Assembly (NCBI GenBank): GCA_004431415.1
Contig: QPMI01000270.1
Span: forward strand, 26,441-90,440
DNA length: 64,000 nt
Origin: Cyanophora paradoxa CCMP329
Taxonomy: Eukaryota > Plantae > Glaucophyta
Reading direction: 5' to 3'
Position numbers and translations under genes: made by a program. Shown here one piece after another: positions 1 to 64,000 of the stretch. Every line of letters begins with the position of its first letter. Within the stretch, counting starts at the first letter, position 1. The notes under the pieces are model-generated. The model searched no databases and was not told where the DNA came from. It was given only the letters and a program-made list of their open reading frames with translations.

Positions 1-1688
1 AGTACGTCCTGCAGCTCATCAGCCAGATCTACGAGGAGAAGATCGTGGCGGACGGGGCGGACGACCGGGAGCGGGTGCCGCGGCAGGCCCTCGCCGAGTT
101 CGTGTACGACTTCCACCTCAGCCAGTTCGGCCTGCAGGCCGTGGCGGAGATGTACGCGCTGGACCTGCTCGCCTCGCTGCACGCGCTGCACGTGGGGAGC
201 GAGCGGGCGCACACCTTCGCGCGCTTCCTCGGCCTCTTCGACCCCCTGCCCCTCGACGCCCTCAACTTCTACCTGCGCGCCCCCGCCCCCGCCGCCCCGC
301 CCCCTGCCTCCCCCTGACCCTCGTTGCCGCGCGGCGGGCGCAGGTACGCACTGGCGACGGTGCAGACGTGCGCGGGGGGGCCCATCCTGGCGTCGGAGGA
401 CGACGTGGCCTTCTCGCTGCCGCTCAACCGGGCGCTCACGGCGACGCACGCGCTCTTCTCGGGGTGCGGGGCGCGGCGCGCGCGCGCCGGCCCGCGCCGA
501 GGGGCCGCAGGTACGTGGAGGAGGCCGTCCTCGAGGCCCTCGTCGCCGCCGTCACCGCCGCCGCCCACGCCGGGTCCCCGCCCCGCCCCGCCCCGCCCCC
601 GGGGGGGCCGGCTGAGGCGGCGCGGGGGGGGCAGGCGGGTGGACCAGGACCGGTACCTGTCGCTGGTGCTGGAGGAGTGGCGGCGCGGGGCGGCGGCGTC
701 GGACGCGAAGATCGTGGCGCTCTTCCGGGCGGCGGACACGAACCGGGACGGGAAGCTCTCGTACGACGAGTTCAAGGCCGTGCTCCTCAACGCCGACGCC
801 GCCCTCGCCGAGCGCGAGGTCCTGCGCATGTACCGCGAGGCCCTGCACCGCTCCAAGCAGCAGGGCGCCGGCATCGCCGAGCGCGCCTTCCTCGCCGTCG
901 CCCGCCAGCACGGGCTGGCCCAGTGGCGGCCCCACCACCCCGTCCTCGGGGACCAGCGGGCGACCGTGGACCGCCCCATCGCGCCGGGCGCCTCGACGGC
1001 GGTGCAGAGCCTGGAGACGCTGGAGACGACCTGGGCGGCGACGGAGGACTGGCTCGCCGCCGGCATGACCACCATCCAGAAGCGCACGCCCGAGGCCTAC
1101 GCCGACCTCACCAAGCGCTACCAGCACGTCAAGCAGCTCCTCTCCGACAAGGCGCCCCCGCCCCCGCCCCCGGCCCCGCCTTCCTCACGCCCCGCCCCCG
1201 CAGCGCGACGCCTCCTCCGCATGGCACGCCTGTGCGCCGCCCCCGTGCCGCCCGCCCCCGCTGCCCGCCCCGTCCCTCACCGCGCGCCGCGCAGACCGGC
1301 TGCTGGTCTCGGAGGTGCACCGGCTGGTGCCCCCCGAGGCGGCGACGGAGGGCGGGCTGCGCGTTCCGGCCCCCACGAGCCGGGCGCTGACGACGCGGCG
1401 GCGGCGGGAGGCGGAGCGGGAGGCGGAGACGAGCGGGGAGGAGGGGGCGCTGGACGAGAAGAGCCTGGAGGCGGAGCTCGCGCGCTACGAGGCCCGCCGC
1501 CAGCAGACCCAGGCCCGCCTCCTCGCCAACACCCAGGGCCCGCCCCACCCCCGAGCCCCCCGGACCCGGCGCCCCGCCTCACGCCCCGCCCAGAGTCCTC
1601 CCCGGCCGGCGCACGGGGCGAGGCTGCGGGGGAGGCGGGCGGGGGCGCGAGGGGCGCGGAGGGCAGCGGGGCCGAGGCGGCCTCGTAA
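1..1688 (+). CDS. EF-hand Ca2+-binding protein, 5'-truncated by window edge, multi-exon
   Basis: Canonical EF loop DTNRDGKLSYDEF. Exons join in frame across short introns, e.g. GC-AG intron 275-343 gives ...LNFYL|YALATVQ. Probable stop TAA at 1686-1688. Confidence 0.7.
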
Positions 1689-1861
1689 AGGCGCTCGTTC
1701 GCGATCGGGTCGTTTGCTGCATCTAAAAAGGGACGGTCGAGACTAGTCTGCCTATCTGCTCTAACTGTAGACGGCACGGCGCTCGCGGGTCTAGCGCGGG
1801 TCTGCCCCGGGGAGGGTGGGGCAGGGGAGGGGGTGCCGGGCCAATCAGGGAAGGGCCGGGC

Positions 1862-3052
1862 CTAGAGCTGGTTCTCGGTGAGCCAACGCGTGAGCCCTGG
1901 AATAGGTGGAGGAGTGAGGCGCGCGGGGCTGGGCGGGGCGCGGGGCGGGGCGGGCACCGGCAGGGGGTACGGTGGTGAGGAGCTTGTCGATGAGGTCCTT
2001 GGGGTCGGCGGAGGAGACGAGAAGGGCGGCGGAGGATGCTGAGCAGCACCGGAAGGGCGCCGGGGGGCTGGGTGAGCTGGCGGCTGGGCGGGAGCGGGGC
2101 GGGCCGGGCACCGGAGATGAAGCCCTCGTCCCGCGAGTGCGCGATCTGCGCCAGCAGGTGGTCGTAGTACCCCCCCACGTTCAGCACCCCGATCGGCTTG
2201 CTATGCACCCCCAGCTGCGTCTGCGCCCCCCGGCCCCCGCCATTAGCGCCGCCGGCCCGCGGGCGCCAGCGGCGCGAGGCGGGGGCGGACCCACCCAGGT
2301 TACGGACTCCAGTAACTCCTCGAGCGTGCCGTATCCGCCGGGCAATGCTATAAAGGCATCTGACCTGCGAGACCGACGAGGCGACGAGCTCGAAGTTAGC
2401 GAACCATCCACGTCAATTTAACACAATCCTTTGCAAATCCCGCACATTGCGGCCATCTTCGCCTTGCGCGTGTGCATGCTGTCCACCTTCACAGTCTCCC
2501 CGATCGACTGCGCGCGTGCGCCGCGCGTCACGTCGCCCCACCACGGGGCTGCCGGGCGGGGCCGCGTGGGCGACGCACCTCGCCCGAGAGCTCCCGCGGC
2601 ATAAGCGCGACGGGGATGATGCCTGCGCAAAGCAGCTCAGCGCTTATCGCCCCCGTAGGTAGCACAGACCCAGCTAGCTCCTGCGTTGTCCGCAGCTAGC
2701 ATGCTTGTGTTATCAATACGCTCAGCGCGCACCTGTAACGCGGCCACCAGCTGCCACGTGCATTTGTGGTCAGCTGCAGACTCGAGCGCGAGCTCGAGAG
2801 CCGCACCGTCGTTCACCGTCCTAGCAACTGCTCCCATCAACCCAACGCTCCCGCCGCCATACACAAGGCCGATTCTTCTCCGCGCGAGTTCCTCTCCAAG
2901 CGCGATAGCGGCCTGCTTGTACGCCGGTTTTCCTCCTTCTGAAGCGCCGCAGAACACGCATATGTTGTTCTGTCCAGCGTTAGCTCCCGCGCGCGCGCGT
3001 TGTTTCGGAGCGCTGGATTATCCCCGCACGCACGAAATTCATTCGCCGCCGA
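1862..3052 (-). CDS. LOG: LONELY GUY (LOG) family nucleotide phosphoribohydrolase (cytokinin riboside 5'-monophosphate phosphoribohydrolase-like)
   Basis: Spliced product MNF|[10 protein letters not shown]...[15 protein letters not shown]...[12 protein letters not shown]...[19 protein letters not shown] (PGGxGTxxE motif)...[13 protein letters not shown]...WLTENQL*. Confidence 0.92.
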
Positions 3053-3149
3053 TTTCGCGCCGAGACCGGCCTCGCTCTTCGCCGCTCGCCCGCTCGCCGA
3101 TCTCTGTACCCGAATCCAGAGGGGGGACCAGGGGAGACTTCGTTCAACG

Positions 3150-4322
3150 ATGCCGGGGTGGGACGCCGGACTCCTTGCGTCGGGGATACTGAACGGCCTC
3201 GCGGTGTGCACGCAGCGTTGCACTTGAGGTTGGGCGTTTCGGGGAGAACTCACCACGCCGTCGCTCTCCGCGCCTCTCCCCGCGCCTGACTGACTCAGTG
3301 ACGCGTTTTGGCGCCGGCTGCAGGGAGCTAACTACTGGTGGATTGAAGGTGCGTACGCGCGTAGTGCAGAGGACGTCGCGCCTCGCGGGGCATCTTGAGA
3401 CCCTGCCGCCACTGACGCCGGGTGTCTCGCCAGGTCCGGAGTATGCAGCACTAGGGACCAAGGCCGGCGTGCGGCTCGCTTGCCGCTTCCTCGGTCTCGG
3501 GGGCTTGATCAGCAGCATGGGGTGCGCATCATCAGCTATAGGCGTTGATCAGCTATAGAGATCTCTGCAGCTGCGGGCCCCGCGCGAGGGTCGACTGACG
3601 CGTACGGCGCTGGGCGGGGCAGGGCGCTGGAGGTGTACGCGGCGCGGCCGAAGGCGTCCCGCGACCTCCGCGTCGGTGCCGCCTCCATGGTCCGCCGGCG
3701 CCCGGCCCGGAGCCCCAGCTGCACCCGCGGCCGGCACTGCGCCAGCAGGGCCCGGGGCCAGACCCAAAGCCTGACGCTGGCATCGTTCCTGCGCCTCGCG
3801 CAGGTCCTCTTCGGCGACGGTGCGGCTGGCCAGCGGCGCGCGGCCCGCCGCCGTCCCTGCGCCGGCGCTGAGCCCCTGCGCGCGCTCTCGCAGTCTTCTT
3901 CATCGCCCGCGTGCTTTGGGCGGTGCATACGCGCGAGCCCTCCTCGCCCTTCAGGATCTAGCTGGCGCCCCGCCGCCGCGCTGATTCCTGCCCCGCTTGT
4001 CGGCCCGAGCAGGTCTACTGGCGCGGTGCGGCCCGGCCCCTCGACCTCTAAACCCCCCCCCTTCCCCCTCCCCCCCTTCCCCTCCCCCCCTCCCCCCCCC
4101 CCCTCCCCCAATCAACCAACCCCCCACCGCCCCATCCCGTCCCCGGGGGCTCCACCCCTCGCACGGGGCTCACGGGGGCGGGTTGGGGCCGGGAGCGCAG
4201 GGTACGAGGGGGCGCAGGAGGGGGACGCGGCCTACGGCTGGCTGGGCGCGGCTATCTGCGTCGCGGAGGCCCTCGCCGTCCTCCCCGCCCTCCTCCGCCG
4301 CCCCAAGCGCAAGGGCAACTGA
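3150..4322 (+). CDS. Small multi-pass membrane protein with C-terminal KxKxx (putative ER-retrieval signal)
   Basis: Splicing gives MPGWDAGLLASGILNGLA|GANYWWIE|GPEYAALG...RFLGLGGLISSMG|ALEVYAAR...YGWLGAAICVAEALAVLPALLRRPKRKGN*, with several hydrophobic segments. No family recognised. Confidence 0.5.
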
Positions 4323-5638
4323 GCGGTCGCCCCGGCGCGCGCGCCCCAACCCAGGCCTTCATGTGCCAGCCCCCCGGACCTCAACGTGTCCCCCCTTGGC
4401 GCTTCAAATTCCGCCCTCTGATTCGAATCCGGATCCTCCTGGCCATGGCATGGACAAGATGATCATTGGACTTTACATTTCAGGGGCACGCTCGCGACAG
4501 AGATCTGGACGTAAGCTTGCCAACGTTACCGTCTCCTTCCCTTCCCCCCGTCGCCGCATGCAGCTGGGGCGGGGCGCGTGCCAGCATGTCCGTATTGTAA
4601 TTGCAGTTGGCCCCGGGAATGTAAACACGCAGTGGTCTTCTCGCAAACAGCAACGGTCGGCCCGGCCCGGCACACGCGTACCGTAGTACGCCTAACTTAA
4701 TTAGCTATAGTATACGTAGTAGATGCCATATCATAGTATACATGATCATGATATCGATGTCACAGTGTCTCGGGCCGGCCCGGCGGGCCCCAGGCCGGGA
4801 GGGCCAGGCCCCGCCAGGCCCCCGGGCCCTGCTGGGGCGGGCAAGGCCGGGCCCCCCTGCATTCAAGACTTCAAAGGCTTCCGCCCCCCGAGCCTCGGAC
4901 TCCGGGAGCCTCGGACCGGAGTTGGAACAAGCTCCAAGGGCTTGATTCAGTGACTCGCCGGGTCAACGTCACGATCATGAGTTGAGATCGCGATCGGTGA
5001 TCACTGTATATGTGATACTAGCTATAGGCTAGGCTTGCGAGAGGCCGCAATTGCAACTTGGCAAAGCTTGCAATTGAACTTCGGAAGGTTGGAGGCTTTG
5101 CCGCACCCCGGGCCCGGTGACCGCGGCGCCGGCAGTGCCACGGTTCAGTTGCAATATTTTTAACGTATGGCTGCCACGGCAGCCTTGCTTACAGCAAGCT
5201 AAGCACAACATGTCTTGTCATGAAGTGAAGGTCTAGATTCGCGCTTGCCAAAGCCGCGAAGCTAAGATCATGACTCGCTCGCTCACAAGAAAGGGCAAGC
5301 TGCAACTGCGCTCGAGGACATCAGCTAGCGCACGCTGCAGAGTGAGTCTTGCGGACATAGAATGATTGAACATTAGTGATCAATTGTTGATCAATTATTC
5401 ATCAAAAGATATCAATGGTTGGCACTAACAATGGCTTAAAGATGACTGAAGGAAGGCATAGTAAACAATGGGCATTGCTAACACACATTGAAAGCGGCTA
5501 AGCAAAGCCGCTCGAGCGGCTAGGGAACAAGCCGCTCAGCAAGTTACACAGCTTGCCCTCGCTTGTGAGCGAGGGAGACAAGCGCCGACAGCACAGCAAA
5601 GGCGCACAACTGCGAAGCAAGACTCTAAGACTAGACAA

Positions 5639-6640
5639 TCAACTACTGCGCCGAGTACGCGCGACTTGCTGCCGACATGACTGCAGCGAAGCTGACGGGC
5701 CAGCGTAACGAGCACCAGGCCTAGCCATGAGCGCAGCCAAGGGCGGGCGCTCAGCAGAATCGATATAGCGTCGGTAGACCGCTGACAACAAAGACCAGCG
5801 ACCAACCGCTTGAACAAGCTCTTCAGGCACGCCCGCCGCAGCCAGAGCAGTAGCTCCACCGCGACGCAAGCCATGAGGTGTGATACCAGTGGCGTCCAAG
5901 CCCGCCGCGTCAAATGCGAACCGGAGAACATAGGCCACGGTCTGAGCTGACAGAGAACGAGCTGCGTCCCGAAGCTGCCCAAAAAGAGGTGCGCCCGGAT
6001 CCGCGAGCGCTACAGTCCGCAAGTAGGTTCGAAACCAGAACACCGGACAGATGACCGACTCTGGGACAGCGCCCAAGACAACTTGCGCGCCTTGGCGACG
6101 ACGATCGGTCTTGGAACCGGCAATGAAGAGCACGACGCGATCCGCGCGGATGGACACATCTTGCCGCCGGAGTGCCACGATTTCGCCACGCCGCAACAGG
6201 CCAAAGAAACCGGTAAGCAACATCACAAGGGCGCGAAGGAGCTTGTTTGAGGGGGAACGAGCGTAGGTACGAGCAATCGCCTCCAGGTGGACGGACGTGA
6301 CCAATGCAGATTGCTTTGCTGGTTTTCCACAAAGTCGGGCGATTCCTTGCAATGTTTGCAGCACAAGGGGGTGAGCAAATGCAGTAGTAGGCAACATCCT
6401 CTGCCTTGTCTGATGTAGCAGAGCAGAGTGACACTGGTCAATTGCTGAGAGACCGTACTCTTCATCAGCAAGAGCCACCAGCAGTGTTGCGACGCCAGAA
6501 GCTGTTGGTGGCCAGGCTGGAATGCAGTGAACCGCGCAATGGCCTTCATAGAGGACGACCCAGCGGGCGTAGAGGCTTTGGGTTCGCTCGCTCACAGAGT
6601 TTGTTCTGTAGAAAGTGACCCGGTTGAGCAGATCAGCCAT
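5639..6640 (-). CDS. Tyrosine recombinase (DIRS/Cre-like)
   Basis: Intact 333-aa ORF with catalytic motifs GFFGLLRRGE (R), SKTD (K), HGLRRGGAT (HxxR), GRW (W) and YRRYI (Y). Confidence 0.92.
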   Translation of the reverse strand: MADLLNRVTFYRTNSVSERTQSLYARWVVLYEGHCAVHCIPAWPPTASGVATLLVALADEEYGLSAIDQCHSALLHQTRQRMLPTTAFAHPLVLQTLQGIARLCGKPAKQSALVTSVHLEAIARTYARSPSNKLLRALVMLLTGFFGLLRRGEIVALRRQDVSIRADRVVLFIAGSKTDRRRQGAQVVLGAVPESVICPVFWFRTYLRTVALADPGAPLFGQLRDAARSLSAQTVAYVLRFAFDAAGLDATGITPHGLRRGGATALAAAGVPEELVQAVGRWSLLSAVYRRYIDSAERPPLAALMARPGARYAGPSASLQSCRQQVARTRRSS

Positions 6641-6796
6641 ACGAGCACCTGCATCACCAGAGTCAAGGGTATGTCAGACTACATTTCTTCTTCTTCTTTT
6701 TAAAGCCCCCCACTCAAGCTTTCTATCCCTGTTGCTGGACAAAGTAAGCTGAGCAGAGATGAGCAGGAGTTGAATTCTGCAGCAAGAGCCTGCAAT

Positions 6797-8039
6797 CTAC
6801 TCCCACGACACATAAAGAGCAACAAGAATCCAGGAAGGTAACTGTGCCGAGCGAGGCCCGCGATAGCACACGTCATATGCTGGGCCGAGCACCATTGCAG
6901 GTGCACGCAAGGCAAGCTGCAACTGTGGCCACCATGGAGCTGAGGGCCACTGAGGGACAATAAAAACTGCCGAGGCTGGCGCGGCTCGTTCGGGCAATCC
7001 TTCACGACATGCCCGGGCTTGTTGCAGCGGAAACACATCCCGCTGTTGCGCTGCGACGGCGGGCGATCGCGGCCCTGGTGCTGGGGCCGCGGGTTGGCGT
7101 GCTGCACATACGGGCGCCCGCCGGCGGCCTCCGGGCCAGCAATGTTGAGCGCGTGCGCCAGCGCCGCAGCCGTGCCCCGATACTCCTCTGGCACACCTGC
7201 CAGCCGCTCGGCAAGCTTGTCGCCGCCCTTGTCGCGAATGTCGATCCGCTTCCGGAGCTCGTCGAGGATTTTGAGGCTCTGCTTTACGTGATCGTAGCAC
7301 GCAGTGCACGAAGAGCATCTCTTGAGCTGAAACTTAAGCTGCGATAGCTGCAGGGCAAGCTCACGAAGCCACGGGTTTTTGAGCTGCATAGCCTCATGGT
7401 TGTCTTTCTGCTGCTCGCCGAGCTGCTGCTGCTGCTGCTCTTGAAGCTTGATGACCGCGCTATCTATCCACGCTGAAGTAGCTCAGCCCACGCTGGCGGA
7501 AGCGCACCCGCTGCCGGTTTGGTCGACGTTGGGGCAGTCGAGTTGCCAGCGGGTACAGCATAAGGGCCTTGAAGGTGACGGGTGAAGCCGGTTGACGGGC
7601 CAGCCGCGCCCGGATCCACTTGCGCCAAGTTCGGAAAGTTGCGCGCAGCCACTTGCTCTTCCTCGTCGTAGGCGCCACCGAACTGCTCACGCTGTGCCAG
7701 TCTAACGGCAACGTCGTCCTCAGGTTCATCTTCTGGGTCGGACTGCTGCTGGTCCGGATCCGGCGACACGGCTTTCTCCTTGCCTTTGCGAGATCGCGTC
7801 GGCGGAGGTGCAGGCTGCTCCTCCTCCGCACTGTCGTTGGCCGGAGCTTGAAGACGAGATGACGACCTCCGGGCCTGGGGCGCGGGGGTCGTCGCCGTCT
7901 TGGGTTTGGCCGACTTGCGCGCACCAGTGGCCGTTGACTTGCGTTTCTGCGCCGCCTCGGCACAGGCGACGAGCAGAATGATGGTCAAGACGACTACGAA
8001 CAGAGGGGCCCACGATGGGCTCCTCCGCGAGCGAGCCAT
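6797..8039 (-). pseudogene. gag-like ORF with CCHC zinc knuckle, 1-nt frameshift near 7472, followed by a remnant of the DIRS pol C-terminal methyltransferase-like domain
   Basis: CFRCNKPGHVVKDC (CX2CX4HX4C). ORFs 7464-8039 and 6700-7389 join with one added base (...ELLQ/AWIDSAVIKLQEQQQ...). Another frame just downstream of the knuckle reads AVFIVPQWPSAPWWPQL, typical of the DIRS MT-domain end. Confidence 0.7.
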
Positions 8040-8090
8040 GACCTCAGCTTAGAGGCCTTGGCTGCGAAGCAAGACTGAGGCTTGTACCCC

Positions 8091-8123
8091 AGGGGCGCAC
8101 TTATAACTTGTAAGTGCGCCCCT
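8091..8123. repeat. Perfect 13-bp inverted repeat (hairpin) at the 5' end of the DIRS-like element
   Basis: AGGGGCGCACTTA-taacttg-TAAGTGCGCCCCT. Confidence 0.85.
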
Positions 8124-8554
8124 TGTACATATGTGCGTAAGCAAGGCTGCCTTTATTTGGCAGCCATACACTGCCCTATGCTACGCTGACGCTCACATAG
8201 GTTCGATTTAGTAATCGATATATCGCACGCCGTGACGCATATGCCAGAACTCATGTGTTGCCTCACGGCTTTCGGCCGTCCGACGGTCAGGAGCCGGCAC
8301 TGCTATAGCTAGCCTCTGCAGCGTTTGCGCAGAGTGCCCTTACTAGACTCTGAGACCCCCACTACCTTTCATGTACCTCGGGTTCTTCCCCCGGGCGAGA
8401 CACTTGTACCCGGGCACTTGCTCTTGCGCCCAGAATACTAGCTCTGCTTGCCCGCACCGCCAGCATGCCGGAGCTGCACAGCACGCACGAGCACGTTCAG
8501 CTGCACCGGAAACCTAGCTCGTCTGACATGATCAGTGATTCCGCTGCACTGCTC

Positions 8555-11500
8555 TCAGTGACTGCCGCCGTCATGCCGGCACGAATTCGCCATTGGGGAG
8601 GGGGGCGGGTGAGGAATGAGGGATGGGGTTGCGGGGTCGGGGTCAGGGGGCGGGGATGGCGGGGTAGAGTGCGGGGCGGAGGGCGGCGAGGGCGGCGAAG
8701 TGGCGCTGGACGACGCTGAAGGTGCAGTGGACGGCCGCCATGCCGAGCCACAGGAGCATCCCTCGCCGCGCCCCCAGCTCCTGCGCGCCCCGCCCCCAAC
8801 GTCACCCCCGCCCCGCCCCCCCGCCGCCCCCGCCCAGCCGCCTCCCACCGCCCGCACCTCGCACGCCCGGGCGAGGGCCGGCACGGGGGCCCCGAACCAG
8901 AGGCGGAGGAGGAGCGGGGTGGAGAGGGAGGCGAGGAGGGCGGCGGCGGCGGCGGCGGCGAGGGCGAGCTGGGCGGCGAGCTCGACGTGGCCCCGGGGCA
9001 GCGGGGCGAAGGGGAAGAGGTGCGCGTTGTGCGCGTGCGCAGCGAAGAGCAGCGCGGGGGCCACCAGCGCCCCCGCCATCGCCGCCCCCGCACCCGCACC
9101 CACCCCGCCCCTGCGCCCCGCTCACGCCCCGGCCCCGCGAGTGCGCCGGGGCGGGGATGGCACCTGCGAAGCGCGCTGCGGCGGCGCTGGCGTCTTCGGC
9201 GGCACGGGCGGTCGCCTGGCGCTCGGTCAGCTGCGCAGACTGCGCGGCGTCAGCGGTGCGCCAGCCGGCGGGCTCGGGGCGGGGCCGGCGGGCCTCCTTG
9301 GCGGAGGGCAGGGGGAAGCGGATGAGGCGCATGCTGTGGCCCCCCAGCGCCCCCGCCCCGACGCCCGGCGCCTCGCCCGGCGCCTCCACCTCCTCCTCCT
9401 CCTCTTCCTCCTTCCCGAACGCCCGCTCCGGCCTCGGCTTCTGCTTCCGCGCGGAGCGGGGCGGCTTGGCGGGGGGCGGGGAGGGGGGGGCGGCGGGGGC
9501 GTGTGGGGCCGGGGCGGAGGCGGCGGAGGACGGGGAGGAGGAGGAGTTGGGGAGGAGGGCGCTCTCGGGGCCGCTGGAGCTCCCGAGGCGCTCGAGGCGC
9601 CCGCGAGGGCCCCGCCGCCCCGCCACCACCGGCCGCCGCCCGCGCCACCCGCCCCCGCCACCAGCGCCGGCGCCGGCGGCGGCTCCAGCAGCAGCGGCTC
9701 GAAGGCCGGCTCGAACGCGGGGCCTCGAGGGGCACCCAGGCGGCGGCGGGGACGGGGGCGGGGGCGGGGGCAGGGGCGGGGCCGGCGGGCGGCGAGCAGG
9801 AGGGCCTCCGCCTCGACGAGCAGCGGTTCGAACTCCACCGCCGGCCCGCTGCCCCGGCGGGAGCCGGCCGGGGAGGGGGCCCCGGGGGAGGGGAAGGCGG
9901 GGGGGCGGAGGGCGGAGCGGGGCGAGGCGAGGTCCTGCTCGATGGCGAGGAGGGCGGCCTCCTCGGCGGCGTCGAGCAGCGGCGCCGACGTCGCCAGCAG
10001 CGTCGGGAACGGCACCGCCTCCCCGCTCTCCGCCTTGCCCCCGTCGCTGCCGGCGTCGGCGAGGCCGAGCGGGTTCACCCAGAGCTCGCTGGCGCGCCGC
10101 GCCTCGCCCTCGAGCAGCGGCTCCGTCCGCACGTGCGCCACGCCGCGCATCCGGCCCCCGAAGGCCTCGGCGGCCGCCCGCCCCGCCGGCTCCCCCTCCT
10201 CGCCTTCGTCCGACGACGAGTCGAGGAAGCCCGTCGAGCGGATCCACATGCTATCTGCGGCCTTCTTGCGCGTGCTCACGCCGTCCGCCCCGTGCCCAGT
10301 ATCCGCACTCTCCGCTACAGATGCCCGCCGCTCGGAACGCGCGCGCGGGGCCGGCCGCTCCTCGTCCACCTCCTCCTCATCGCTCGAGCTGTCGGGCATG
10401 TGCTTGGGCCAGCCCTCTCCGCCGCGCTTGATCGAGGTCGCGCCGCCGGCGCCGTGGCCGCCAGCCCCGGCGACGTCCTCCGCCATCAGCGCGTGCCGGG
10501 CCGACGGCGCGCGTGCCGCCGGCGCCTCCTGCTGCCGCTCGTCGTCCTCATCGCTGCTGTCATCGAGGGCGCCGGGTTTGACCCACTTCGAGTCGGCGCC
10601 CTTCTTGCGAGTGGTCATGCCGTCCTCGCCGTGCCCCGTCGCGCCCGCACCGGCATCCGACACCGATGCGTGCCGGACGGCTGCTGCCTGCGGGGCCGGC
10701 GCCTGTTGATTATCGCCGTCCTCGTCCTCATCGGAGGACGAGTCCAGAGTCTTGCCCGATGGGATCCACTTGCTGTCCGCGGCCTTCTTGCGCGTGCTCA
10801 CGCCGTTTTCGCCGTGCCCTGCCTCGCTGCCACCCGCCACCAACGCGTGCCGCTCCGACGGGGCCCGCGGGGCCGGCCGCTCCTCGTCCACCTCCTCATC
10901 GCTCGAGCTGTCGGGCATGTGCTTGGGCCAGCCCTCTCCGCCGCGCTTGATCGAGGTCGCGCCGCCGGCGCCGTGGCCGCCAGCCCCGGCGACGTCCTCC
11001 GCCATCAGCGCGTGCCGGGCCGACGGCGCGCGTGCCGCCGGCGCCTCCTGCTGCCGCTCGTCGTCCTCATCGCTGCTGTCATCGAGGGCGCCGGGTTTGA
11101 CCCACTTCGAGTCGGCGCCCTTCTTGCGAGTGGTCATGCCGTCCTCGCCGTGCCCCGTCGCGCCCGCACCGGCGTCCGACACCGATGCGTGCCGGACGGC
11201 TGCTGCCTGCGGGGCCGGCGCCTGTTGATTATCGCCGTCCTCGTCCTCATCGGAGGACGAGTCCAGAGTCTTGCCCGATGGGATCCACATGCTGTCTGCG
11301 GCCTTCTTGCGCGTGCTCACGCCGTCCGCCCCGTGCCCAGTATCCGCACTCTCCGCTACAGATGCCCGCCGCTCGGAACGCGCGCGCGGGGCCGGCCGCT
11401 CCTCGTCCACCTCCTCCTCATCGCTCAAGCTGTCGGGCATGTGCTTGGGCCAGCCCTCTCCGCCGCGCTTGATCGAGGTCGCGCCGCCGGCGCCGTGGCC

Positions 11501-13681
11501 GCCAACCCCGGCGACGTCCTCCGCCATCAGCGCGTGCCGGGCCGACGGCGCGCGTGCCGCCGGCGCCTCCTGCTGCCGCTCGTCGTCCTCATCGCTGCTG
11601 TCATCGAGGGCGCCGGGTTTGACCCACTTCGAGTCGGCGCCCTTCTTGCGAGTGGTCATGCCGTCCTCGCCGTGCCCCGTCGCGCCCGCACCGGCATCCG
11701 ACACCGATGCGTGCCGGACGGCTGCTGCCTGCGGGGCCGGCGCCTGTTGATTATCGCCGTCCTCGTCCTCATCGGAGGACGAGTCCAGAGTCTTGCCCGA
11801 TGGGATCCACTTGCTGTCCGCGGCCTTCTTGCGCGTGCTCACGCCGTTTTCGCCGTGCCCTGCCTCGCTGCCACCCGCCACCAACGCGTGCCGCTCCGAC
11901 GGGGCCCGCGGGGCCGGCCGCTCCTCGTCCACCTCCTCATCGCTCGAGCTGTCGGGCATGTGCTTGGGCCAGCCCTCTCCGCCGCGCTTGATCGAGGTCG
12001 CGCCGCCGGCGCCGTGGCCGCCAGCCCCGGCGACGTCCTCCGCCATCAGCGCGTGCCGGGCCGACGGGCGCTCGTGGAAGCTTGGCGTGGAGCAGGCAGG
12101 GATGGCCTCGACGCGCGTCGGAGGCCCCGCGCGGGACTCGTCGGCCTCGACGAAGCTGCTGACGGCCGTCTCCTCGGGGCGGAGCCAGCTGCTCGGGCGC
12201 CCCATCCGCCTGCTCTCCCCCCCGCCCCTCGGCGTGCTCGCGGGGCGGGGCTTGATGAGCAGGTGGGGCGGGGCGCGGGGGGCGGGCGGCTCCTCGGCCT
12301 GCTCCTCCTCGTCGGGGCGCCACGGCTCCACCGCGTCCTCCTCCTCCATCGAGCCCGACCCCGGGGCGGCCGGCGCCGCCACGCCCGGCACGACGCGCCC
12401 CGCCAAGTCCCCGCGCCGGGCCGGCGCCTCGGGGGCGGCGCGGTAGCGCGCCTCGGGGGCGGGGCGGGGCGGCGGGCGGCGGCCTCGGCGCAGGCGGGGA
12501 GGAGCCCTGCAGGGCGACGCAGGCGAAGGCAATCGCCGAGGCGGGCGCGTTGCTGGCGAAGAGCGGCCACGTCGCCCCGTCGCGAAGGTCGCCCCGAACG
12601 CCAGCGCGTACCGCCCCGCCGGCTCGTGCGCCGCCGCCCACGGCCCCGCCCGCCGCAGCGCCGCCCGCAGCGCCAGCTGCAGGACGCCGACCCCGACGTC
12701 TTGGGGCGGCGCGTCAGGGGGCGCGTGCGCGGGGCGCGTGCGGGGGCGCCGGGGCGCACGGAGGAGGGCGAGGGCGAGGGCCTGCAGGCGGGGGCGCTCG
12801 AGCTCGGCGGCGCCGAGCCAGAAGGCCAGCGTGGCGAGGAAGAGGGCGAGGATGATCATTGCCGCCACCGCGTCCGAGCGCGCCGTGAAGACCTCCGCCT
12901 GCCCCCGCTTTGCGCTGAGGAGAGGCGGCGGGAGCGAGGCGGCTCCACCTGGAGGCACCTGGCGGGGGGAGAGGTGCCCGTAGCGGGTGCGAAGGAATAT
13001 TGGCGTGAGCACGCACGCAGAGGCGAAGATCACCGCTGCGCCGTCCCGCCTCGTTGGCCCAGAGCAGCGGAGCGGGGGCGCGGGGCGGACCGTGCGAGAA
13101 GAAGGGGAGGGGGAAGTGGTGCACGAGCATGGGGATGGAGATGATCGCGGTGCCCACGATCGCCGCCGCCGCCACAGGCACTACAAGGCGGCGTCGGCGC
13201 TCCAGGCCGGGGGCAGGGCGGCGCGGGAGGGCCGGCCGCACCGTAGGCGAGGGTGGTGCGCACGGCTTCCGAGTCCGGCGTCGCGTCAATGCCGAGCGTC
13301 GCCAGGAACGCCGGCAGCTCCGGCGGGCCCAGCTCCGGGTGCGAGAACACTGCGGCGAAGACAAGAACGAAAATCGATTCAGATCTCAGACGGCGAGCCG
13401 CGCGCGCAGGCGCACGGAAAATGGGTCTCCATAATGCAACCGAGACGAATACGAATACGGTCGAAACGAGGAACCAGCCTGTGGCGAGCAATGAGGCGGG
13501 TTCGCATTGATTTTAGCTGCAGCGTACCATTGACGCGATCGCTATCCTGTGCATCGGGAAAGACCAGCGGAAGAAAGAATAGCGCGTAGCTAATGCCGCA
13601 AAGGACAACGAGTCCAGCTACTGCCCGTGCGGCCACAAGCCCCAACTGGGACCCCAACCGGGGTCTCTCTCTCGTCTTCAT
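8555..13681 (-). CDS. Large multi-pass membrane protein with a long internal acidic/Ser-rich tandem-repeat region; 3' end approximate
   Basis: N-terminal exons encode several hydrophobic helices (VVLCGISYALFFLPLVF, GWFLVSTVFVFVSVALW, AAIVGTAIISIPMLV, AMIILALFLATLAFWL). The long central exon is in ORF 9227-13033. More hydrophobic segments lie near 8700-9100. Confidence 0.55.
10240..12067. repeat. Coding tandem repeat: ~3.5 units of 519/522 bp with a 1041-bp higher-order period
   Basis: Anchor GGATCCAC recurs near 10240, 10762, 11281 and 11803. Identical ORF translations occur at 10666/11707 and near-identical ones at 10752/11793 (offset 1041). Confidence 0.95.
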
Positions 13682-14079
13682 CACGCGCGCGGCCTCCGGC
13701 CGCTTTAGCTTGCTATTGCTGCATCCTCAGAGCGATGACGCGGTGCGTGTGCGAAGTTGCTAAGAGATAAGTGCGACCAGCCGGGCTCGGCGGAAGAGAT
13801 AAGAGGCCAGAAACGACGCGGGACGATTGTAGGCAGGTTTATCTAGCTTGACTGAACGGGATCGCCTTGTTTTCAGTTGCCACGCGCGCGCTGGGCGATA
13901 CTAGCACGTGCGTTACTCCCTCTGCTGCTTGCGTCCGGAAGGTTGCTCTCTTCGTCTCTTGTCAGACTCTTGCACTAAGTTGCACAAAGGCGGAGGGTAC
14001 GCAACTTTGTGTAGATGAGGGTACAGCAAAGAGACGAAGGCTTCTCGACGTCGGCCTTCTCAGCCGAGGAGATGGCGAA

Positions 14080-17000
14080 ATGCTCAATCTCGCCGAAATC
14101 ATCCCCGCTTATGCCAGCGGGGCGCTGTTCGGAGCTGGACCTGCGTTGTTCAGCACCGACCGGGGTGCGCCTCGCGCGATCGCCGAGCGCTCCGCCCAGC
14201 GCTCACGCATCCACGCAGCCCCGTTCGGAGGATATCGCGCCGATGGAGGAACGTGTGCAGTGGACGTGGAATGGCAGCGATGTGGTGCCGTGGAAAACTC
14301 CCGCGAGGAGGCGGCAGCCGACGAGCTCCAGGAGCGCCTGGACACCGTGAGCGAGCCGCTGCTTGATCCGCGAAACGACAACGCCCACATACGCAGCCAG
14401 GCAAGTCGCCTGCTTGTGTGCCGAGTCCCGAATGACCTCGCCGGTAGCTCGTCGAGATCAGGCGCGATGTACACTCTTTCGTGCCAGCCGACGCAGACCT
14501 TGGCGGACCTCTTCGAAACGAGGACTACATACCCAACGAACTGCTAGTGACTTTGCTCGCTGAAGACCTCAGTGCTCGACGTCACGACTCTGTGTCCAAC
14601 CCCTTCCTCTCCAATCGCCTCGACGCTTTTACGGTTCGATTGTTTCTTCGCATCACAGAGATGTCAGTGCCTGACTCGTATTCTGCAGGCGGGAGACAGA
14701 AATTTCTTTTGCTTCTCGCACGGGCGCCTTGCGGACGCAGTTGGCGTCGTACGTGCGCCTGCTTTGGACGAGGGGTCGTTCCAATCGCACATCCGAACCG
14801 CGGGCATCTCCTTCGATTTGTCACTCGGCGAGAGCGCGCTTCAAGTGGTGGCCTCCTACCCGGGTATTCGTATTCCCCATGCCCGATCCCTCTGGCTGCC
14901 GGCGCTCACGGTTTTGTGCGTATAGATGGGGCCGAGGCGCCCTGCATTGCGGCGAGATCGCTCTACCATTGCACGTTGCTCGCGCTCTCCGACCCGCTGT
15001 GCGCCATCCCCTGCCTTCTCTCGGCGCGCGCCTGACGCGGCGGGCGGGATAGGGAGGAGGGTGCTAAGCTGCGTCTGGCGGGGCGGCTGTCGTTCGGGAG
15101 CCGGGTAGGGGACGTGTGCTGGAACCCGCTTTGGGGCGGGGAGGTGGCGGCGTGCTGCGAGGACGAGGCCGTCGTCCTCTTCGATCTCGTCACCAGCCGC
15201 CGCACGCAGCTCGTCCCGCCGGCCCCCGACTGGCCCGGCCCGCCCCTCGACTCCTCCGACTGCCTGCGGCGCTTGGCGTGGGGTCCGCATCCGCGCAGCC
15301 TCCTCGCCGGGCGTCCCTCGGGCGTCGACCTCATCGACTTCAGGGTGCGCCGAGCGCTCCCGGGCCTCCCCGGGTCGGGTTCCTCGGGCTCCTCGGCTCC
15401 TCCCTCTCGACGTGATGCTTACAGTTTGTATTCCTTGACCGCTTCCGCTCGACGGACAGCGCATGAAACGAAAAACCGCTGATCCCCCTCAATAGCTTCC
15501 TTTTCTAGCGCCCCCTGTCCCGAGAGCCGGGCCGAGCCGCTTCCGCGTGATGTTCCACAGCCATCCATTTCCTGAGTCTTTATGCGGACTTCAACTCAGT
15601 GGCTGATGGAAGCGCGCTCGCATCTCCCCTCCCCTTCCCTTCCCCCTCGCCTCCCTCCCCCTCGCGCGCGCCGAGGCGCTGCTCTTCTGACGGGGAGGGG
15701 CCAGGCGGGGGGGCGGGAGCGGGGGCCGGCGGCGCGGCTGGTGGACCTGGCGGCGGCCGGCACGGGCTTCGCGGACGCCTGGGAGAGCTCCACGGAGGGC
15801 ACGCGGCCGGCCCCGGACCGCCTCCTCGCCCTCTGCCGTCACCCGTCCCCTGCCCTCCAGCACCTCTTCGCCCTCGCCACCGCCCGCACCCTCTTCCTCG
15901 TCGACGCCCGCAGCGCCCGCGCGCCCCTCGCCGCCTGGCCCCGCTCCGGGCCCCCGTCGCCGTCGCTGGGGATCGCGCTGGAGTGCGTGGACGCGCGGGC
16001 GGGGCGGCACGCGCTGGTGTGTTGGAGCGCCGCGGGGGAGGTGAGCGTGCACGACATCGCGCAGCCGCCGGCGCGGCGGGGCGAGGGGACGTCGGTGTGG
16101 GCGGACCCCCGCGAGCCCCGCCCCGAGCACGCCGCCCTCGCCGACGCCTTCTACTCCACCGCGCCCATCCCGCCGTGCGCCCCCCCCCCCCCCCCCCCCC
16201 CCTCCCCCCCCCGGCCCCGCCCCGCCCCGCTCCCGTCCGCCCCCGACCGCCCTTTCAGGCTCCTCGCGAGCTTCCTGCCGCGGCGGCCGCCGCTGGCAGA
16301 GGGCGGGCCGTGGCTGCTGCCGTGGCGGCCGCGGGAGGGGGCGGGCTACACGCAGCAGCTGCAGCCGCGTTTCTTCGGGCCAGACGTGAAAAACGTCGAT
16401 CCCACAGCCCCCCGCGAGTTCTCCTCCTCCCGCCCCGTGCGCCCCGCCCCTCCCCGCCCCCCTGTCGCTCTCTTCGCTGTGGGCCGACCGCGGCGCAGGA
16501 GGACGGGGTGACGTGGCGCGGAGCCGGCCACTCGCTGGCGCCGACGCTCGCGGGGTGCCGCGTCCGCTTCGGGGCGGGGCGGCCTTTCGCGGCATTCCTT
16601 TCGAGCACGGGACACCTCTGCCTGCAGCCCGTCGCCCTCGAAGCCGCCGCCGCCCAGCCAGCCCCGGCCGCCGCGCACGAGGAGACCATCGTGTGGGGCG
16701 CGGACGAGGCGCTGCGGGCCTCGCGCGACGTGCGCCGCTTCCAGCGCCGCAACGTCGACGCGCTCCGCAAGTGTGAGCGCCCCGCGCCGGCCCTTGCCGC
16801 TCGATGGCGGGGCGTGACCGGGCGGCGCAGACGCGGCGGCGCGAGCGACGCCAGAGTCGGTGGTGGCGGCGCGCTACCGCATGGCCGCCGCCGCCACGCG
16901 CCCCGCCCGCCGCGGCCCGCGCTCTCGCACCAAGGCCGCCGCCGAGGCGCCGGGGGCGGCGGAGGGGCCGGAGGAGGCCGAGGGCGGGCCGGGAGGCTGG

Positions 17001-18807
17001 TGAGGCGGAGGCGGTGTGGGCGGTGCTGCTGCGGGAGGAGGGGAGCCCGAGCGCGTCCCCGTCGCCGCCGGCGGCGGCCGCCTCGCGTGGATCGAGGCGG
17101 CTGCTGAGCGCCTGGGGTGCACGCCGGAGCAGGTGGCCGGCCCCGTCGAGGTGCTCGCGGGCGCCGCGGGCGCGCCGTCATGGCCTGCCTCGTCCACCCC
17201 TGGCGCGGCGGCTCCCGCCTCATGCCCAACGCCGCCGCCACGGCCCTCCTCGCCCGCCGGCCCCGCCGCGGCCCCGCCGGCCCCTCGGAGGAGCCGCTGG
17301 ACGAGGAGCCGGCGCGGGGCCCTCTCTTCCTCTTCTGCACGCGGGGGCGCCCCGGCTGGCGCCCCGTCTCCTACACCGTCGAGCGCCTCGCCCGCGACCT
17401 CGCCGCGCCGCGCCCCGAGGCGGCAGCGGACGGCAAGGGCGACGCGGCCGCCTCGTCGAGCGGCGGAAGCGAGGAGGATGAGGAGAGCGCGCTGGCCGAG
17501 CTGCGCGCCTCTGGGCCCTGGCCGCCGTCGTGGCCGAGGCGGCGCGCCCGGCCCGCTCGACGCGGGACACGAGCGTCGCGGCGCGGGCGGCCCTCGCCCT
17601 CGCCGCGGCGTGCGGCACCGGGAGGCCCAGCCGCGGCCGGCCGGCGTCGAGCAGGTGGCCGAGGCGCTGCGGGGGGAGCTGGCGGCGCTGCTGCGCGCCC
17701 CCGCGACGCTCGCCGAGCTCGGCCGCTTCGTGCGCGTCGTGCGCGGCCTCGCCGCCGACGACGCCACCGTCCTCGCCGCCCTCCGCGCCCTCGCCCGCCC
17801 GACCCGCCGCGCCCCTGCCCTCCTCGAGCTCGAGCTCGGGCCCCAGCCCGGGGCGGCCGGGGCGCGGTGGGAGGCGGGGTGGCGGGGCGAGGCGGCGGCG
17901 GTGCTCGCCGCGTGCGGGCTGGAGGCCCTCGCCCCGGCATCCCTCCGCTCCGTCTTCCTCCTCCCGCCCCCGCCCCGCCCCGACGCCCCCGCCCACAGCG
18001 CCCTCCCCTCCCCGCCCCGGCCCCTGCCGCCCCGGCCCCTCCTCCTCCTCCTCCTCGCCGGCCGCCGGGTCGGGAGAGGCGCCGCCGGCGGGGAACGCGG
18101 AGCGGACCATCCCGGCCGGCTGCGTGCGCTTCCTCGACACGCCGTTCTCCCGCCCCGTTCCGGCGCCGCCCGAGGATCCGGAAGAGCCCCGCCCGCCGCC
18201 TCGAGCGCCCCCGCCGGCCGGGCCGGGACCGGGGCCGGGGCCGGGGCCGGGGCCGGGGCGGGGCGGGGGCGACGGGGCGGGAGAAGGGTGTGCACCGGCG
18301 GGCGGCGGAGCTGGCGGCGGAGGCGGAGTCGATCACACGCTCCGTCCTCGCCCACCTCCGCGCCCGCTGGTCCACCCTCCAGGCGCCCCCGCCCCTCCCC
18401 GCCCCCGCCCCGCCCCCTCCCGACACGCACCCCGAGCACGCCCCCGAGGAACTGGCCCCCGCGCCCTCCTCGGCCCCGAATCCAGTGCCGGCGGGGGCGG
18501 GGGGGACGGCGGGGAGCAGCCGCAAGCGGGCGCGGGCGGAGACGGTCTCGGAGGGGCCGGAGGAGTCCCCCGCGGGGCCCTCGCAGCGCCCGCGCGTCCG
18601 CTTCTCCCTCCCCAACGAGGGCCCGCCGCCTCCTCGCCCCGGCCCGCCGCCCCCGCCGGCCCCCCGCCGGCGAGCATCACGGGCCCCCCCGGCGCCCCGC
18701 GCGCCTCGCTGGGCCCGGGCGCCCTCTCGCCCAGCAGGGGCCCCCAGGCCAAGCCCCGCCCCTCCCTCTCCGCCACCAAGAAGCCCCGCCCCTCGCTCGG
18801 CTTCTAG
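14080..18807 (+). CDS. TAF1C: TAF1C/Rrn6-like RNA polymerase I core-factor subunit (beta-propeller)
   Basis: Propeller-like segments CWNPLWGGEVAACCEDEAVVLFDL and LAWGPHPRSLLAGRPSGVDLIDFR, and ATARTLFLVDAR. The C-terminus KKPRPSLGF* resembles the basic ...GF end of TAF1C/Rrn6. Confidence 0.55.
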
Positions 18808-19092
18808 GCGGGCAGCCCGTGTTGTACTCGACCAGCCACCAGCAGTCGTTTCTTTCAAGCAGTGTACAGTCGTTCAGAACTTGGTAATTTGAGAAGATGT
18901 TCTGCTTGTGCAATCCGATCCATGCAACAGCCTGCATCCTGGCATACACAAATCATTGAATGCATTTGATCGCTAGCCGCTGAAATGTGCTACGGTACAT
19001 CGTTCAGGGGCACGTGCGCGCACCCGCGAACCAAGGGGCGCTGGGCAGCCTGCAGCTGGCAGCGGACCGTCGGACTCCGCGAGCCCGGGGGA

Positions 19093-20857
19093 TCACTCGA
19101 GCGGGGGCGTCGCAGCGGCCGCCTGCCCCGCCGCCTCCCACGCCGCCCTCTCCTCCTGCTCGGGGCCGCCTCGCGTCTCGGGCTCTGCCTTGTGGCCCCG
19201 GATCGCCGCCTTGACGCCCTCGTAGACCCACCAGAATATCGCTGCGGTCGGGGCCTGAGGGCCGCTCAGGGGGGGCCAGGGGCGCGGGGCGGGGCCGGGG
19301 CGGGGGGCGGACCCCCATAGCGAGGCGGACGTCGAGGCCGCGGGCAAAGCCGCGGGGCCCCTCGGCCTGCAGCACGCCGCGCACCGCCTCCCGCACTCCC
19401 GCCGCCTGCCCCAGCATCACCCGCGTCTTCACCACGTCCTGCACCCCGCCCGCCCCGCCTCAGCACCGCCCCCCCCCTTCGCCCCGCCGCCGGCCCCCGC
19501 ACCATCGGGTTCGTCATCGCCGCCGCCTGCCGGGCGCCCTCAGCGGGGGCGAGGAAGGGGCGCGGGGCGGGCGCACGACGCCGCCGGCGGTGGCCCCCAG
19601 GGCCAGGTTCTCCGCCGTCGTGAGCCCCTCCTCCCGCCCCCTCCCCTGCACCTGCGCGCCCCCTCGAGGCGCCGGCCGCCTGCAGGGACAACAGGGCCCG
19701 AGGAAGGGGCTCGAGTACGGCGGCGGCGCGGGCGCGGAGGAGGCGGCGCTTGAGAGCGGTGTAGATGGGGAGCTCAACGAAGGCGCCCGGCACGTCGCGC
19801 GCCAGCGTCGGGACGAAGCCTGCGGCGTCCTTCAGACGGGCGACCGGGTCGTGCTCCGGGCAGCAGTGCGGGGCACCCGAGTAGAAGCCGCGCAGCCCGC
19901 GCTGCGCCAGCAGGGCGCGCGCTGCCGCCCCCGCCGACGCGTACTGCCCCGTCTGCTGCCGCTGCTTGAGCACCTCCCTGCCGGAAAGTGGCCACGTCAG
20001 CCAGTGCAAGCCGGAGCCGAGCACTAGTCAACAATGGGGGCTCACGAGGGGACGTAGACGGCGCAGCCGCATAATCCTGCACACGTGATGAGCATGGATT
20101 TAATTTTTGTAATTAATTTCTGAGTTCCAAGTTGAATTTCGCGATAGCGTTTGAGCACGCCTGCCACGGCGGCGGAGGCGAAGGGAACCGCGGGCGCAAG
20201 CGGAGAGTCCGCGAAGCGCTTTTCAAGCGTCCCTCGGATCTGACACGAAAGTTGCAATGAGACGCCCCCCAACCATTTGAATTCTGGGCGCAGCGGCGCC
20301 CCGTGGGAAGCTCGGTCGCACAGATTCGAAGACAAAGAGGCGAACGCTGGCTGCCGGTGCGCCGCCGGAGACGGCCCCAGGCACGCCAGCTGCGCAGCGC
20401 GCGTCGATCGGTACGTCGATCATGGCCGGAGAAGCACGCTGCCTGGCCGCGCTGGGCCGCACCGTATAATCCCGGCCACCCCTTGCTCCCGACAATAGAG
20501 CGCGCCGCCGCCGACGATGCCGCGAACGAGCCCGCACCGGCCGCTCCCTTGCCTTGGACGACACTTTTGATCGTGTCCAGAGCTGAATGCGCAGAATGCG
20601 CTCGCAGCGCGGCTCTTAGATATGAATAAGTGAAGATGGTAGCACGGTGAATAGTGAAGATGGCGCTGGCAGCGCCCACTGCAGCTCCCATCGCGTCGTC
20701 CACCAGGTCCGGCTCCCGCACACTGCGCGCCTGGCGCGCGAAGCTCGCGGAGGAGCGCGCGGTTAGCGTCCAGCGCCGCGCACCTGCGACGATGCCGCGC
20801 TTGACGCGGTGCGCGGAGTTGGCATATTCGCGAGGGTCTACCCACGGCCGGCTCCAT
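19093..20857 (-). CDS. Mitochondrial carrier family (SLC25) protein, SAM-carrier-like
   Basis: Three Px[DE]xxK-type motifs after splicing: HP|LDTIKS, P...EVLKQRQQ and NPM|DVVKTRVM. Also ARDVPGAFVELPIY. Confidence 0.85.
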
Positions 20858-20880
20858 CCCTGTCCTGTGGGATACACGAA

Positions 20881-22531
20881 ATGGAAACGCTGCCCGACGA
20901 CGTGCTGGCGCTGATCCTAGCGGCCGCCGCGCCGGACTGCTGGACGTCTCTCCGTGCCGTGTCTCATGCGTACGTGTCCCCCCGACCGTCAACGGCGCGT
21001 TCGATCTAACCGCCGTGCGGGCAACTTAGCTGGCGGCGCATCACGGACGAGCTGCGAGATTCGATCGTGTTGTCTAAATGCTCCGGTGATACTGGGACAG
21101 ACTCTGCGATCACGTTGGTGCAGCGCAGCCCGTCGCTCCGGCGGTTGCGGGTCGTGTGCGCATGCACGCGCAGCGCCAGCGCGTCGGGCTACCAGCAGCG
21201 GCAGAACAGCACACAGAAACACCGGTTGTGCGAGGATGCTCCGGGGCATATTGCGGCGCAGCAGATATCGATGGCGAGTCGCCTGCTCGCCTGCAGCTGC
21301 GGTACCGGTCCCCTGCTCGTCGACCTGGACGTGAGCGGCCTGGAGCTCGCCCCTGCGTCGTGCGTCATCCGGGTGGCGCCTCTAGCTCTCGGGCATTCAC
21401 CGGTACGCCTGCGCCCGTCATCCGCAGGTTCGCGAGCTCGAGCCGGGCGAGCTCGAGGGCAGCCGTCGGCCGCGGAGCTCGAGCCGCGGCAGGCGAGGGC
21501 GGGGTCGAGGGGGCCCTTCTGCAGGGCATCGCGCGCCTGGCGGGTGCGCGCATCCGCTCCGCCGCTCGCCCGGCCCCACCCACGGCCCGCGGGCCGAGGC
21601 GGTACGGGTGCGCGCGGGCGGGCCGGGTGCGCATGCGCAGGGGCGGTGGCGGGGAGCGGAAGTCTGCAGCGGCTCGCGCTGCGGTGCATGGCCGGCGCCT
21701 TCGACGACGACGCCGCGCAGTGCGCCGCTCCCCCGGCCCCCGCGCGCCCCACCGGCCGCCGAGGAGGGCGGTGCCGGATGCTCGCAGGGGGCTGGCGGCC
21801 GGCGTGGAGGGCAGCGCCTCCCTCACGAGCCTCGACCTCGCCGGCAACAGCATCGAGGACAGGGCGCGGCCCCTCTCTGTCCCTCCACCCTGCTCCGCCC
21901 CGCCCCGCCCTGACGCCGGCGGCGAGCAGGGGGCCGAGGCGCTCGCGGGGGCCCTCGATCGGCGGGGCCGGCCGCTGCAGGCGCTTCTCCTCCAGTCGAA
22001 CCGCGTCGGGCCGCGCGGCGCGGCGGCAATAGCCCGCCTCGCGGCCTGCGGACTCCTCGCCGCCCTCGACCTCTGTGCGCTCCCCCCCCCCCCCCGCGCG
22101 CGAAGGCCGCCGGCCTCACCGCCGCGGGGCGGTAGCGGGGAACCCGTGGGGACGAGGGGCCGCGGCGCTGGCGTCGGCCCTCGCCTCTCCAACCGCCGGC
22201 GTCTCCGACCTCGGCCTAGCCGCCGCCGGCCTCGGACCCCGCGTGCGCCCCGCCCGGGCCCGACCCCGCCACCGGGGCGCCGAGGCGGGGCGGCAGGGGG
22301 TCGAAGCGGTGGTGTTGGTGGCGGCGGAGAGCAGAACGCTGCTGCGGGTCGAGCTCGCCTGCAACGTGCGCCCTGCCCTCCGTCCTCCAAGCGGCAGCGG
22401 CGCTGGAGCGCTGGGCCAACGGGTGGCAGGGGGTGGACGCGGGGGCGCTGGAGGCGGTGCGCGGGGCCCGTCGCGCCCGGCCGGCCCTCGCCCTCACCGG
22501 CCTTCTTGAGCCCGCCCCGCCCCCCTGCTAG
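20881..22531 (+). CDS. F-box / RNI-like leucine-rich-repeat protein; 3' end approximate
   Basis: N-terminal [13 protein letters not shown] (F-box-like). LRRs include [34 protein letters not shown] and LLRVELACN. Confidence 0.65.
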
Positions 22532-22630
22532 CCCGCCACGCCCCGCAGGCCCGTCGCGCCGGCGTGTGCGCCATTGCAAGGATGTGCGACGTGCCTGGTG
22601 CTACCTGCGGGGGCCGGGCGGGGGCGGGGC

Positions 22631-24035
22631 CTAGCTCGAGGCGCCCTGAAGGCGCTCCTGCGCCTCGCGGTAGGGCGGCTGCGGGGCGGCGGCGGTCAGC
22701 TGCAGGCGAGCGGGGCGGGGCGGGGCGGAGGGCGGCACGTTGATGGGGGTCTGCGCCGGGGGCCGGAAGGCGTAGGCGTCGGGGGCGGGGTAGGAGGTGT
22801 CGGGGTCGTCGGCGAAGCCGGAGAGGTCGCCGCAGGCGAGGAAGGGGACGATGACGCGGGGCGCCCCCTCGAGCGCCCCCGACGCCCCGTAGTTCTCGTC
22901 CAGCAGCGGGCTCACCAGCGTCGGCGCGTAGCCCGGGGGTGGCCGGTAGCCCCGGCACACGACGAAGGCCTCGATGGAAGAGTTGCGCGAGCTCTTCGGC
23001 TTTGAGCAAGCCACGTGCTCGAAGAAGAGCTTCAGCTGCGAGTACAGCAGCGTCACGTCCTTGCCCCGGAAGATCTGCGCCCCGCGCCCCCGCACTCAGC
23101 CCCCGTCTCCCTCCCCCGCCGCAGGCATCGGCACCTTCGCCACGAAGCTGCCGCCTGCGGGCGAGGGGCCGCCGCACCGGCGCGTCAACGGCGACGCGGT
23201 GGCGCCGGGGCGGAGGGTCCGGGCGCGGTGCGTACCGGGCCGGAGCAAAAACGATGCGATGTTGAAGGCGGCGAGGATCAGCTGCGCCTGCACGTACTCG
23301 TCCACTGTGCCCCGCCCCCTCAGCAGCCGCCCGTCGGGCCCGCGCGGAGCCGCCCCGCGCCGCCGGCGCGGTCCGCACCGTCGTGCATGCCAGTGACTGC
23401 GGGGCGGGTGAGCCGGGCGGGGCGGGGCGGGGGGAGGGGTGGGGCGGGGGGGGGGGGGGGGGGGGGGGGGGCGGGCCGTCGGGGGCGCCGTCGGAGACGA
23501 CGATGTCGGCGAGCTCGTTGTCGAAGTGGGCGAGGACGCGCTCCACCGTCTCCCGGCTCGTGATGTCCCCCTGCAGCTGGATCACCCCCTCGATCGGCGC
23601 CATCTCCTGCAGGTCCACCGCCACCACCTGCCCGCCCCGCGCCCCGTCAACCCTCGGCCCCCCGGCCCCTCGCCCCGCCGCACACCGCCCGTGGCGCGCC
23701 CCCGATCGATCGCCACCGCCGGCCCCTAGCTAGCGGCCGAATGTGCGCAGATCAGTTACCTTGCACTCTTGCTGGCCCTTGTCGCGCCGCGCCACGCGCC
23801 GCGCGATGACTTGCGACCAGGAACCTGCGAAGAGTGAGCGCGCCTTCGCTGTGACGCGCGCAAGGGGCGGCGGACCCGGTGCGGCGCAGAGGTCGACGAC
23901 GCGGTTAACCGTGCTGGGGAAGAGCCCGAACTCATCGTCGAGCTGCATCAGCTTGTAGGCGCTGCGGGCGCGGTAGCCCTCCTCCTTCGCGCGCCGGTAG
24001 TAAACATCCCGCTTGTCCTTCGAAGACTTTCCCAT
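22631..24035 (-). CDS. TRM7: tRNA (C32/G34) 2'-O-methyltransferase, TRM7/FTSJ1
   Basis: [38 protein letters not shown]|[31 protein letters not shown]|[20 protein letters not shown]. Confidence 0.95.
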
Positions 24036-24698
24036 CGCTTTCTGGGCCACTGGGCGCGCTGGAGCCTGGATACGCCGGATGCGCTAGCCGCTGGGCTGCG
24101 GCGGGCGATTTATAAACAACTGAAAGCGATCTTGAGCTCAAGTACTAGTAAAACAGTGTCGAAGCAAGCTGATCGCCTTCTGTACCCCCGCTCCCTCAGT
24201 TCCCGTACCCACATGCGGCAGTTAGAAGCAAACAAACTTGAAACTGCGTCAGCAATGTGAAGAAGAGCACAACCGGTACCTGCGCGCGTGCGCCGCGGCG
24301 CAGATCGACGCGCGCGGAGGCCATGCAGTTGCAGGGGCCGGGTTACCTGGGGTACAGCGCTAGACACCGAACACTCGCGCGGCACCGAGAACGGGCGCCG
24401 CGCAAGCCGCGGGAGCGGCGGCAATCGCTCGAGGAGGTCGCCTGGGAGCGGGCTTTCGCGGCGTCGGCCGCGGGTAGCCGGCGCCGTGCTTGCTGCTAGC
24501 GCTGAGGCCCGAGGGACGTCGACGTCCCGTCCGTGACGTGACGCGTGATTCACGACCCCAACGGCTGCGATACCCCCACCACCGACTACAAAAGCGCGGC
24601 TCGGACTCCGAACGCTCACATTTGTCAAGCACCAAGAAGCTTTCGTCGCGCTCCAGCCTCCAGGCCTCCAGCCTTCTTCGTCCTCACACAAAGTCAAC

Positions 24699-25557
24699 AT
24701 GGCCGGCCGCATCTTCTCCGCCATCGCCCGTGGTGCGTCGAGCTGTCCGCCGGGTGCTCCGACTTCGCGCGGACCGTCGGACGCTAACGGCCCCGCCTTC
24801 CCCAGACCTCAAGCAGTGCCCGGAGATCATCGCGCTTGCGGTCCCTGTCACCATCGCGTCCAGCGTCGCGATGTGAGTCTCCGTTCTGAACATGTTCTCG
24901 AAGACCCGAACTCACCTTTTCCTGGCAGTTACACCGGCGTCGCCAAGAGCGTGTTCCCCGTCAGGTGAACTCCCCTCGCTTCGCCATGCCCAAGCATACG
25001 AAGCTCGGAGGCGGCGCCCCAGCGTCCGCCGGCTTCGTCTAGATGCGCCCGTGGTTTCGCCCGCGACGGTGACGCTGACCTGCGCTGCTCGCATCAGCAA
25101 TGACGTCGCTTTCAAGAAGGAGGACATGCAGGGCGCGCTTTTCGTCAAGAACCAGAAGGTGCGGCTCCCGGGCGGACGGGCGGCCGCGTCTCGCCGGCCG
25201 CGTCCCCTCGCTCCTCGGCATCATCGGCGCAATCCTGACCTCAGGCGTCTTCTCTCGCAGTTCGAGAACGTCGCGCCGATGAGCATCTGGAGCGGCTACT
25301 CGGACCGCTTCCTGGGCTTCATGTCCGCCATCCCCGAGGTGCGACGAGCTACCTGCGAGCCGCCGCGTTTCGCCTCGGAGCCAGGCCGGCGCTGACCGGC
25401 TTCGTGCTCATCGCAGGAGTTCCACAAGGAGAACATGGAGCAGAAGCGCGCGGAACAGGCGCGCAAGCACCAGGAGAACGAGGCGCGGCTCGCCGCCGAG
25501 ATGGCCGCCTTTGAGAAGGGGCAGAAGAAGGAGACCAAGAAGGGCTGGCTCCACTAA
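24699..25557 (+). CDS. Small single-TM mitochondrial protein, B12D/NDUFA4-like
   Basis: Spliced MAGRIFSAIAR|DLKQCPEIIALAVPVTIASSVA|IYTGVAKSVFPS|NDVAFKKED...KKGWLH*. The PE(I/L)-TM-DV-aromatic-K pattern resembles B12D/NDUFA4. Confidence 0.4.
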
Positions 25558-26343
25558 GCGCGCTGCCCGAGCTCCTCGAGCCGCCCCAGCTTTCCTTTCA
25601 ACTAGCACAGTCCTCGCAATTTTCCCAGCCGCAGGGTTTCAGCCTGCAGGATCGTATAATCGCTTGCAATATATGGCTCCTCCAGTTTTAGGGTAGAGCC
25701 GGGTGTGTGTACAGTAGTTATTGATGTGCAGTGCAGATGTAGGATATTTCAGGTTCACGGTTGTAAGAATGGGAACCATTCTTTGAACTCGTGCCCGGCG
25801 GCGCGCGCCGACGGCGGCTGCGCCTATAGCTATAGCTATGCCCAGCTATCCGGTAGCTTCGCCACTGGGCCGCGGCACTTTGTGCATGCTTTCCAACGTC
25901 AACTACTGTGTACTATGGCATGCGCATGCACTCTGCCAGCGCTAGCGCGCGGCATATGCATCGAAATCGGCATCGCGTCGAATCCGCCGTCGATAGCGCG
26001 GCCGCGGCGGCCGCGGCGCGCGTGCGCGCGTCAAAACGTCGCCGAACGCGCATATGCATGCGCGCCAGTGATCATGAGACGGATCCGGACCTGTGGGGGG
26101 CCCAGGGGGGAGGAGGCCAGGGGGGATAGCGATTCAGTTGCAGCAGCCGCTGATTCAAGTAACCGCCGCACCTAGTTCGCCTGCACAGCGCGAGCGAGCT
26201 TCTCTCGAGAGAGCGCGGCGGGGGTGCAGAGCCGTGAAGTCGGAGGGCGAGCACGCGAAGACAACGCGCACGCCCCAAGCCCCCCGACTGGGTGGCGCTA
26301 CGCATCTCCGACTGCCCACGCACTCGGCAGAGAAGTGAAGCAT

Positions 26344-26391
26344 CAGCGGCGCGGAGGCGCCGCAATGCAGCGGCGCGGAGGCGCGGCAATG
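26344..26391. repeat. Two tandem 24-bp direct repeats upstream of the LOV-ABCG gene
   Basis: CAGCGGCGCGGAGGCGCCGCAATG and CAGCGGCGCGGAGGCGCGGCAATG (1 mismatch). Confidence 0.8.
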
Positions 26392-26533
26392 CGCCAAGGC
26401 GACCGCGCAGTCGCGCTGAGCGATGTAACAATGGCACAAAAAGCAGATCCAGGAGCAGCCACGCCTGCGTTCCTCGAATCGGTGCGCATGCACGTGCGAT
26501 GGAACGACCGCAAGGCTACTAGTACTGACAATC

Positions 26534-29500
26534 ATGAGCGCCCAGAACTTTCTGTTGAATGCTCTCAAGCGGGTCCAAGCTAGCTTTGTTCTCGCAGACC
26601 CCTCGCAGGTGCTCGCCTGTTCTCGCCCCCCGCGCGCCAGCAGTCCCCAATTTGACCGCATCGCCAGCCCGACACGCCGATCGTCTTCGCGAGCGCGGGC
26701 TTCTACAAGCTTACGGTACGCCGCGCCCTGCTGAAAGCGAGGCCCCCATGACCGGTCCGCCGCGCAGGGCTATGCGCCGCACGAAGTGCCCCCCTCGCTC
26801 CCGCCGGCGCGGCTCGTCTCACGGCGGGGCCAGGTCATCGGGCGGAACTGCCGGTTCCTGCAGGGGCGGGACACGTCGCCGGAGGACGTGGAGGCGATCC
26901 GCGAGGCGATCCGCGCGGGCACGGAGGTGCACGTGGGCGGCCCTCGTCCCCCCCGGGGCGGCGCGCGGGGGCCGAGCGTGGCGGGCGCGGCAGGTGTCGC
27001 TGCGGCTGACGAACTACCGGAAGGACGGGACGCGGTTCAGCAACCTGTTCTACCTGGCGCCGCTGCACGACGGGGCCGGCAATCTCAAGTTCTTCATCGG
27101 CGTGCAGACGGACGTCTCCGAGGAGGGCCCCGAGGAGCCCCGCCTCAGCGAGGACGCACCGCTCATCCCCCGCCCCGAGCCCCACCGCGTCCGCCCGCCC
27201 CGCCCCGCCCCCGCCCCGCCCCCATCCCGCCCCGACCCCGCGCAGGCGGCGCACGTGCACGTTGTCCGCGTCTCCAACACGAGCGGCGCCTCCGCTCCCG
27301 GCACGCCCCCGGAGCTCGCGCTGCCCTCAAAGCCCGGGTCCGCGGGGCGCCGGGGCGGGGTGTTGGTGGGCGGGGCGTGGGAGCTGAGGCGGGGGGCAGG
27401 CGGGTGAGCCTGCCGATGCTGCTGCAGTTCGAGAACGTGAGCTACGCTGTGATGGCGGTGCCGCCGGGGCCCCAGGGGAAGCCGTCGTTCTGGAAGGCCT
27501 GGCTCCCGGGCTTCCTCCTCCCCAAGTCCGCCGGCAAGCCCAAGGAGCGCGTCCTCCTCAAGGGCATCTCGGGGACGGTCGCGCCGAGCGAGCTGCTCGC
27601 CGGTGCCCCCCCCGCGCCGGCCGCCCGGCGCCCGGGGCTGACGCCGGGCGGGGCGGGGGGCAGTCATGGGCCCCTCGGGGGGCGGCAAGACCACCTTGTT
27701 GAACCTCCTCGCCGGGCGCCTGCAGGGCAAGGTGCGCCGGCGGCGGCGGGGGCGGGGCCGGGGGGTCGGCGAGGGGCGCCGCGGCAGATGACGACGGGGT
27801 CGGTGCTCTTCAACGGGCGCCCGCGCACCTCCGACCTCAAGCGCCGCATCGGCTACGTCCTCCAGGCCCGCCCTCGCCCCGGGCCCGCGCCCCCGCCCCG
27901 CACCGAGCCGCCCCGTCGCAGGACGACGTTTTCTTCGCGAACCTGACGGTCCAGGAAACGGTGCGGCCCCTCACTGTGCGCCGCCCGCCGGCTGTGCCCT
28001 CACCCGCCGGCCCCACACGTGACCCCAGCTGGAGTTTACGGGTGCGCTCCCCGGGGGTCGTCGCGCTCGGGCGAGTGGGCCTGAGGCGGGGCGCAGCGCT
28101 TCTGCGGCTGCCGCGGACGCTGACGAAGCAGGCGAAGCGCGCGCGCGTGCAGGAGGCGAGCGGGGCGGGGGCGCCGGGATGGGGGGCGGGTGGTGAGGCG
28201 GGGCGGGGCAGGTGATGGGCGCGCTGGGCCTGCTGAAGTGCGCGCACACGATCATCGGGAACGCCTTCATGCGCGGCGTCTCCGGCGGCGAGCGCAAGCG
28301 CGTCAACATCGCGTGCGCCGCGGGCCCCCGGGGGCGCTGGCGGGGGGCTGGGGCGAGGGGGCGGGGCGGGGCGGCAGGTGCGAGATGCTGGTGGACCCGA
28401 GCCTGCTCCTCCTCGACGAGGTGCCCGCCCCCCCCGCGCTCGGGGTGCCGGCCGGGCGGGGGGCGAGGGGCGCCGCAGCCGACCTCGGGCCTCGACTCGA
28501 GCACCGCCCTCCAGCTCATGTACACCCTCCGCGTGCGCCCCCAGCGCCCCGCCTCGACCCCCCGGCCCCGATCTCACCCCCGCCCCAGAAACTCTGCACC
28601 GAGGGCCGCACCGTCGTCGCCACGGCGCGCCCCGCCGGCCGCGGGTGTGGGCGGGGGCGCTGAGGGCGGGGGCGCAGCTGCACCAGCCGAGCTCGCAGAT
28701 GTTCGAGCTGTACGATAAGCTGCTGCTGGTGGCGGACGGGCAGACGGCCTTCTACGGCAAGGCCGCCGACGCCGTCAAGTACTTCGCCGCTGTCGGCTTC
28801 CCCTGCCCCGTGCCCGGCCCCCCCGCCCCCTCCCCCCGCCCCCCCACCCCACACCGACCTTGCCCGGGCTGCGAGCAGCCCACGTATAACCCAGCCGACT
28901 TTTTGGTGAGCGCGCCGGGCGCCGGGCGGGCCGCTGTGGGCGACGCGGGGGGGGCAGCTGGGCCTGCTGGTGCCGCAGAGCGTGGAGCTGGAGGGCCCGC
29001 GGCCGGCCGGGCTCCCCGCGGGGGACGCCAAGGCCGAGGTCCTCAGGGCCTGGGAGCAGCGCCACCACCACGCCGCCTCCCCGCACCCCGAGCACCCCCA
29101 CCGCCCCGACCCCGCCGACGCCCCCGTGCCGCCCCGCGCCCCTGCGCGCCCCGGCGCGAGGGTGACGTGGGGCGGGGCGCAGGGGCGGCGGGGCGCGAAG
29201 TTCCCTGTGTCGTGGGTGGAGCAGTTCGGGGTGCTGACGAGGCGGGCGCTGCGGCAGAAGCGGGGGGACTCGCTCTCGCAGCTCTCGCTCGTGCAGGTCC
29301 TCCTCCTCGCCCTCCTCTGCGGCGTCCTCTGGTTCCGCATGCCCTTCGCCGAGTCCCGCCTCGAGAACCGCACCGGCCTCATCTTCTTCAGCTGCGTCTT
29401 CTGGGTCCGCCCCGCCCCCGCCCTCACCCCGCCCCACGTCTCACCGGCCCTCACCCTGCCCCGCCCCAGGGCTTCTTCCCCCTCTACAGTGCGCCGGCGG

Positions 29501-30659
29501 CGCGCGGGGCGGGGCCGGGGCTCACCCTCGCGCGCAGACGCCCTCTCGGCGTTCCCGCCGGAGCGCGGCGTGCTCATGCGCGAGCGGGCCTCGGGGGCCT
29601 ACTACCTCTCCAGGTGCCCCACCGCCCCCGCCCCTCCCGCTCGCCCCCGCGCTCACGCGCGGCAGCTACTTCATGGCGAAGACCACTTCAGAGATACCCC
29701 TCGGTCCGCACCGCCCCGCCCCGGCGAGGGCCCCACTCCAGGGGGCCTGCTAAGGGCCGCGCAGAGTGCGTCTTTCCGACGCTGTTCGCCGTGATCGTGT
29801 ACTGGATGTCGGGCCTGCGGAACGACGGCGGGGCCTTCATCGTCTTCCTTCTAATCCTCGGTATCCGCCCCGTACTATACATTGCTTCACTAAGCCTTCA
29901 TCGCCTCCCTCGGCATTCACGTCATTATGCCAGTTCTTTCGAGCCTTGTCGCACAGTCGGTGGGCCTCTTCATCTCGACGGCGGTGCCGAACTTGTGCGC
30001 GGGGCGCGTGCTCGAGCTCGGGACGCCGGGGGCTGAGGCCCTCGCGCAGCAAGAAGGCCCTCGTCGTCGCCTCCCTCTTCATGCTCGGTGCAGATGACCC
30101 GGATGCGCTGCTCTGCCGCCTCGCGCGTCGTTCCCGACGCCCCTTCCCGCAGCGAGCATGCTCGTCGGCGGCTTCTACGTCTCCAACGAGGCCCTGTCCG
30201 CCGCCGGCCCCGCCCCCGCGCCGCCCCGCGCCGCCCCCGTGACCGGCGGCGCAGGCCGATCTGGATCCGCTGGATCCGCTACGTGTCCTTCGTCAAGTAT
30301 TCCTTCGAGTGCGCGGGGCCGCCGGGGGGGCGTCTGGGGGAGGGCCGAGGTGGGGCGGCGCGGGGGCGCAGGGCGATGCTGCTGAACGAGTTCAGCGGGG
30401 GCAACCACAGCTGCGACGTGGTGCCCTCCAAGTACGCCGCCTGCCTCGCCTCCAACTACACCGCCGGCATCCCCGTCCCCGACATCCTCGCCATGCTCGG
30501 CACCGAGAACTCCATGGGTCCCCTGCCGCCGCAGCGCCAGCCCCTCCCCTACTTGCTGACTCTCCCTGTGCCGCCGCGGCAGGCCTCAATGTCGGCTCCC
30601 TCGTCATCATGCTATTTGGCTTCCGCTTTCTTTCCTACCTCTGCCTCCGCTACAATTAA
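26534..30659 (+). CDS. LOV-domain (blue-light flavin sensor) fused to an ABCG half-transporter (LOV-NBD-TMD)
   Basis: Exons 26534-26608, 26668-26715, 26768-26785, 26834-26926 and 26994-27188 encode a full LOV domain with GRNCRFLQ. Exons 27246-27337 and 27400 onward lead in frame into an ABCG NBD: Walker A GPSGGGKTT, Q-loop GYVLQDD, signature VSGGERKR, Walker B LLLLDEPTSGLD, H-loop TLHQPS, NPADF. A six-helix ABCG TMD ends FRFLSYLCLRYN*. Confidence 0.9.
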
Positions 30660-31305
30660 CCCCTACAATCAGCCGCCCCCCAGCGCCTCCCCCCTGTTTA
30701 TTTACAAGATTCTACTTATAATTACGTATTGAACCGCACGTGATAGAGCATGTAGCGACCGGGCGGCAGCAACGGTAGCTTATCATGACTCAGTGAACCA
30801 GCCGTTGAGCTGCAGCCAGCTCAGCGGCTGCAGCTGCAGCTGCAGCTGCGCGTGCATGCAGGCCTAGCTATAGGTGGCCTAGGCCTGGCCATGGCCATGG
30901 CAAGCCGCCCGGCCCCGGGCCCTGCGGGGAGCTCGCAGTAATTCTCTGCGCGCATGCGCAGTGCTATAGCGCTATACCTAGCTAGCCTGTAGCGCTTCTA
31001 GGCTTGTGGCCTCGAGCTCCAGCCCCCCCCCCCCCCCCCACATTTGGCCGGGTACAGACGCGATGTCCAGCTCAACCCCCATCAAGCCTGAAGTACTAGC
31101 AGGATGAGCAGCTCCTGTAGATAACTATGTCTATAGCTTGAAAGAGGCGGGCAGCGCCTGGCGCTACACACGCAGACTTCGAAGGAATGGACCTGCCGGA
31201 CAACCTCAGGCTCGCGGATAACGCGGCGTTCGCGCAAATACTCGAAGATGAAGGTTCGCGAGACGCGGATGCGCGCGCTCACTCTGCGGCTTTCGAACGC
31301 CGGTC

Positions 31306-34300
31306 ATGGCAGGCGAGGAGCTAGATCAGATCGGCAGCCTCGCTGCGTCCCTCATCGACGGCAAGAGCGAGAGCCGCCAGGTTCCCGCTCCGCCGCGGTC
31401 GTTCTGGTTCTCTCTGAACCGCCGCCAGATTGCGCTGGCCCTGACTTCCCAAGCGGTGAGGGCGCCCCGAGCGCGCCACATTCGATCCCGCGCCTTTGCG
31501 GGCGTTGAATTGCGCGCGCGGAATGGACCGCCCCGACGCCCTCGGCCTGCAGCTGTTCGCGCTGGAGGCGGACGCGGAGGCGTGGGACGAGGGGGACCTG
31601 CGGGAGGCGGAGGTGCAGCTGCTGCGGCGCTTCCCCTTCGAAGATCTCGCCTCGCTCGTCGTCTCGGAGTCCTCGGGGCAGGCGCGCCACCGCCCTCGCC
31701 CGGCGGCGCGCCGTCCGACCCCCGAGGCAGGTGCTGCTGCAGTCTGAGACGGACGCGGACCTGCTGGTGGAGATGGGCGAGGATGCAGATGTGCTGGTCG
31801 AGACGCTCGCTGCCTGCGTCGAGCAGGCCGCCGGGCGCGAGCTCGACGTCCAGCGCGCCGTCCGCCCCGTCCCGCCCTGCTCCGCCCCGCCCCGCTAGCT
31901 GGGCGCGACGGCGCCGGCAGGAGGAGGAGGATCTGCTTCCGCTATCGCGGGGGATAGTGAAGCGGCGGGGTGGGACGCCAAAGGAGGCGAAGGCGCGCGG
32001 CGAGTCGGCGGAGGAGCGGGCGCGGCGGGAGAGGGAGGAGGAGGCGCGCCGCAAGAAGGAGCGCGAGGAGCGCGAACTCACCGCCGCACTCGAGCGCTTC
32101 TCCGCCCCGCGCTTCGACCCCGCCAAGCGTACGCCCGCCCCGCGCCCCCGGGGCCGGGTTGGCGGCGAGCGGGGCGACAGAGGCGCGGCGGGTGTTCGAG
32201 GAGAACGGGGAGGAGGGGGCGCGGGCCTGGAAGGCCGACATCGCGCGCGTGCGCCAGTTCGCGATTGCGCGCATGCGGGCCCAGGTGCGGCGCCCGCCCC
32301 GCGCCGGCTGCACGCGGCGCTCACGGCGGCGCAGGTGCACTCCAACTACCGCCACTTCATCCGCATCGCCCGCGGCATCGCCGGTGAGCCGCGCCGGCGC
32401 CGGTGCGGGGCGGGGCGGCGAGATGGGCGGCAGCGCTGGAGGGTGAGGGGGCGGCGCTGCGGCGGGCCCTCGGGGAGGCGCAGGGGACGCTGCGGGACGT
32501 GGCCGCCCTCGCCCTCCACCCGCAGCCGCCGCCGGCCGCGCCGGGGCGGGGCCCGGGCGGAGGGGCCGGGGCGCTGCGGGGCGAGCTGCTGGACGAGCTC
32601 GACCTGCTCCTCGCCCAGCGCCGCGTCGACGCCGCCATCCCCGCCCTCGCCGCCGGTCCCCCCCGCCCCCCGCCCCGCCCTCCTCCGCACCCCGAGCCCC
32701 GGCTGCAGCACGGGACCGCCTGGAGCGGGAAGAGCGCGGCGCCGGGGCACGCCTTCCGGCGCTGCAGCGGCTGCGGGCCGAGGTACGCGGGGCTGGGCGG
32801 ACGAGAGGCGGGGGTTGACGAGGGGGCGGCGCAGGTGGAGGAGCGGGCGGCGCGCATCCGCGCGATCCTTTGCGATGAGCTCGCCGCTGCTGCCGCCGCC
32901 CCGGAGCCCCCCGCCGCCCACCTCGCCAAGGTCCGACCCAGCCCCCTGCTTTCACCCGGAACGCGCTGCTCACGCGGGGCGCAGCTGCGGGGCCAGCTGC
33001 AGCAGCTAGGGGCGGGGGAGGCGGCGCGGCGGGCGTACGTGCGGGGCCGGGCGGCGCTGGCGGCGGCGGAGTCGGGGCGGCTGAAGATGCGGGGGGACGC
33101 GGCGCTGTACGGGCCGCGCCTCGCGGAAGCCCTCTTCGGCACCCTCCGCGCCACCGCCGCCGACTTCCGCGCCGCCTTCGGCTCCGGGCGCCCGATGGCC
33201 GGTGCCCCCGCCCCCGGCTGCCCGGCGGCGAGGGGCCGGGCGACGGGGGCGCGCAGGCTTCGTGCTGTGGGCGGCGTGGGAGGTGGACCGGCTGGTGGAG
33301 GTGTACCGGCGGCAGGTCTTCCCCTCGGGCAACCTCTTCGCCATCGGCGAGTGCCTCCACGCCGCCTTCGCCCACGCCGCCCAGGCGCCGCCCCCGCCCC
33401 TGCCCGCCCACCCGCCCCCGCCGACCCGCCCCCGCCCGCAGCTCGAGAAGCGCGGCCTTAGTTTCACCGCCCTCCTCATCGCCCGCTTCCGCCCGGGCCT
33501 CGGTCCGCCCGCCCCGCCCGCCGGCGCCCCGGCGGGCGGGGCCGACGGCCGGGGCAGTGCAAGCGCTGGAGCAGTACGGTCAGCGGCTGGAGGCGTCCCT
33601 CGCGGGGGCCGTCGCCCAGGAGACGTGGCGCCCCGTCGAGGTCGCCCCGCCGACCTCCCCGCCCCGCTCCTCCCGCGCCCCGCCCCGGCGCCGGCGCCGC
33701 GCGGCTGCTGCTGCCGGCGTGCCGGCGGGCGCTGCTGGCGGCGCTGGGCCGCTTCCTTGCGGAGGCGGGCCCCTCGCCGCCCTGCCCTCGACGTCCGCGC
33801 CGCCGTCCGCCACGCCGCCGGCGCCCTTCTCGAGCGCTACGCCGCCGCCCTCCAGCGTCGTGCCGCCGGGCGCCCTGGCGGACCCGCGGTGCGCGGGCGG
33901 GCGGGTGCGGGGCGCGGGGCCTGAGGGCGGGGCGGGCAGGCGGTGGCCGTGCTGGGGGAGGTGGAGGAGGCGTAGAGGGGCCCTGCCGCGCGTGGCGGCG
34001 CACCTGCGGGGCGAGGCGGCGCTCGCCCCGTCCAGCAGCGCCTCCGGGCCGCCCGCGACGCCCTCCTCGCCGCCTTCGTCGCCCGCCGCGCCTCCGCCCT
34101 CGCCGCCGCCTCCGCTGGGCCCCCGACCTCCTCGCCGCGTCCGCCCCGGCCCCGCCTCCCCGCCTGCGCTGGGACCGACGCCGGCGCAGGAGGCGGTGGA
34201 GGAGGAGCGGGGGAGCCCGGGGAGGGGCCCGCAGCGTCGCCGCCGCCCTCGCCGGCATCGCCGAGGAGGCCGCCTCCCGCGTTCGCCCCCGCCTCGCCCC

Positions 34301-36485
34301 GCCCCGCCCGCCCCGCCCCGCGCCCCGCCCTCACGCCCCGCAGCTCCCCGCGGGGGCCATGCGCCAGCTCCTCTCTGCCACTGTGGAGCGCCTCGCCGCC
34401 GACCTCCGCTCCTGCGCGCCCGGCGCCCCATGCCTCACCGGCGGCCCCGCTGACGCCGCCCAGACGTGGAGGAGCTCGTCGAGGGGGACGGCAAGCAGGG
34501 CCCGCGGCGCATTGGATACGGCGGTGCGCGGCGCGCCGGCTGCGGTCCGCGCGAGCGACCGGGCGACGCGGGACGGCAGGCTTGCAGCTGGCGGCCCTCG
34601 ACCTGCGGTTCCTGGCGGCCGTCTGCGGGCGCCACGCGGGCCGCCCGCCCGCGGCTCCCTCGCGGCCGCCCTCGAGGCGCGCCGCCCCGCCTGCGCGCCG
34701 CGCGCGGCCTGACAGGGCGCAGCGGCTGGTGGAGGCCTTCTGCGCCGCCTCGGGCCGGCCGCGTGACGTTGCTCTGCAGGTGCCCCGCGCTGCGCCCGCC
34801 CCGCCCGGCGCGCTGACGCGGGGCAGCCGGAGGCGTGGTTCCGGGGGCGGTGCAGCGCGCGGCGACGAGCGCGGCGCTGCGGGCGCGCCTCGCCGCCCTC
34901 GGCGACCTCCTCCTCGAGTGGGACCCCGACGCTAAGGACCCCGCCCCGCAGAGGGCCCCGCCGCCCGCCCCGAGCCGGCATCCGAGGCCCGCCCCGCCCG
35001 CCGCGGCGTCTCCCCGGGCCCCCGCGGGCGCCGCGGGACCCCAACCGCGGGACCGACGCGGGGTCCGAGGAGCCGCCGGCACCGCGGTTCCCGACACCAA
35101 GCCGCCGCCCCGGCCCTCGACCCCGGAAGCTACCCCGCGGCCCCCACGCCCGACCCGCCGGCGCCTGAGAGGGTGCCGGAGGCGGCGCGGGCGGGCGAGA
35201 CGCCGGCGAGGAGCCGGCGGCCCAGAGCTTTGCGAGGCGGTGAGGGCGAGGCGCCCGAGGCAGCACCCGACCCCGCTCCAGCGCCGGAGCCGCCCCCGCG
35301 GCCGCCGCGGCGCGCCCTGGAGAAGTCCCCGGAAGGCGGCGCCAGGGTAGACGGCCCGGAGCCGGCGGCCGCGGAGGTGCCGGTGGAGGCGGAGAGGGGC
35401 CGGTCGGGGCCTGCCGGGCTCAGGCGCGGCGGGTGGCGGGAGCGGCTGGCGGCCTTGCGCGCGGCGGACGGCGACGAGGACGGCGCAATGGCGGCCCCGC
35501 CGCGCCCCGCACGCCCCGTGTCGGGCGGAGAGGAAGAGTTAGCGGAGCGGGCGGAGCGGCGGCGGCCGTCGCTCGACGGGGATGGGGCGCGGGGGACCGC
35601 CCTGCGAGACCCCGCCCTCAAGCGAGCCCGCGAGAAGAGGGGAGCGCTCCCGCGGAGCCGGCGAGGGCGCGCGGGGCGGCGCCTCCGCGTCTCGCGTCGG
35701 AGCAAGAGGCGCCGGCCGCCGCCGCCGCCGGGGACGCCCCAAGGCGGACGCCGCTGCGGCGGCAGGCGGAGGCGGAGGATACGGCGGCGGAGGCGGCGCC
35801 GCGGCGCGCCGAGCGGCCGTCGCTGTGGAAGGCTGCGGAGGACCCGCCGCCGCCCGTGGGGGCGGAGGGAGAGGCCGAAGACCCCGCCGCCCGCCGCCGC
35901 GCCCGACTCCGCCTCTCGGGGCCGGGGCCGCCCCAGAGTGGGCAGCGCGCGTGGCGGAGGGCCCTCGGGGCCGGCGGAGGAGCGGGCGGGGCGGGTGGAG
36001 GAGCGGGCGGGGCGGGCGGAGCGGGCCTTGAGGGAGAGGGCGAGGAGCCGGGTGCCCCCGCGCGGATCTCCATCCGCGAGCGCGCGGCCGCCCGCCTCGC
36101 CGCCCGCTCCGCCGAGCCCCGCCCCGGCCCCTCCGAGGCAGCCGCCGCCGAGCTCGAGGCGACGGGGAGCGCGTCGCTGGGGGAGGAGGGGGCGGGGCGC
36201 GGGGAGCGGACGGAGCGGCAGCGGACGCTGAAGCGGGTGGAGTCGATCGCGGAGCGGCGGACGCAGCTCCTCTCCACCCTCAAGACCCGCTACGGTGCCG
36301 CCAACGGCGGCGAGCACCCCAGCGGCTCCGGGCCCGGGCCCGGCGGCGGGGACGACGCCGACCCGCCCGCCCCGCCGCGGCGTTCCATGCTCGCTGCTGC
36401 AAGCAGGAGGAGCGAGGCGGGCGGCGAGGGCGAGCGGCCCCGCGCCCGCACGCCCCTCCGATCCAGCCGCGTCTCAAAGGAGTAG
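31306..36485 (+). CDS. EXO84: Exocyst subunit EXO84/EXOC8-like, with long low-complexity C-terminus
   Basis: Vps51-like N-terminal motif FSAPRFDP...VHSNYRHFIRIA. Exo84 helical motifs LDELDLLLAQRRVDAAI, LQQLGAGEAARRAYVRGR and FVLWAAWEVDRLVEVYRRQVF. Confidence 0.7.
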
Positions 36486-37131
36486 TGCTGTGACTGTGTT
36501 AGTTTAAAGCAGGGTTTTTCGAGGAGCGAGCTAGCGCTATGGGTTGGACGGGACGTCAATCGATATCATAGTATCGCGATTTGGGTTGGCTCGCCCCTCC
36601 AATGTTCAATCCAGCGCTAGCCGCACGCCCCTTTGCCCTGATCATGAGGCCTCCTGTGACATTCAGTTTATTTAAAGCAGGCTTCGAGAAGTGAGGGGCC
36701 GCCGGGGTGCTGTACTAGGGCTAGTACAGCCAGACCGTCGACGTCGACGCCGTGACGTCGGACAGCTCAGCGGCTAGCGCTAGCTGATTATGACATCGCG
36801 TACGCGTCATGGCTGCATGCTCGAGCTCAGCTGCAGCGGCTGGGCTGCTCAGCTGCGCAGCAGCTCAGCAGCTGCAGCTGGTTTTGCGATCGAGCTGTCT
36901 AGATCTGCGCGCGGCTTGAAGCCGGATGTGGCTTGGATTGGAGCCGTCGAAGCGGCTTGAGGCCTGGCCCAGTGGTGGCCGCAGCATCGCCGAGTCGAGC
37001 GCTGAATGAGCAGCGGAAGCGGTACAGACGCGCCATGCCGCGCACCGCTGCGTTAGCGCGACAGAGCTGCTCGAACGGTCTGATGCAGCTGCCGGCCTAG
37101 ACAGGCGCTGGACGAGAAAAAGCTGATTCCG

Positions 37132-40100
37132 ATGCAAACAACGGAGAGCATCGCCCAGAAGGCGTACGCGGTTCGCTCGGCGCTGGCCGGCGGCAGCGGC
37201 GCGCCCGTTGGCGGCAGCGCCGCGACGGCGCCACATGTACACAGTGTCCTGGCAGCTCTGACAGCAGATCCCGAAGGCTGGGAGGTGTGCGCGCAGCTTG
37301 TCCGTGAGCCGGCGGAACCCGTTGTATTATTCCTTGCAGCGTCCTCGCTCGCTTCTCTGGCGGCGGCGCGCCACGCGAGCGTCGGAGCCGAGGCGCGGGC
37401 GTTCCTCTTCTCGGCGGCGGCAGCGGCGAGGGGCCCCGTGAGGACGAAGCTGGCGCTGGCGCTGACGAAGCTGGCGCTGGCCGGCCGTGCGTGGCCAGCG
37501 CCCATCGTGGAGATGCGCGCCGCCGTCGAGCAGAACTGCGACTGGAGGCAGAAGGTTGTGGTGCGGCCCAGAGATCAGGATCCGAGGTCCCGGTGGGCCG
37601 AGGGACGGGGGGCTGATCGCGGGGCGCGCGCACAGGCGCTGGAGGTGCTGCAGCTGATGGCGGAGGAGGCGGAGGGGCTGGCCGAGGGACGTGAGGCGTC
37701 CCTTGCTGCCCTGCGCGCCGCAGAGGGGGACCAGCGCGAGGCCGTCCGCGCCGCCCTCGAGGCCGCCCCCGCCGCCGCCCCCGAGGCCTGCGCCGAGCTT
37801 GCCCTCGCCGCCCTCGCCTGCCTCGAATCCTGGCTCCGCGCTGTCGGCCCCTCCATCCAGTGCGCTCACCGCCGGCCACGTGACGGGTCGCTCGCGACCG
37901 TCGGGCGCAGTGCGTTCCTGGAGGGGCCCCTGCTGCCCCTCGTGGTGCGGGCCGGCGGCCTCGGGCGCGCACACTTCCTCGTGCGCCCGCCGCCGCTTGG
38001 GGCGCGCGCGGCGGCGGCTGACGCGGGACGGGCAGCGGGCGGCAGAGGTGCTGGCGGAGGTGTGCGCCGCCCCGGCGGCCGTCGCCCGCAGCGAGGCCCT
38101 GCGGCCCCTCCTCGCCGCCGTCGCCTCCGCCACCGGCGCGCTGCTCGCCTGCACGGGCGACGGCGAGCTCTGCTCCGCCGCCGCGCGCGCCGTCGCGGCG
38201 GCAGTGGCGGGGCGGGCGGCGAGGCGGCGGCGGCGGGCCTTGACGAGTGGAGCGCCGTGCTGGCGGCGCTGGTGGCGTGCACGGGCACCCCTGCGCGGCT
38301 GCCCGCGACGAGGCCCTCGCCGCGTGGCCCGCCCTCCACGAAGCCCTCGCCGTTTCCCCGTCGCCCTTGTGCGCCCCGGCCCCGCCGCGCGCCGCCGCGC
38401 GCGCTGAGGGCGGCAGGCGGGCACGGGAAAGCCTTCGAGGCCGGCCTGGCTGCGCTCTTAGAGGCCCTCCCCGACTCCGACCCCGACCCCGACCCCGACG
38501 CCGGCGGCGAGGAGGAGGGCGGTGCGCCCGGCGCCGGCCCACGCCTGCGCGGGGGCGTGACGGGGCGGCAGGGGGCGGGGGCGGGGCAGCGGGCGGAGGC
38601 GCTGGACGCGGCGCTGCAGGCGTGCCAGGGCGCCCTCGGGACCGCGCCCTCGACGCCGCCCTCGCCCACGCCGCCGCCGGGCCCCGCGCCGCCCGCGCCG
38701 CCCTCCGCGCCTTTCGTGTGCCCCGCGCACTTCGCTCCGAGGCCCTCTCACACCGCCCCCCGCAGCGCCTTCGCGCCGCTCTGCAGCGAGGCCGGTGCGC
38801 GCCGCGCCGCGCCACCGGCCGGAGGGGGAGCGAGGGGTGCGCAGGGGCGCGGCGGGTGCTGCCCTCGTCAGCCAGCTCCTCGCCGCGCCGGACCCGTCCC
38901 TCGGCCCCCCGCCGCGGCCCTCATTGGTGCGGCCCACGCGCGTTCCCCTTCGCGGGGCGACGAGCTCACGTCGCTGCAGGTTGCTTCGCGCGGCGGCTGG
39001 CGGCGTCGGAGGGCGCCGCGGCCGCGCAGGAGGCCCTCGCCCTGCTCGCCCCGCACCTGCGCCCCGCCGACGCCCCCCTTGCCACCGCCGCGGCCCGGGC
39101 GGCGCGGAAGCTGGCGGGGAGGCGGCGGGGGCGCTGGCGGGTGCGCGGGGCGGCTGGTGGAAGCGGCGCTGGGGGCGCCCTACACGGCCCTCCCGCCCCC
39201 GCCGCCGCCCCCTCCTCGAGGCCGCCGCCCACCTTCTCGCCGCCGCGCCCCGGAACACGCCCCGCCCTCCTACCTCGCCTCCTCGCGCCCCTCCTCGCCG
39301 CCCTCGCCCCGCCCCGTCCGTGCGTTCGCTGGGGCCGCCTCTCTTGCGCCCGGGGCGAGAGCGGGGCGCAGCGGGCGGCGGAGGCGGCGGGGCGGCGCGG
39401 CTGCTGGAGGCGGCGCTGCGCCCCTTCCGCACGGGACGGGGCCTCTCGCTCCCGCCGGGGCGGTGCTGGGGCGGTGGAGGCGGCGTGGGGCCCGCTGGCG
39501 GCCTGCGCGGCGGCGCACGGAGGCGACGAGGGCTTCGCGGAGGTGCGCCCCCGCCCCGCCCGCGCCGGCCCCGATGGCGGGGCAGGCCCTCGCGGGGCCT
39601 CGAGGCGGCGGTCGCCGCGGGGGCCTGCCCGTCGCCCGCCCGCCCTCCTCCAGGTCGCCGCCCCCGCCTCGAGGCGCGGCCCTCGCCCCGCACCTCGCCC
39701 TCGCCCCGCCCCTCGCCGCCGCCCTCTCGCCCCGGGCTCCTGCTCCTGTCCGCCCCGCCCCGCGCGCCCCGCCACCCTCCCGACCCGCCCCAACCTCGAG
39801 CTCCCCCCTCAGCGCCGGAGCGGGCGGCGGCGGCGCGAGCGCTCGGCGAGTTCATGCTGCGGGCCTCCCGGCGGCTCCTGCTCCCCGGTACGCTCCCTGC
39901 ACGTCAGTCGACGTTCCGCAGCGCCTGACGCGGGGGCAACGGGTGGCGGGCTGCACAGGGCCCCCCGACGAGCACCCCGACGCCCTCGAGGTCCTCTTCG
40001 CCGCCGCCGCGCAGGTCTCCCCGCCTCCCTACCCCCGCCCCGTCCCGCGCTTCCCCCGACGCACCGGCCGCCGCGCAGTGCCTGCGCCACTGCCCGGAGG

Positions 40101-40641
40101 CGGTGGGCGTCGGGCGGCCCACGCCGCGGGGAGGAGCCGCTCGCGCTCGCGCTCGCCTCGGCGGCGGCGGCCCGCGTGGCGGCGCCGCGCACGTCGCGCC
40201 CGGCGACCCTCGCCGCCGGCCTCGAGCTCCTCGCCGCCCTCTTCGCGGGCGCGCCGCCCCCGCACCGCGCACTCGCCGGCCCGCCCGCCCCCGCTGAGCC
40301 GCTACGCGCAGGCCGCTCCACGAGAGCGCGGCGTACGCACCGGCGGCGGCGGCGTGCGCGGCGCGGGCGCTCGAGCCGTGCGCGCGCGCCCTCGTCGCGA
40401 TGCTCGCGGGGGCCTGCCGGCCGCTGCGCTGCCGGCCGCCGCGGACGCCGTCTTCGCGGTCGCCGGACGGGCCCCGCAGGAGGCGCGGCGGGTCTTCGTG
40501 GGCGCACTCGAGGGGGCCCTCGGCCCCGCGGAGGCGGCCCGCACCGCCTCGGCCCTCCTCCTGCGCCCCAAGGCCACCCTCCTCGCCCGCCTCCCGTCCC
40601 TCTGCTCCGCCCTCGGCCCCACGCAGCCGCCTTGCAATTGA
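37132..40641 (+). CDS. Importin-beta family HEAT-repeat protein (transportin-3/importin-13-like), divergent
   Basis: N-terminal ADPEGWEVCAQLV...VLFLAASSL, VRTKLALALTKLAL..AWP, ALEVLQLMAEE, ALACLESWL, and C-terminal DEHPDALEVLF. Confidence 0.55.
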   Translation: MQTTESIAQKAYAVRSALAGGSGAPVGGSAATAPHVHSVLAALTADPEGWEVCAQLVREPAEPVVLFLAASSLASLAAARHASVGAEARAFLFSAAAAARGPVRTKLALALTKLALAGRAWPAPIVEMRAAVEQNCDWRQKVVVRPRDQDPRSRWAEGRGADRGARAQALEVLQLMAEEAEGLAEGREASLAALRAAEGDQREAVRAALEAAPAAAPEACAELALAALACLESWLRAVGPSIQCAHRRPRDGSLATVGRSAFLEGPLLPLVVRAGGLGRAHFLVRPPPLGARAAAADAGRAAGGRGAGGGVRRPGGRRPQRGPAAPPRRRRLRHRRAARLHGRRRALLRRRARRRGGSGGAGGEAAAAGLDEWSAVLAALVACTGTPARLPATRPSPRGPPSTKPSPFPRRPCAPRPRRAPPRALRAAGGHGKAFEAGLAALLEALPDSDPDPDPDAGGEEEGGAPGAGPRLRGGVTGRQGAGAGQRAEALDAALQACQGALGTAPSTPPSPTPPPGPAPPAPPSAPFVCPAHFAPRPSHTAPRSAFAPLCSEAGARRAAPPAGGGARGAQGRGGCCPRQPAPRRAGPVPRPPAAALIGAAHARSPSRGDELTSLQVASRGGWRRRRAPRPRRRPSPCSPRTCAPPTPPLPPPRPGRRGSWRGGGGGAGGCAGRLVEAALGAPYTALPPPPPPPPRGRRPPSRRRAPEHAPPSYLASSRPSSPPSPRPVRAFAGAASLAPGARAGRSGRRRRRGGAAAGGGAAPLPHGTGPLAPAGAVLGRWRRRGARWRPARRRTEATRASRRCAPAPPAPAPMAGQALAGPRGGGRRGGLPVARPPSSRSPPPPRGAALAPHLALAPPLAAALSPRAPAPVRPAPRAPPPSRPAPTSSSPLSAGAGGGGASARRVHAAGLPAAPAPRYAPCTSVDVPQRLTRGQRVAGCTGPPDEHPDALEVLFAAAAQVSPPPYPRPVPRFPRRTGRRAVPAPLPGGGGRRAAHAAGRSRSRSRSPRRRRPAWRRRARRARRPSPPASSSSPPSSRARRPRTAHSPARPPPLSRYAQAAPRERGVRTGGGGVRGAGARAVRARPRRDARGGLPAAALPAAADAVFAVAGRAPQEARRVFVGALEGALGPAEAARTASALLLRPKATLLARLPSLCSALGPTQPPCN

Positions 40642-40947
40642 TCACGAGAAGAATGATCAATTTACGAAATTCGCGCTTCGTCGAAATTACAAAAGGGTAT
40701 CTACAGCCGAGGCACGAAATCAGCGGATTTACAGAATTTATTAGCGAGCCGCCGGAAAGGCCGCGGGAAGGCTGATTTAGACAGCGCGCGAGGCGAGCAG
40801 CGGGGCGGGCACGAGGCTGGGGCCGTGCCGCCCCGCGCGCTGCCGGCGGGGAGCCAGATTTTAACGCTATGTTTAGCGAGGCCGCCACAGGAGCGAGCGG
40901 GCCGGAGCGGGGGAGGGGAAGGCGACGGAAGGGCGGCTGCGGGGCGG

Positions 40948-42665
40948 CTAGACGCGGGAGTCGGAGCCGATGAAACCCTGCGGCTGGCTCCCGGCGGCCT
41001 GCAGCTCCATGGGAGTGGTGTACGTCGTCGTCGTCGTCCCGAGCGTCGACGTCGCCGCCGTCGGGCCCATCAGCGTCGTCGCTGCCCCCGCCCCGCCGTC
41101 AGGCCGCGCGCGCGTCCCGCAGCACTCCCCCGCCCCCGCACGCACCGGTCTCTGGCGACACGAAAATCGAGCGCTGCACGCCTGCGCTCTGGCGTCAGTG
41201 CAGTGCACGGGCAAATGACTGGCTACCTCATCAAGGTGCAGACCCTGCGTCGGCCGGTACGCGCGCATGTCCGCTGCGTGGCGCGATGTGAGGGGCGGCA
41301 GGGGAGAGATTTGCAGTGGCGCCAGCGGAGCTCTCGCACCGGGGACCGGGGCGCCGACCATTGGCTCGGAGGCCTCCCGCAGGCGGTTGCACTTGGTGAA
41401 GAGGTCCACAGCCCAGAGCGGCCACTGCGAGCAGCGTAAGATGCGACCGCCGCGCGCGCCGCGGGCCGGGGAGGGCACGATGCAGGCTGCGCGCAGGTCG
41501 CGATCAGCCAGGGGAGGGGGCGGGCGGGACGGCGGCGTACGCCAGAGGATGATGCCAAAGGCGGCGAGGGCCTTGTCGTACTTGCCACCGCCGCCGCCGA
41601 GAAGGTCCGCCGGCGGGAAATTGTCTCCGCCGTTGATGGCCCACTCACCCCTGCGGCGAATGATCGTAAGCGACCCCCGCCGGGGGCGCCGCGCGGCGCA
41701 GCGCCGGCAGACATAGTCTTGCAGGCAAGGCCAAACAGGATCGCGTCAAGCGTCCTGCATTGCAGCCAAATTAGAACGGCAACGGCAGCACGGGGCCTCG
41801 CTCGCAGGACGGACCAGCTCAGGTGCGCAAGGGTCTTGTTGATGGTGCGCTGCTCGTGCGAGCAGTTGTCGGCGATGCCCTGGGAGCGCGGGTTGAGGGA
41901 GAAGGGAAACAGCGCGACAGTTTACAGCGCGCTAGCGATTGCTTGCCTCCCAGAAGCCGAGCCCTGCGAAGCGCAAAAGAACTGAGCTCAGAGTCGCGGA
42001 CCGAGCGGGCGCTTCGGCTCACCCGCCCAAAGGAACGTGACACAGGCGGCGATGATGCCAACCCAGTTCATCTGCGACCCGAGGGGATCGGCAAACAGAT
42101 AGCGTCGCGCGCGAGACCCTCAGGACGCACTCGCGCGACGCCGCCAGCGTACGTGTAGTTATCGATCGAGTAGGCGATGAGCGCGATCTGCGAAGAATAC
42201 TACGTGAGCACAAACACCGCACATAAGAGAGCACGGGGCGAGCACCGTCACGCCTGCAACGGCCTGCGGACAACCAGGGAAACAAAATCGCGTTTAGCGA
42301 GAGGGGCGGCGCGGAGAGCGCCTCAGGCAAAAAGAGGCGCGAGCGCTCGTGAAACGCGCTTCAATTGCCGATCCCGCTGGGAGGGAGTGCGCTAGCGCGC
42401 GGCGGAGCGCGTGGAGGCCGCGGCGGACCATTGCAAACAGGGACCAGAAGATCTGCAAGACCGCGTCAGCGGCGCTGTCGAGGCGCTCGAGCAACGAGCA
42501 GCAGGCATCTTGAAGCGCGAACTCGCCTTCAGGTACCGGCGGGTGCCCGGCTGTTCGGAAAACAGGGCGGGCAGGCGCGGCGCGCCGGCGTCGTAGAACC
42601 CCGCGTCAGCGGGGTTGTTTGAGAGCCGGCGGCGCGCCCACCTTAAGTATCTTTGCCTCTGCCAT
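40948..42665 (-). CDS. Hypothetical multi-pass membrane protein; 3' end approximate
   Basis: Splicing gives MAEAKILK|PGTRRYLK|IFWSLFAM..., then MNWVGIIAACVTFLWA, TLDAILFGLAC and YDKALAAFGIILW. No family recognised. Confidence 0.4.
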
Positions 42666-42919
42666 GGCGCTCTGCTCGTCAGGAGTTGTTTGAGGTGCTC
42701 TTGGCCCTGTGCACGGGAGGGAGGAGAAGTCGTGATGAGCGACACGCGCGCGGCAGCGATAGCGCCGCGCGCCGCGCGCCGGCGCCCTCGAGCTCGGACC
42801 TGCTCGGGTTGAAGTAGTTCGGTCGTTTGAGAGTGGTCTACCCCTCGAGAGCGAACGGTCTACCCCTTAAGACTTTGGGGTACAGGCCACGTAGAGCAAC
42901 GTTGAGACGGCCAGCAGCC

Positions 42920-45280
42920 ATGAACGCGCTGGCGGACCTGCTCTCTGCAGCCGTGGAGGAGGTGGAGGCCGAGCGGCAGGCCGCGCCCGACGAGTGCGCT
43001 GCCGTGCAGCGCCGCGTACGGCGTGGCTGACTGCGCGCAACGCCAGATTGGAGCTCTTCGAGGAGCCGAGCGAGGGCACGCATGCCCTGTCAGCCCGCGG
43101 CCGCGGCCCCTCGCCCATCCCTGCGGGCCTCTCTCGCTACGCCGCCGACCCGGAGATCGCACCAGCAAGAAGAACACCCACGGAAGCCGCGCGTACTTCT
43201 CCGCCTGCAGCGGCGGCGCGCGGGACCTCGCCCTCCGAGTGGCCGAGCAAGCACGGGGCGGATCCTCCGGCCAAGGAGAGGCGCCCCGGCGCCGCACCAA
43301 GCCTTTCCCGTAGGTCATCTGGCAACTCCGAGTTCGACATTGAATTCGAGGCGGCGCAGAGCCGGCTCTGCAAGCCGGTGCGCGCTCAGAGCTCCGCAGT
43401 CTCGCACGAAGCGCGCTGAGTGCGCTGCGCACAGTTATCGAGCACCGCGGACGACGAGTTCGACGACTTTAACGAGGGTCCGGTCGAGGCGGTGGACCTG
43501 CGAACCCCGCCCGGGCCCTCGGCTTCGGGCGCGTCCTCCTCCTTCCGCGCCGCCGAAGGCCGGCAGACTCCTCCCCCGCCGTCCACGCTTGGCGCTGCCG
43601 CCAAACCGCCCCTCCCGCCCCGGGAAAGCGGCGGTGGGGAGAGGCTGCGGGCTCGGATAGAGCTGCCGCGAGCGGCGCGGCCGACGTCGGCGCCGGTCTC
43701 GCGGGACGTGTCGCCGAGCCCGGCGGGGCCGGCCCCGGCTGCGGCGGCGTCGGCAGGGGCATCGCCGTCGAAGGGGCCGGCGGAGGAGAAGGCCCAGGAC
43801 CTGACGAGCGTCATCCGCGGCGGCTGGTCCCAGATCCAGGCCCTCAACCGGCAGTACGCCCGGGCTCCCGCGGTTCCCGGCCCTGCCCCCGTCGCGGAGC
43901 CCCAGCAGCGGCGGGGGAGCGATGGCGGCGAGCCGGAGCCGGCGCCCCGGCGGGCGTCGAGCGCCCCCTCCTCGCGGCCCCACACGCCGCCCGTCGAGGC
44001 CGGCGGCTCCAGCGGCGGGCGCGCGGGGACGGCGCGGGGGCGAGGGCGGCGAGCGCGGCGGGGCCGGCGGGGCCGGCGAGCGCGGCGGAGCAGGAGTGGG
44101 AGGACGTGGAGCGGCTGCGGGCGGCGGCGCCTGCGGAGCGGCGGGGCGTGGCGCCGGGCCCGCAGGCGGCCCTCTCCTACGACGAGGCGGCCGCCTGGTT
44201 CGCCTCCCGCGACCTCTCCGACGCCGCCGTCCGCCGCCCCGCCCGCCCCGCACCGTCCCGCCCCGTCCCCCGCGAGCCCCGCGCAGCGCGGCATCCAGGC
44301 CGAGGCGAAGCGCCCCGCCGGCGTCCTCGCCGCCCTCGCCGCCCTCTTCTCCCGCGGGGCCTCCTGGCCCAAGGCCCCGTCGCCCCTCACGGACGAGGTG
44401 CGGCCCGTGGGGGCGGGGGCGGGGCGGGGGCGGGGCTGAGGGGCGGGCAGCGGGACCGGGTTTTCACGTACGCACGCGTTGCCTTCGACAACGAGGAGCC
44501 CATGCACCTGCGCGTCCTCCAGGCCCGCCCCGCCCACCCCGCCCACCCGCCTCGCCCCGCCTCACCCCGCGCAGTCCGTCTTCATGAAGCTCACTGGCGC
44601 CAAGCTCCCCTGCCCCCGCTACGGCAAGCACTGGGACATCATCGGCTTCCAGGGCGCGCCCCGCCGCTGCCGCGCCGCCGCGGTGCGCCGAGGGGCGAGG
44701 CAGGGACGGACCCGGCGACGGACCTGCGGGGCGTGGGCATGTTCGGTCTCCTGCAGATCCTCTACTTCGCCTCCGTGCCGCCGCCCCCCCGGCCGCCCGG
44801 CTGCCGCGCGGGGCCCGACGCGGCGGGGCGCAGAAGCACGGCGACCTTGCGCGGGAGGTGCACCGCCTCTCGCGGGACGAGTACCAAAGCTTCCCCTTCG
44901 CCGTCGTCTCGCTCAACGTCTCCCGCCTCGCCCTGGAGGCCCTGCGCGAGGGCCGCCTCACCGACGCCTGCCGCCGCCGCGCCGCCGTCGCCCCCGTCGT
45001 CCACGAGTTCGCCTTCGGCGCCCTCTTCGACTTCTACTCCACCTGGTGCCCCGCCCCCCGCCCGCCCCCGCGCGCGACCGATCGAGCCGGCGGGCGGGGG
45101 CGCAGGAAGGCGGGGCGGTGCACGATCAAGGACTTCGACAGCGTCTTCTACAAAGAGCTCACCGCCAAGTGCAAGAAGCGGCCCGAGAAGATCCTCGCCG
45201 CCTTCAAGGAGGCCACGAACCCCTCCCGCCGCCGCATCGACGTCGACAAGGACGCCGCGCCCCTCTCCTTCATGGACTAG
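42920..45280 (+). CDS. ELMO/CED-12 domain protein (ELMOD3-like ARF/ARL GAP)
   Basis: FDNEEPMHLRVLQ|SVFMKLTG...HWDIIGFQG|TDPATDLRGVGMFGLLQILYF...FPFAVVSLNVS...IKDF. Confidence 0.9.
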
Positions 45281-45785
45281 GCCCCCACCCGCCCTCCCCG
45301 CGCGCCTCCTCAGCCAGCCGTGCGACCCCGCCTCACACATACCCCTGACCCCTTCTCCGCCTGTTCCCACCCTTTGTCCTTTTTTCTCCAATCGAAATTG
45401 AAGTCTCACGCATGACCGTCGGACGGGCCCAAGGCCGTCTAGTGTTTTAAACGGGGACGGGTTCGGGGGTCCGGACTCCGGAGTACTCAATCGCGTGACA
45501 CGGGGAGTCGGGACTCGGGACTCAGAGAGTTGCAATCGGGACTCGGGACAAGGGAATCGCCGATCGCGAGTCAATGGCTTATGTACATGTGCACAGCCTC
45601 ATGGGGCACAGGGATAAGGCTCAGTAGGGCCGGTACCTCGTGTCGCGCGAGGCGTCCCGTGCCGGGCCACCTGGGGCCGCGCTCCGCCCGTAGCCTCCAG
45701 AACTGGGGGCCGGGCCGTACGATGCCGACGAGGCGTAGCTGCCGCGCAGCGTCAGCAAGCGTCGCGCGGCGGCCTGGGCGGTCAA

Positions 45786-48091
45786 TCACTTGGAGCCGCC
45801 GTAGTCGTACGGGTCGCCGCCGTAGCCGCCGCTGCCGCTGCCTCCGCCGCCGCGATAGTCGTCATAGCCGTAGCCGCCCGAGCCATAGCCGGCGTAGCTG
45901 CCGCCCGAGCCCGCTGACGGGCCGCCGCGCCCGTAGCCTGAGCCGTAGCCGGCGCTCGAGCCACCATAGCCGCCGGAGTAGGAGCCGCCGTAGGCGCCGC
46001 CGGACCCACCGCCTACCATTTGAGGGTTCAGGTAGGTGGGAGGTGCTGAAGGAGACGGGGCCGCCGCCGCAGCCTCTCGCTCACCGTAGCCGCCGCCCCC
46101 GCCTGTCCCGCTCGACCCGTAATAGTCGCCGTAGCCGCCGCGGCCAGAGCCCCCGTAGCCCCCTCCGCCACCGCCACCGCCGCCCCTGCACGCAAGAGAT
46201 CAGTTGGAAGCAGAACAACGCAGGCCCGCGCGAACGGACCTGCCGCCGGAGGTGCTAGCGCCGTAGCCGTAGTCGTAAGCGGCTGCGCTGTCGCTGGCTC
46301 GGCTGCCGTACCTGCCCGCCACACAGTCAGCCCGGGGGCCAGGACCAGCTTGCGTGACTAGGAAGGAGAGCCGGAAGCCGGAAGAGGGGGTGGGTGGGTG
46401 GGTGGGTGGGTGGGTGGGTGGGGGTGGGGGGGGGGGGGGGGGGGGGGGGGGGGGGCTGACGAATAATCGCTTCGATCGTAGCCGCCGCCGCCCCCGCCGT
46501 AGCCGCCCCCGCCGTAGCCGCCCCCGCCGTAGCCTCCCCCGCCGTACGAGCCGCCGCCGTAGCCGCCGCCGTATGAGCCGCCATAGCTGCCGCCTGCGGG
46601 CGAGTCTACACGGGTGTCCGCCCGTCCGGCATGGGGTGGGCGAACCATAGCCGCCCCCATAGCCGCCGCCACCGCCAGCGCCGCCGCCGCCGCTGCTGCC
46701 GCCGTAGGAATCTCCGAAGGAAGAGCCGCGACCGCCGCCGCCACCACCACCACCAGAGGTCTTGGCGGGGGGCGCCATGCCGCGGGGCTCGGCCTTCTTC
46801 ACCTCGACCTGCCCGGCGTCGGGCTGGGTACGTCGCACGGAAAGATGACGGTGGGCGCACCATCTTCCCGTTAATTTCGTGCTGGTCCTCGAAAACCCGG
46901 TCCACTGAGTTCTCGTCGTCGAAGGTGATGAACCCGAACCCGCTGCGCCCCGTTGGCACGACCGGGAGGGAGGGAAGAGGCGGGCGCACCGTGGCCTGTT
47001 TGTCTGCCTGTCGTACATGACCACTGCGTCCGCTACGTTGCCGTAGCGCATGAAGTGGTTTTTAAAGTCCTCTGCAGAGCGATGAGAAATCGGAGGGCAA
47101 GCGATACTGACTTGCGAACCTTCCGTCACAGACTGCGCGAGACCTGTAAAGAGAGGAAACGAAGAGTCAGCAAAAGACGGGCAGCGGAAGAAGTAGTCCG
47201 CGCAAAAGCTGTCGTAGCAAAGAGGACGAAAAGCTGAACTCCTCGAACGAAACAGCTGCGAAGACAGCTGCTACGGGCCATGAAACAACTAACCTCCAAC
47301 GAAGATCTTCTTCGTCCTGAAATCGCTAGTAGCGGGAGGCGGCTTAGTCTGGCCCTGAGGAGTAGCTCGCTTTGCCTCGACCTACGAGCGCTCGAGTAAC
47401 TATCCAACCGAACCGCGGGCGTCGTTACCTAGCGGATCCTGAACAAAAATCTTACGGCCTGCCCTGCGACCTGGCCTGGCGACGACCTGCCTGCCGACCT
47501 GCCTGCCGACCCTAGAGCTAGACAAGCCGAGCTATCCCGCATACTGCTGCAATACGCAGATATTCCCTTAGCAGATCGAGAGTATTTACCTGACGACCGT
47601 CGATCGTGTGAGTCTCAGCGACAACGCGGTCCACCACGTCTCCATCTGCGCGGAGAACTTGGGCGGAAAACAAACGCGATAGCTCGATCCGCGTACCTTC
47701 GAAGATGACAAAACCAAAGCCTCTGCACGAAAGAACACTGTTAGCGTCGGGTGCTTGCGCGGGGAGCCGTCCTCACCGAGGCTTGTTCGTGACCTACGCA
47801 GTGGTTAGCCGGGTGACTTTGCGGGGGCCTGCGAGCGGAATACCTTGTCTCGCATGACTAGTACCTCGCGGATAGCGCCATAGTGCTCGAAATGCATACG
47901 CAGCGTCTCCTCCTGAGTCTCCCAACTCAGGCCGCCGAGAAACACCTGCGGGAAGGCGATCAGCTGCTTCTAGGAGGTGGTTGCTTGGATCGGGGCTTCG
48001 AAGGACCGACCTTCCCCCGTTGCGTCTCGCCGCTCGTTGGGATGCCCATGTCAGCCGCATGCGCGGTGCCTGAGACATGCTGGCCCTCCAT
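45786..48091 (-). CDS. Two-RRM RNA-binding protein (hnRNP A1/DAZAP1/Musashi-like) with Gly/Tyr-rich tail; start approximate
   Basis: RRM1: VFLGGLSWETQEETLRMHFEHYG...RGFGFVIF...HTIDGRQ. RRM2: KKIFVGG...FMRYGNVADAVVMYDRQTNRPRGFGFITF...EVKKAEP. GGY-repeat low-complexity C-terminus. Confidence 0.9.
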
Positions 48092-48319
48092 CGCGGCGCC
48101 TCCTTAGGCGGGTTTGAGGGCGAAAAAGCGCCTGAAACCACCGGGTAAAGTTTAGAGTGGTGAGGAAGAGCTGAGTAGGCGGGCTCGAAGATTCGAGCAA
48201 TCCCTGCACACTGACCGTAGCCTGGGTCGTTTCCCGTACGCTACTTTCGGCGCCAAGGCCGCAGAAGTTGCTGGGTACGTAACTCGGTGCGGAAACGGGT
48301 ACGCTTGGTTGGCCGTGTC

Positions 48320-50350
48320 ATGTTCTCCCTCGCGGTAGGCGCGCCGGTCGCCCCGGCAAGTCCGTCGGTCGTTTCGGCGGCATCTGTATGCACTGCTCCC
48401 CCTTCGAGGTCGATCGGGTCCCGACCCGGCGCTGCGGCGCCCTTGCGAAGCACCTGGACGCCGAGCGCCGAGCCTCTCTGGCGTCACGCCGGCAACTGCA
48501 AGAGGACATTTGCCCCCGCCACTCGCGCACCGGCGTCCGCACAGTTCCAGCAGCAGGGCTACGGCGCATCTCAGGCGCCAGGACAGCGCCGCGACGCCGA
48601 GCAGAGCATCACCGGCGCTGTAGTTGATGACCCGCAGCGCACCATGGCCCCTGACGGCAGTGCGCCGCGCCCGCCAGCGGCGCGCTTGACGCATGCTCCG
48701 ACGCCCCTGCGATCAGGCATCCTGGTGGAGGCGGACGTGGAGGAGGCCGGCGATCAGACATCGACCATACATCGTGTGATCTTCTGCGGCCTCGCCCAGT
48801 CCGATTTCGCGACGTACGTGCACGCGGGCGACACGGTCACCGTCACCGGCCACATCGAGAGCCGCGAGGTGCGCGGCCGCGCGAGGCGGCGCTCGCCTCC
48901 GCGGCTGATCGGAAGCCAGACGAGGGACTTATCTTCAGGGCAGACGCAGCGCACGCCGGTCTTCATGGCGAGCGGCTTCCAGCTCAACGGAAAGCAGACG
49001 ATTGCGCTGGAGGGGCGCGTCGGGGCCTTCCCAGAGTCGATGGACGTGCAGGGACGCAACGGCGTCGTTCACCTCACGAAGGCGGTGGTGGCCGGGGCGA
49101 AGCGGGCGGACGGCTCGACGGAGTGGCGCCGCCTCGCGCTCTGGAACGATGCCGCCAAGGCCTTCGCGGCGCGCGTGCAGAAGAACGACACCGTCCGCGC
49201 CATCGGCAGCCGCATCCGCGTCTCCGAGGTACCACCCCGCCGCGCCGCCGCGCCCGGCGGGGCGCGTGACGGGCGGGGCCAGTACACGAGCAAGGAGGGG
49301 GTCCCGCGGACGTCGTTCGAGCTGACGGCTAAGGACTTTGAGGTGCTGGGGAGCGGGGAGGGGTCCGGGGAGGCGATGGAGGCGGTGGAGGGGGAGGTGG
49401 TGGAGGTGGGCGAGGTGCGCGCCACCGCCACCGGCAAGACCGTCCTCAACGCCAGCGTCGCCACGGGGGCCCTCCCCGACGGCCGCCCCGCCTACCGCCG
49501 CGTCTCCCTCTGGAACCGCACCGCCCGCGCCTTCGCCGCCACCGTCCGCCCCGGCGCCCGCGTCCGCGTCGAGGGCATCCCCAAGGAAAGCACGGTGCGC
49601 GGCCCGGGGCCCGGGGCCCGGGGCGCGTGCCGCTCGGGCGGGCGAGTGGGCGGCGCAGTGGGTGGACCGGGAGGGGCAGCAGCGGACCTCGCACGACCTC
49701 ATGGGCGTCAAGTTCTCCCTCCTCGACGCCTCCCCCGGCGCCGCGAGCGCCCCCGCGCCGGCCCGGACGCCCGCCGGTGGGGGCTCGTGGGGAGGGGCGG
49801 GGGGCGGGGCCGGGGCGGGGGCCGGGGCGGCGCTGGAGGCGGCGGAGGGGGAGCTGGTGGAGGCGGCGGAGGTGCGGGAGCTCGAGGGCGGCAAGGCCGT
49901 CCTCAACGCCGCCCTCCTCCTCGGCCGCCTCCCCGACGGCCGGCCCCAGCTCCAGCGCTTCTCCCTCTGGGACGGCACCGCCCGCGCCTTCGCCGCCGCC
50001 GCCCGCCCTGGCGCCCGTGTCCGCGTCGAGGGCCGCTTCAAGACTAAGAACGTGCGGGCCGCCCCCGCCCAGCCGCCGCCGGCCGCCCTCTGCGCGGGGC
50101 CTGAGCGCGGGGGCAGTGGGTGGACCGGGAGGGGCAGCAGCGGACCTCGCGGGAGCTCTCCGCCACCAAGTTCTCCCTCCTCGACTCCCTCCCCGGCTCC
50201 GGCGGCCCCGCCCCGCAGCCGCCGGCCGCCCCCGGGGGCACCTGGACCCGCAGCGCCGGCTTCGGGCGCGGCGCCTACGACGCCGCTGCCGCCGCCCCGA
50301 GCTCGGCCGCAGGCTCCTTCGGTGCTGCCGAGGACGTCGCGCCCTTCTGA
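48320..50350 (+). CDS. SSB: Organelle (probably plastid)-targeted bacterial-type SSB with four tandem OB folds and one acidic C-terminal tip
   Basis: Ser/Ala/Pro-rich N-terminus starting MF. Four SSB-like repeats, e.g. TEWRRLALWNDAAKAFAARVQKNDTVRAIG and RRVSLWNRTARAFAATVRPGARVRVEG..WVDREGQQR. Gly/Pro linker and terminal AEDVAPF*. Confidence 0.85.
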
Positions 50351-50527
50351 GCCGCCACCCCCCCCGTCCGCGGAGTACGCGACTGGACTTGGTCGAGCGC
50401 TTAGGGTGTGTTGAAATTCGACTAGACATGACTAGCGCGGACGTCAGGCACTGGGTCTGTCACTCAAACGGCACTGCGGCTGTCTCTCAGGTCAAGCTGG
50501 CTCTGTCTCTCTAGATCTCAGACTAGA

Positions 50528-53432
50528 CTACGGGCTGGGGCGCGATTCTACTCGATGGCAGTCAAGCGGCAGCCGACGGGGCGTCGGGGAGGGGGGAGGC
50601 GGCCGGCAGCGGGGAGGGGTGCTTGGGGTGATCGGGGGGAGCGAGCGACGAAGCCTGGGCGGCGGGCACAGGAGGAACGGGGGGATGCGCGGCGGAAGCG
50701 GCAGCGGCGGGAACGTCGCTGTAGAGGAGCTCGAAGCTGCGCGGGCGTCAGGCGGGGCAGCGCTGGGCGCGCGAAGGCAGCGCGGACCCGTTCTCAGAGG
50801 CGGGGGGCGGGTGGGCGCCGGGGGGCGGGGGGAAGAGGGGGTCGAGGGCGATGCGGAGGGCGTCGTCGACCATGCGGGGCAGGATGCGTCCCAGCAGCGC
50901 CGACGCGATCTCTGCCCCCGCCCCCCGTCGCCCCGCCCCGACGCGCGCCGCCGCCCGGCCGGCGCACCGAGGCACGGGTTCGTGTTGACCTCGATGAGCC
51001 AGACGCGGTTCCTGCTGTCGATCTGGGGGCCGGCGTGAGGGCGGCGGTGGCGGCGGCGGGCGGCGGGCCCCCACCATGAAGTCGTAGCCGAAAACCTCGA
51101 AGCACCAGCGTCGGTTCATCGCTGCGCGGCCGTCAGCGTGCGCGCGCGGGCGGCGCCGGGCGCACCGTTCATCATCTTGCGGACGGAGAGCATCGACTGC
51201 ACGACGAGCTCCTTCATGCGCGGCGCGAAGCTGGCGGGGGTCGGGCGGGGCCACGGGGCGGGCTGGGCGGCGGCGCACTCGAGCTCCATGCAGAGGGGCC
51301 GGTCGCCTGCGACGCGCGGGCCGAACTCCTCCAGGTACCTGCCCCCGCGCCCCATCAGCTGCCCCGCCCCGCCTCTCCGCCCGCACGCCGGCCGCTCCGC
51401 ACCTGTCGAATTGCTCGTAGCTCAGTTGGTTGCCCTCCTCGTGTTCGCCGTAGTTGCTCCCCGTCTTTTGCACGGCGTTGTTCGTCAGGCTGCGCGCCCC
51501 GGATTACGGGCGCCAATCCGGGGGCGGCCACGTGCCGCACTGCACGAAAAGGTCTCTGCCGGCGGGTGAGGGGCGGCGAACGGCGAGCGGGCGGGCGCGG
51601 CCGGCCGCACCTCAGGTTCTCGCAGTCGAACTGGGCGCTAGAAGTGCTGCGGCGGGTGAGGGGGAGGGTGAGGGGGCGGGTGGGCGTGGTGCCCCGGGGC
51701 CCGCGGCGCCGCCGGACCCACCGGAGATAGCCGTCACGGTAGAGGTAAATGTTGAGGGCCGAGTCGACCAGCACGTAGCACCGGATGTCTGCGCCCCGTC
51801 GCGCCTCGCAAGCCGGCGCGCCCCGCCGCCGCGCACCGAACTTGCGGTTGTGGATGAGCATCGGTCGCTCCATGTCTGCGCGGCGCCCGCCGATCACGTG
51901 CCGTCACGACGGGCCTCGGGGCCTGGCCGAAACGCGCTTACACTTCTGGATGATCTGCGCGAGGAGAAATGGTCAACGGCGGGGGGTGCGCCGCGGCGGG
52001 GGCAGCCGAAGAGGACGCACCCAGCCGTGCGTCGCGCTCTCGCTCGAGATGATCTGAGCGAGGCTAGGGCCAGAGCGCGGGGCGGCGAGGCGGGCCGGGC
52101 GTACCTCAGTGAGTGCCGCGAGGTTCGAAAAGACTTGAATGCCGCGGCCTGTGGGGCGTGAGGGCGGGGCGGGGCGGAGCGGGGCGGAGCAGAGCGGGCG
52201 GGCGTGCCGCGGTTGAGGCCGGTGGGCTTAACGATCCAGATGTTGTGGGCGCAGTCCTCTGGGGCCACCTGCCGCCGCGCGTAGCGCTCTCGGCCCACGC
52301 CGGCCGCCCAGCCCTGGCGCCCCGCGGGGCGGGCGGCGCCCTTGGCGGCTCCCTCGAGGGACATGCTGGCGCCCGTGACGGCGGGAGCCTGCCTGGGGCG
52401 CGGCGCGGGGGCCGCCTTCTCCTCCTCCTCGCCGCCCGGGCGGGCCGGGGAGGGGGCGGCGCGGCCGGCGCGCTCGATGGCGGCGGCGTACTTCGCCGCC
52501 CGCCGCGCCTTCTGCGCCTCCGACGCCCGCTCCGAGTCGCTGAGGGCGCGGCGGGCCTCCTCCCCCGCCCCGCCCTCACCCCGCCCCGCGTTGTCCTCGA
52601 ACTCCGACTCCGCCCCGCGCCCCGCCGCCCCCGTCAAGTGCCGCACCGCCGGCAGCTGCGGCAGCTTCCCTGCGCCCCCCGCTGTCGGCCCTCCACGGTT
52701 CTACCTGCTGCCCCGCCCCGGCACGAACCGAAGCTCTCGTTACCCTTCGGTGCTGGCGGGGAAACCCCGCTAGCTCGCGGCTTGGCTTTCGCCGGAGCTG
52801 CGGCGTCTTAGGGCGCGATTCAAGGCGGGCGAGGGGCAAGGTGCGGGGTACGATGGCGGGCACCGTGGGCTGGCGGTCCCGAAGATCTCTGCGCGGGGGC
52901 CGTGGGGAGGCGGCCCTTGCCGACGGGGGCAGGCTCGGCGGCCGGCCGCCCGGCGACCGTCGCCGCGAGCGCGCGCTCCCTCGGGGTCTCATCGGGCTCG
53001 GGCGCTTCGCCCTCCTCGCCCCTGCGCCGCGTCAGGCCTGCTGGCGGAAGGTGGGGACGAGGCGCGCTTCTTCCGCGGCCTCGCCTCGCGCTCCTTCTTC
53101 TCCTTCTTGATGGAAGCCGTCCGCTTCGAGAGGCCGTGCCGCTCGTCGAATTTCTGTGCCCGCCTCAGCCGGCTCCGCCCCGCCGCGGGGGCGCGCGCGG
53201 CGGGCCTTCAGGGCCAGGGCCTTGAAGAATGCAACGAACTGGTGGTTTCGGGGGCGGCGATCAGGCGGGCCACGAGGGGCCCTGGTGGCGGCGCACCTCG
53301 AGGAACTCCCTGTCTTTCGTCCCGCCTCGAACGAGGTACGTGATTGGGATCGCGTCGAAGACCTGCCACAGATTGGACCTCGCCCGCAGCCCCTTTCCGG
53401 CCCCTCCCCCCGGCCCCGCCTCCAACCCAGCG

Positions 53433-53465
<33 letters not shown>

Positions 53466-54189
53466 CTCGGTCCTCGCCTTCGCTCCCCCCGCCCCGCGCA
53501 CATTCGCACAATTCCTCTCGAAGTACGCCTGCGCGGTATGAAAGTCATGTGCACTGTGCAAGAGAGCGGGTGGGGATCGCGCACTCGAAGGTTCCTGTAG
53601 AGGCCGCTTTTCGTGCAGATCTGCGCAGATAGGCAGAACCCGACCTCGAGAACCTGGCGCATACAGGCGCAATTCACCTCGCCGTTCCCTTCGAAATGAT
53701 TCACGATCTGACGCGATTTAGAACTGAGGCTGGCATAGTCGATTTTATGACCTGCCCACGGATCAAATATCACGTGCACGGGCGACCCCCGAGACACCCC
53801 GCGCACCCGTCTGCTTCCTGAGATGAAGTCAGCAATGCTATTAAGCCAGTCGTGGGCAGCTCCTTACCAGAAGAAATTCCAAACCCTCTCATCGCTGGAC
53901 TCTTCCCACCACGGTCTCTTGGATAGCGCATCCTTCACGATTGCACTGTTGTTGCCCTGCATCAAGACGCGCGTTAGCACGCTGTTCAGCAACCCTGCAA
54001 CACGTTAGCTAAGCGGGTGACCCTGCCAGCTCGCTCTGCGTCCTGGCACTGCTGCATCACCTTGAGAATCACGTAGCGGTAGTTGCCACTAGCAGGCGGT
54101 GGCGGAGACGGATCCTTGGGGGACGGCCGCTGCGCATGCTGCCCCGCAGCTTGACGCTCAGCAGATGCTACTATCTTTGGCGGGTTCAT
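50528..54189 (-). CDS. Tubulin-tyrosine-ligase-like (TTLL) protein; both ends approximate
   Basis: NIWIVKPTGLNRG, IIQK..ERPMLIHNRKF|DIRCYVLV, LTNNAVQK, FEVFGYDFM|IDSRNRVWLIEVNTNPCL, and N-terminal GNNSAIVKDALSKRPWW. Confidence 0.9.
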
Positions 54190-54966
54190 GGCGCTCTCAA
54201 ATAGCAGCGTCTGATCGCGCTCTCGTGCCTCTTGCGACGACCGCAGGCCTGCGGCGAGTGAAGAGTGGAGGACTTTTGGCCGATACGTTTTTCCTGGTAC
54301 GTCTTCAGCTTGATCTGCACAGAGCGGGGCTCCGAGGCTCGGCAGCGGCCAGCTGCAGTGGGCTAACAACGCTTATGGTACGCTAGTACCCCCACGGAAG
54401 ATGAAACGTACCCCCATCGATGTCCCCTTGACTCCCCGCGGCCGGCCCTAGGCCTCGAGCTTCCGAAGTTCGGACTCAGTGACTCCCCTAATTCCCTTCG
54501 AATCTGATGATACCTAGGCGCGGCGCGGCGCAGACGTGGAGCTAGCTATAGATCACTGAGTCAACAAAAGAGGGAGCTCGCCGAGTCGGCCGCGGGCCAA
54601 CTGATCATGATCATGAGGCCCTCATGATCAGGGCGTTGAGCAGCTGTATACATGGAGGGAGCCCAATCATGATCAGGCGGGCTGGCTGGCACTGCTACGC
54701 CGTGGCAAGATTCCAGCACATACTTCGATAACTAGCCATACTATGATAGCTACTGTGTGTGAAGCAGGTTTCGCTGAGTCAATGGTCCAGCTGAATTGCG
54801 AGCAATAACCAAGCCAGAAGAGATCCGGAGCCACAGTTGCTGAGCCGGTTGGATCGGAGATCTCTAGATGTACGTGGCTCAGTGGAGACTGGGCGTAGAT
54901 CCAAGTGAACACTGCTAGTCGGTAGCTGATATCGCGTGCACGTGTCACGTCAAATTGTCATCCAAC

Positions 54967-56023
54967 TCACTTCTCCTTCTCCACAGTGCAGACGCGCCAC
55001 CTAGCATCGAGTGCGAAGTTCGACTTTTCGAAGACGACTTTGTCAGTGACGGTCTCTGTGTCACTGCTGATAAGCTTCTCCCCCTGATACACATCCAGCT
55101 TCTGCTTGGATGTGATCATCGCTGTCACCTAAGCCAGCCCAGGGCCCGGGACCACGGTTATTCGGCGATATCAGGCAAAGGAAACAAGGTGCACCTGGAA
55201 GTACATCTTCGATGGCTCCACAGGATTAATGCTGGTGTACCGCATCTGTGCTCACATGTAAGAACACCTTCACGAGGCCACCGTGAGTAACGGATCTGAC
55301 CTTCTTAAGCTTGAAAGACTCCACTGTGCACGAGAATGCGGTCCGGATATTGTTGCCCTTGTGCCTCAATTTCGACAGAAGCCCCTGAGCTTGATGCATG
55401 AGCCACGCCCGGCCACGAAAAAGGTCGTAGTGGCCGGAGGATCACGCACGGATGCGAAAGTCGGGGTGGCGTATTGATGCATCTCATCGAGGTCGAACCT
55501 GCCCTTGGCAAACAGTTCGTTCATCTTGGCGAAGGCGGCGGAGCATTCAGTTTTCACAGCGGCGGCAGAGTATTGCGGTAACATGGTGTACATTGCGTAG
55601 CTGTGCGAAAGAGTGAGCGTCACGGGTGTATAGCTAGCGCGTGCGTACCGCCCGCGCAGGTTGTTGAAGACGGCCTTGGCTTGCCGCTTCACTGTGTCAG
55701 CGAGGGGCTCGCCGGGGGCCGGTGTGACGTCCGGATCGAGCACTAGACCCAAATCCTTCGCGCTCAAGAAGTAAAAAGCGAGCGCTCGCACGCGCGGGCG
55801 GCGAAGCGGGGCGCACCGAAAGCGCGACGACTTTCCGTGATTTCGAAGCCTGCTGTTGCTGCTGTATCATGCTCTGAACCCGCGCGTACTTCGATCCGCC
55901 GGCGCTCAGCGAGCGGCTCAGCGGCGTGCTCCATCCGGCCGGGATCGCCAGCGACGGCCGTACGCATAGCGCGCCTCCCGCATGGCACGCTCGGGCGCTC
56001 CGCAGCGCTAGCGACGTCGCCAT
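54967..56023 (-). CDS. Mitochondrial Tim44-like domain protein (MRPL45/Mba1-like)
   Basis: Arg/Ser/Leu-rich presequence MATSLALRSARACH.... Spliced C-terminus YFQ|VTAMITSKQKLDVYQGEKLISSDTETVTDKVVFEKSNFALDARWRVC matches the Tim44/MRPL45 pattern. Confidence 0.65.
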
Positions 56024-56186
56024 AGAAGACCGCAGCGATTGGCGTACCCGTTTTCGGGCGGTTTAAGAGCGGGTCTGAGCGGCTCACGCCTACTGCGGCT
56101 CTCCAGCACCAGCGCAGGCGATTGATACCACTGACGGGCCACGTTTCGACCGTCGGCTAAGTCCCAGAAGCTATTTCCCCAGCAGC

Positions 56187-57067
56187 ATGTTCGAGGAGGG
56201 AGGCAGCGAGTTTGACGGCGCGTTTGCGAAGAAAGACGCTCCGCGCGCCGGGCGCAGGCGGCGACCGGCTGCGGATGAGCCGCCTGCTGAGGAGACCTCT
56301 GCCGCTGGAACAGGAGCTGGGACTGCTGATGCGCCGGCGCCATCCCCAGCGGCCGGCCCTCCCAAGAAATCCGGCTGGGGCGATGACATCGGTGGAGCGG
56401 AGGGTGGCGCACCAGCCGATGGCCCGACCCCTTCCGTGGCAGCAAAGCCTGGTCGCAGGCGTGCGGGAGCTACCGAAAGCGTCTTGGCCTCAGCGTCTGA
56501 GTTCGCTGCCCAGGCCGATGAGAAGTCCGCGCCCTTCCCTTGTTTCACACTGCCTGCACTCAATACTTCCTGCAGGCCAGCCCCTTCGCGCAACCGTCAC
56601 AACATTGACGACGATGGCGCGCTCTTTACATGCGATTTGTGCGGGCAGCGCGCCGGCTGTCTGCTCACAAAGCGGCGCAGGTGGAGACATCCCTGTAATT
56701 CCGGACCTCGAGGAGGAGGTCGAGGAGGATATCACGCGCCAGGTGGCGGCGGCGCCTCGTGTACGAAACAACCGTGTTCAGGCTCTCAAGGAGCTCGATA
56801 GCGAGATCAAATTCTCGCTCCCAACGACGGGGGTTCGCCGCGGGCCCATCCTCACACTGACAGCTTGCTCACGTGCATGCGCAGGACGCGAACATCGACC
56901 TCAGCATCCTAACTTCGACTCTGTCGCCCCAGGACCAAGTCGTTGAGGACGAGGGCCCGTGGGAGTTCGACCTGCTGCTCTCCGAGGTCGCCCAGGAGCT
57001 CCAGGCAGAAGAGGACAAGAAGGAGGAGGGGTTGCAACCCGAGGAGGATAAGAGGAAGGAACCTTAG
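56187..57067 (+). CDS. IFT43: Intraflagellar transport protein 43
   Basis: KKSGWGDD, DIPVIPDLEEEVEEDITRQVAAAP..RVQALKELD, IDLSILTSTLSPQDQVVEDEGPWEFDLLLSEV. Confidence 0.92.
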
Positions 57068-57702
57068 GCCCGATTTCACGCATTTTACACGGCATGAGTG
57101 TCGCGAATTCAGCGATTTCGCCGAAGTATCCATGGTAGAGTATCCACCCAATTGAAAGCAGCTGCCTCCGGGGGCCCCTGAGCCCACACGGCACCTAGAC
57201 ATTCACGAAATTCAGGCCCTCTGCTTTGATCATCATCTTGGCATGGCTTGACTAAGTTACTCACTGCTAGCTTTCATGATCACGTGCCGCATCGCGCATT
57301 CGCATAGTGCCAGGGGGGGGGTGTGCATGTAGGTACGGCGCATCTAATCATTGAGTCATGAAGCGCTCTGCCAGGCTGGATTACGTAGTGTTGTCACAGT
57401 GGCGACTCGGCGAACGTGCGCATATCGTAGTACGCGCACGTGCATAACTTACTATCGCCGTGACGCGTGCAAGTACAAGTCGCCTGAATTCCGCTATGCA
57501 ATTGAAACTTCATACAGAGTATCTGGTTCGTTCGAGCTCTACCATAATCTCACGTTCGATGCTGTCCGACAGAAGCAGGGTCGAAGACAGCAGGCAAAAA
57601 TACAGGAGGGAAAAGAGGGTAGGAGAAGCAGGAAGGGGTGGAGGGCTTTACACGTTTACACGGCGAAGGGGAGTGCGGGAGGAAGGTGAAAAGGGGACGG
57701 GC

Positions 57703-59895
57703 TTAATCGCGGTACTGCGGGCGCCGCGTCAGGGGAGACACGGTGGGCGGGGCATGCGGGCGGGGGCACCTTCATGGAGGAGACGTCGAACCCGGGCATG
57801 TCGAAGGACTTGGCGAAGGCCTCGACCTCGGAGCGGAGCGCGGCGACGTCCGCGTCGGTCTTGAGCGCGTCGACGAAGTCCTTGAGGGGCTTGCCCGTGC
57901 GCTCCTGGATCTTGACGGCGATCTTCAGGCCGCGGTCAAGGAACTCGGCCACCTTCTGGAAGTCCGCCTCCTTCAGGCCGCGCGTCGTCAGCGCCGGGGT
58001 GCCCAGCCGCACGCCGCCCTGCGCCGTCGTCAGCGCCGCGCCTCGGTGAGACGGGGGCGGCGGGCGCACGGGAGCGATGGCGTTGGTGTCGCCGTAGACA
58101 GAGTTCTTGTTGGCGGTGATCGAGACGGCGTCGCACAGCTTCTCGTACTTGGAGCCGGTGATGCCCTGCGCCGCCTGCTCAGGCAGCCGCCGGGAGCGGG
58201 GCTCAGGGGGAGGCCGCACGTGGGGGCGCAGGTCCCAGAGGATGAGGTGGTTGTCAGTGCCGCCGGTCACGAGGCTGTGGCCCTTGGAGACGAGGGCGTT
58301 GGCGAGCGCCGATGCGTTCTTCTTGACTTGCTGGATGTAGGTCTTGAACTCGGCGGTGTCGACCTCCTTCAACTGCACAGCGAGCGCTGCGATGGCGTTG
58401 TTGTGCGGGCCGCCCTGAAGCGACGGGAAGACGGCGAAGTTGACCTGGCAGGGTGCGTTAGCTGCAGACGCAGCGCTGCGCGTGCGAGGAGGCCGGCGGA
58501 CCTGCTCCTCGTACTGCTTGCGGAAGAAGATCATGCCGGCGCGGGGGCCGCGGAGAGACTTGTGAGTGGTGGTGGTGACGAGGTCGCAGTACTCGAACGG
58601 GTTGTTGTGCTCCTTAGTGGCGACAAGACCGGAGATGTGGGCCATATCCATCAGAAGGTACGCGCCAGTCTTGTCCGCGATCTCACGCAGGCGCTTGTAG
58701 TCCCAGTCGCGAGGATAGGCAGAGCCACCCGCGATGATGAGCTTGGGCCGGAAGAGCATCGCCTGCTGCTCGAGCTTGTCATAGTCAAGGTAGCCAGTGT
58801 CCTGTGCGAGAAAAATCAGGGACGGGTGCAAGCGACGCGAAGGAACAAGCAAACCACGCACGAAGTTCACTTGGTAGGGCAGGGACTCGAAGTAAACGGA
58901 GGTGGCCGAGATCTTCTTCTTGGCGGTGTAGAAGCCATGAGTAAGGCTGAAGTTGCGGGGTCAGGACCGCCGCGCCACGCCCGGGAAAATGGCAAAAGAG
59001 GAGACGCACTGGCCACCCGAGGGCAGGTCCAGACCCATGATGCGGTCATGGGGGTTAAGAAGGGCAGTGTAGGCAGCGAAGTTGGCGGGGGAGCCTGCGG
59101 CGACGGTCGGACACAGCTGGCGATGGGGACGAGCGGGAACCCGAACCGGAGTACGGCTGAACGTTCACGCCCCACTCCTTCGGGTCGAGACCGTACGCCT
59201 TGAGGGCGCGGTCGCGGCAGAGGTTCTCGATCTCATCGACGTACTCAGTGCCACCGTAGTAGCTGGGAGCGCGCCAGCGGGGTCGGCGGCGCATCGTGGA
59301 CGGAGCGCTAACGGCAGGCGTACCGGGAGCCAGGAAGACCCTCAGAGTACTTGTTCGTGAGAACAGAGCCAAGGGCCTCGATGACGGCACGGGAGGTGAA
59401 GTTCTGCGCGCGCCAAACGAATCATTAGCACGCGTACGTGCCGATTCGGGGAAGGCGGAAGCTAGGCTCAGGCAAAAGCAAAGCGAAAAGTCCTACAAAC
59501 CTCGGAGGCAATCATCTCCAGGCCGCGCCACTGGCGGTTCTTCTCGCGCTCGATGAGGTCGAACACCTCGGGGTCGGCATCAGAGAGGGGCGCGTTGCCC
59601 TTCTGCTCGAAGAATGTAAGAACGCGATACAAATGCAGGGCGGTGGTAGGTGACAGGCGGCGCGTGCGCGTACCATCGGGAGCGGGGTGATCTTGTCCGT
59701 CGCGACTGCCGAAACGGAGAACTGGGTGGCCGGGGCGGCCGCCTTCACCACCGACTTCACCGATCCGCCGAGGAAGGTCGCCCGGAGCGCCTTCTTGCCA
59801 TTGAACGAGCTCGCGGTGTGCGAGCACACGGCAGACGACGTTGAAGCGACGTTGCTCGAGGGGAGCGCGACGATGCTCGAGGCGAAAGCCGCCAT
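57703..59895 (-). CDS. SHMT: Serine hydroxymethyltransferase with plastid transit peptide
   Basis: LEMIASE|[35 protein letters not shown] (PLP lysine), [24 protein letters not shown]-terminus [14 protein letters not shown].... Confidence 0.97.
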
Positions 59896-60150
59896 TTCTA
59901 CACTTTAGCCTACGTTGAACTGAAGTGGCTTCGGCGTTCGGCGCTCGACTTGACCCGCCTATATAATGAGGGGGGGTAGGCGGTTCGAGACTTCATTCGC
60001 CCCTCATCGGTTCATCATCATGGCATCAGTAAGCGCGCCACCGGTACGCGCGCAAACATTCTTGTCCAATTGTCGAAGTACACCAGTACGTATACCAGTA
60101 CTGTACACATCGGCGGGACCGCGCGAGCGGGCGCCCATCTAGATGTGTGG

Positions 60151-63100
60151 CTACAGGGCCGAGGTCTGCCGGCTGCCGCTGGGCCCGGGGCCGCCCACCC
60201 CCTGCGGGCCGGGCGGCTGCCCGTGCCCCTGCCCATGCGCGTGCTGGTAGTGGAAGGAGGAGGAGCGGGAGCGGTAGGCGGGGGTCGACGGCGCGGGCCG
60301 CAGGAGGCGGAGGGATCCGGAGGCAGTGCCGCCCTCGGCGGCGTGCTCGTCAGAAGCCCCCTCGCCGTTGCCCTCGCCCTCGGCGCGCTGGCGGGGCCGG
60401 GAGCGGGAGCGGGAGCGGGGGCGGGGCCGGGGTGCGGGGGCCGAGGGGTCGGGGCGGGCGGGGGCCTCGGGGTCGTCGTCGAGGAGGCCCTCGACGTGGC
60501 GGCGCCAGGTGAGCGAGTGCGGCAGCCGGGCCGTCCCCGCCGCCCCGCTCCCCCGGTGCGCCGCGAGGAGCTCCCGCAGCGGCTCCAGCGGCCCCGCGTA
60601 GATGCGCGTCACCTGCTCCGCCACCAGCGTCTGCGCGTACGTCGCCGCCTCCTGCGCCGCCCCCCCCGCCGCTCGGGCGCGGCGCGGCAGGGCGGGCGGG
60701 GGCGGCGGGACGGGCAGGGCGGACGGCGGGGAGGAGCGGCCGGGTGCGGGGCGAGGGCGTCCTCCCAGTACGAGTCGCCGGGCGCAGGAGCTCTGCGGCG
60801 ATGCGGGGCAGGCGCGCCCCGGGGAGCGCCTCCTGCTGCCGCACGGCCCCCTCCGCCACGATCAGCACCTCCGCGCACTCGTGGCACTGCGAGCGGATCT
60901 CCAGCCCCGCCTCGAAGCGCTGCGCGGCGAGAGGGTGAGCGGGGCGGCGGCCGGGGCCGGAGGCCGGGGCGAGGGCCGAGGCGGGCGGGCCTCCTCGCGG
61001 AAGAGCTGGGCGGCGCGGGCGACGGCGGCCGGCGGGAGGCGCGGAAGGCCGCCACGCCCCGCAGCAGGCCCGCCACCTCCCCCGCCCCGCGCTCCGCGCG
61101 CCCCGCCCCCCGGCCCCGCGGGCTGTGCGACCGGCTCCTCGTCGATGCGGCCCCCGGGGGCGGTCGGCGCGGAAGGGGCCCGGGCGGCGCGCGGGAGCGA
61201 ACGGCGGGGAGGGGGGCGGGAGGCGAGGGCGGGCGGCGCGGGGCGGCCCTCCTCGACGTCGGCGAAGGTGACGGAAAGGGAGGGGAGCAGCCGCGGCGAC
61301 GTCTCCGCGGGCCCTGCGGCGGGCTCCCCCGCCCGCCCGCTGCCCCGCGTGAAGGTCCGCCGCAGCCGCTGCTCCGCGGCGGGGCTGGGCCGCTGCGGGC
61401 CACCAGGGTGGCCCTCCGAGGCCGCGCCGGCCTCGCCATCCTCCCCCTCGGGCTTGGCCGCCTCCGCCTCCTCGGCGAGCGGGTGCGGGAGACTCGCCGG
61501 AGCAGCCGCGGGGGCCGCCGGGCTCGCCGGGACTCCTGGGGCGCCGGGGGCGAGGGAGCCGGAGCGGATGAGGGGGTGCGCCACGCGCAGGATGGTGCTC
61601 GAGATGCGGCCCCCGATGCCCGACCCCGGCTCGAGCTCGAGGGGTGAGGAGCCCTGCGCGGCGTCGCCGGCGGCGGCGGCGGCGGGGGGGGCGGGCGGGA
61701 CGCACGGCCGAGTCCTCGTTGGGGGAATCTTCGCGGTCGCTCTCCGCCCCGCTCCCCTCGCTTCCGCTCCCGCCCTCCGCCTCCTCCCCGCCGTTCTCCA
61801 CCGAGGCCGCCGAGGAGGAGATCGGCGTGCTCCCGGGCTCGCTCGATGCCGTCCGGCTGCTCCCCGCCACCGCCTCCACGCTCCGGCCCCGCCGCGCCCG
61901 GCCCCGCCGCGCCCGGCCCCGCCGCGACTGCAGCACCTCCAGGCCCCGCCGCCGCGCCTCCTGCGCCGCCGACGCCTCTCGCAGCTTCTCCCGCACCCGT
62001 GACGGCGTGTCTGCCGCCGGCCGCCTCAGCAGTGGCGGGGCGTGGCGGGGCGGGGCGTTGCTGCACCGGCGACGACGACGCGGCCGGCGTCGAGGACGAC
62101 GATCTGGTCGGCCCCGCGCATGTACGCCTCGCAGCGGTGCCCGACCTGCGGGGCAGCTTGGGCGGGGCGGCTCGGGCGGGGCGGGGCGGGCGGCGGGGCG
62201 GACCTGGAGGACGGTGATGCCGCGGGCGGTGAGGGCCGGCATGAGGGCGGCGCCGGCCTCCCCCGAGAGCTCCACGTCCTCGAAGACCAGCACCCGCGCC
62301 TTCCGCACCAGCGCCCGCGCTGCCCCGCCCCGTCGGCCCCCGCGAGCCCGGCCGCGCGCGGGCGGCGGCACCAAGGGCGATGGTGAGGCGGGTCGGCGCG
62401 TTGGCGTGCTTGCGCTCCAGCACGTCCCGCACGTCCAGGTCCGCCCGCTTGCCCCGCGCCCTGCCCCAGCATCAGCCCCGCACGCGGCGCCGCGCCGCGC
62501 TGCAGCGGGGCCGGCACCCCGAGGCCGGCTCGCCGACGCCGGCGGCGGCGCCGAGGAGCTCCGTGGCCTCCCGCAGCGCCTCCGCCGTCTGCGGCCCGTC
62601 GGCGGGGCCGGCTGCAGGGGGCGGCGGGTGGGGCGCGCCTGCTGCAGGGAGAAGGGCTCGAAGAGGGCGATGTTGTCCGCGACCGTCGCCCGGAAGATGT
62701 GCGCCTCCTGCCGTCCAGGCCTCGGCGCCGGCCCCGCGGGGCACGCGCACGGCGGGCGGCACCTGGGAGACGACGCAGACGTGCCGCTTCCACGCCTCCC
62801 GCGTGTACGACGAGACCGGCGCCAGCTGCCCTCCGGCCGCCTCCGGCAGCCGCCCGCGGCCGCCGCCGGGGGCCGGCAGGACGGCGGCGGGGAGCGGGAG
62901 GCTCTTGCCGGGGAGGAGCGGGGCGCTCCCGTAGAGGAAGAGGGAGTGTGCGGGGAGGGGCCAGGGGATAGCGGGGTCGGCGGTGAGGAGCGCGGCGAGC
63001 GTGCGCTTGCCGTTCTCGGGGGGCCCCACGAGGCACGTCCAGGAGCGGGCGGCAATGCGGAGGGAGACGTCGCGCAGGCCCGCCTCCCCGGCCGTGCGCT

Positions 63101-64000
63101 GCGCCAGCACCAGCGAGGCCCCGCCCGCCCCGGCCCCCGCCACCGTCACCCCGCTCAGCACGATGTCCTGCGCCACCGCCGGCGCCGCCCCCCGCGCCCC
63201 CGCCACCACCGCATCGACCGGCTTGAGCGCTGCGCGGGGGCTGGCGGGGGCGGGCGGGGCGGGGCGGGGGCGGGGGCGGGTGCGGACGGGTCTCGCCGAG
63301 GAGGCGGTCGATGCGGTCCATGCCGCCGAGGCCCTGGACGAGGTCGGGGACGACGCGGATGGTGTCCTTGAGGGCGGCCCCCAGGGAGATGGCGCAGGAG
63401 ACGAGCCCGATGAGGTCCGCCAGCAGCACGCGCCCGTGCAGCACCAGCACCCCGCCCCCGATCAGCACCGCGAACTGCGCCCCGCTCGTCCCCGCCGCCA
63501 GCGCGCGGGCGCGGGGCAGGGCGGGGCGGGGCGGGGCGGGGCGGACGGAGACGGTCTGGTTGAGGATGCCGAAGGCCTCGAGGTACATCCCCGCGTTGAA
63601 GTTCTGCTCCTCCACCTCGTTCCCCACCTCGACCGCCGCCACCCGGAACTGCGCGCCCGTTGCAGCGCCCCCCGGGGCGGCGGACGCGGGGCGGGCGGGG
63701 CGGGCCTTGTTGGCGCAGGTGCGCTCGACGCCGAAGTCGCGGACGACGCGGAAGCCCTCGAAGCTCTCCTGCGCCGGTCTCGGGGCCCGGCGGGCGGCCC
63801 GCGCGGCGCGGCGCACGCGGGCGAAGGCGGCGGCGTCGACGGCCGCTGTCAGGCGGCGCGAGTTCGCCTCGAGGGCCTTGGACTTGAAGGCCAGCGGCGC
63901 GTTCACGTTCACGAGCTGCAGCAGGCAGACGACGAGGGCGACTCTGCGGGGCGGCGAGGTGCGGCAGGTCGGGCGGAGGGGGGGGGGGGGGGGGGGGGGG
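60151..64000 (-). CDS. ABCB-like transporter (TMD-NBD, degenerate ATPase motifs) with C-terminal cyclic-nucleotide-binding domain; 5' part beyond window; apparent 1-nt frameshift near 61039
   Basis: TMD motifs ESFEGFRVVRDFGVE and VLIGGGVLVLHGRVLLADLIG. NBD: LRDVSLRI...LVGPPENGKRTL, VVSQ|EAHIFRATVADNIAL, ARALVRKARVLVFED, VGHR...ADQIVVLDAGRVV. CNBD-like: LLRGVAAF..LPPAAVARAAQLFREE|RFEAGLEIRSQ...LIVAEGAV...LRPGDSYWEDAL. Confidence 0.7.

Follow-up and report, generated by a model that had tools for sequence, protein, structure and literature searches.

A transcribed LOV-ABCG fusion gene of Cyanophora paradoxa encodes a candidate blue-light-responsive half-transporter

Cyanophora paradoxa has a real, expressed gene in which a LOV domain is fused to an ABCG transporter, the two parts being carried on one spliced mRNA and in one ORF. 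The gene lies in a 64-kb window, the whole stretch of DNA analyzed, to which all coordinates refer. The balance of the evidence tips modestly toward a blue-light-responsive ABCG half-transporter as the best overall explanation of the product, in which each subunit would carry one cytosolic LOV domain on a flexible tether of ~60 residues. The protein is thus presented as a photoreceptor candidate whose function is putative. The usual effectors of LOV domains are kinases, transcription factors, and enzymes. If this reading is true, a natural LOV-ABCG protein would add an effector class to these and offer a template for light-switchable export.

Evidence of transcription came from a comparison of contigs over 25900-31000 in three RNA-type runs, none of which is recorded as RNA, and one genomic-looking run. 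The LOV exons, the introns at 27189-27245 and 27338-27399, and the ABCG motifs all lie where an earlier note on this DNA had placed them, with no stop on read-through, and the transcript that it had proposed to seek across the 27338-27399 junction is present in spliced contigs from two studies (P1 and P2) that bridge the LOV and NBD exons. One of these is full length, a single contig of 2,814 nt reaching from 26141 to 30732 with LOV joined to NBD (X3 record 13, study P2, RNA-type), and the other starts at 26123 and reaches the first NBD exon (X1 record 1, study P1, RNA-type). Both skip 119 nt between 27185 and 27399, equal to 57 plus 62, the two linker introns, these joints being read from contig record coordinates and not from rows of the joint table. 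Another 14 GT/GC-AG joints are present in all three RNA-type runs and in no DNA contig, and none of the listed splice joints was seen in the DNA run (X16). A coordinate model of 31 exons and 30 introns contains a single 838-codon ORF and, once spliced over 26141-30732, measures 2,814 nt, exactly the length of the contig; it agrees with all record positions checked (eight for X3, three for X1). Introns average 59 nt, with 27 of the GT-AG and 3 of the GC-AG type (GC donors at 27866, 28156, and 28625). The features of the transcript and its 5' end are:

26123..30732, plus strand: transcribed span, 31 exons and 30 introns, from RNA-type contigs X1 record 1 and X3 record 13 and the model length
26365..26481, plus strand: coding exon 1; three ATGs are in frame (26365, 26389, and 26431), and an in-frame stop lies upstream at 26173
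26423..26428, plus strand: minimal start-stop upstream ORF in the sequence, two bases before ATG 26431
26482..26545, plus strand: intron 1, GT..AG, phase 0, from two RNA-type contigs that skip 290 nt over 26480-26992

That separate LOV and ABCG genes were joined by gene prediction or by rare read-through would be the simplest objection to the fusion. Rare variants are lost in assembled contigs, and LOV-only or ABCG-only transcripts may therefore exist as minor isoforms; one run (X8) is fragmented over the LOV-NBD junction. However, contigs of two studies cross that junction in spliced form, one of them full length exactly as predicted, and independent homologues, from transcriptomes and with a single exon, also argue against an artefact. 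Separate genes or read-through are ruled out by the RNA-type contigs, and an annotation artefact of any kind is extremely unlikely.

The 5' end needed revision. The start proposed in the earlier note, ATG 26534, falls within intron 26482-26545, as the RNA-type contigs skip 64 nt more than the 226 predicted; it is ruled out as a start codon, and translation therefore begins upstream, at 26431 or 26365. The best context among the three in-frame starts is that of ATG 26431, which is also adopted by the public 816-aa model (EukProt EP00741_Cyanophora_paradoxa_P007497, tig00001130_g7252.t1, or g7252), whose numbering we use. The corrected start leaves the LOV domain unchanged. The N-terminal part of the protein comprises:

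26546..27113, plus strand: LOV domain with A'-alpha helix, residues 18-131 of 816, exons 2-6 (PAS_9 E 6e-20, aureochrome PDB matches, AlphaFold)
26849-26851, plus strand: photoactive Cys codon, within the LOV domain
27105-27107, plus strand: signalling Gln codon, within the LOV domain
27114..27424, plus strand: Pro-rich disordered linker of about 62 aa (pLDDT < 50 at 135-184), crossing introns 27189-27245 and 27338-27399, with RNA bridging

Pfam places PAS_9 at residues 38-134, and the PAS fold contains the GXNCRFLQ motif with the adduct-forming Cys. The claim of a complete LOV domain held for every flavin and photocycle residue in the alignment (Asn65, Cys66, Arg67, Gln70, Asn98, Asn108, and Gln129). 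Blue light drives formation of an FMN-Cys adduct in established LOV chemistry, and by that chemistry the Cyanophora domain very probably has FMN as its chromophore and Cys66 as the residue that forms the adduct under blue light. The closest solved LOV domains in the PDB are those of aureochromes (E 4e-37, A'-alpha segment included). An AlphaFold2 model (pLDDT 87.8 and pTM 0.76 overall, pLDDT about 95 in the LOV domain) shows the A'-alpha helix at 18-25, the LOV domain folded to 131, disorder over 135-184, and then a standard ABCG; it is a monomer model that leaves the linker disordered and cannot reveal a LOV-transporter contact, and it predicts no J-alpha helix after the LOV domain. With one LOV domain and no kinase, the protein is not a phototropin, which has two LOV domains and an AGC kinase, and in a LOV tree its domain falls outside the supported LOV1 and LOV2 clades. 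Nor is it an aureochrome: no bZIP precedes the LOV domain, which begins at residue 18. While the A'-alpha helix N-terminal to LOV is common to the Cyanophora domain and to the Phaeodactylum and Vaucheria aureochromes, the aureochrome effector is a bZIP on the N-terminal side, whereas the Cyanophora effector is a C-terminal membrane transporter.

The earlier description of an ABCG NBD with a complete motif set followed by a full TMD was borne out by Pfam, motif alignment, and the model:

27425..28905, plus strand: ABCG NBD, motifs intact (ABC_tran E 1e-30)
27669-27692, plus strand: Walker A, within the NBD
29213..30659, plus strand: ABCG TMD, a connecting helix and six TM helices (ABC2_membrane E 1e-51, AlphaFold2 model)
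30657-30659, plus strand: stop codon, at the end of the TMD

Walker A, Q-loop, signature, Walker B with its catalytic Glu, D-loop, H-loop, and NPADF are all intact. Pfam places ABC_tran at 240-391 and both ABC2_membrane_7 and ABC2_membrane at 540-750, the arrangement of an ABCG half-transporter, with one NBD before one TMD. The closest solved transporter is AtABCG25, both by sequence (E 6e-132) and as the best Foldseek match (TM-score by target, 0.87), and the plant half-size ABCG9/14/21/22/25/26 group to which it belongs is of the same subfamily, but lacks LOV. AtABCG25 is an abscisic acid (ABA) exporter in which I445, V449, and T552 are linked to ABA export, and its relatives AtABCG14 and AtABCG9 export cytokinin and steryl glucosides, respectively (PMC10811370). 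At the three ABA positions the Cyanophora protein aligns V, F, and S; as the ABA-pocket residues are not kept, it is not a functional ABCG25 orthologue by sequence, and its identity as an ABA exporter was rejected. It also lies not inside the angiosperm ABCG25 clade but at the unresolved base of the wider subfamily. Judged by its family, LOV-ABCG probably acts as a dimer that exports some lipid-like or small amphipathic compound, with no ground for naming ABA.

Dissecting what the LOV domain does for the transporter calls for a mechanism, and the one proposed here is modelled on aureochromes, whose LOV domains dimerize in response to light. Blue light would form the FMN-Cys66 adduct, and the change would be relayed through Gln129 to the beta-sheet and A'-alpha surface. 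By way of this aureochrome-like helix and sheet, the lit state would alter LOV-LOV or LOV-NBD contacts at the cytosolic face of the dimer; two tethered LOV domains could, in one of the states, associate with each other or bind the NBDs, altering turnover or membrane residence. That such a change of contacts tunes ATPase turnover, dimer state, or membrane residence seems somewhat more probable than the contrary. ABCG half-transporters function as dimers. AtABCG25 is homodimeric, and its NBDs remain in contact even without nucleotide (PMC10811370). For these two reasons, light would more likely tune an existing dimer than assemble it.

The form of coupling may be judged from the linker, which ranges from 48 to 101 aa across homologues and is unconserved in sequence. 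Its length, variability, and disorder, the lack of a predicted J-alpha helix, and the retention of the domain by four of seven homologues despite loss of the Cys make tethered or partner-based regulation more likely than rigid allosteric gating. The same linker would suit a transporter that serves only as a membrane anchor, its photoactive LOV domain signalling outward to recruit or release partners (other Cyanophora LOV proteins, for example) while transport is not light regulated. The NBD also bears no docking signature, as a search for fusion-specific docking residues on the transporter returned 8 columns against a control mean of 7.7, which is chance level. Yet the transporter motifs are fully intact, the domain order is constant in seven lineages, and the domain to which LOV is fused in characterized one-component proteins is, as a rule, the effector that it regulates; we consider an anchor improbable.

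A light-responsive half-transporter, which remains the reading that we prefer, has partial parallels. KCNH/EAG channels, through a PAS domain, and the ABC exporter Rv1747, through an FHA domain, tether an N-terminal regulatory module to a membrane transport protein; neither module is a light sensor, and the analogy goes no further. In Arabidopsis, the LOV kinase phot1 inhibits the ABC transporter ABCB19 in trans, so that a LOV photoreceptor likewise controls ABC transporter efflux (PMC3110179), but with two proteins, kinase phosphorylation, and a different ABC subfamily, whereas LOV-ABCG is one chain. The phot1-ABCB19 pair shows that LOV control of an ABC transporter exists, not that it applies to LOV-ABCG.

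To place the gene among other eukaryotes, we ran whole-protein and profile searches and screened the matches for both domains; these searches favored ABCGs near the query, and fusions in other ABCG subfamilies may be missed. The same order, PAS/LOV and then ABCG, occurs in six more lineages, for seven fusions in total. The earlier note had described a single fusion gene; that gene was confirmed, but the family across eukaryote supergroups had been overlooked. The other carriers are Mesostigma viride, Chlorokybus atmophyticus, Ancoracysta twista, Vermistella antarctica, Balamuthia mandrillaris, and the source of TSA GECG01000057.1, putatively the bicosoecid Halocafeteria seosinensis. They spread the fusion over Archaeplastida, Amoebozoa, and Provora. 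Three fusions are complete transcriptome ORFs, and in Balamuthia the first intron follows residue 458, leaving PAS and NBD on one exon; Mesostigma and Chlorokybus are represented by predicted JGI gene models. PAS remnants in two further proteins, P0162 and P0201, were unsupported (hhalign probability, 3% and 0.2%) and were not counted.

Fusions of LOV to other ABC proteins were not seen in any of the sets searched. None occurred among the best 120 LOV-region matches (proteins of 449-1428 aa), which are mostly phototropins. In metagenomes, 0 of 80 ABC loci had LOV/PAS within 1.5 kb (with L053 left out), and in prokaryotic genomes 0 of 80 LOV loci were fused to or flanked by an ABC ATPase. Among ESM Atlas clusters of at least 50 members, plain ABCG clusters alone were found.

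The photoactive Cys is kept in three of the seven fusions and lost in four. The LOV domain is intact in Cyanophora, Mesostigma viride, and TSA GECG01000057.1; in Vermistella antarctica the Cys is replaced by Leu with both Asn kept, and Chlorokybus atmophyticus, Ancoracysta twista, and Balamuthia mandrillaris have a degenerate PAS. Loss of the Cys in four of seven implies that light is not essential to family function, and the LOV/PAS domain probably also has a light-independent role, to go by these sequences. A stronger version is that the domain is mainly a light-independent module, whether structural, trafficking, redox, or ligand sensing, much like the PAS of KCNH (EAG) channels, with photochemistry in Cyanophora being incidental or modulatory. 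Vermistella, Chlorokybus, Ancoracysta, and Balamuthia do retain a recognizable PAS fold although Cys66 and most flavin contacts are gone, heterotrophs are among the fusion carriers, and the Atlas look-alikes of the Ancoracysta PAS include KCNH PAS clusters, although this is a lead only. The full LOV signature is nonetheless kept in three deeply diverged lineages, which argues for selection on photochemistry there, and we regard a mainly light-independent module as unlikely, though deserving some weight.

Tree building was rapid (LG+G4 or FastTree) and drew on subsets of the matches, where some of the LOV-less rows may come from gene calls cut short at the 5' end. The transporter tree places every one of the seven fusions in one pan-eukaryotic ABCG subfamily, apart from White/ABCG2/PDR-type halves (SH-aLRT 99), that includes the LOV-less plant ABCG9/14/21/22/25 exporters. 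Within this subfamily, Vermistella and Balamuthia belong to an amoebozoan group (support 96), whereas Mesostigma and Chlorokybus fall with chlorophytes and land-plant ABCG9/14/21/22/25-type proteins in a green group (support 99). Most subfamily members lack LOV/PAS, including the chlorophyte and land-plant ones sampled. Such rarity would fit a passenger, that is, a neutral fusion with a LOV domain idle for the transporter or clipped off in the linker; but seven distant lineages have the domain at one and the same position, through retention or repeated gain, with the LOV intact in some, and a passenger is very improbable.

Whether the fusion arose once is weighed differently by its two halves. 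On the transporter tree, an exclusive grouping of the fusions is rejected (p-AU 3e-48) and at least 6 gains or losses are needed, and several separate gains onto the same ABCG subfamily are therefore possible. In the LOV tree, fused domains group together more than shuffled labels do (3 changes against 6.8), and their monophyly is not rejected (p-AU 0.48, or 0.395 without three long branches), although that tree has few columns, no supported branch uniting the fused domains, and a set without aureochrome, WC-1, or ZTL domains. The best LOV match of Mesostigma is Cyanophora and that of Chlorokybus is Mesostigma, in the set used. Intron positions shared with Balamuthia (0 of 4) are uninformative on origin. 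One ancient fusion with many losses is our preferred reading, fairly probable and suggested rather than proven. Most simply, the fusion would be an old trait of one ABCG subfamily, photoactive in three lineages, Cyanophora and Mesostigma among them, and degenerate in four. It is a more tentative proposal, possible but rather doubtful, that this is a natural single-chain light-gated ABC exporter, an ancient ABCG with an ATPase or transport cycle under direct control of its own LOV domain, and that a LOV-bearing form was ancestral to the subfamily that gave rise to land-plant ABA, cytokinin, and pollen-coat lipid exporters after loss of the sensor.

Regarding precedent, we found no report in the literature of an ABC transporter, a primary active transporter, gated by its own photoreceptor domain. 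The earlier statement that no LOV-ABC transporter had been characterized stands, as we found no functional characterization in the literature. The idea of a new photoreceptor architecture does not stand, as these Pfam domains are also present in the public gene model and a preprint by Manisha, Singh, and Kateriya (bioRxiv 10.1101/2025.06.20.660589) already lists it: in its available parts, "LOV-ABC transporter" occurs once in the text and "LOV-ABC transporter G-25" is in Table S1, one of 13 entries from PhycoCosm/NCBI database mining of algae. That entry has the same architecture name and intact LOV residues and may be the Cyanophora protein or the Mesostigma one; the available text of the preprint holds no transcript check, homologue survey, mechanism, or experiment for it. 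The term was found in this preprint only, in a search outside which the Glantz et al. 2016 survey lies. The accessible portions of the Cyanophora genome paper and of a 2025 algal photoreceptor review hold no matching passage on LOV-ABC, and the g7252 gene identifier was not found in the Price 2019 supplements. New with respect to the literature found are the proof that the fusion is transcribed, the revised start codon, the distribution of the fusion over supergroups, and the tie to the plant ABCG25/14 subfamily.

The family also provides a built-in comparison of three photoactive-looking fusions, four Cys-less fusions, and LOV-less plant relatives with solved structures, which makes testable both the regulation of an ABCG by a sensor and the role of the plant hormone exporters' ancestor in early algae. 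As for its setting, the Cyanophora gene sits in GC-rich, intron-dense eukaryotic DNA, and the genes flanking it in the window appear unrelated.

The first coding exon of the LOV-ABCG fusion gene holds in-frame ATGs at 26365, 26389 and 26431, of which 26431 is the start codon with the best context. Two short features lie in this region:

26344-26391: 24-nt tandem duplication, copies 96% identical
26423-26428 (+): minimal upstream open reading frame (ATG-stop), ending two bases 5' of ATG 26431

Each 24-nt copy is closed by an in-frame ATG, at 26365 and 26389, respectively, and from the sequence these upstream starts may be by-products of the duplication. The minimal upstream frame could tune translation. 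Immediately upstream lies a small spliced gene (24699-25557, +), whose product, judged by eye, is possibly an NDUFA4/MLRQ-like mitochondrial protein, and a neighbouring gene at 22700-24050 (-) resembles, likewise by eye, one for a TRM7/FtsJ-type RNA 2'-O-methyltransferase.

Splicing of the LOV-ABCG gene involves GC donors in 3 of the 30 introns (27866, 28156 and 28625) and includes micro-exons:

26768-26785: 18 nt
28029-28041: 13 nt, directly visible in RNA splice joints
29470-29488: 19 nt, directly visible in RNA splice joints

Among related fusions, P0280 from Vermistella antarctica carries a LOV domain that retains both Asn but has Leu in place of the Cys and His in place of each of the two Gln; by its residues, this is a natural Cys-less LOV from an amoeba. 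The ABCG protein P0162 (L001), 5'-truncated and metatranscriptome-like, has a short segment (residues 16-33) similar to the end of a PAS domain, with similarity below significance. A whole-protein search also matched P0122, P0126 and P0205, database proteins of 1,611-4,197 aa with 6-10 LOV-like domains in tandem.
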